Shown: positions 1-7,567 of the stretch, piece by piece
Numbering within the stretch: position 1 is the first letter of the stretch
Layout of the letters: each line of letters begins with the position of its first letter
Source of the DNA: a virus
Taxonomy: Duplodnaviria > Heunggongvirae > Uroviricota > Caudoviricetes
Strand: one strand, 5' to 3'
DNA length: 7,567 nt
IMG/VR virus record: IMGVR_UViG_2690316028_000015
Program-made: the position numbers and the translations under genes
The notes under the pieces: generated by a model
Database searches by the model: none
Told to the model about the DNA's origin: nothing
What the model saw: only the letters and a program-made list of their open reading frames with translations

Positions 1-19
1 CTATTTGATAAATATTAAA

Positions 20-1315
20 TTAATTTTTCATTGCTTCGTTATGGGGCATGGTTGGGGCAAACTCGCTTAACTGTGTATTTAACAAAGCTACCTGTGCATT
101 ATTGTTTTCAGACATCCATTTTCCGTATACCTGAAATACCATTTGCGCATCTGCATGGCCCATCTGGTTTGCTATAAATGCCGGGTTAGCACCAGCTGTC
201 AGCGACCAGCAGGCATAAGTATGTCTCGACTGATATGATTTTCGATGGCGGAGTCCGGCACGTTTTATCGCTGCGTCCCACATCTGCCTTATTGAGTCAA
301 CGGTAAAATGGTCACCATAATTTTTTACTCTCGCTGACACTTCAGGTTGAAAAACAAAGGTGCATTTTTGTTTTTCTGTTCTGCCATACTCTCTGAGGTG
401 AACATCAATGATATGCTCTTTGCTCAGTCTCGTTAATGTCATCTGGCTCCGGAGAGCGTCGATTGCTGGCTTAATAAGATGAATGACCCGATTGGTTCCC
501 GCCTGTGTTTTTGGTACCGTGAAACGGTCTTTTGCTAAATTTCTCCTGATCATCATTGTTCCATTTTTCAGATCTATGTCCTCCCATCCAAGTGCACACA
601 GCTCACCAGGGCGAACGCCAGTATAAACAGAAACACACCATAAATTTTTTGCTTGCTGATTTCTGCACGCATCGATAAGACGGATAAATTCCTCCCGCGA
701 AAGAGGATCCGGAATGGTTCTTGATTCCTTTAATGGCGAGATCCCCTTAAGCGGATTATCTGGCAGGTAACCGTTATCAACACCAAACTGGAACACGGCG
801 TTAAGATTTGTCATGTAATTATTTACAGTTACAGCCGATCGCCCTGGTTGTGTAACAATATAGTTACTTTTGGGGATCTGGTATCCAGTCAGTAGCTCTT
901 TACGAACCTCCAGTAATTTTTCTTTATTAATCGATGAGGCAAGATTTTTTTCACCGATTATGCTCAGGATATTTTTGATGACGGCACGGTATGTGTTGAG
1001 TGATGTTTTGGCGACTTCAGTTTCTTTCAGTGCCAGAAATTTTTCAGCCAGTTCTTTTATGGTTAAATCTTGTCGGGCCTCACCAAATTTTTCCAGATTG
1101 CGTGAGGAGGGAAACTGTTTTGCATAGTCGAAAACACCAGTTTTTATTGCGTAACAAACAGAGGAGCGTAGTTCACCTGCAACGCGCCTGTTTTTTGCTG
1201 TGTCAGGAACCCCCAGATTTTCCCTGACTCTTACGCCTTTATAAACAAACCAGATACGTAATTTCCCTCCATGGTTTTCCACGCCTGTCGGATATTTCAT
1301 TTCAACTTCTCTCAT
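20..1315 (-). CDS. int: Tyrosine-type site-specific integrase (phage integrase)
   Basis: 431-aa ORF at the prophage edge next to xis. C-terminal catalytic-type motifs are visible (TGVRPGEL, SRHTYA, GH...VYGKW with the candidate Tyr). The second ATG at 1298-1300 (MKYPTG...) has a purine-rich GAGAGAAG upstream and may be the real start. Confidence 0.9.
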   Translation of the reverse strand: MREVEMKYPTGVENHGGKLRIWFVYKGVRVRENLGVPDTAKNRRVAGELRSSVCYAIKTGVFDYAKQFPSSRNLEKFGEARQDLTIKELAEKFLALKETEVAKTSLNTYRAVIKNILSIIGEKNLASSINKEKLLEVRKELLTGYQIPKSNYIVTQPGRSAVTVNNYMTNLNAVFQFGVDNGYLPDNPLKGISPLKESRTIPDPLSREEFIRLIDACRNQQAKNLWCVSVYTGVRPGELCALGWEDIDLKNGTMMIRRNLAKDRFTVPKTQAGTNRVIHLIKPAIDALRSQMTLTRLSKEHIIDVHLREYGRTEKQKCTFVFQPEVSARVKNYGDHFTVDSIRQMWDAAIKRAGLRHRKSYQSRHTYACWSLTAGANPAFIANQMGHADAQMVFQVYGKWMSENNNAQVALLNTQLSEFAPTMPHNEAMKN

Positions 1316-1334
1316 TAGTTAGTGTGGCTTTTAG

Positions 1335-1586
1335 TCAAGTAAGATGACGTCTTGGTCTCGCTGATGCCTGGCGCTCAATCCAGCGATCAATTTCTTCCAG
1401 GTTGTAAAAGCATGGACTGTTATCCCATGGCATACCGTCATGAGCGACATGCTTATATTCCCTTCCTTCCATAAACGATTTTTCCCGGGCCTTTTTTAAC
1501 GTACCTTTTTTTATTCCTTTCAGCGCAATTAACTGCTCTTCGGATACCCATTTGCCGGGAGAGACAATCATGATTACTTCGCTCAT
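1335..1586 (-). CDS. xis: Excisionase-like protein (Xis / recombination directionality factor)
   Basis: 83-aa ORF immediately upstream of int on the same strand. It contains a GREY motif, which lambda Xis also has as I recall it. The position is canonical for xis. Confidence 0.7.
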   Translation of the reverse strand: MSEVIMIVSPGKWVSEEQLIALKGIKKGTLKKAREKSFMEGREYKHVAHDGMPWDNSPCFYNLEEIDRWIERQASARPRRHLT

Positions 1587-1658
1587 CGATTTCTTTATCT
1601 CTTACATCAGACGAGCGCCGGTTGCAGAATACCAGTCACAACCGGCGACAGTTGAACA

Positions 1659-4130
1659 TTAAGAATCAGCCTGACTCGGGATCAGTTTTTGCCAGATAAC
1701 TGAAACGTATTTTGCCTGGTAACGGGCGTCATCAAGTGCATTATGGCGCTCACCTTCGAATGGAATAGCCGTTCTGGCATCGAAGTCTATGGCTTTCCCC
1801 AGCTCAACGATTGTGCGTACATCGCGATCGTTGTAGTAACGCCACGGGCAGGGGATCCCCTGCCGTTCGTATGAACGGCGCAAAATCGTGTTGTCGAAGT
1901 TGGCTCCATTTCCCCAAACCTGAACAAAAAATTCACCGGAGTTTTCGTCGATAAATTCCCGCAATTGTAACAGTGCATCATCTAACGGGATTTCATCGGT
2001 CATAATGGCAGATTGCGCTTCGCGTGATTGCTTAAGCCACCATTTAATGGTGTTCCGATCAATGACTCCGCCAGCAGTTTCCAGATCGATAGTCTTACTA
2101 AATTCCGGTCCCATATCTCCGGTTTGCGGATCGAAAAATATTGCACCTATTGAGATGATCGGGGCATCAGGATTTTTTCCCATGGTTTCAAGGTCGATCA
2201 TTAGATGGTCACACGTCCTGCTGGTGGATGTGATTTCGTGATGACCGTTCACCTTAATTGAGTGATCTGCCGTCTCGCCAGTTTCATTATCGCTATTGTG
2301 ATGCTGATTGCCGCCAGTGTTCTCCTTGTGTGGATGTTCAGCGCCTTCCATTTCCTCCGGATCATCTTCCTGAACTTCAACCTGATATTCTTCATCGAAT
2401 GTTTCTTGATATGTTGCGTCGCCCATCACCGCGCCACAATCAGGGCAGTTGCCGCCGCCGGTCTGACCGCAGGCGGTGCAGACTTTTTCCACTTCCTGTT
2501 GCGCCACTGGTTCAGGCTGTTTCGTTTCTGGCTCGTTTTGTAACGCATTTGTGCTGTTTTGTTCCGCTTTTTGGTAGTTCCGTTCCGATTCATGCTGGTT
2601 CTGGTTCACAGAATCGCGGGTCTGGATCCCCTTAACCCATTTCGGATCATTCGGGTCACTAATCCCTTCAACAAATTCACCACGTGATGCAGCAAGCAAC
2701 TTATCGGCGTCAGGCTGGCTGATATTGGCTGCCTGCATAATTTTGTTTACTTCGTCAGCGGTAACTTTTATCGGCTCTGGTTGTTCTGAATCTTCAGCGG
2801 TATCTACATTTTGCGGTAAGCCCGTGTATGTGCCATTTTTTCGGGCAAAATATTCTTCTTTTGTGATTTCAGTGGCGCCAGCAGCCAGTGCCTTATCCAG
2901 ACCAGAAAGTTTGTTTGCGCGACCGTATTTTTCTCCGTCCTTATCTGCGAAGAGGAAATAGAACGGCCCCTCACGCTCTACAGATGGTTCAGCTTCCGGC
3001 GCGGTTTCATTTTTTGGGATATCAGATACCTCAGTTTCCACTGCATCAGTTTGTGTTTCTGATGACTGGAGAACATCAACAGTGCCCAGGTCTGTTTCTT
3101 CATTCTCAAACACGCCCTTTGTCGTCAGGTATTCGCAGATATATTTGTTCAGTGCTATGGGATCTTTGTGAATGTCGATCGGACGCTCACGGACAAGGCC
3201 AAAAATAGTCTGGCGGTCGTAGCGAAGGGCATCAGGCTGTTTGCGCATTGATGCCGAGATACGCTTCCAGTCTTCGCGGTCGTTGTCGATAACTTCTTTT
3301 TTTGCCCAGCGATGGATGCTGCCGTCAATGTTTCCGGCATCCACATCACTAGGCCAGAGAGCGTAGGCCAGTTCGTCATCCAGTGTTTTCCATGTCTGCT
3401 TGTATTCGCGATGAATGGCAGCAATGACCGGGCTGATTTTTCCTGTTGAATTTTCAGTGTACTGTTGATTGGCTCTGGCGCGGGCGAGATCAACAACAGA
3501 CGTGTATTTTCCGGTTTCCTTGCGTTCACCTTCGCGACGTTTTTTCCAGATGCGCATCTCTGCCTGAATTTCGGGCCATTTAGCACCAGGAATACATTTA
3601 TGCTTAACCCACCCAATGGCGTGCAACTTAAGCTCCGGATACATGGCGTTAACTTCTGGCATTTTCATCAACGCTTCAACGATATGTCCGTCGAATGTTG
3701 CCATGTCTTCCTGCAACAATTCCTGTGCGCTAATAACCATATCAACGGTGATGTTTTCACATGTGTCGAACTTAACCATGACAGCGTTCTGTACTTCAGG
3801 GGCCAGCTTGTCAAAAGTGACGTTCATCGGATCGGATTCAGTCTCAACCGGGACAAAAGAAGCAGACTCCTCATCCCAGCGGTTTTCCTGCATATATTCA
3901 GCATCCCATGAATCGAGGGCAGGGCGGGGTATGCCAGGTTTATCCTCGCAGACAATAAATTTATAAGCGCAGTCCTGAGCAGCCGGATAATGTTCCAGGA
4001 ACTGCCAGTGAAATTTTGCTCGAGCACGGCGTTCGTCGCCAGCTTCAATGGCTGTGGCTACAGCCACAGCGCCTTCTTCCCTTGTTGCCAGTTCGTCAGG
4101 AATAGCGGCGCAAATAAAGACTTTACTCAT
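1659..4130 (-). CDS. ydfE: Large prophage exonuclease: N-terminal region of unknown function, Cys4 zinc ribbon, acidic linker, C-terminal DEDDh (DnaQ/RNase T-like) 3'-5' exonuclease domain; counterpart of the K-12 ydfE pseudogene
   Basis: 823-aa ORF with GAGG 10 nt upstream of the ATG at 4128-4130. C-terminal motifs MIDLET (nt 2184-2201), VWGNGANFDNT and HNALDD (nt 1728-1745) are read directly. CTACGQTGGGNCPDCG lies at nt 2436-2480. Confidence 0.85.
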   Translation of the reverse strand: MSKVFICAAIPDELATREEGAVAVATAIEAGDERRARAKFHWQFLEHYPAAQDCAYKFIVCEDKPGIPRPALDSWDAEYMQENRWDEESASFVPVETESDPMNVTFDKLAPEVQNAVMVKFDTCENITVDMVISAQELLQEDMATFDGHIVEALMKMPEVNAMYPELKLHAIGWVKHKCIPGAKWPEIQAEMRIWKKRREGERKETGKYTSVVDLARARANQQYTENSTGKISPVIAAIHREYKQTWKTLDDELAYALWPSDVDAGNIDGSIHRWAKKEVIDNDREDWKRISASMRKQPDALRYDRQTIFGLVRERPIDIHKDPIALNKYICEYLTTKGVFENEETDLGTVDVLQSSETQTDAVETEVSDIPKNETAPEAEPSVEREGPFYFLFADKDGEKYGRANKLSGLDKALAAGATEITKEEYFARKNGTYTGLPQNVDTAEDSEQPEPIKVTADEVNKIMQAANISQPDADKLLAASRGEFVEGISDPNDPKWVKGIQTRDSVNQNQHESERNYQKAEQNSTNALQNEPETKQPEPVAQQEVEKVCTACGQTGGGNCPDCGAVMGDATYQETFDEEYQVEVQEDDPEEMEGAEHPHKENTGGNQHHNSDNETGETADHSIKVNGHHEITSTSRTCDHLMIDLETMGKNPDAPIISIGAIFFDPQTGDMGPEFSKTIDLETAGGVIDRNTIKWWLKQSREAQSAIMTDEIPLDDALLQLREFIDENSGEFFVQVWGNGANFDNTILRRSYERQGIPCPWRYYNDRDVRTIVELGKAIDFDARTAIPFEGERHNALDDARYQAKYVSVIWQKLIPSQADS
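1662..2213 (-). other. DEDDh exonuclease domain within the 823-aa protein (about residues 640-823)
   Basis: The three exonuclease motifs occur in the expected order and spacing: D-x-E in MIDLET, Asp in NFDNT, H-x4-D in HNALDD. Confidence 0.7.
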
Positions 4131-4223
4131 TTTGTTTTAACCTCATGACAGATTTAAGGATGAACAAATCCCTGCCATTGCTGGCATATAAGAATGAAAC
4201 CGGATATTTATTACGGAACTGTT

Positions 4224-4415
4224 TTAAAGACCTGCCGGGATTTCGATATTATCCTGGTGAATAACTTTATCGACCGGGTAACAGTTACCGGGAATTTTCT
4301 GTTCGGTTGCTGCAGTCATACACTCCTGCATTGTCCTGTGAACACTGACTGCAATATCAACTGGCTCTCCGGAAACAAGAAAAACTGTCAGAACAAGCGC
4401 AAATGCTGAATTCAT
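4224..4415 (-). CDS. ydfD: Small hydrophobic-N-terminus protein YdfD (reported as a lysis-inducing protein of Qin)
   Basis: 63-aa product MNSAFALVLTVFLVSGEPVD... from the internal ATG at 4413-4415. AAGGA lies 8 nt upstream and the ATG overlaps the dicB stop as ATGA. The longer 81-aa ORF call is rejected because its extra N-terminus is the dicB 3' end in another frame. Confidence 0.8.
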   Translation of the reverse strand: MNSAFALVLTVFLVSGEPVDIAVSVHRTMQECMTAATEQKIPGNCYPVDKVIHQDNIEIPAGL

Positions 4416-4600
4416 TGTGCACATCCTTTTGGCATCAGACGTAAACGAGCCAGCATTGAAACAATGCATATTTTATTTAATAGCTCCCGTTCTTGTTTTC
4501 TCTTGTTAATGGCATCTTCAGTAAATACAGGGTTACTGATAGTGACACCAATTTCAAAACAACCTTCAGACGTATTAACGTTTGGTAATAACGTTTTCAT
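4412..4600 (-). CDS. dicB: Cell division inhibitor DicB (small protein, MinC-dependent division block)
   Basis: 62-aa product MKTLLPNVNTSEGCFEIGV...MPKGCAQ from the ATG at 4598-4600, with GAGGA 7 nt upstream. The sequence matches my memory of K-12 DicB. The 97-aa ORF call has no RBS at its start. Confidence 0.85.
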   Translation of the reverse strand: MKTLLPNVNTSEGCFEIGVTISNPVFTEDAINKRKQERELLNKICIVSMLARLRLMPKGCAQ

Positions 4601-4769
4601 TATCGCGTCCTCAACAATGAATTTTGTGATGCAGTGCCTGGTGCCTCCAGGTGACGTTAACCAGTTAACAATTAACGCCGGATACAGAGAATCCACCCAT
4701 AACACTGTTTTTGGTTTTAACTGTTCCGCGTGCGCTTAGCCGCATTCACCGCATCACAAAATTCACTTT

Positions 4770-4827
4770 AAAAACGGCGGCAGAGCAGTCACGGAGTAAA
4801 ACTGATACCGCCAAACGTCACCAGAAA
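4770..4827 (-). ncRNA. dicF: DicF small regulatory RNA (Hfq-dependent, targets ftsZ and other mRNAs), including its 3' stem and U-tail
   Basis: The reverse complement of 4770-4827 reads TTTCTGGTGACGTTTGGCGGTATCAGTTTTACTCCGTGACTGCTCTGCCGCCGTTTTT. This matches the DicF sequence as I recall it, ends in a GC-rich stem plus T-run, and lies about 170 nt upstream of dicB. Confidence 0.75.
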
Positions 4828-5102
4828 ATTGATAACAGAGGGCGTTGCAGCGGGGTTGTCACTTAAGCGTATGGTCAACCTGACAACTCGGTGTCCTCAA
4901 CGGGGAAGGAATAACCCCGCCATACTTACCGCCGCGCCATTTCGCGGGTTGCCACAACCGGAAGCGCACGGTCGAATTAAATTTAACGACACCGTACAGT
5001 GAGACGAACTTCGCCGTGCGCTTTCGTGTTGTGTGCCTGCTTTTAACCACGTCAGGCGAGGTGGTATCCTTCTTATTCCGAATAACCAAGAAGGAAATCT
5101 AT

Positions 5103-5303
5103 ATGACTAAAGAAGAATTTGTCTCTTATATTTTTGATAAAACGGTTGAAATGTATGCCGCTACTTACGGGTCCTGTAATCCTCTGAATAAACCAGAGGG
5201 GAAAGATGATTTCGACAAAATTTACCGCTTCTTGGAGGACCGCTATATCAAAAGGTTAGAGGACGCAGGGATCAAATCCCCAGTGAAGTCACCATTGTCC
5301 TGA
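5103..5303 (+). CDS. Hypothetical small acidic protein (66 aa), antisense to the dicB operon; candidate moron
   Basis: ATG at 5103 with AAGGA 7 nt upstream. The product is a balanced charged sequence (MTKEEFVSYIFDKTVEMYAATYGS...), and the ORF is noticeably more AT-rich than the GC-rich region to its left. Its 3' end overlaps the convergent 5272-5637 ORF by 32 nt. Confidence 0.4.
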   Translation: MTKEEFVSYIFDKTVEMYAATYGSCNPLNKPEGKDDFDKIYRFLEDRYIKRLEDAGIKSPVKSPLS

Positions 5304-5637
5304 GAACTTGCAGGACGTCATGATCGTAACTTCCATCCAAACCGCGACGGCAAATTGCTTCTCGTATTACCGGAAGCAGTTCGCTGGAAATCTCGGTGCA
5401 TATTTCACCTGCTAATACGCCTGGCTCAAGTGAGAATATTGGTGAACTTACGGTCTTGGTCTCTACAGTTTCAGAGTCAGTGCCAACATTATAAAGCTCA
5501 ACGAAAGCGGTCTTGATTTTCCGGGCCAGATCTTTTGCTGGCTCGCTTGCAATATCTTTCCCGATTTCTCGCAGCACAGAATGCAATGTATGAGCTGCTG
5601 TTTTCTGTACATCAGACGGTAAATCTTTAAATTCCAT
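5272..5637 (-). CDS. Hypothetical acidic protein (121 aa) in the ydfB/ydfC position
   Basis: ATG at 5635-5637 is preceded by GAGG at 6 nt. An upstream in-frame ATG at 5647-5649 overlaps the ydfA stop as TGATG, so the start is ambiguous (121 or 125 aa). No recognisable motif. Confidence 0.6.
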   Translation of the reverse strand: MEFKDLPSDVQKTAAHTLHSVLREIGKDIASEPAKDLARKIKTAFVELYNVGTDSETVETKTVSSPIFSLEPGVLAGEICTEISSELLPVIREAICRRGLDGSYDHDVLQVLRTMVTSLGI

Positions 5638-5648
5638 CGTCAGCCTCA

Positions 5649-5801
5649 TCAGTCAGTGTTTCTGGCTAACCAGCAACGCGCGCCAGATTCGGTTTTAAAC
5701 GTTTTGCTTTTGGTATATGTCATCGCGGTGAACGTACCGTCCTGGTTGGGGAACACGCCACATACCAGAGATTCGCTGTTGCCAAGATCGATAGTATCCA
5801 T
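5649..5801 (-). CDS. ydfA: Small protein YdfA-like (50 aa), first gene of the leftward operon
   Basis: Internal ATG at 5799-5801 with GAGG 6 nt upstream. The 102-aa extension would begin upstream of the operator/promoter and is rejected. The product MDTIDLGNSESLVCGVFPNQDGTFTAMTYTK... has the size and position of K-12 YdfA. Confidence 0.65.
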   Translation of the reverse strand: MDTIDLGNSESLVCGVFPNQDGTFTAMTYTKSKTFKTESGARCWLARNTD

Positions 5802-5877
5802 GCTGACCTCATTTCCCCTTAACGCCGGGGTAGCGGAACTGTTTGCTGAGAACACCGTGCGGTGTGTTGATGGAGGT

Positions 5878-5930
5878 AATTTAGTTTTCTCATTATTTTT
5901 CGTCAAGGTTTTTTGATGAGAAAACTCAAG
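5878..5930 (-). promoter_or_regulatory. Leftward early promoter with two operator copies (OL/PL-like, PdicB equivalent)
   Basis: On the minus strand: -35 TTGACG (plus coordinates 5901-5906), 17-nt spacer, -10 TAAATT (5878-5883). Operator TGAGAAAACTCA at 5917-5928 and a one-mismatch copy TTAGTTTTCTCA at 5881-5892 overlap the -10/spacer. Confidence 0.55.
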
Positions 5931-5993
5931 TATTGGCGCAAGATAAAGCCAATACATTGAAATGTAAGGCTTTAAAATTTTGTGAAGGGATGA

Positions 5994-6401
5994 TTATTGA
6001 TGCTTGTTGCGTTTGCGAGCCTCTAATAGCTCGGTGAACAGGCGATTAAAATTCTCAACGCGGGCGCGGAGTTCGCTGAGTTGTGCTTGTTGCTCTGATT
6101 TAGGAAGTGCGCGATACAAACGCAGCATCTCTAACTCATCTTCCGATAAGTCTAAGGCACTATCGAGTGAAACAGGGGGAGCTGGTGTTTTGTCCTCGTC
6201 GCCAAACAGTATCCAGGTTGGTGAACATTGCAATACCTCGGCGAGGCGATGCAAATTTTGCCCACGCGGGGCTGTATGGTCACTTTCCCATAATGAAATT
6301 GATGAGCCAGATACGCCAGCAGCTTTGCTTAAACCGTTTTGACTTAAGCCTACCTGCTTACGTCTTTCTCTAATGCGTTGACCTAAAGTTTTCTCGTTCA
6401 T
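5994..6401 (-). CDS. dicA: DicA-family HTH (XRE/cI-like) repressor of the leftward operon
   Basis: 135-aa product from the ATG at 6399-6401, with an N-terminal HTH (LGQRIRERRKQVGLSQNGLSKAAGVSGSSISLWE) and the segment SPTWILFGDEDK that I recall from K-12 DicA. It lies between the two operator clusters. The 152-aa call adds 17 residues that run into the operator region. Confidence 0.85.
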   Translation of the reverse strand: MNEKTLGQRIRERRKQVGLSQNGLSKAAGVSGSSISLWESDHTAPRGQNLHRLAEVLQCSPTWILFGDEDKTPAPPVSLDSALDLSEDELEMLRLYRALPKSEQQAQLSELRARVENFNRLFTELLEARKRNKHQ

Positions 6402-6478
6402 ATTTAGATATCTTAATAACCCTTGACTTGAGATTCCTTGAGTGATTAGCATTGAGAAAACTCAATATTGGAGGTGCG
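6402..6478. promoter_or_regulatory. Divergent promoter/operator region between the repressor and the cro-like gene (OR-like)
   Basis: Perfect 14-bp palindrome TTGAGAAAACTCAA at 6452-6465 plus TTGAG-containing repeats at 6428 and 6438. Candidate rightward -35 TTGACT at 6423-6428, and GGAGGTG RBS at 6470-6476 for dicC. Confidence 0.55.
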
Positions 6479-6706
6479 ATGTTTAAATCAGACGTAATTA
6501 ATTTTTACGGTACGAAAGCCAAAGTAGCGAAAGCTGCTGGCGTTGACCCATCTGCTGTTTCTCAATGGCAAGAGCTGGTTCCTGAAGGTCGCGCGATGCG
6601 TCTACAGGAGGCATCTGGCGGCGAGCTTCTGTATGATCCCAAGGTTTATGACGAATATCGTAAGACGAAGCGGGCGGGGCGGTTGAACAATGAAAATCAC
6701 TCCTGA
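6479..6706 (+). CDS. dicC: Cro-like small HTH regulator (DicC/YdaS-type)
   Basis: 75-aa product from the ATG at 6479, with a strong GGAGGTG RBS. It is transcribed divergently from the repressor. The TTG start at 6452 in the ORF track lies inside the operator palindrome and is rejected. Confidence 0.8.
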   Translation: MFKSDVINFYGTKAKVAKAAGVDPSAVSQWQELVPEGRAMRLQEASGGELLYDPKVYDEYRKTKRAGRLNNENHS

Positions 6707-7091
6707 ACAGGCTCGTGAGGCTCTGGATGCCTGGATATGTCGACCAGGAATGACACAGGAGCAGGCGACGATATTAATCACTGAAGCATTCTGGGCTTTG
6801 AAAGAGCGCCCGAACATCGATGTTCAGCGTGTCACAGATGAAGGTGGCGCGGTTGATCAGCGAGCGCTTGGCGTTAATCGAGTGAAGATATTCGAACGCT
6901 GGAAGGCTATCGACACTAGGGATAAGCGTGAAAAGTTCACGGCGCTAGTGCCTGCAATTATGGAGGCTACAGCGAGATCCATTCTGGGTAAAAAACATCA
7001 TGAGCCCGTCAAAACTCCGCGAAAAATGGGACGAACTGGTCATCCGCTTGGGACGTTCACCTGTACAGCGTTGTGTGAATCATATTTCTGA
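6690..7091 (+). CDS. Hypothetical early-right protein in the cII/YdaT position (133 aa)
   Basis: ATG at 6690 overlaps the dicC 3' end by 17 nt. The position immediately after the cro-like gene is as in Rac ydaS-ydaT. No motif I can name. Confidence 0.6.
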   Translation: MKITPEQAREALDAWICRPGMTQEQATILITEAFWALKERPNIDVQRVTDEGGAVDQRALGVNRVKIFERWKAIDTRDKREKFTALVPAIMEATARSILGKKHHEPVKTPRKMGRTGHPLGTFTCTALCESYF

Positions 7092-7168
7092 ACCGGATAC
7101 AGAAATTCCGCCTGGTTTCAGGGGATAAGTGTTGATTTCAGGTCATGAGGTAATTTTAAGGAGGACTT

Positions 7169-7567
7169 GTGGCAAAAGTTTTTACACAGGAAGAGCGGGA
7201 AAAAATTAAAGAGCAGGTGGTCGAACTTGTGCGCCAGAGCGGTCGCGAGACATTACGACAGTTGGAAGCTAAAACAGGTGCGACAAGATATCTGATGAGC
7301 ATTCTTGCCAGAGAGCTGGTTGCCAGTGGTTATGTATACAACTCCGGCTACGGGTTATTCCCGTCTGAACAGGCACGAAAGGACTGGCAAAATGCCCGCA
7401 AAAAACTCTCTAGGGCGAAGGTGAAGAAACCCGCTGTGGTTGATCCGGACCTTATCTGGTCACTACCTGATGGAGAAATACGTCGCTACGACAGTCGTCT
7501 AAACATAATCTGTCGCGAGTGCCGGAAGAGCGAAGTTATGCAGCGCATACTGGCATTTTATCAGTGA
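7169..7567 (+). CDS. Hypothetical protein (132 aa), possible winged-helix DNA-binding protein; GTG start
   Basis: GTG at 7169 is preceded by AAGGAGGA at 7158-7165. Complete ORF ending with TGA at the window edge. Basic C-terminal half with a CRECRK motif. Confidence 0.6.
   Translation: MAKVFTQEEREKIKEQVVELVRQSGRETLRQLEAKTGATRYLMSILARELVASGYVYNSGYGLFPSEQARKDWQNARKKLSRAKVKKPAVVDPDLIWSLPDGEIRRYDSRLNIICRECRKSEVMQRILAFYQ

Follow-up and report, generated by a model that had tools for sequence, protein, structure and literature searches.

The dicF, dicB and ydfD genes of a Qin-like lambdoid prophage: identity, linkage and a possible structured leader

A viral stretch of 7,567 nucleotides (here called the window; IMG/VR record IMGVR_UViG_2690316028_000015) carries three small genes next to each other on its minus strand, which had been described in a first-pass annotation as a DicF-like small RNA, DicB and YdfD arranged as a coupled toxic cargo module. 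This raises the question which locus this is, and whether the tight coupling of the two reading frames does reflect the reported ability of DicB to counteract the toxicity of YdfD. The three genes almost certainly belong to the dicBF operon, as its dicF-dicB-ydfD segment, and this operon is in turn the early-left (pL-type) operon, under repressor control, of an Escherichia prophage of the Qin-like lambdoid kind. The locus is thus a near-identical copy of one of the best-studied E. coli prophage loci and as such already known, and every function which had been claimed for it is already published for K-12. The new element is a linkage survey which measures how tightly dicB and ydfD travel together. 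Identity to the K-12 sequence, gene order and linkage across relatives were established in the present analysis, while the molecular activities of DicF, DicB and YdfD described below are those of the K-12 molecules, and would be expected here from sequences which are identical or one residue apart.

The three genes and their products

About 850 nucleotides, from the pre-DicF leader to past ydfD, align with the Qin prophage of K-12 at approximately 99% identity, and identical DNA is annotated by RefSeq as ydfD and dicB in many genomes. The Rfam, Pfam and NCBIfam scores and the identities to K-12 given in the following are so high that a chance resemblance is excluded. The coordinates of all features are collected in Table 1.

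Table 1. Features of the window and the evidence on which their assignment is based
Feature	Position	Strand	Evidence
Integrase	20-1315	-	
Excisionase	1335-1586	-	
823-aa exonuclease, Rv2179c-like domain	1659-4130	-	
Weak terminator-like hairpin and T-rich run downstream of ydfD	4173..4186	-	Pattern scan
ydfD, dicB, dicF (whole block)	4224-4827	-	
ydfD, 63 aa, DUF1482 family, hydrophobic N-terminus	4224..4415	-	PF07358, K-12 identity
ATGA overlap of dicB stop and ydfD start	4412..4415	-	Sequence; 4-nt overlap kept in 90/94 DicB-type loci
dicB, 62-aa cell-division inhibitor acting through MinC	4412..4600	-	PF05358, NF049927, K-12 identity
dicF-dicB spacer, 174 nt, putative structured 5' leader of dicB	4601..4774	-	MFE fold; consensus fold; sub-threshold STnc100 match
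U-tail of the DicF intrinsic terminator, TTTTT	4770..4774	-	Sequence; fold
dicF, 53 nt	4775..4827	-	RF00039, 72.5 bits; 52/53 bases as in K-12 dicF
pre-DicF (190-nt species), putative 5' part	4828..4964	-	K-12 alignment; processing from PMC10448788
66-aa ORF	5103-5303	+	
121-aa ORF	5272-5637	-	
YdfA-like DUF1391 protein, 88% identical to YdfA	5649-5801	-	
Candidate early-left promoter TTGACG-17-TAAATT, between repressor gene and ydfA-like gene	5878..5906	-	Scan; K-12 alignment
DicA-type repressor, 57% identical to K-12 DicA	5994-6401	-	Pfam HTH_3; BLASTP
DicC/Cro-type gene, 70% identical, divergently transcribed	6479-6706	+	
Truncated YdaT-like gene	6690-7091	+	
DUF977 gene	from 7169	+	

The small RNA with a 3' stem and U-tail which had been proposed for the minus strand was recognized by the Rfam DicF model (RF00039) over its whole length (model positions 1-52 of 52, window positions 4775-4826) with 72.5 bits as compared to a gathering score of 48 (E = 5.7e-15), and it was the sole Rfam match at gathering threshold in a scan of the whole window. 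The extent of the gene was set with the 53-nt K-12 annotation as reference. Bases 1-52 are identical to K-12 and the last base alone differs, a change from C to G at a position which is unpaired in the Rfam structure; the allele with the terminal G is the second commonest among the IMG/VR loci analysed. According to the Rfam structure line and to folds, DicF consists of a 5' single-stranded seed followed by a 3' G+C-rich terminator hairpin (GGCGGUAUCAG...CUGCUCUGCCGCC), and the run of five T expected of the U-tail follows directly. The 5' end of dicF is located 227 nt before the ATG of dicB, a spacing which is the same in K-12.

In K-12, a DicF precursor of 190 nt is yielded by RNase III, which forms its 5' end, and the 53-nt form is yielded by RNase E, which subsequently cleaves at the 5' end of DicF (PMC10448788). 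The 190-nt species would by homology occupy the corresponding positions of the window. Near-identity to K-12 begins at about position 4990, with divergent sequence upstream, and therefore the whole precursor lies inside the conserved block. DicF pairs with ftsZ via its 3' region and with xylR via its 5' end, and both DicF and DicB are toxic (PMC5069750), which agrees with the earlier description of both as deleterious blockers of division. Two further RNA features were looked for around DicF. A C4-type antisense RNA in the pre-DicF leader, prompted by the "dicF-like region" of P1, gave no Rfam match up to an E value of 10. Long-range pairing of the pre-DicF leader with the spacer, in the manner of the RNase III stems of rRNA and enclosing DicF, was suggested by 9 nt of complementarity seen by eye, but a fold of 411 nt pairs the spacer with itself.

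The 62-aa product proposed to be DicB is identical to the K-12 protein in 62 of 62 residues, and scores 136.8 bits against 27 with Pfam PF05358 (E = 1.9e-40); with NCBIfam NF049927 the score is 132.8 bits, above the cut-off of 100. It starts at an internal in-frame ATG and not at the beginning of the longer open reading frame, and an internal start is also used by dicB of K-12 (Cam 1988, as cited in PMC8835842). The alternative of a 97-aa, GTG-initiated reading frame, as annotated in phage HannyBb, was rejected: it begins in the variable part of the spacer, and the insertions and deletions among homologues are not multiples of three. DicB needs MinC for the division block as well as for the exclusion of phages which inject via ManYZ (PMC6832061), and this work on K-12 agrees with the annotation's statement on protection against phages dependent on the mannose transporter.

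The assignment of the 63-aa product to YdfD holds equally, with 62 of 63 residues identical to K-12 (the lone change is V6A) and a match to PF07358/DUF1482 of 92 bits against 25 (E = 2.1e-26). Judged from the K-12 protein, it is probably the lysis protein reported to inhibit IspG. In K-12 YdfD lyses the cells by IspG inhibition and either DicB or SulA prevents this lysis, as had been stated in the annotation for lysis and for DicB, and the authors of that work already noted that dicB and ydfD overlap inside one operon (PMC8835842). The shared ATGA of stop and start codon can be read directly in the sequence of the window, and a Shine-Dalgarno-like AAGGA is found within dicB, 8 nt upstream of the ydfD ATG.

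The operon and its prophage

The order int, xis, exonuclease, ydfD, dicB, dicF, ydfA-like gene, DicA-like repressor and divergent DicC/Cro-like gene is the early-left order of the Qin type, and in RefSeq the same gene order is found adjoining rspB in the genomes E24377A and WP8-S17-ESBL-05. In K-12, transcription starts from dicBp, a pL-like promoter repressed by DicA, and runs through ydfABC, dicF, dicB and ydfD; an internal promoter was not detected in this operon, and its transcripts were seen to end either at the DicF terminator or after ydfD (PMC10448788). A scan of the minus strand of the window from position 4000 to 6500 yielded the candidate promoter of Table 1 as the sole promoter-like site, the putative equivalent of dicBp. 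In the K-12 alignment its TTGAC coincides with the same bases and the transcribed leader is retained, whereas the surrounding sequence, where the operators would lie, differs, which fits a different immunity type. The DicA-type repressor is presumed to hold the operon silent; with no more than 57% identity to DicA, it may respond to other inducing signals than in K-12. At the other end, the hairpin downstream of ydfD is a candidate for the 3' end of the ydfA...dicF-dicB-ydfD transcript, in a pattern scan in which the count of terminator-like sites was not above that of shuffled sequences. A CCUGG-AGGCA-CCAGG hairpin was considered as a boxB/nut antitermination site and found unsupported, being located downstream of the DicF terminator, where it cannot aid read-through of that terminator.

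Taken together with the K-12 experiments, this arrangement suggests the following course of events. In the lysogen the DicA-type repressor would shut the promoter about 1 kb upstream, and derepression would lead to a single polycistronic RNA, from which RNase III and RNase E would excise the 53-nt DicF, its 3' end coming either from its own terminator or, upon read-through, from processing. DicF would then act with Hfq to repress ftsZ (via its 3' region) and the xylR, pykA and manX mRNAs. On read-through transcripts, which would also carry dicB and ydfD, DicB would be made, bind MinC and go with it to the septum, where the FtsZ ring would be dissolved; the same interaction of DicB with MinC would block ManYZ and thereby exclude phages injecting their DNA via ManYZ. 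YdfD would be translated from the start codon overlapping the dicB stop, inhibit IspG and lyse dividing cells, an effect which would be masked as long as DicB (or SulA) halts division.

Among complete E. coli genomes there is no match of 100% to the window. The best matches are 99.8% identical and 1,024 bp longer, and these absent 1,024 bp carry the C-terminus of ydaT and the O replication gene. The copy in the window is therefore a deletion derivative, i.e., a defective prophage. For annotation, the locus shows that the window represents the left arm of a Qin-type prophage which has lost its O replication gene but retains intact exonuclease, xis and int genes.

All three genes were identified as proposed, and in this respect the description stands, while the word cargo is loose. 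Taken strictly, it would mean an accessory, moron-like defence module outside the early programme of the phage, selected by the host and kept for the exclusion of ManYZ-dependent phages by DicB. Such exclusion is published (PMC6832061), and the block from 4150 to 4900 is found in 4655 of 5426 complete E. coli genomes (86%), at a median of two places per genome and often in several copies, including defective prophages such as Qin of K-12 and the present deletion derivative. The block is, however, not bracketed by a promoter/terminator pair, it is situated between the repressor and exo-xis-int, and the arrangement is the same in the deposited phages HannyBb, Tritos, mEp460 and the vB_Eco series; moreover, exclusion would need derepression, as the repressor keeps the operon silent. 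The corresponding operon position, from repressor to exo-xis-int, is occupied by kil in lambda. Selection by the host as a defence module is thus considered unlikely. Because the genes lack their own promoter, belong to a repressor-controlled early-left operon and are arranged in the same way in deposited phage genomes, "repressor-controlled early phage genes" is a more apt name for them than cargo.

Linkage of dicB and ydfD

In the survey, viral contigs of IMG/VR were scanned with a 22-nt spacer motif and the loci obtained were analysed by script. There were 94 loci with a DicB-type first reading frame, followed in 92 by a YdfD-like reading frame, in 90 with the 4-nt overlap, numbers which do not represent independent events, as many of these prophages are near-identical. 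The linkage spans DicB identities from 55 to 100% and YdfD identities from 40 to 100%, and canonical DicF is found upstream in about 80 of 91 DicB loci. In a phage collection, dicB abuts a ydfD homologue in all 20 phage records encoding DicB. An example of a diverged locus is that of the PPompW prophages of O157 strains, in which DicB is 61% and YdfD about 50% identical to the proteins of the window, with the 4-nt overlap kept and DicF present. In a Shigella flexneri copy ydfD is frameshifted, with dicB and dicF intact. A search of genome contigs for DicB yielded Escherichia and Shigella only, plus one Veillonella-labelled contig of a metagenome-assembled genome which is probably misbinned. 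YdfD-family proteins occur in other genera without DicB or DicF, as shown by eight phage records (Klebsiella, Salmonella, Citrobacter) which have their YdfD homologue in the corresponding place of the operon; in the records of these genera which were examined, other small reading frames overlap or abut the YdfD homologue upstream.

The linkage of dicB and ydfD is therefore real, and the tight association of the two genes described in the annotation is supported by it (92/94 viral loci and 20/20 phage records); the overlap is not specific evidence that DicB counteracts YdfD, and by itself does not show that DicB is placed to buffer YdfD. The ATGA may reflect no more than the dense packing and translational coupling common among early genes of phages, with no specific tie to DicB offsetting YdfD. 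At the equivalent position, 20 Rac-type loci have an overlap of 7 nt between kilR and ydaE, a 37-aa reading frame shares 4 nt with the Klebsiella YdfD homologue, and a 66-aa reading frame abuts the Salmonella homologue; ydfD has the Shine-Dalgarno motif of its own mentioned above, and masking of YdfD lysis by SulA as well as by DicB indicates an indirect effect (PMC8835842). Against this reading, the two genes stay adjacent at 55% and 40% identity in the loci and records just counted. This adjacency kept through divergence suggests selection on the pair, a pattern which a shared recombination history could give as well, and generic compaction is on the whole regarded as quite possible, somewhat short of an even chance.

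Another reading takes the two genes for a toxin-antitoxin pair in which YdfD is the toxin and DicB its antitoxin. The genes are small, adjacent and overlapping, and co-expression of DicB prevents YdfD lysis (PMC8835842), as would be expected of an antitoxin; DicB is itself highly toxic, however (PMC5069750), its protection is indirect, with SulA acting likewise, and YdfD homologues exist without DicB in other genera. This reading was rejected as highly improbable, on the grounds of the indirect protection and of the lack of any promoter-like site adjoining the pair in the scan of the window, none being known in K-12 either (PMC10448788).

The leader of dicB and related loci

The spacer between dicF and dicB may be a structured 5' leader. 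In the minimum free energy fold of positions 4590-5000 (411 nt) it pairs with itself, with a z-score of -3.8 and none of 100 shuffled sequences folding as well. A long closing stem, AAAGUGAAUUUUGUGAUGCGGUG with CACUGCAUCACAAAAUUCAUUGUU, has about 15 pairs in the consensus and as many as 29 or so in the fold of the window sequence itself, and encloses three or four hairpins; the U-tail of DicF at 4770-4774 doubles as the 5' edge of this stem, and its 3' strand stops just before the Shine-Dalgarno sequence of dicB. A consensus fold of 56 distinct homologues contains 36 pairs, nine of them with one-sided changes which keep a standard pair and two with compensatory changes; the covariation term amounts to -0.83 kcal/mol. 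A conserved structure of the spacer is plausible from these models, although there is so little sequence variation that covariation lends it weak support.

With relaxed thresholds, the STnc100 model of Rfam (RF02076) matches positions 4568-4777 in full length (1-206) with 34.5 bits (E = 7.8e-6), below its gathering score of 47, and copies of the leader from Rac-type loci score 28-44 bits. STnc100 and PasD are related prophage small RNAs according to a 2026 preprint. The leader consists of two nearly invariant blocks with a hypervariable insert between them. It also directly precedes kilR in four phages (Rac-SA53, Shigella phage 75/02 Stx, PhiR5_2 and an Actinobacillus-labelled phage), two of which (Rac-SA53 and PhiR5_2) have a sub-threshold DicF-like hairpin in front of it. 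The leader thus stands before the genes of two inhibitors which are unrelated to each other, DicB and KilR, and both are less conserved than the leader itself. As far as the literature searched shows, the leader common to dicB and kilR is the only part of the locus without a functional study; for kilR it is published that expression is gated by Rho/NusG-dependent termination.

These observations point, tentatively and with rather low confidence, to a cis-acting RNA which is conserved and structured and has STnc100 and PasD as distant relatives. The geometry of its closing stem, reaching from the U-tail of DicF to the ribosome-binding region of dicB, would allow RNase III cleavage, or read-through of the terminator, to tie the formation of the DicF 3' end to how stable the dicB message is or how well it is translated. 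If this were true, the leader would define a portable cassette of lambdoid phages consisting of a small RNA head, the leader and a division inhibitor.

The closest of the known systems is the dicBF operon of K-12 Qin (ydfABC-dicF-dicB-ydfDE; b1571-b1577), which is about 99% identical from some 160 nt upstream of dicF to past ydfD and shares with the window the ATGA overlap and a divergent immunity region of the DicA/DicC type; the neighbourhood of rspB, likewise as in K-12, is found in the closest genomes of the window. In K-12 ydfE and intQ are pseudogenes and interrupted by IS2, whereas the exonuclease (823 aa), xis and int of the window are intact, the start of the exonuclease being the start of pseudogene ydfE in the alignment. 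The window has the 121-aa reading frame and the 66-aa reading frame on the opposite strand instead of ydfB and ydfC, its repressor is diverged from DicA to the extent given in Table 1, and the deletion of 1,024 bp has removed O. Such differences are ordinary lambdoid mosaicism. The gene order of the window is also that of the lambdoid phages with dicB, i.e., HannyBb (PP925841), Tritos (OV696610), mEp460 and PhiR42_1, with HannyBb being 99.4% identical over positions 4150-5000; these are complete phage genomes with the O replication gene which the window has lost.

The kil gene of the pL operon of lambda is a counterpart by analogy: it is early-left and under repressor control, and it inhibits the formation of the FtsZ ring. 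To our knowledge it has no sequence relationship to the locus, and we know of no small RNA partner in lambda. A related arrangement is the kilR region of Rac-type prophages and Stx phages, with the order DicF-like hairpin, leader, kilR, ydaE, racC and recE. The small RNA head differs there in its 5' seed and scores 41 and 29.5 bits, below the cut-off for DicF, and KilR takes the place of DicB and the zinc-finger-like YdaE that of YdfD. The leader is the same, with the blocks AAAGUGAAUUUUGUGAUGCGGUGAAUGCGGCU...CGCACGCGGAACAGUUAAA and CCGGCGUUAAUUGUUAACUGGUUAACGUCACCUGGAGGCACCAGGCAC nearly invariant, and as in the window it is located after a terminator hairpin and before a division inhibitor with an overlapping small reading frame.

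The leader shared by dicB and kilR

The spacer between dicF and dicB is a conserved leader whose structure is closed by a long stem. Comparison of this spacer with the Rfam family STnc100 yielded a full-length match with a sub-threshold score. The same leader precedes kilR, which encodes a division inhibitor unrelated to DicB, in Rac-type and Stx phages, and it is better conserved than the proteins encoded downstream of it, DicB or KilR. The coordinates of all the features are collected in the table.

Features of the window and of comparison loci (L-numbers)
Feature	Locus	Position	Strand	Remark
823-aa exonuclease	window	1659-4130	-	intact
dicF-dicB spacer	window	4601-4774	-	structured leader
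pre-DicF precursor, 5' part	window	4836-4958	-	
66-aa ORF	window	5103-5303	+	phrog_34441
121-aa ORF	window	5272-5637		
Deletion junction	window	about 6965-6969		5-bp microhomology
P1 ban operon leader	L005	2501-2595		annotated "dicF-like region"
Broken ydfD, Shigella flexneri	L008	1686-1873		
Alternative sRNA head, Escherichia albertii	L011	1276-1330		
YdfD/DUF1482 homologues of Klebsiella, Salmonella, Citrobacter phages	L013; L015; L014	2391-2692; 2391-2692; 2301-2698		
Leader copies before kilR	L016; L017; L018; L019	1474-1663; 1467-1665; 1467-1661; 1474-1658		

Relatives of DicF and YdfD

Sequences 78-89% identical to the 5' part of pre-DicF were found in Stx2c phages, cdtI, Ayreon and 2H10, and a match in the same range in the leader of the ban operon of phage P1, the one locus among these that was scanned for canonical DicF, which was not found there. 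In the E. albertii locus and in IMG/VR loci the position of DicF is held by alternative sRNA heads, which differ from DicF in their 5' seeds or loops and maintain the GGCGG...CCGCC terminator stem through compensatory changes. The head of E. albertii, which scores below the Rfam cut-off for DicF, retains the 5' seed of DicF and has a different 3' stem-loop, this being the region that pairs with ftsZ.

In the Shigella flexneri locus ydfD is split into three reading frames, with dicF and dicB intact. The homologues in Klebsiella, Salmonella and Citrobacter phages (34-44% identity) occupy the same early-left position as ydfD in the window, and neither DicB nor DicF is present beside them. In the Klebsiella phages the homologue is preceded and overlapped by a 37-aa ORF. 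This ORF is similar to the N-terminal portion of a longer, 94-aa ORF that has a YdaE-like C-terminus and, in a few IMG/VR loci, comes after the leader shared by dicB and kilR. An Escherichia-type dicF-dicB-ydfD block with a 95% identical DicB was also found on a 22.9-kb contig binned as a Veillonella parvula metagenome-assembled genome, a label which probably reflects misbinning or contamination.

Neighbouring genes and a deletion

The 66-aa ORF, for which Pfam yielded no match, is read in the direction opposite to that of the early-left operon and shares bases with the 121-aa ORF at the 3' end of the latter. Small ORFs on the opposite strand occur at the equivalent position in PPompW prophages, Rac-SA53 and an Actinobacillus-labelled phage.

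The window lacks 1,024 bp present in the closest E. coli genomes and in phage HannyBb. Since the O replication gene and the C-terminus of a YdaT/CII-like gene are lost with this segment, the prophage copy should be replication-defective.

The exonuclease downstream of ydfD carries a C-terminal Rv2179c-like 3'-5' exoribonuclease domain, and its start coincides with that of ydfE of K-12. While ydfE is a pseudogene disrupted by IS2, its counterpart in the window is intact and provides a picture of the K-12 gene prior to this disruption.

Follow-up and report, generated by a model that had tools for sequence, protein, structure and literature searches.

The minus strand of positions 4828–5102 of the window (the whole stretch of viral DNA that was analysed, 7,567 nt in length) is by homology the untranslated precursor leader that yields the small RNA DicF (4775–4827). 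The leader contains a long imperfect hairpin and, closer to DicF, a cloverleaf-shaped RNA domain of 115 nt and four helices (4844–4958, minus strand), which makes up most of the 5′ part of the 190-nt form of DicF. The domain is very likely a real structure, and we place equally high confidence in the joint claim of the precursor identity of 4828–5102 and the long hairpin. The role as DicF precursor is the already known part of this description; the conserved domain appears to be new to the literature, although older papers on DicF and on the P1 genome might contain it. The best overall explanation is probably a leader with an RNase III hairpin and a four-helix domain, of which the domain would be a post-transcriptional 5′ module. 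Assigning to the domain this particular function, as the 5′ module of long DicF-type RNAs, is more tentative.

DicF precursor leader

DicF is among the oldest and best-studied bacterial small RNAs and acts on cell division, metabolism and EHEC virulence. The usual account of it ends at the 53 nt that are excised from a long untranslated region. The DicF precursor of the dicBF operon in the Qin prophage of K-12 was reportedly described by Faubladier et al. in 1990.

The 53-nt form of DicF in the window is composed of the seed and a Rho-independent terminator stem-loop (4775–4827, minus strand), next to which lies a U-run at 4770–4774. The covariance model RF00039 of Rfam matches positions 4775–4826 of the minus strand with 72.5 bits (gathering score 48), and the sequence is that of the MG1655 dicF annotation (1649382–1649434) except for the final base. 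The preliminary description had called the region the minus-strand precursor of DicF and had suggested a comparison with the ydfC-dicF spacer of K-12. This comparison bears the identification out, as the leader is 93–100% identical to the K-12 Qin spacer across ~215 nt upstream of DicF; positions 4700–5044 are 92.9% identical to a K-12 strain. The region is moderately GC-rich, as had been described, with a GC content of 0.55–0.57 against 0.34–0.49 in the flanks.

The minus strand of 4828–5102 would thus be the leader of an early-left operon of the dicBF type in a Qin/mEp460-like lambdoid prophage, from which DicF would be excised. The Qin operon (ydfABC-dicF-dicB-ydfD; Ragunathan et al. 2023, PMC10448788) has the same leader, near-identical outside the hairpin apex, where the allele differs. 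It shares with the window the control by a DicA-type repressor, the position in the operon, and dicB and ydfD downstream. The window lacks ydfB and ydfC, in place of which it has a minus-strand gene of 121 aa and, antisense to it, one of 66 aa.

PMC10448788 reports for K-12, from Northern blots and primer extension, a 190-nt DicF species with a 5′ end made by RNase III and a 53-nt species that depends on RNase E. It also reports RNA extending from the hairpin apex through DicF (Fig. S1B) and a 1,608-nt read-through transcript. RNase III is said to produce a 72-nt 3′ end instead in PMC5069750 and PMC9438474.

The linker between the domain and DicF (4828–4843, minus strand) ends at the 4828/4827 junction, where the RNase E-dependent 5′ end of 53-nt DicF is located, the RNase E dependence being from PMC10448788. 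A constrained fold predicts a weak 8-bp hairpin, 4830–4837 with 4816–4823, in which the junction would sit in a 6-nt AU-rich loop and some of the DicF seed would be covered. This hairpin is a prediction only, and its bases are invariant in E. coli-type copies.

Four-helix RNA domain

The closing helix of the domain pairs the 5′ strand GUUGUGGC (4951–4958, minus strand) with GCUGCAAC (4844–4851). Its pairs exchange as UG/UA/CG and GU/GC/UA, and the type found in phage cdtI carries GUUGUGGU/ACCACAAC. Helix Ha (CCGCG/CGCGG; 4932–4947, minus strand) has a 6-nt loop and is 99.4% paired, with one G-C to A-U double change (in L198) and U.G variants; within E. coli-type copies it is invariant. The GGU/ACC helix (4928–4930 with 4890–4892, minus strand) encloses helix Hb and is 100% paired, its third pair being UA, UG or CG. 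The junction GGCGGUAAGUAUGGC within 4890–4930 is nearly invariant.

Helix Hb (4915–4918 with 4902–4905, minus strand) has a loop variable in sequence and length and shows compensatory changes at three of its four pairs, its versions being CGGGG/CCCCG, CUGGG/CCCAG, CAGGG/CCCUG, CGAGG/CCUCG and CCAGGUG/CACCUGG. Helix Hc (4881–4889 with 4853–4861, minus strand) carries a nearly invariant 19-nt loop, GGUUGACCAUACGCUUAAG (4862–4880). Compensatory changes occur at six of its nine pairs; the stem is found as GUUGUCA, GUUGCCA, GUAACCA, GCUACCA, GUUACCA and AUCACCA, each with a matching partner.

The structure is supported by covariation in a set that includes divergent copies from cdtI-like and Stx phages, a Salmonella phage, and P1 and P7. 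Compensatory changes affect 13 of the 32 pairs and 34 cells of the alignment, against 4.6±1.4 pairs and 7.0±2.2 cells in shuffled alignments, none of which reached the observed values (0/500). Controls with slid partners gave at most 9 pairs and 21 cells, and the domain is 96.9% paired, compared with 36–61% when the partners are slid. An independent RNAalifold prediction, with compensatory changes at 12 of 27 pairs, agrees with the four-helix structure. The pairing also has a strand preference, 96.9% on the minus strand and 87.6% on the plus strand. There are 111 G.U cells and 8 A.C cells, and the helices therefore work on the minus, DicF-encoding strand.

Thermodynamically the domain is unremarkable (z −1.2), and its minimum free energy (MFE) fold in isolation is the covariation structure. 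A 195-nt fold constrained to contain the domain lies within 0.6 kcal/mol of the MFE, and the unconstrained MFE folds of longer RNAs differ from the covariation-supported structure. The z of −0.25 obtained for the partial segment 4828–4952 is misleading, because the 5′ strand of the closing helix is excluded from it.

The 81 unique E. coli-type modules of the DicF-pattern set contain no compensatory pairs, the same as shuffles, and since these sequences are too similar, the result is uninformative rather than negative. A G-C to A-U exchange at 4943/4936 was rejected as compensatory, as the two changes sit in different E. coli-type sequences. Nucleotide diversity (pi) of the spacer in E. coli-type copies is 0.025, compared with 0.048 at fourfold sites, of which there are only 15. 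As the stems are invariant in these copies, conservation within the clade could partly reflect recent spread.

The five inverted repeats listed in the preliminary description are all present, to within 1 nt. Three of them belong to the domain and are validated by compensatory changes in divergent homologs, namely GTTGTCA/TGACAAC (4855–4861/4881–4887), CGGGG/CCCCG (4901–4905/4915–4919) and CCGCG/CGCGG (4932–4936/4943–4947). The imperfect palindrome ACGGTCG/CGAC(A)CCGT (4968–4995) and ACGAA/TTCGT (5004–5008/5023–5027) fall inside the long hairpin and for the most part in its apex, which shows no sign of selected structure. Covariation across related prophages had been proposed as the check on the stems, and compensatory changes do appear once divergent relatives join the alignment. 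The suggestion of a second sRNA or regulatory element holds as far as a covariation-supported 115-nt structured domain exists. The long hairpin, which dominates the fold, the closing helix and the GGU/ACC helix were absent from that description.

The domain is present at 99 of 100 DicF-anchored loci, and an intrinsic terminator follows it in 152 of 154 contexts. Complete genomes (cdtI, mEp460_ev081) carry one copy each, on the early-left side. Model R1, built from the domain, scores 160 bits in the window, 164 bits in MG1655, and 94 and 102 bits in P1 and P7. Conservation is higher in the Hc loop and the junction than in the seed and terminator that follow, both of which vary by class; in the cdtI type only ~12 nt separate the domain from the terminator.

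Rfam 15 gave no match to 4828–5102, whether the gathering score was applied or, under permissive filters, E values up to 10 were admitted, and none to the domain copies of P1, P7, F1055 and cdtI. The Rfam matches in the window are DicF and sub-threshold STnc100 and tsr32, all outside 4828–5102; the STnc100-like match is located just downstream, in the dicF-dicB spacer (4623–4763). STnc100/PasD prophage sRNAs (RF02076; Zhu, Shabalina and Storz 2026 preprint) are structured prophage RNAs of the same neighbourhood. They are a different element at other coordinates, and the four-helix domain is without any Rfam match. ARAGORN found no tRNA or tmRNA in 4600–5200, and the likeness to a cloverleaf is one of shape only.

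A coding function had been doubted in the preliminary description, and coding potential was rejected on both strands. Segregating sites show no codon periodicity in 4828–5102 (15/14/18), variants differing in length by ±1 nt are frequent (42 sequences have 148 nt and 31 have 149 nt), and reading frames are not kept between alleles. One candidate is a small minus-strand protein encoded by a 76-aa ORF with a TTG start (4859–5089), which matches phrog_8854 (E 2e-27); one allele class has a 59-aa ATG ORF, of the length of the phrog_8854 profile. However, this ORF shares the lack of periodicity and the ±1 nt variants, and its frame is open in some alleles only, the majority K-12 type having 31–44 codons and no ATG. 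No Shine-Dalgarno sequence precedes the TTG, and substitutions in the region preserve RNA pairing instead. We regard such a protein as extremely improbable.

Long hairpin and mosaic junction

The long imperfect hairpin, the putative RNase III substrate, spans 4953–5033 on the minus strand, with its 5′ arm at 5011–5033 and its 3′ arm at 4953–4975. The stem of ~22 bp is interrupted by one bulge and one A.C mismatch and has a predicted energy of −34 kcal/mol (z −4.68). This inverted repeat is the main source of the fold signal in the whole 275 nt, which against shuffles has z −2.76 on the minus strand and −4.13 on the plus strand. About two turns of mostly continuous double-stranded RNA are available at the presumed cleavage position, as in an RNase III processing hairpin.

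The long stem is retained in all E. coli-type alleles although the apices are hypervariable. Its 5′ arm is a conserved island (pi 0.05–0.06) between variable segments with pi of 0.30 and 0.39; pi is 0.007–0.012 in the 3′ arm, and the 81 E. coli-type sequences contain no double changes in the hairpin. The cdtI type has an apparently equivalent long hairpin of other sequence at the same place (z −3.0). In the Salmonella locus L006 the arms are recognisably the same, and the fold is no better than shuffles (z −1.2).

The apical loop spans 4976–5010 (minus strand). The 5′ half of the apex (4991–5010) is hypervariable, with ~9 alleles and pi of 0.32–0.39; the 3′ half contains the invariant motif GUCGUUAAAUUU at 4979–4990 (pi 0.007–0.016). 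Shuffled apices fold equally well or better, and a selected structure in the apex was therefore rejected.

Counting 190 nt from the DicF 3′ end at 4775, we infer that RNase III cuts at ~4964 (4964/4965, within 4960–4968, minus strand), in the 3′ arm of the long hairpin, and thereby gives 190-nt DicF its 5′ end. PMC10448788 numbers the RNase III site 813/814, which by arithmetic does not agree with counting from the transcript start implied by the 1,146-nt ydfABC-dicF transcript given there.

Upstream of the hairpin lies a shared linker, GGAUACCACCUCGCCUGACGUGGUUAAAAGCAGGCA (5034–5071, minus strand), which is a mosaic junction where upstream gene modules swap. Homology ends at ~5033, 5044 or 5071 in 100 of the 101 unique upstream sequences. 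The linker is also found upstream of ydfC in locus L003, and in a diverged form in L006.

The preliminary description had also offered a plus-strand reading, in which the ORF at 5103 has its 5′ region here. We consider it very unlikely that the plus strand acts as a 5′ UTR or regulatory leader of this 66-aa ORF (5103–5303), or as antisense RNA to the DicF precursor. The plus strand does fold slightly better than the minus strand, the ORF has a full-length match to the phage protein family phrog_34441, and a perfect 8-bp hairpin, TCCTTCTT/AAGAAGGA (5067–5095), covers its Shine-Dalgarno sequence. That hairpin is outside the conserved DicF module, and the segment past 5071 is common only to loci with the 66-aa ORF. 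The conserved block occurs in ~4590 of 5426 E. coli genomes, the version with the ORF in ~386 of them and in one phage record; homology with other loci stops at 5033–5071, short of the ORF. A simple promoter scan of 4693–5102 found no plus-strand sigma-70-like site, and the minus-strand transcript and its processing have been demonstrated experimentally in K-12 (PMC10448788). Given the genome counts and the G.U pattern, the plus-strand reading finds no support as an account of the conserved block.

Processing and possible functions of the domain

We hypothesize that the long hairpin folds first, during transcription, and is the substrate in which RNase III creates the 5′ end of 190-nt DicF; cleavage would then free the strand with which the four-helix domain closes. 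This order of hairpin, cleavage and domain closure is suggested by six bases, 4953–4958, which are common to the closing helix and to the base of the 3′ arm of the hairpin. The resulting 190-nt RNA would carry the domain on its 5′ side and, after a short linker, the DicF seed with the terminator. In this RNA the domain may stabilise the long DicF form and hide some of the seed, and it may offer RNase E the AU-rich linker at which the 53-nt sRNA would be released. Hfq may bind at the domain or the linker. The available part of PMC10448788 describes the processing sites in K-12 and does not describe a conserved multi-helix domain.

The leader of the ban operon of P1 and P7, annotated as a ‘dicF-like region’ (AF234172, 68791–68892), contains the same four-helix domain (78–83% identity over ~95 nt), followed by an intrinsic terminator. 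As in the lambdoid phages, the domain is downstream of a promoter under the primary immunity repressor. Of the domain, the P1 annotation box takes in only the 3′ part, together with the terminator. The E. coli-type DicF seed is lacking, the terminator is unrelated in sequence, and tRNA genes follow instead of dicB. An RNase III hairpin is absent, since the domain begins ~25–45 nt past the −10 element of the C1-controlled ban promoters. The unit is nevertheless of similar size, which fits an RNA made of domain and terminator as the conserved entity. The gap of ~12 nt between domain and terminator in the cdtI type means that a role in presenting the seed cannot be general.

The sRNAs of the MicL, CpxQ and SroC type (reviewed in PMC9438474) likewise end in a terminator and are freed from a longer transcript by RNase E, whose cut may be positioned by structure upstream. 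DicF differs in its prior RNase III step, its stable long form, and its large conserved 5′ domain, which is more widely conserved than its own seed.

The near-obligatory adjacency of domain and terminator also fits a transcriptional role. The domain could be a cis-acting leader that decides between termination and read-through at the adjacent intrinsic terminator. It would either act on RNA polymerase, as a put-like antiterminator, or bind a factor in the manner of an attenuator or riboswitch. Leaky transcription in the lysogen would then end at DicF, and after induction it would continue to dicB, exo, xis and int. We rate this explanation as rather unlikely, although several observations speak for it. 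The domain is always downstream of a repressor-controlled early promoter: in lambdoids this is of pL type, with a near-consensus sequence in cdtI, and in P1 and P7 it is Pban, under C1 control. The genes downstream of the terminator have the same orientation and need read-through, in line with the 1,608-nt K-12 transcript that PMC10448788 reports. The nearly invariant nucleotides of the junction and the loop are what a binding surface typically shows. The annotations of mEp460_ev081 and cdtI list no N antiterminator, which is weak evidence because N-like proteins are small and often unannotated.

The transcriptional reading meets difficulties as well. In lambdoids the upstream hairpin blocks the closing helix until RNase III has cut, which argues for action after transcription. 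No alternative pairing between domain and terminator is conserved across classes, and the P1 terminator is unrelated in sequence. An antiterminator pairing of GGCGGUA in the domain with the 3′ strand of the terminator was rejected, as it occurs in one MFE fold only and is impossible with the P1 terminator.

The HK022 put element (PMC9378689) is comparable in being an early structured RNA transcribed from a repressor-controlled promoter, in lambdoids without annotated N and with terminators downstream. However, put is ~70 nt long, forms two stem-loops and occurs twice (PL and PR), in contrast to a single 115-nt domain of four helices confined to the early-left side. An unfiltered search of the complete HK022 genome with model R1 did not detect put, the best hit being a 48-nt AT-rich fragment (GC 0.35) with 12.8 bits. 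The failed sequence and copy-number tests argue against membership of the put family, not against analogous action. A little more doubtful still is the broader proposal that the domain represents an unrecognised class of phage regulatory RNA in lambdoid prophages and P1-like phage-plasmids, which would head operons controlled by immunity repressors and govern the adjacent terminator. Such a class might act by protein-independent antitermination analogous but unrelated to put, or as a factor- or ligand-sensing attenuator.

The domain might instead be a functional RNA in its own right, as a ~137-nt fragment between the RNase III site at ~4964 and the RNase E site at 4828/4827, whose invariant 19-nt loop would pair with a target RNA, or which would bind or sponge a protein. 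The conservation of the Hc loop and the junction beyond the class-specific seed and terminator, the cdtI type with almost no room for a seed, and an interval with Hfq enrichment upstream of dicF in K-12 are in line with this, and PMC10448788 documents the two processing sites needed to set the fragment free. On the other hand, the accessible papers report no discrete ~137-nt species, and the window contains no site complementary to the loop. We consider an independent RNA, which would be the second sRNA suggested in the preliminary description, improbable, and favour the post-transcriptional 5′ module.

The 5′ part of 190-nt DicF is thus a covariation-supported domain that is conserved beyond the seed and recurs in the P1 ban operon. 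This conservation and recurrence point to a function of the long form, not only of the 53-nt product. The invariant 19-nt loop, the junction GGCGGUAAGUAUGGC, and the six bases shared by the hairpin and the closing helix are testable targets. They bear on how toxic early operons of prophages are kept silent yet inducible, and on how one scaffold gives rise to DicF-type sRNAs whose seeds differ. Should the domain control the terminator, lambdoid phages would have a second case of antitermination by RNA alone, unrelated to the first, which would explain how transcription gets past the DicF terminator, towards dicB, exo, xis and int, in lambdoids that lack N.

The long hairpin upstream of DicF

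The window corresponds to the left arm of a Qin/mEp460-type lambdoid prophage. Its minus strand encodes integrase (20-1315), excisionase, exonuclease (1659-4130), ydfD, dicB (4412-4600), DicF (4775-4826; Rfam RF00039, 72.5 bits), two small genes, and a repressor of the dicA type (5994-6452); the plus strand encodes a cro-type gene. The stretch 4828-5102 adjoins DicF directly upstream on the minus strand. Its counterpart in MG1655 makes up the proximal portion of the unannotated 340-nt ydfC-dicF spacer. Of 5426 complete E. coli genomes, about 4590 have a match to the segment 4700-5044, K-12 among them (92.9%).

All five inverted repeats listed in the preliminary description are present in the sequence, and the stretch is moderately GC-rich (0.55-0.57). 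It folds more stably than shuffled sequence, with z-scores of -2.76 on the minus and -4.13 on the plus strand. The main source of this signal is a repeat absent from that list, 4953-4975 with 5011-5033, which forms an 81-nt hairpin of about 22 pairs (z -4.68, minus strand). Nucleotide diversity, computed over 70 loci with intact dicB, is 0.007 in the hairpin 3′ arm (4953-4975) and in the apex loop motif GUCGUUAAAUUU, 0.012 in DicF, 0.025 in the spacer, 0.051 in the hairpin 5′ arm (5011-5033), 0.048 at dicB fourfold-degenerate sites (15 sites only), and 0.32 in the 5′ half of the apex. The 5′ arm stands out as conserved between two variable segments, which argues for selection on its pairing with the 3′ arm. 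No selected structure was seen within the apex. The 5′ half of the apical loop (4976-5010, minus strand) is hypervariable, with about nine unrelated alleles (pi 0.32-0.39), and its 3′ half holds the invariant GUCGUUAAAUUU.

The stretch is non-coding, as first described. A 76-aa minus-strand ORF (4859-5089) matches phrog_8854; it was rejected as a gene because the frame is open in some alleles only, segregating sites lack codon periodicity (15/14/18), and length variants of +/-1 nt are frequent. The match is a product of ORF calling on conserved DNA. The proposal that the stretch is the 5′ leader of the plus-strand ORF at 5103 does not hold, since the block is far commoner than the ORF, homology between loci ends before it, and pairing favors the minus strand. 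This 66-aa ORF (5103-5303; phrog_34441, WP_000159335.1) is rare, with about 386 E. coli genomes and a single phage record (mEp460_ev081) carrying it. A perfect 8-bp hairpin (5067-5095) covering its Shine-Dalgarno sequence belongs to the ORF's own module. The ORF lies antisense within the early-left operon and converges on a 121-aa minus-strand gene, with an overlap at 5272-5303.

Structure and covariation of the four-helix domain

Between the hairpin and DicF, the minus strand forms a four-helix domain (4844-4958). It is composed of a closing helix (4951-4958/4844-4851), helices Ha (4932-4947) and Hc (4881-4889/4853-4861), and helix Hb (4915-4918/4902-4905), which a GGU/ACC helix (4928-4930/4890-4892) encloses. 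The isolated 115-nt domain (4958 to 4844) has the same cloverleaf-shaped fold as its thermodynamic minimum (-40.6 kcal/mol), an energy ordinary for its composition (z -1.2).

The preliminary description had proposed stem conservation across related prophages as a check. Pairing in the stems is 96.6% across 81 E. coli-type sequences, with zero double changes, equal to shuffled controls; these sequences are too alike for the comparison to be informative. A blastn search for distant matches among annotated phages turned up diverged copies of the spacer core in cdtI, Ayreon, 2H10 and Stx2c phages (~88%), in Salmonella phage F1055 (81%), and in P1/P7 (78-83%), where the P1 GenBank record already annotates a 'dicF-like region'. 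P1-like plasmids also carry the core (510 records). A pattern built on the Hc loop added 120 viral loci in 23 sequence classes. The covariation set, domain alignment A4, consists of 35 representatives. From these, RNAalifold independently yields Ha, Hb, Hc and the GGU/ACC helix; 12 of its 27 pairs show compensatory changes. With the closing helix added, the controlled count covers 32 pairs, and both sides change in 13 of them (4.6 +/- 1.4 in shuffles; 13 reached in 0 of 500). Compensatory changes in the stems, lacking among E. coli-type copies, are present in the divergent set. Compensatory cells number 34 versus 7.0 +/- 2.2 in shuffles, and 96.9% of cells are paired versus 36-61% with partners slid. 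The helices contain 111 G.U versus 8 A.C cells, which places the working structure on the DicF strand (96.9% paired; opposite strand 87.6%). Hardly any variation between classes is seen in the 19-nt Hc loop (4862-4880) or the GGCGCGGCGGUAAGUAUGGC stretch.

Rfam 15 has no match on the domain. No description of it was found in literature on DicF and related RNAs, within a partial coverage of the relevant older papers.

Distribution and edges of the conserved module

Loci fetched by DicF pattern alone comprised 8 from one-genome-per-species contigs and 120 from IMG/VR. For 100 of the 101 unique upstream sequences, homology to the window stretches from DicF to about 5033, 5044 or 5071 and then ends, and the genes beyond vary (ydfC in K-12, others elsewhere). 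The hairpin, spacer and DicF therefore form one conserved unit within a mosaic. A 36-nt linker, GGATACCACCTCGCCTGACGTGGTTAAAAGCAGGCA (5036-5071, minus strand), recurs where differing upstream gene modules join the hairpin, including L003 upstream of ydfC and Salmonella (L006 3770-3806), and resembles a recombination joint shared within the mosaic. Near-identical DicF modules in MAG contigs labelled Veillonella parvula (L008), Collinsella sp. (L010) and soil 'Proteobacteria' (L009) are most likely mis-binned E. coli prophage DNA.

R1, the covariance model of the domain, scores 160 bits in the window, 164 in MG1655, 152 in cdtI, 136 in F1055, 102 in P7 and 94 in P1. Of 100 DicF-anchored loci, 99 contain exactly one domain by this model. 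In the remaining one, on a Salmonella chromosome, the long hairpin lies 11 nt from a DicF-like terminator and no domain separates them, so hairpin and DicF-type terminator can be joined without the domain. At this S. enterica locus (L006 3640-3810), the DicF model match (60.6 bits) has a 5′ seed unlike the E. coli type, and the arms of the hairpin directly preceding it are recognisably the same.

The complete genomes of cdtI and mEp460_ev081 each carry a single domain copy on the early-left side. In cdtI, the domain lies ~290 nt downstream of a near-consensus promoter beside cI, and the long hairpin before it differs in sequence. In P1/P7, it starts ~25-45 nt past the -10 of C1-controlled ban promoters; a terminator (1619-1638) and tRNA genes come after it, and the long hairpin is absent. 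An intrinsic-terminator-like hairpin with a U-run lies 50-100 nt past the Hc loop motif in 152 of 154 unique contexts; this terminator and the short stretch preceding it vary by class.

Processing of the precursor and a proposed role of the domain

The minus-strand stretch was correctly described as the DicF precursor, judged by K-12 processing data and homology to the K-12 ydfC-dicF spacer; this role is already in the literature. A 190-nt DicF species is lost without RNase III and builds up on RNase E inactivation, its RNase III-dependent 5′ end was mapped by primer extension, a 53-nt species requires RNase E, and Fig. S1B of the same study displays RNA spanning the hairpin apex to DicF (Ragunathan et al., PMC10448788). 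Reports are at odds over the action of RNase III: it generates a 72-nt form with an alternative 3′ end (Balasubramanian 2016; Ponath 2022), or the 5′ end of the 190-nt form (Bilusic 2014; Ragunathan 2023, with primer extension). Counted back from the DicF 3′ end, 190 nt reaches 4964, within the hairpin 3′ arm; this position is arithmetic, not a mapped coordinate.

Positions 4953-4958 belong to both the hairpin 3′ arm and the domain closing helix, so the hairpin, the first to be transcribed, should block domain closure until RNase III cuts at ~4964. This sharing of bases would account for the much stronger conservation of the 3′ arm relative to the 5′ arm. The resulting 190-nt RNA would consist of the domain, a linker, the DicF seed and the terminator. 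A fold constrained to the supported pairs has -65.9 kcal/mol versus -66.5 for the minimum. In this constrained fold, a weak hairpin that also covers part of the DicF seed is predicted to hold the RNase E junction (4828/4827) in its AU-rich loop.

We tentatively propose that the domain acts after transcription as the 5′ module of long DicF-type RNAs, where it would contribute to stability, mask the seed, position RNase E or bind Hfq. The main alternative, which is less likely, is a transcriptional leader governing the adjacent terminator. The promoter-proximal position and the near-obligatory terminator speak for it; against it, tests for HK022 put were negative and a conserved alternative pairing with the terminator is absent. 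An intrinsic terminator (DicF or DicF-like) separates the early-left promoter from exo, xis and int in cdtI (L259) and mEp460_ev081 (L260); neither complete genome has an annotated N-type antiterminator, which also speaks for a leader. A free-standing function of the excised domain is improbable.

A sub-threshold match to STnc100 (RF02076), a prophage sRNA family (4623-4763, minus strand; 34.5 bits, E 1e-5, gathering score 47), lies in the highly conserved dicF-dicB spacer (pi 0.017), and comparable matches below threshold occur downstream of the domain in P7 (L134 2910-3025), P1 (L133 2842-2961) and phiSTEC1589 (L137 1636-1843). STnc100 has been linked to the PasD sRNAs (2026 preprint). There may be a second structured RNA between DicF and dicB.

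The 'DicF-like' 3′ units following the conserved domain differ among phage classes (L173, L176, L139, L204, L136 and others). Some classes keep the UUUUCUGGUGA seed with a different terminator; others keep a GGCGG...CCGCC terminator with a different or nearly absent seed. This suggests a family of sRNAs built on one scaffold.

Follow-up and report, generated by a model that had tools for sequence, protein, structure and literature searches.

Why does a short open reading frame run against the leftward early operon of a Qin-like prophage, and does it encode a protein with a task of its own? The frame lies at positions 5103-5303 on the plus strand of the window, by which we mean the whole 7,567-nucleotide stretch of DNA that was analysed. 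According to the sequence and the list of its open reading frames, it specifies 66 amino acids from an ATG at 5103 to a TGA at 5301-5303, and a Shine-Dalgarno sequence (AAGGA, 5091-5095, plus strand) stands 7 nt before the start codon. A preliminary description had drawn attention to this frame, to its ribosome-binding site and to a 32-nt overlap with a convergent gene, and we found each of these again in the sequence. The small gene sits in the well-studied dicBF region, in BL21(DE3) and in about 7% of complete E. coli genomes, yet it is nameless. As published, the dicBF operon has the layout ydfABC-dicF-dicB-ydfD only (PMC5069750), and literature searches by accession, peptide and phage name returned nothing on the small gene.

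The window represents the left arm of a lambdoid prophage of the Qin/mEp460 type, integrated beside rspB. Its minus strand carries, in order, the integrase gene (20-1315), the excisionase gene, a gene for an 823-aa exonuclease, ydfD (DUF1482), dicB and the DicF RNA, and beyond DicF a 121-aa gene (5272-5637), ydfA (DUF1391) and the gene of a DicA-like repressor; next come cro and ydaT, both on the plus strand. The earlier assignment of this region to the dicB operon is borne out by Rfam, which located DicF in the downstream part of the leftward operon (4775-4826, minus strand; RF00039, 72.5 bits, E = 5.7e-15), and by Pfam, which recognized DicB, YdfD (DUF1482) and YdfA (DUF1391). The Rfam scan of the window gave two matches in total, both within 4568-4826 and none at the small gene. 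The second is a sub-threshold match to STnc100 at 4568-4777 on the minus strand (34.5 bits against a gathering threshold of 47, E = 1e-4), which takes in the leader between dicF and dicB as well as the first part of dicB. At the other end of the window, the ydaT-like frame (6690-7091, plus strand) has 133 aa as against 173 aa in BL21(DE3) (L010, 6599-7120), and homology to the dicC-ydfX-ydfW region of K-12 stops at 6970. These alignments suggest that ydaT of the window is rearranged or truncated, as it is in K-12.

Comparative evidence for a coding gene

The small protein is already present in RefSeq, where PGAP lists an identical sequence as a hypothetical protein (WP_000159335.1). In both strain CP53 and BL21(DE3), where its locus tag is B21_RS08100, PGAP annotates the small gene as the sole plus-strand CDS of the leftward operon, in line with the earlier statement that it is the only candidate on that strand. 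The label of orphan, by contrast, has to be dropped. Besides the RefSeq entry, a small family exists in PHROGs, phrog_34441, which aligns with residues 1-66 of the protein over a profile of 66 positions (E = 1.5e-50) and has no functional annotation. Searching 5.8 billion proteins, we obtained full-length relatives with 89, 88, 73 (Cedecea), 57 and 54% identity, all of them 65-66 aa long, and a profile search added one distant member of 73 aa. Over 1.84 billion representatives, profile searching recovered only about ten true relatives and no remote link for the small protein.

Throughout this family the reading frame is maintained: homologs down to approximately 40-54% identity keep an open frame of 65-73 aa. 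In a codon alignment of six loci, dN/dS of the small frame ranged from 0.08 to 0.28 with synonymous sites near saturation, and it was likewise low in codons 1-47, which no other open reading frame overlaps. Out of the six possible frames, only that of the small gene is open in all six loci. The mean pairwise difference was 0.234, 0.156 and 0.435 at codon positions 1, 2 and 3, the third being the most variable, and pN/pS, computed for five frames, was 0.28 in the frame of the gene, 0.43 in frame -2 and 1.0-1.5 in the remaining three (+2, +3, -1). The single indel in the alignment is in frame, and a Shine-Dalgarno sequence of the GGA(A/G) type is kept upstream of the gene across all aligned loci.

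Of 61 additional loci, taken from species genomes and from viral contigs, 57 have an intact frame of 64-66 aa with a start codon. Among the four disrupted copies, one has lost its start codon, and in the other three an insertion interrupts the frame after codon 16. The three interrupted copies come from viral contigs and are broken at the same nucleotide, near window position 5150 (L076 3001-3070, L077 3001-3050 and L078 1957-2006). The inserted ends, which we presume to be IS1 termini from their resemblance to these, occur in two opposite orientations, so that at least two independent insertions appear to have hit one AT-rich site.

The same comparisons bear on the possibility that the frame arose by chance, or merely mirrors opposite-strand signals of the untranslated leader upstream of dicF. 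The frame is indeed short, belongs to no family with a known function and lies in a long untranslated region of the leftward transcript, and K-12 manages without it. A chance frame would nevertheless be hard to reconcile with dN/dS values of 0.1-0.28, with a pN/pS that is lowest in this one of the five frames computed, with a frame that stays open at 54% identity and tolerates an in-frame indel while the other five are closed, or with 57 intact copies in 61 loci. We consider this explanation very improbable, and on the comparative data it is effectively refuted. The preliminary description had proposed to discard the gene if homologous regions carried frameshifts or stops, if they lacked codon-level conservation, or if K-12 contained the segment as a known non-coding leader. 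Frameshifts are absent apart from the rare insertion-sequence hits, conservation at the codon level is clear and the segment is missing from K-12. The frame conservation and the low dN/dS show, at the level of sequence comparison, that a genuine coding gene lies at 5103-5303, as had been supposed, and that purifying selection acts on its protein.

The segment is found in 398 of 5,426 complete E. coli genomes, nearly always with at least 99% identity. BL21(DE3) is a carrier, and mEp460_ev081 is the one deposited phage that has it. Two copies, 100% and 91% identical to the E. coli type (L019 and L021), are filed under MAGs of Veillonella parvula and Geobacteraceae; binning contamination is the most likely source of these assignments, rather than true hosts.

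A two-gene cassette in place of ydfB and ydfC

Alignment to K-12 with blastn delimited the segment to which the small gene belongs. Window positions 3364-5044 match K-12 Qin with 98.3% identity and positions 5658-5872 match ydfA of K-12 with 91%, while positions 5045-5657 found no K-12 counterpart. Homology therefore breaks at 5044/5045 and 5657/5658, and at the corresponding place K-12 has 510 bp with ydfB and ydfC. The segment at 5045-5657 holds the small gene together with the convergent 121-aa gene, hereafter the partner gene. It resembles the ydfB-ydfC segment in its identical position in the operon, between ydfA and the dicF leader, and differs from it in that ydfB and ydfC are two co-directional small genes with no annotated antisense gene and with unrelated sequences. 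YdfB and YdfC were also compared with both cassette proteins as possible relatives and proved unrelated to either. When the window is compared with prophages that share only the N-terminal domain of the partner, the variable unit is narrower and spans approximately 5045-5490. Taken together, the alignments indicate that the small gene is part of a two-gene replacement cassette, mobile between enterobacterial prophages.

The small gene had been suggested to be an inserted moron, and the alignment supports this as far as its absence from K-12 is concerned; what was exchanged, however, is the two-gene segment 5045-5657 and not a self-contained insertion of 5103-5303. The other features expected of a moron are also present in part. 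The position is filled differently in a related phage, although the replacement of ydfB-ydfC includes the facing gene. Base composition is deviant, with 40.8% GC in the small frame against 54.4% in the untranslated stretch upstream (4830-5044) and 46.2% in the window, as had been noticed before; this low value is not unique to the small gene, since dicB-ydfD has 40.1%. A terminator of its own was not found: the region 4700-6500 contains no recognizable intrinsic terminator, and the one hairpin near the stop codon (GTCCTG-N8-CAGGAC, 5297-5316, plus strand), which spans it, has no U-tract and occurs in part of the family only. Close relatives retain it, Cedecea has an altered form, and L005, L006 and L015 do without it; a search across the loci for a universal hairpin after the stop codon gave none.

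Linkage to the 3' half of the partner gene

The partner gene (5272-5637, minus strand; phrog_33007) encodes 121 aa, or 125 aa from an alternative ATG at 5649. AF2 predicts two helical hairpins in the protein, one N-terminal (aa 1-53) and one C-terminal (aa 83-121), with a disordered linker between them; at a pLDDT of 63.6, the confidence of this model is too low for a fold search. The N-terminal domain is itself constrained (dN/dS 0.08-0.37), and its relatives in Stx phages are hypothetical proteins throughout. The partner has no significant match in Pfam, NCBIfam or PADLOC, and its maximum 19-residue hydropathy of 1.18 indicates no transmembrane segment.

The 3' ends of the two genes overlap at 5272-5303. 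The overlap measures exactly 32 nt in 56 of the 58 loci with a frame of 64-66 aa; other lengths are 56 nt in L005 and L006 and 35 nt in L015. We found the small gene in four other prophage backgrounds, always convergent to and overlapping with a gene of 121-137 aa just downstream of the repressor gene. The integrases of these backgrounds are of different arm-binding types, and their repressors are S24-type or HTH-only. Despite their differing N-terminal parts, the facing proteins have a common C-terminal domain ('...LLPVIREAICRRGLDGSYDHDVLQVLRTMVTSLG' versus '...ALPLVVKAINQNGYRGDYICNIALVISLMATSLG'). Cedecea has the unit across the immunity region, flanked by cro and a CP76 gene; there, the C-terminal domain of the partner is kept on the opposite strand while the N-terminal domain is gone. 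The most distant member (L015) faces a 63-aa frame that aligns weakly with the same C-terminal domain. The small gene is missing, in turn, beside those relatives of the partner that match it in the N-terminal 49 residues only and end in a different C-terminus, the break falling near window position 5490.

In every independent context that we found, the small gene thus faces a partner-type C-terminal domain beside the immunity region, with the weak similarity of L015 as the loosest case. Because the pair co-occurs in all these contexts, the conserved unit is the small gene together with the C-terminal domain of its partner. About four independent lineages stand behind this linkage, which could also be purely physical, through the overlap of the two genes. 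As an antisense gene beside the immunity region, the small gene is not unusual; what sets it apart is the consistent conservation of its convergent, overlapping partnership.

Three further arrangements deserve mention. In Cedecea, the C-terminal domain of the partner has no stop, and a 109-aa frame continues antisense through the whole small gene (L003, 3568-3897, minus strand). In L011 (4239-4469, minus strand) and L012 (4269-4514, minus strand), convergent frames of 76 and 81 aa overlap the 3' end of the first early-left gene, which has only the N-terminal 49 residues in common with the partner; the frame in L011 was missed by the gene finder. We considered these two facing frames as a second conserved family, and they are related neither to each other (E = 3.4) nor to the 66-aa family.

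Comparison with known families and accessory genes

The small protein is mildly acidic, with a mass of 7.7 kDa, a pI of 5.3 and a GRAVY of -0.68. Its maximum 19-residue hydropathy is 0.31, which leaves no hydrophobic or transmembrane segment. AF2 modelled it as a two-helix hairpin with helices at residues 3-22 and 31-54 (pLDDT 82.8), and we predict a soluble protein of this fold. A Foldseek search of the model against PDB and BFVD gave no match with E < 1, which is unsurprising for so generic a helical hairpin. Pfam, NCBIfam and PADLOC yielded no family for the small protein beyond sub-threshold noise. None of the roles suggested earlier (toxin, antitoxin, anti-defence or exclusion factor) is backed by a family or fold match in these searches. 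The defence profiles of PADLOC-DB recovered none for the protein of the window, and the match of one homolog to PD-T4-3 was non-significant (E = 0.034).

We weighed four known classes for the gene pair and rejected each of them. Against a type II toxin-antitoxin system, neither protein has a recognizable toxin or antitoxin domain and the genes are convergent rather than arranged in a co-directional operon. A type I system is contradicted by the lack of a transmembrane segment in either protein and by the presence of conserved soluble proteins on both strands. Membership in the SieB family has no support from Pfam or PHROG matches, the likeness being positional only, and no significant PADLOC-DB match identifies a known anti-phage defence protein.

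The positional likeness is nevertheless informative. Like sieB of lambda and P22 and STMMW_20121 of ST64B, the small gene lies on the opposite strand in a repressor-controlled early-left operon, near the repressor gene, and it shares with such morons a promoter-like element, deviant GC and presence or absence among related prophages. It differs from SieB in sequence and fold, SieB being a membrane protein of about 190 aa and the small protein a predicted soluble hairpin of 66 aa. It also differs from the sieB-type morons in that no terminator was found and that it moves with the 3' half of the facing gene. The low GC, the good ribosome-binding site and a conserved promoter-like element argue for accessory, 'moron'-type behaviour. 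We regard the small gene as a new, uncharacterised example of the small prophage accessory genes that lie antisense to early operons.

A gene of this kind may have no functional tie to its partner at all. It could act on the host or on incoming phages, through exclusion, anti-defence or modulation of host physiology, and be linked to the partner only by overlap and co-inheritance. Low GC, an own ribosome-binding site and a promoter-like element fit such independence, as does the patchy distribution among E. coli genomes (398 of 5,426). There is also a counterpart in lambda, whose ral-N interval holds a plus-strand frame open for 184 aa that we take to be sieB. Prophage genes that run antisense to a lytic operon are typically accessory and expressed in the lysogen, and a place beside the immunity region is a classic site for them (PMC7067206); the dicBF operon itself is described as giving protection against phages through DicB (PMC6832061). 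The linkage data speak for a closer tie: the C-terminal domain of the partner extends about 120 nt past the 32-nt overlap and yet is kept everywhere, Cedecea included. A helical hairpin of 66 aa is, moreover, small for an autonomous defence function, and neither PADLOC nor the Pfam and NCBIfam searches showed homology to an immunity, antitoxin or defence family. On balance we find a role unconnected with the partner rather unlikely.

A candidate promoter and a proposed role in the lysogen

Upstream of the small gene we identified a candidate extended -10 element, TGGTATCCT (5062-5070, plus strand), in which TGnTAnCCT is invariant in six loci; the counterpart in L015 is TGTTATTCT. In sigma-70 promoters with an extended -10 element, the positions that matter are the TG and then T, A and the final T, and these are the invariant ones here. 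The distance from the end of the -10 element to the ATG is 31-33 nt, and 38 nt in Cedecea, and the expected transcription start is near 5077. The element is contained in a block (5030-5073) that is 93% identical among diverged cassettes, compared with 79-81% in the leader. A promoter scan at its threshold did not list the site at 5062-5070. The -35-like hexamer TTAACC (5043-5048, plus strand) lies 16 nt from TATCCT (5065-5070) and is poorly conserved, reading TTCACC, TTCTCC or GTGCCG elsewhere, and the K-12 breakpoint at 5044/5045 falls inside it. These positions and the spacer agree with the weak promoter proposed earlier; the word weak does less than justice to a -10 element with a conserved extended TG. 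The conservation pattern supports, as an argument from consensus, a putative promoter of the extended -10 type belonging to the small gene itself.

Two other motifs surround this element. An inverted repeat, ACCAC-N10-GTGGT (5046-5065), overlaps the promoter spacer; repeats of the CCAC...GTGG type are also present in L005-L008, and L003 has one with a G.U-type change. Such a repeat could serve as an operator or as an RNA stem. A possible hairpin (5067-5095, plus strand; z -2.6) would join UCCUUCUU (5067-5074), which as RNA reads CCUUCUU and is able to pair with the Shine-Dalgarno region, to AAGAAGGA (5088-5095). In L005 the corresponding stem is longer, with different bases (z -3.7). A hairpin that sequesters the Shine-Dalgarno sequence conflicts with a transcription start near 5077, since the stem would then not be transcribed; we also tested it for a strand preference and found none that is consistent.

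The reading that we tentatively favour, with a probability not far short of even, is that of an accessory gene, expressed in the lysogen, whose protein, antisense RNA or both counteract or regulate the early gene facing it. It would be transcribed from its own extended -10 promoter, against the repressor-controlled leftward operon; with a promoter that opposes a repressed operon, it could be produced in the lysogen while the operon is silent. The small protein would then bind or neutralise the C-terminal helical-hairpin domain of the partner, and, in addition or instead, the mRNA, being complementary to the 3' end of the partner gene, would lower partner expression, as OOP RNA does for cII in lambda. 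By either route the partner, with a presumed function in the early lytic phase, would be kept harmless or silent until induction. In its layout the pair recalls an induced effector opposite an antidote or immunity gene that is expressed constitutively. We favour a functional tie because the small gene was never seen without the C-terminal domain of its partner. An anonymous hypothetical protein is thereby given a concrete hypothesis, which is cheaply testable in a standard laboratory strain.

Conserved DNA at the overlapping 3' ends

The overlap of the two genes is part of a block, at approximately 5240-5345, that is 96-100% identical among cassettes otherwise 80-85% identical. The block reaches about 40 nt past the dual-coded 32 nt and includes the hairpin at 5297-5316. 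Within it, synonymous change in partner codons 83-121 is almost absent when close relatives are compared (pS 0-0.10). Such conservation could reflect a constraint at the RNA level or recent recombination.

Another reading is that RNA or transcription, rather than the protein, is what mainly matters. Rightward transcription from 5062-5070 would collide with leftward transcripts or be antisense to them, the protein would be secondary, and the outcome would be less leakage, in lysogens, from the partner gene and from the toxic dicF and dicB downstream. This would suit the convergent geometry with overlapping 3' ends at all loci, and a transcript for which no terminator was found may run far into the leftward operon. 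The extension of the 96-100% block beyond the dual-coded nucleotides, with its low partner pS, points the same way, and the dicBF operon is toxic and normally repressed (PMC5069750). Yet the protein evidently matters, given strong purifying selection on its amino acids at saturated synonymous divergence. The cassette also occurs in prophages without a downstream dicF or dicB, and the conserved block rests on close relatives, in which recent recombination could explain it. We therefore judge a role mainly at the level of RNA or transcription to be unlikely.

The precedent for such regulation is OOP of lambda, OOP-type RNAs being known to overlap the 3' end of an early gene (PMC7067206). As with OOP and cII, a convergent transcript of the small gene would be able to pair with the 3'-terminal 32-56 nt of an early gene, and the Cedecea unit, directly after cro, occupies the position that cII has in lambda. 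OOP, on the other hand, is a non-coding RNA of 77 nt with a terminator, whereas the small gene is protein-coding and selected and has no recognizable terminator.

What the locus adds depends on which of these roles applies. Were the small gene to control the gene facing it or the leakage of dicF and dicB, it would be a new element that silences toxic early functions in cryptic prophages. An effect on other phages would instead mark it as a new, small factor for exclusion or anti-defence. Failing either, it is simply a further small accessory gene of a prophage.

Analogy with a convergent effector and its antidote

A more specific form of the favoured reading, in which the small gene counteracts its partner, is suggested by analogy only. 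In operons of pore-forming colicins, an SOS-induced toxin gene is followed at its 3' end by a convergent, constitutively expressed immunity gene. At our locus, too, a small gene with a putative promoter of its own stands opposite an inducible gene whose C-terminal domain is variable, and that domain travels with the small gene as a unit. The colicin immunity proteins are membrane-bound, unlike the small protein, the setting is a plasmid and not a prophage early operon, and there is no homology. By this analogy, the pair would be a convergent effector/immunity module that shuffles between prophages, of a kind not recognized before in lambdoid early operons, a proposal that we put forward as a long shot. 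The C-terminal hairpin of the partner would serve as an inducible effector domain, able to be joined to a common N-terminal adaptor; the small gene would be a constitutively expressed antidote, acting doubly as a binding protein and as an antisense RNA.

Follow-up and report, generated by a model that had tools for sequence, protein, structure and literature searches.

The window analyzed here (the whole stretch of 7,567 nucleotides) contains, with a probability of roughly 85%, a lysis-lysogeny-type immunity switch of a Qin-like lambdoid prophage of E. coli lying beside rspB, which is built like the K-12 dicA-dicC-dicBp locus and would have a different repressor/operator specificity. The sequences, positions, homology, mosaic boundaries, and conservation described below for this DicA/DicC-type locus are direct observations. 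The gene order is as in Qin, with divergent repressor and DicC genes and the dicB operon downstream of the repressor; the leftward promoter lies directly past the repressor gene, ahead of ydfA...DicF-dicB-ydfD, and predicted dyads overlap the analogues of the dicCp -10 and of dicBp (Table 1). The layout of the switch is textbook, and the allele is an ordinary variant within a well-known system. The operators of this TTGAG/CTCAA immunity type appear to be undescribed, and a literature search for the TTGAG-type operator string found no matching description.

Table 1 Positions of the immunity-locus and leftward-operon features in the window
Feature	Positions	Strand	Basis or remark
DicF	4775-4826		Rfam, 72.5 bits
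ydfA-like DUF1391 gene, first in leftward operon	5649..5801	-	Pfam DUF1391 E=4e-27
Leader inverted repeat, ACACCG-TG-CGGTGT (RNA ACACC-GCAC-GGUGU)	5852..5865	-	read from sequence
Immunity cassette (mosaic block)	5873..6580	.	sliding identity to K-12 Qin; megablast
Leftward promoter (dicBp / PL analogue), TTGACG-17-TAAATT	5878..5906	-	promoter scan
OL1 operator (predicted), AATGAG-AAAA-CTAAAT (minus strand)	5879..5894	.	2 mismatches to dyad
OL2 operator (predicted), GATGAG-AAAA-CTCAAG	5915..5930	.	3 mismatches to dyad, all outer positions
DicA-subfamily repressor, 135 aa	5994..6401	-	NCBIfam NF007257, 239.4 bits
Oa-equivalent operator (predicted), ATTTAG-ATAT-CTTAAT	6402..6417	.	2 mismatches to dyad; adjoins repressor ATG
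Rightward promoter (dicCp / PR analogue), TTGACT-18-TAGCAT	6423..6452	+	promoter scan
Om-like site, CTTGAG-ATTC-CTTGAG	6427..6442	.	read from sequence; half-site
Oc-equivalent operator (predicted), ATTGAG-AAAA-CTCAAT	6451..6466	.	perfect dyad, 0 mismatches
DicC / P22-Cro-like second repressor, 75 aa	6479..6706	+	NCBIfam DicC; Pfam P22_Cro

The repressor matches NF007257 over residues 1-135 of 135, at a score that compares with a cut-off of 101 bits and with 234 bits for K-12 DicA itself. It is composed of an N-terminal P22-C2-like HTH domain and a short C-terminal domain; phmmer aligned residues 1-72 without gaps to the N-terminal domain of P22 C2 (1ADR, E=8.3e-16; 2R1J, E=4e-15), and Pfam gave HTH_3 / HTH-type domains only (residues 6-71), detecting no S24/LexA-type autocleavage domain in the 135-aa protein. 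The longer ORF of 152 aa from ATG 6452, a start annotated in phage HannyBb, was rejected because the homologues (DicA, P22 C2, and RefSeq) align from the Met at 6401 and because 6452 falls inside Oc. Identity to K-12 DicA is 57% overall and about 47% over the N-terminal HTH half, which bears out the first-pass annotation in its claim that the DNA-reading region differs substantially from that of K-12 DicA. Helix 3 reads SGSSISLWESD here versus SHVSVSQWERG in K-12 DicA, differing at positions 32, 33, 37, and 40. In P22 C2, Val33 and Gln37 contact the TTAA half-site (PMC5175364); both are kept in K-12 DicA and are replaced by Ser33 and Leu37 in the window repressor. The divergent Cro-like gene, whose ATG is 77 bp from that of the repressor on the opposite strand, scored 165.3 bits with NCBIfam DicC (cut-off 130) and 59.3 bits with Pfam P22_Cro (cut-off 30.2; E=3e-16), and is preceded by the RBS GGAGG (6469-6473). 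Its product is 70% identical to K-12 DicC, with a single difference from VPEGRAMRLQ onward.

The source for the K-12 Qin dicA-dicC-dicBp immunity locus is reportedly Bejar et al. 1986/1988. Further sources are Yun et al. 2012 and Ragunathan et al. 2023. Like the window, K-12 Qin has a 135-aa DicA-subfamily repressor without a peptidase domain, a divergent gene for DicC (75/76 aa), a dicB operon (ydfA, DicF, dicB, and ydfD) directly downstream of the repressor, and 6-4-6 dyads placed equally relative to both promoters and the repressor ATG. In a sliding comparison with K-12 Qin, identity stays at or above 90% up to about 5873 and again beyond about 6580 and falls to 40-65% in the interval, and megablast against K-12 and BL21 covered the flanks only. 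As judged from these identities, the sharp drop at 5873-6580 therefore marks a swapped immunity cassette. The cassette comprises the repressor gene together with the operators and promoter on its left and the operators and promoters on its right, and it extends through the first third of the cro-like gene, which encodes the HTH. At the equivalent positions, K-12 Qin has different palindromes, GTTAGT-N4-ACTAAC (K-12 operator definitions being second-hand, via PMC10448788 and PMC3441716), and dyads of 6-4-6 form, specific to each type, stand at these positions in K-12, BL21, and PPompW alike. Three operators have been described at each of dicCp and dicBp in K-12 (PMC10448788).

The palindrome set of the window consists of four 14-16-bp sites of the type TTGAG-AAAA-CTCAA and one half-site, all located in the two non-coding gaps on either side of the repressor gene. 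Three of them, read as TTGAGAAAACTCAA (6452-6465), TGAGAAAACTCA (5917-5928), and TTAGTTTTCTCA (5881-5892, the reverse complement of TGAGAAAACTAA), had been noticed in the first-pass annotation as copies of a 12-14-bp element on both sides of the repressor gene. Their coordinates proved exact on re-reading, and the element is real; the count of three missed the fourth site (6402-6417) and the half-site (6427-6442), and the conserved core is 14-15 bp long, the outermost positions of the 16-mer being variable. The Oc-equivalent takes in the last 2 bp of the rightward -10 together with the +1 predicted at about 6459. Its position matches that of K-12 Oc (TTGTTAGTTATGACTAACAA), a site bound by DicA in vivo that overlaps the dicC -10 (PMC3441716). 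The Om-like site, with a good left half-site (5/6) and a poor right one (3/6), overlaps the 3' end of the rightward -35; it is the weakest of the candidate sites, and its position carries cognate-type half-sites in the BL21 and PPompW types. On the left, OL2 (about -59 to -44) is separated by 9 bp from the -35 of the leftward promoter, on its upstream side, and OL1 (about -23 to -8) overlaps the -10 and spacer of that promoter; at the place of OL1, K-12 carries ATTAGCCATGACTAAC. A hairpin, GTATTGGC-N10-GCCAATAC (5931-5956), was considered as a third left operator and dicA terminator and was discarded; its left arm is population-variable and absent in strain 2015C-3905.

A promoter scan of 5780-6500 returned only two sigma-70-like sites, both overlapped by dyads. 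The earlier observations that the repeats overlap the leftward promoter (-35 TTGACG, -10 TAAATT) and precede the cro-like RBS both hold, one copy lying on the leftward -10, one upstream of its -35, and one over the rightward -10/+1 just ahead of GGAGG. The rightward promoter aligns with K-12 dicCp (TTGACT-17-TATCTT), the transcription start of which has been mapped by 5'RACE (PMC3441716). The repressor's own promoter is a weak consensus match only, with a -10-like TAAGAT (6415..6410, minus strand) inside the Oa-equivalent; a TA..AT hexamer is present 8-9 nt ahead of the repressor ATG in 4/4 immunity types, without a good -35.

The conservation of these sites was analyzed in a population sample of 83 loci (51 distinct sequences) of the same immunity type. 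A scan of viral contigs returned this immunity type only (96-100% identity) and hence served population footprinting, not wider co-variation. The Oc core is invariant and the OL2 core (5917-5929, with hypervariable flanks) and OL1 core (5879-5893) are nearly so, while the Oa-equivalent is identical in 83/83 loci and the Om-like site in 78/83. Highly variable columns were absent from the operator cores versus 24 of the 93 other columns in the left gap (Fisher p=0.0008; right gap, p=0.012; 83 loci), a pattern that supports purifying selection on the cores. In Buttiauxella, whose repressor is 74% identical, ATTGAGAAAACTCA and ATTTAGTTTTCTCAAT are kept with diverged spacers, the Oc core and the entire Oa-equivalent are conserved, and ATTGAGAAAACTCAGT stands at the OL2 position. 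Of 5,426 complete E. coli genomes, about 800 (about 15%) carry this immunity type, as do at least two sequenced phages; HannyBb and mEp460_ev081 encode a repressor identical to that of the window, which supports its function in live phages.

We infer binding, repression, autoactivation, the induction route, and heteroimmunity of the 135-aa repressor from the sequence, as follows. A repressor dimer would read the 14-16-bp dyads, (A)TTGAG-AAAA-CTCAA(T). On Oc, it would block the rightward -10/+1 and keep the DicC/Cro-like gene and early-right genes off, and on OL1 and OL2 it would bracket and occlude the leftward promoter, silencing ydfA-DicF-dicB-ydfD-exonuclease-xis-int. By analogy with K-12, the Oc-bound repressor may also aid its own weak, near-leaderless promoter, with the -10-like hexamer within Oa, until surplus repressor or the Cro-like protein fills Oa and repressor synthesis is turned off; autoactivation from Oc and shut-off at Oa would together make the circuit bistable. 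Because the repressor has no peptidase domain, induction would be expected to occur through an antirepressor (compare Rem and the Gifsy antirepressors) or switch flipping rather than by RecA-mediated cleavage. No antirepressor candidate was found within the 7.6-kb window, so that any such gene would lie outside it; K-12 rem is located about 3 kb right of dicC.

The repeats might be a chance A/T-rich similarity in promoter DNA without operator function. The 10-mer TGAGAAAACT occurs in three exact copies and one with a single mismatch (expected, 0.76), a count of four reached in 0/200 shuffles; however, four different 10-mers are present at least three times in the window, 42% of the shuffles have at least one such 10-mer, duplicated 12-mers are likewise common in shuffles, and degenerate dyad matches are expected about four times per window. 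The bare repeat count was therefore dropped as an argument for significance, a triplicated 10-mer being unremarkable by itself after look-elsewhere correction, and the case rests instead on placement, dyad symmetry, and conservation. When up to 3 mismatches to ATTGAG-N4-CTCAAT are allowed, the window has four matches, and all of them lie in the gaps on either side of the repressor gene, within about 270 bp of 7,567 bp (chance of the order of 1e-6). They show dyad symmetry, overlap both promoter-like sites that the scan returned, occupy the proven Oc position of K-12, do not vary among 83 loci in which the surrounding DNA does, and are kept in another genus, leaving chance similarity very improbable. 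A more serious possibility, though still an unlikely one, is that only the perfect dyad Oc (perhaps also OL2) is a true repressor operator, and that Oa, the Om-like site, and OL1 are mainly Cro/DicC sites or otherwise conserved promoter sequence; the switch would then be simpler than a three-plus-two operator system. In the K-12 in-vivo assay, only Oc bound DicA and Om and Oa did not (PMC3441716), so that Oa, the Om-like site, and perhaps OL1 may, by analogy, be Cro-type sites, cooperativity-dependent, or inactive. Moreover, Oa is similar across heteroimmune types and its -10-like hexamer could alone account for its invariance, and OL1 overlaps the -10 TAAATT, which is itself constrained. Nevertheless, the conserved block at OL1 runs 10 bp past the -10 hexamer (5884-5893) and is invariant beside a hypervariable spacer, OL1 and Oc change together from one immunity type to another, and the 22-fold repression of dicBp by K-12 DicA needs at least one left operator (PMC10448788).

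The locus could be homoimmune with K-12 Qin, its specificity unchanged despite drift, as the two share the repressor family, the 6-4-6 dyad geometry, and TT at half-site positions 2-3. This is highly improbable, because the half-sites differ at 4/6 positions (ATTGAG here versus GTTAGT in K-12) where a single substitution in K-12 Oc abolishes DicA binding (PMC3441716), three DNA-facing helix-3 residues differ, and the mosaic boundaries are sharp, as is typical of immunity swaps. In addition, at up to 3 mismatches, neither the K-12 dyad was found in the window immunity region nor the window dyad in that of K-12. The first-pass annotation had suggested a different immunity specificity, a claim that would fail if repressor and operators were identical to those of K-12 Qin; alignment with K-12 dicA-dicC shows both to be unlike, so that this identity does not hold, and the separate palindromes, helix 3, and swapped cassette lend the suggestion computational support. 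About equally improbable is that the immunity repressor has a further operator in the leader inverted repeat, which was confirmed in sequence and location as previously read in the operon leader. As DNA, this repeat forms a perfect 6-2-6 palindrome, closely following the start site of the leftward transcript (about +7 to +20); its sequence, however, is unrelated to the TTGAG dyad, and it lies outside the cassette in the conserved flank, identical in the K-12, BL21, and PPompW types and hence in four heteroimmune DicA-type prophages, so that their different recognition helices would not be able to read it. It is absent where a non-DicA immunity region joins, and Citrobacter, Enterobacter, Buttiauxella, and LSJC7 retain a hairpin whose sequence has changed, a pattern more in keeping with a role as RNA or in structure; these hairpins were compared visually, since the 3' arms were poorly registered in a MAFFT alignment of leaders from five genera. 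The thermodynamic fold of the leader gave an MFE no better than shuffles (z=0.15), and a permissive Rfam scan of 5780-6000 returned sub-threshold noise only, with no leader match. By its distribution, the repeat belongs to the flank common to the putatively heteroimmune DicA-type prophages and not to the immunity-specific operator set.

Among other known systems, phage P22 immC resembles the window in the homologous N-terminal domain of C2, in a Cro of the P22_Cro family, and in dyad operators with a 4-bp A/T center (18 bp in P22, ATTTAAGATATCTTAAAT), to the consensus of which Oa (ATTTAGATATCTTAAT) is close; in contrast, C2 is RecA-inducible, with an S24 self-cleavage domain at its C-terminal end, whereas the window repressor is short and without S24, and its main half-site is TTGAG, not TTAAG. 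Lambda CI/Cro likewise has divergent repressor and cro genes with operators overlapping PR/PRM and PL, right-operator centers spaced by 24-25 bp, and a repressor mRNA that is probably leaderless. The window differs from lambda with its OR1-3/OL1-3 in having a repressor of a fold lineage unrelated in detail, with a P22-C2-like N-terminal domain and no S24, and in its left promoter, which directly follows the repressor gene and is bracketed by two sites at a distance of 36 bp from each other. DicA has been grouped with the short, non-cleavable Gifsy repressors, natural variants of which read different operators and are heteroimmune (PMC3121763). The Gifsy-1/2/3 repressors GfoR/GtgR/GfhR (Lemire et al. 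2011) are antirepressor-controlled; the window has neither an antirepressor gene nor a LexA box. The present analysis defines an operator set and cassette boundaries for a common, uncharacterized DicA-type immunity group and adds nothing conceptually new to the lambdoid switch paradigm. Heteroimmunity would explain the coexistence of several Qin-like prophages without cross-repression, and the locus may offer an orthogonal repressor/operator pair, a natural specificity variant of the P22 C2 fold.

Repressors with ..SISLWES.. in helix 3 occur with CTCAA half-sites and those with ..SQWER.. with CTAAC/CTAAG, an association that does not represent independent events, the SISLWES types being mutually related (65-74% identity). 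A tentative and rather doubtful extension is that the window repressor is a natural re-specification of the P22-C2/DicA fold, in which every residue that canonically reads bases has changed (Asn/His32 to Gly, Val33 to Ser, Gln37 to Leu, and Arg40 to Ser) and TTGAG is recognized through another set of contacts, for example, with loss of the Val33 thymine-methyl pocket and more indirect readout of the invariant AAAA center. If so, this allele and its K-12, BL21, and PPompW relatives would constitute a graded natural series for the recognition code of the fold.

The leftward promoter is followed, in gene order, by the ydfA-like gene, a 125-aa ORF, DicF, dicB, ydfD, exonuclease, xis, and int. The ydfA-like gene is annotated alike in CP53 and K-12, and DicF is the sole Rfam match at the gathering threshold. 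The arrangement of dicB and ydfD is as in CP53, and, unlike in K-12 Qin, the 125-aa ORF takes the place of ydfB and ydfC.

A Qin-like lambdoid prophage adjoining rspB makes up the window, whose segment 5640–6720 is 99.9% identical to E. coli CP53. Gene order and geometry are as in K-12 Qin, whereas the dyads at the same positions differ; in a sliding comparison, mosaic junctions were located at ~5873 and ~6580, with identity to K-12 of at least 90% outside and 40–65% inside. Judged from sequence, the block between them is a classical immunity cassette made up of operators, repressor gene, and the HTH-coding part of cro. The repressor scored 239 bits against the NCBIfam DicA subfamily model (curated cut-off, 101) and the Cro-like protein 165 bits against the DicC model (cut-off, 130). 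A domain search revealed only an HTH domain in the repressor and no S24 peptidase domain; residues 1–72 aligned without gaps with the solved N-terminal domain of P22 C2 (E = 8e-16). Because the DicA and P22 C2 alignments and the RefSeq annotation support ATG 6401 as the start, a 152-aa form beginning at an upstream ATG inside Oc (5994–6452), as annotated in phage HannyBb (L003, 2450–2908), was rejected. An identical 14-nt coding stretch, AAAGCTGCTGGCGT, occurs in the repressor gene (6313–6326, minus strand) and the cro-like gene (6530–6543, plus strand), encoding K-A-A-G-V in the HTH of both proteins and forming a 14-bp inverted repeat on the chromosome, ~200 bp apart.

Features of the prophage, with putative operators named after the K-12 dicA-dicC sites (Oc, Oa) or placed at the leftward promoter (OL1, OL2)
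Feature	Position	Strand	Detail
Integrase, excisionase, 823-aa exonuclease		minus	
ydfD, dicB		minus	
DicF sRNA	4775-4826	minus	Rfam, 72.5 bits
125-aa ORF		minus	
ydfA-like DUF1391 gene	5649-5801	minus	
OL1	5879-5894		2 mismatches to dyad
Leftward promoter (dicBp/PL analogue)	5906..5878	minus	TTGACG-17-TAAATT
OL2	5915-5930		3 mismatches to dyad
135-aa repressor gene	5994-6401	minus	
Oa-equivalent	6402-6417		2 mismatches to dyad
Rightward promoter (dicCp/PR analogue)	6423..6452	plus	TTGACT-18-TAGCAT; consensus promoter scan
Fifth, half-good site	6427-6442		CTTGAG-ATTC-CTTGAG; between Oa and Oc
Oc-equivalent	6451-6466		0 mismatches to dyad (perfect)
75-aa P22_Cro/DicC-like gene	6479-6706	plus	
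YdaT-like ORF	6690-7091	plus	
DUF977 ORF		plus	

The first-pass annotation had noted one element on both sides of the repressor gene, overlapping a leftward promoter and preceding the cro-like ribosome-binding site. Direct reading of the sequence confirmed TTGAGAAAACTCAA at 6452–6465 and TGAGAAAACTCA at 5917–5928, and TTAGTTTTCTCA at 5881–5892 is the same element on the opposite strand with one change. Extended by one base on each side, the element becomes a 16-bp 6-4-6 dyad, ATTGAG-N4-CTCAAT, whose four matches in the window at ≤3 mismatches all lie in the gaps on either side of the repressor gene. A consensus promoter scan returned exactly two sigma-70-like sites within 5780–6500, recovering the proposed leftward promoter. 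The reported overlap also holds: OL1 lies at ~−23 to −8 of this promoter and OL2 at ~−59 to −44, while Oc, which takes in the predicted rightward start site (~6459) and the last bases of its −10, stops 3 bp short of the cro-like gene's GGAGG. The three right-gap sites have centre-to-centre spacings of 25 and 24 bp. Oa adjoins the repressor ATG and includes a −10-like TAAGAT, 8 nt upstream of the ATG, with no usable −35; since the equivalent hexamer is similarly arranged in other immunity types (TAGCAT in K-12, TAGAAT in the BL21 and PPompW types), the repressor promoter is presumably weak, near-leaderless, and activator-dependent.

The repeat count alone proves little, because at least one 10-mer in three copies occurred in 42% of shuffles, the window holding four such 10-mers; the 10-mer TGAGAAAACT itself had four matches at ≤1 mismatch against 0.76 expected, a number reached by 0 of 200 shuffles. 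Variation among relatives was analyzed in 83 loci of the same immunity type (51 distinct sequences), 80 from a viral-contig scan and three others. The operator cores (5879–5893, 5917–5929, 6402–6417, and 6451–6465) contained no highly variable columns, against 24 of 93 in the left gap outside them (Fisher p = 0.0008; right gap, p = 0.012). As the outermost positions of the 16-mer vary, the putative functional core is 14–15 bp, close to the 12–14 bp first noted for the element. At the rightward −10 (6447–6452), 15 of the 83 loci have the stronger TACTAT in place of the window's TAGCAT, which on sequence is natural variation in the strength of the PR analogue. The stretch separating OL2 from the repressor stop codon holds a hairpin GTATTGGC-N10-GCCAATAC (5931–5956) that is terminator-like, being followed by TTGAGTTTTCT on the minus strand; a conserved terminator is improbable, the left arm being hypervariable among the 83 loci and absent in strain 2015C-3905.

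K-12 Qin carries GTTAGTTATGACTAAC before dicC (Oc), GTTAGCTAATGCTAAA at the dicA ATG, and ATTAGCCATGACTAAC and GTATGCTATAGCTAAC around dicBp, and the BL21 and PPompW types have their own dyads, GTTAGA-N4-TCTAAC and CTTAGG-N4-CCTAAG, at equivalent positions. K-12 Oc, which overlaps the −10 of dicC, is bound by DicA in vivo, and a single base change abolishes this binding, whereas Om and Oa were not bound in the same assay (Yun et al., PMC3441716); according to Ragunathan et al., who found DicA to repress dicBp 22-fold, dicCp and dicBp have three operators each (PMC10448788). The K-12 dyad had no match within the window's immunity region, nor the window dyad in K-12, and the repressors are 57% identical, so that the identity with K-12 Qin that would speak against a distinct specificity was not seen. 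Identity between K-12 DicC and the Cro-like protein is 70%, with one difference from VPEGRAMRLQ onward.

The predicted divergence of the DNA-reading region was borne out at residues 32, 33, 37, and 40, which are Gly, Ser, Leu, and Ser in the window repressor versus Asn, Val, Gln, and Arg in P22 C2 (gap-free numbering) and His, Val, Gln, and Arg in K-12 DicA. In the P22 C2-operator complex (consensus, ATTTAAGATATCTTAAAT), Val33 fits into the pocket formed by the thymine methyls of TTAA, Gln37 touches a half-site thymine, and the 4-bp centre is not contacted (PMC5175364). By homology, the half-site shift from TTAG/TTAA to TTGAG would accompany replacement of these residues. Among relatives from a species-level genome scan, Buttiauxella gaviniae has a 74% identical repressor (helix-3, SDSSISLWESD), an exact Oa, ATTGAGAAAACTCA at Oc and OL2, and ATTTAGTTTTCTCAAT at OL1, with unalignable DNA between the operators. 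CTCAAC half-sites occur in Citrobacter braakii and Superficieibacter (helix ..SISLWESD), and CTAAC or CTAAG half-sites with all ..SQWER.. repressors compared. Because operators and recognition residues both differ, the prophage should be heteroimmune to the K-12, BL21, and PPompW types. Architecture, family, heteroimmune variants, and operator logic are already established (PMC10448788, PMC3441716, PMC3121763); the window's operator sequence and its pairing with a SISLWES-type recognition helix appear undescribed, the operator string having turned up in none of the papers searched.

Repressor dimers on Oc would block the rightward promoter and those on OL1 and OL2 the leftward one, keeping DicF, DicB, YdfD, and the recombination and excision genes silent. 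As in K-12, the repressor probably activates its own promoter from Oc; occupation of Oa by the Cro-like protein or by excess repressor would turn that promoter off. Since the repressor lacks a cleavage domain, inactivation is expected through an antirepressor (K-12 Rem; the Gifsy paradigm, PMC3121763) or stochastic flipping of the switch (PMC10448788).

The inverted repeat ACACCG-TG-CGGTGT noticed at 5852–5865 (ACACCGTGCGGTGT) is indeed present; it lies close to but outside the cassette, at ~+7 to +20 of the leftward transcript. Because the K-12, BL21, and PPompW types all share it unchanged, a role as an immunity-specific operator is excluded; the segment is replaced where a non-DicA immunity region joins ydfA (APEC O1, S1-CAM-02-A). 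In other genera, a hairpin is kept at this position, though its sequence is changed (Enterobacter, AATCAC...GTGATT; Citrobacter, GTAACCAC...GTGATTAC). A second leader hairpin (5817–5845; minus strand RNA, GUUCCGCUA-CCCC-GGCGUUAA-GGGG), CCCC-GGCGTTAA-GGGG with the GTTCCGCT motif, lies ~10 nt upstream of the ydfA ribosome-binding site; hairpin and motif (5817–5840) are kept in APEC O1 (LexA-type repressor) and S1-CAM-02-A (PaaR2/ParE-type). Compensatory substitutions between genera (CCCT/AGGG, GCC/GGC, GCCT/AGGC) are seen in its stem, which encloses a conserved loop, GGCGNUAA, and a related ACAGTTC(C/T)G motif occurs in Rahnella, Symbiopectobacterium, and E. whittamii leaders. The fold is thermodynamically not unusual (z = 0.15) and neither hairpin matched an Rfam family; a 5′ leader RNA structure is probable, on thin evidence.

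At least 80% of a 1,081-bp query was present in ~797 of 5,426 complete E. coli genomes, and phages HannyBb and mEp460_ev081 encode an identical repressor. Two GTDB contigs labeled as belonging to metagenome-assembled genomes of a Bacillota (L007) and of Veillonella parvula (L008) carry the window's immunity region with 100% protein identity, almost certainly by binning contamination. The YdaT-like ORF is 90% identical to 173-aa homologues over its first 93 residues only, followed by an unrelated 40-aa tail, suggesting deletion or rearrangement at ~6969; in the near-identical CP53 prophage, this gene is interrupted by IS5, and the right arm is probably defective. Finally, the dicF-dicB transcript could fold into a long-range duplex, a candidate RNase III site, through a perfect 15-nt inverted repeat (minus strand, 4618–4632 and 4751–4765) whose arms, ~118 nt apart, are TGAATTTTGTGATGC, immediately 3′ of the DicF terminator, and GCATCACAAAATTCA, 17 nt before the dicB ATG.

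Follow-up and report, generated by a model that had tools for sequence, protein, structure and literature searches.

Among the closest described systems to the locus considered here are the YdaS/YdaT pairs of the prophages CP-933P and Rac. YdaT of CP-933P comprises a POU-like helix-turn-helix domain (residues 3-90), a hinge (residues 94-99) and a long helix, a6 (residues 100-124), which builds an antiparallel four-helix-bundle tetramer; the protein, which represents the equivalent of cII, recognizes an inverted repeat located where ydaS ends (PMC9986795). The truncated form YdaT(1-96) folds but is monomeric, and no binding to DNA could be detected for it (PMC9986795). YdaT of Rac also forms a tetramer through a6 and switches on the repressor gene from a PRE-like promoter; it is toxic when expressed, and lethal when derepressed (PMC11879457). 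It has been argued that the label of a toxin-antitoxin system, under which YdaS/YdaT became known, arose from the misinterpretation of a Cro/cII pair (PMC5917428), and the two proteins are treated as Cro and cII analogues in the CP-933P study as well (PMC9986795). A preliminary description of the DNA analyzed here had noted this reinterpretation of Rac ydaS-ydaT as cro- and cII-like regulators, in agreement with the published work (PMC5917428; PMC9986795; PMC11879457), and had proposed that a cro-like gene and an overlapping 133-aa open reading frame (ORF) form a similar pair.

The window, i.e., the whole stretch of 7,567 nt that was analyzed (IMG/VR record IMGVR_UViG_2690316028_000015) and to which the coordinates refer, is the left arm, together with the immunity region, of a lambdoid E. 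coli prophage of the Qin type, because its gene content and the chromosomal site of near-identical contigs both match Qin. The left arm carries int, xis, an exonuclease gene, ydfD, dicB, the DicF RNA, dicA and dicC, with a DUF1391 (ydfA-like) gene left of dicA, and with the gene of the 823-aa exonuclease, xis and int further left. Two contigs with 100% and 99.99% identity to the window (L007 and L005, respectively) continue leftwards into rspB, rspA, ynfA, ynfB and speG, and the adjacency of the integrase to rspB-rspA-ynfA-ynfB-speG in these window-identical contigs is that of the chromosomal site of Qin in K-12. The Qin cell-division-inhibition module (DicF, dicB, ydfD) is intact in the window. 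The features relevant to the locus are as follows:

About 4224 to 4415, minus strand (that of DicF): ydfD, downstream of DicF
About 4412 to 4600, minus strand (that of DicF): dicB, downstream of DicF
4775 to 4826, minus strand: DicF small RNA (Rfam RF00039, 72.5 bits)
5994 to 6401, minus strand: dicA, CI-like repressor, 135 aa from the ATG at 6401 (NCBIfam DicA and Pfam HTH_3)
6423 to 6452, plus strand: candidate PR-like sigma-70 promoter for dicC, TTGACT-18 nt-TAGCAT (consensus scan, 9/12 matches)
6479 to 6706, plus strand: dicC, Cro-like regulator, 75 aa (NCBIfam DicC, Pfam P22_Cro, PHROG 409)
6690 to 6969, plus strand: codons 1-93 of a 173-codon YdaT-family (cII-like) gene, comprising most of the predicted POU-like helix-turn-helix domain
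6968 to 6969, no strand: deletion junction with a shared TA; 1,029 bp of intact relatives absent (blastn against the intact relative L001)
6970 to 7091, plus strand: last 40 codons of the 133-aa ORF, out-of-frame sequence from the 3' end of O
6970 to 7128, plus strand: remnant of the replication gene O, last 52 codons and stop in their own frame, collinear with L001 5010-5168
7169 to 7567, plus strand: DUF977/Ren-like gene, next in the operon (Pfam DUF977, E 8.6e-27; PHROG 142 'Ren-like exclusion protein', E 8e-44)

The repressor gene is delimited by its profile matches. The mechanically called dicA ORF extends to 6452 and encodes 152 aa, of which residues 18-152 score 238.8 bits with NCBIfam DicA (cut-off 101; Pfam HTH_3, E 2e-15), and RefSeq relatives are annotated with a 135-aa protein; the ATG at 6401 is probably the true start. 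The candidate PR-like promoter sits in the 77-nt spacer between dicA and dicC, and since the scan returned one site against 1.8 expected in shuffles, only its position speaks for it. At the right-hand end, the DUF977 gene encodes 132 aa in the window versus 140 aa in most relatives, and the last three nucleotides of the window (7565-7567) are its stop codon. In window-identical contigs (L003 11081-13593; L005 11081 onward) it is followed by QueH and then by a KwaA/KwaB (Kiwa defence) pair; in other carriers of the 1,029-bp deletion, a 495-aa or a 449-aa gene of no assigned family is found instead.

The frame of dicC begins with the ATG at 6479 and ends, after 75 codons, with the TGA at 6704-6706. 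Its product scores 165.3 bits with NCBIfam DicC (cut-off 130), covering residues 1-75 of 75, and 59.3 bits with Pfam P22_Cro (cut-off 30.2; PHROG 409, E 3.6e-27), which bears out the earlier designation of the gene as Cro-like and makes it a full-length member of the DicC/P22 Cro family. Its score with Pfam YdaS_toxin (PF15943) is 22.7 bits, below the cut-off of 30, and DicC is an analogue of YdaS, not a homologue or member of the YdaS family. The designation as a YdaS/YdaT-like pair holds for the downstream frame, which is homologous to YdaT, but not for DicC.

The 133-codon frame runs from the ATG at 6690 to the TGA at 7089-7091 and shares positions 6690-6706 with dicC, exactly the 17-nt overlap that had been reported for it. 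This overlap is not a product of chance, since intact relatives share it to the base, namely L001 (cro 3490-3717, YdaT-family gene 3701-4222) and phage HannyBb (cro-like gene 3790-4017, YdaT-family gene 4001-4522). It is also present in 74 of the 99 loci examined that have an intact 173-codon gene. Translational coupling from dicC to the ORF, as suggested earlier, would be compatible with the conserved overlap.

Beyond the overlap, the 133-aa ORF is a chimera of 93 YdaT-like codons and 40 out-of-frame codons of O. In tblastn searches against phage records, only its residues 1-93 were matched, with 100% identity, in HannyBb and mEp460_ev081, where the gene has 173 codons and is annotated as 'CII-like transcriptional activator'; the same residues are also 100% identical to a 173-aa 'toxin YdaT family protein' in RefSeq. 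In one intact E. coli genome a Cro/CI-family gene (75 aa) is followed by genes annotated as 'toxin YdaT family protein' (173 aa), as 'phage O protein family' (321 aa) and as DUF977 (140 aa), with overlaps of 17 and 20 nt between neighbours. The best matches of positions 5990-7567 in E. coli genomes fall into two pieces that span 2,604 bp, versus 1,575 in the window. With blastn, window positions 2990-6969 correspond to L001 1-3980 and positions 6965-7564 to L001 5005-5604, and from this two-piece mapping it follows that 1,029 bp are missing from the window. The parental sequences (a slash marks the break) are GGAGGCTA/TCCGG and TCGGGTA/CAGCGAG, which yield the junction GGAGGCTA/CAGCGAG of the window.

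The deletion takes out codons 94-173 of the cII-like gene, i.e., the C-terminal 80 residues, together with codons 1-269 of the 321-codon O, and joins codon 93 of the former to codon 270 of the latter. The cII-like gene and O are read in different frames, and past the junction the cII-like frame therefore stays open for 40 codons of the O 3' end before it meets a stop. The resulting tail (residues 94-133) is without homology to the YdaT family, and the same DNA in its own frame encodes the C-terminus of O. The preliminary description had taken the ORF for a complete homologue, a view which does not survive the restriction of the family match to residues 1-93; it had also made its interpretation depend on conservation of the frame in related prophages, in which the last 40 codons are not conserved.

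The other product of the deletion is the remnant of O, which has no start codon of its own upstream. Full-length O of the relatives matches PHROG 391 (E 2.7e-92) and contains, at L001 4531-4662 and within the deleted stretch, five origin-type iterons with a spacing of about 23 nt (TC..GGTCAAAATG..), which presumably constitute the phage origin. Since the deletion removed 269 of the 321 O codons as well as this origin, the prophage is replication-dead, with the cII-like gene as a pseudogene remnant. A separate observation concerns the C-terminus of O: a 42-aa ORF at 7000-7128 (plus strand) ends in EIPPGFRG, similar to the C-terminus of DnaT, and over its last 21 residues (..SEPDTEIPPGFRG) the O remnant matches the primosomal protein DnaT at its C-terminus (NCBIfam E 2.8e-4, far under the cut-off). 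This likeness may reflect a shared short motif contacting a host replication protein.

Membership of the ORF in the YdaT family becomes apparent primarily through its intact relatives. The similarity to YdaT or cII-like families anticipated in the preliminary description was found with PHROG 163 'CII-like transcriptional activator' (E 1.2e-23, residues 1-96 only) but not with Pfam YdaT_toxin (PF06254), where the ORF reaches 18.5 bits against a cut-off of 21, over residues 59-93 only. The intact 173-aa relative passes the same Pfam cut-off (26.1 versus 21 bits) and matches PHROG 163 with E 2.3e-40. Likewise, the 133-aa ORF alone matches the YdaT structures 3c4r and 8bt1 with E 0.014 and 0.036, respectively, and the profile of the subfamily matches 8bt1 with E 6e-17 and 3c4r with E 2e-16 across the helix-turn-helix domain. 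The ORF is a fragment of a YdaT family member. Only 65 representative clusters among 1.84 billion proteins make up this small subfamily. The full-length relative was modeled with AF2 at a mean pLDDT of 81.7, with values above 90 in the N-terminal domain and around 70 in the three C-terminal helices, and a Foldseek search with this model returned 8bt1 and 3c4r as the sole credible matches (probability 1.00; top chains 8bt1_C and 3c4r_C). The gene also has the expected position, directly 3' of a cro-like gene and 5' of a replication gene, of which the last 52 codons of O are left here.

The subfamily profile aligns to YdaT residues 3-101, and the alignment to YdaT ends at about residue 113. Residues 1-93 of the window ORF align to YdaT 3-86, such that the last few residues of the domain are replaced; because its residues 88-93 (PAIMEA) align to YdaT 81-86 (PAIEKA), the cut can be placed at the C-terminal border of the DNA-binding domain. 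It removes slightly more than the experimental truncation YdaT(1-96) does, the region aligning with or following the hinge and the long helix is deleted, and everything after residue 93 is replaced by out-of-frame O, leaving the ORF without the C-terminal long helix that YdaT requires for tetramerization and DNA binding (PMC9986795; PMC11879457). As YdaT(1-96) is monomeric and without DNA binding, the product of the window ORF is probably inert, i.e., a monomeric domain with a 40-residue nonsense tail, incapable of productive DNA binding or activation, and by the same analogy it is not expected to be toxic in the manner of full-length YdaT. To regard the C-terminal 80 residues of the subfamily as an oligomerization module would be an extrapolation from YdaT, since this part is longer than that of YdaT, is modeled with a pLDDT of about 70 and lies where the alignment to YdaT stops (about residue 113).

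The operator of YdaT offers a further point of comparison. The YdaT box TTGATT-N6-AATCAA, which is the CP-933P/Rac consensus, is not enriched in the window (five matches with up to three mismatches, versus 6.9 expected). The sole operator-like match near the expected place lies at 6683-6700, at the end of dicC and the start of the ORF (TTGAACAATGAAAATCAC, three mismatches), and is not significant by itself. The recognition helix differs from that of CP-933P/Rac YdaT, and the operator box may therefore differ too.

Taken together, these data lead to an account in which we have high confidence: an intact Qin-type operon suffered a 1,029-bp deletion, which created a chimeric ORF and left a decayed cII-like gene, probably without a working role as regulator or toxin. 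In the intact phage, a single rightward operon would be driven by a PR-like promoter under repression by DicA, and comprises dicC (the Cro analogue), the 173-aa YdaT-family gene (the cII analogue), O (the putative initiator, with the iterons inside) and the DUF977/Ren-like gene, the 17- and 20-nt gene overlaps being suited to translational coupling. The deletion then fused cII-like codon 93 to O codon 270, giving the 133-aa ORF, and removed the C-terminal 80 residues of the cII-like protein along with the origin and most of O. Transcription of the ORF is expected only once repression of the rightward promoter by DicA is lifted; upon derepression of dicC the remnant may still be translated via the conserved overlap, and its product would most likely be a monomeric DNA-binding domain with an unnatural tail that fails to activate a promoter for repressor establishment. 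With this, no question of lysis-lysogeny or toxicity is left open at the locus, and the finding is of a kind already known, namely a decayed copy of a characterized regulator gene. The retention of the start, of the overlap with dicC, of an open 133-codon frame and of an invariant N-terminal part of 93 residues could nevertheless indicate a residual function of the domain.

The point at which the cII-like gene is cut recurs in other alleles. Codon 93 (GGAGGCTA/TCCGG) is the nucleotide-precise endpoint of about 20 independent deletions, and is located at 6962-6974 of the window (GGAGGCTA/CAGCG), at L001 3973-3985, near 4360 in the K-12 locus (L011) and at L025 4001-4005. Among the about 56 clusters with a right-hand break, residue 93 is the last one in 16, which carry 14 different tails; residue 62 is the last one in six clusters, and residues 65 and 67 in three each. 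The residue after ...MEA always comes from an A-initial codon, which places the junction exactly after GCTA. Nine different sequences joined to GGAGGCTA/ were recovered at the DNA level, and all nine of these alleles are same-strand deletions of 1-6 kb. The two bases of the partner before the break are TA in all but one of the about 20 informative alleles, counted from DNA-level cases and from protein-level cases with a located right parent; T occupies position -2 in 10 of the 11 protein-level cases, versus about 25% expected. The codon-93 point also serves as the other endpoint, for instance in L025 (present in several complete genomes), which loses dicF-dicA-dicC and the N-terminal half of the gene, and in P0080. 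Several partner sites are reused, namely GAGCCTA/ACTGG (in O), CCGGCTA/CGGG (DUF977), CGGATA/CCGTGG (DUF968), CGACTA/CCGTC and CCGGATA/CAGAG (beside dicB). Among 30 such TA sites, G is enriched at positions -5 and -4 (p about 1e-6 versus 9,666 background TA sites); we claim no recognition motif from this enrichment, which may represent imperfect microhomology to GGCTA. Other deletions in the same loci use unrelated microhomologies.

Further breaks were observed in the same prophages. Sister contigs with the same cII-like/O deletion (L003 and L009) carry a 394-bp deletion in the ydfA region (window 5439-5830), with a TA-to-TA joint, and the sister contigs L004 and L006 carry a 2,917-bp TA-to-TA deletion from the exonuclease gene to dicB (window 1768-4681), which reuses the dicB-side endpoint of L025. 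A second, diffuse cluster of breaks at residues 62-67 (GGCGTTA/, CGAGTG/, AAGATA/) corresponds to about nucleotides 185-201 of the intact gene (L001 3885-3901, equivalent to window 6874-6890). In allele P0050 an IS629 end is inserted after residue 65, about 28 codons upstream of the codon-93 site, and P0047 joins two IS629 insertion sites.

A number of possible causes were considered for the codon-93 site. A recombinase with a palindromic TA core is expected to produce inversions, of which there are none among the nine DNA-level alleles. Type II topoisomerase subunit exchange with a 4-nt stagger does not fit products that keep the -3 base of the left parent and the +1 base of the right parent. 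Folding of the DNA within 60 nt on either side gave a z-score of -1.9 and a single 8-bp palindrome, ATCCGGAT, which does not make a convincing hairpin; the attL flank of the prophage is, by eye, unlike the hotspot, which argues against the prophage's own att site. A chimeric query of the left flank and the IS629 end found no IS629 at codon 93 in 5,426 complete genomes, and a pattern scan of IMG/VR for such an insertion returned only a synonymous variant of the intact gene. IS-linked events thus exist near codon 93 and are not demonstrated for the main site, for which none of the mechanisms examined accounts. End joining of the IS-excision-enhancer type after transposase cuts generates deletions that are anchored at the IS and show microhomology at the other end (PMC9943667), and joining of this type remains a candidate. 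A literature search for a described deletion hotspot yielded nothing relevant.

We tentatively propose, with somewhat less than even confidence, that Qin-type prophages contain a few G-rich sites with a terminal TA, chiefly GGAGGCTA/TCCGG, which are recurrent and nucleotide-precise endpoints of independent deletions. If so, a site-specific break or replication stall, followed by joining at terminal TA microhomology, would drive the decay of these prophages, and a nuclease, transposase-linked joining of the IS-excision-enhancer type or a protein roadblock would be candidate causes. To our knowledge, no such mechanism has been described for this locus. A true mutational hotspot at codon 93 would offer a natural and easily assayed system for the whittling-down of defective E. 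coli prophages.

The interpretation as a decayed gene has to be weighed against readings in which the junction does not exist or the product is of use. That the junction is an assembly artefact of a genome with intact genes could be suspected from its absence from 5,426 complete RefSeq E. coli genomes and from an exact-junction scan of one representative genome per species. Left-flank pattern scans of JGI metagenome data and of representative genomes gave only K-12-type alleles and chance matches. The exact 133-aa protein, however, is found on 16 contigs from independent samples, and a 98% variant is indexed in 42 collection blocks, of which 24 contigs were read and which include an NCBI contig of 4.83 Mb. 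Contigs from many independent samples and assemblers, up to 79 kb and 4.83 Mb in size, agree in junction and protein. The two variants differ at two residues of the tail and at none of the N-terminal 93 residues, and carriers of the deletion allele differ in what follows, with three different downstream modules. An artefact can practically be dismissed. Very unlikely, too, is a role of the 133-aa ORF as the complete and functional YdaT-like partner of dicC, either as a cII-like regulator or as a toxic element. Such a role would be in line with the conserved dicC overlap, the YdaT-like N-terminus and the toxicity of expressed Rac YdaT (PMC11879457), but it would have to be exerted by a protein whose residues 94-133 are out-of-frame O, which alone stays under the Pfam cut-off, and which has lost the region aligning with or after the YdaT hinge and tetramerization helix, when even YdaT(1-96) shows no DNA binding (PMC9986795). 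Moreover, since the prophage lacks O and the origin, there would be no lytic-lysogenic decision left in which it could take part.

An improbable, if less remote, explanation is that the N-terminal domain is kept because it is useful or harmless and the full-length protein harmful, such that cuts at codon 93 are selected loss-of-toxicity alleles or yield a weak competitor or decoy against related prophages. Many independent alleles that stop at a domain boundary could indeed reflect selection rather than only mutation: the 16 of about 56 truncation or fusion clusters that end at residue 93, at the domain boundary, include K-12 YdfX; full-length Rac YdaT is lethal when derepressed (PMC11879457); and every allele seen has kept the start, the overlap and the N-terminal 93 residues intact. 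This explanation does not, however, account for the nucleotide-level precision of the cuts, nor for the use of the same point as the other endpoint in alleles that lose the N-terminal half (L025, P0080). In addition, a domain without the helix cannot join or poison tetramers, and a monomeric domain of the kind of YdaT(1-96) shows no DNA binding (PMC9986795). The pattern may owe something to selection against a toxic full-length protein, but neither the single-nucleotide precision nor the two-way use of the site can be explained in this way. Decay by deletion thus remains the preferred reading of the locus.

In relation to known systems, dicC of the window conforms to the DicC/P22 Cro family without any difference found. 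The cII-like gene shares with ydaT of CP-933P and Rac (8bt1, 3c4r) its position after a cro-like gene and a homologous N-terminal POU-like domain, and would likewise be a functional analogue of lambda CII. [quoted passage not shown] Furthermore, the cro-like and cII-like genes overlap in the Qin-type locus, whereas in CP-933P a spacer between them holds the operator. The early right operon of lambda has the same order of a Cro analogue, a cII analogue and O with iterons inside; the genes of the window type, however, are not homologous in sequence to those of lambda CII or Cro, the cro-like and cII-like genes leave no room between them for nutR/tR1, and in the relatives examined the position of lambda P after O is occupied by the DUF977/Ren-like gene.

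The nearest counterpart is YdfX of the Qin prophage of K-12 (b1568, 96 aa), which is encoded by the same gene in the same place, starts 17 nt inside dicC, and has about 97% identity to the window ORF over residues 1-93, the cut at codon 93 following the same GGAGGCTA. The deletion partner differs: in K-12 it lies inside an integrase remnant (ydfW/intK), and the product ends in TTG, whereas in the window it is the 3' end of O. The position of K-12 ydfW/intK is occupied in intact relatives by an ORF of 446 aa (L073 5336-6676), at a distance of about 2.8 kb downstream from the cII-like gene; if this ORF encoded an integrase, it would suggest a second integrative element nested in the early right region of Qin-type prophages. 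K-12 ydfX itself gains an identity from this comparison, as the N-terminal DNA-binding domain of a YdaT/cII-like protein that is cut at its domain boundary.
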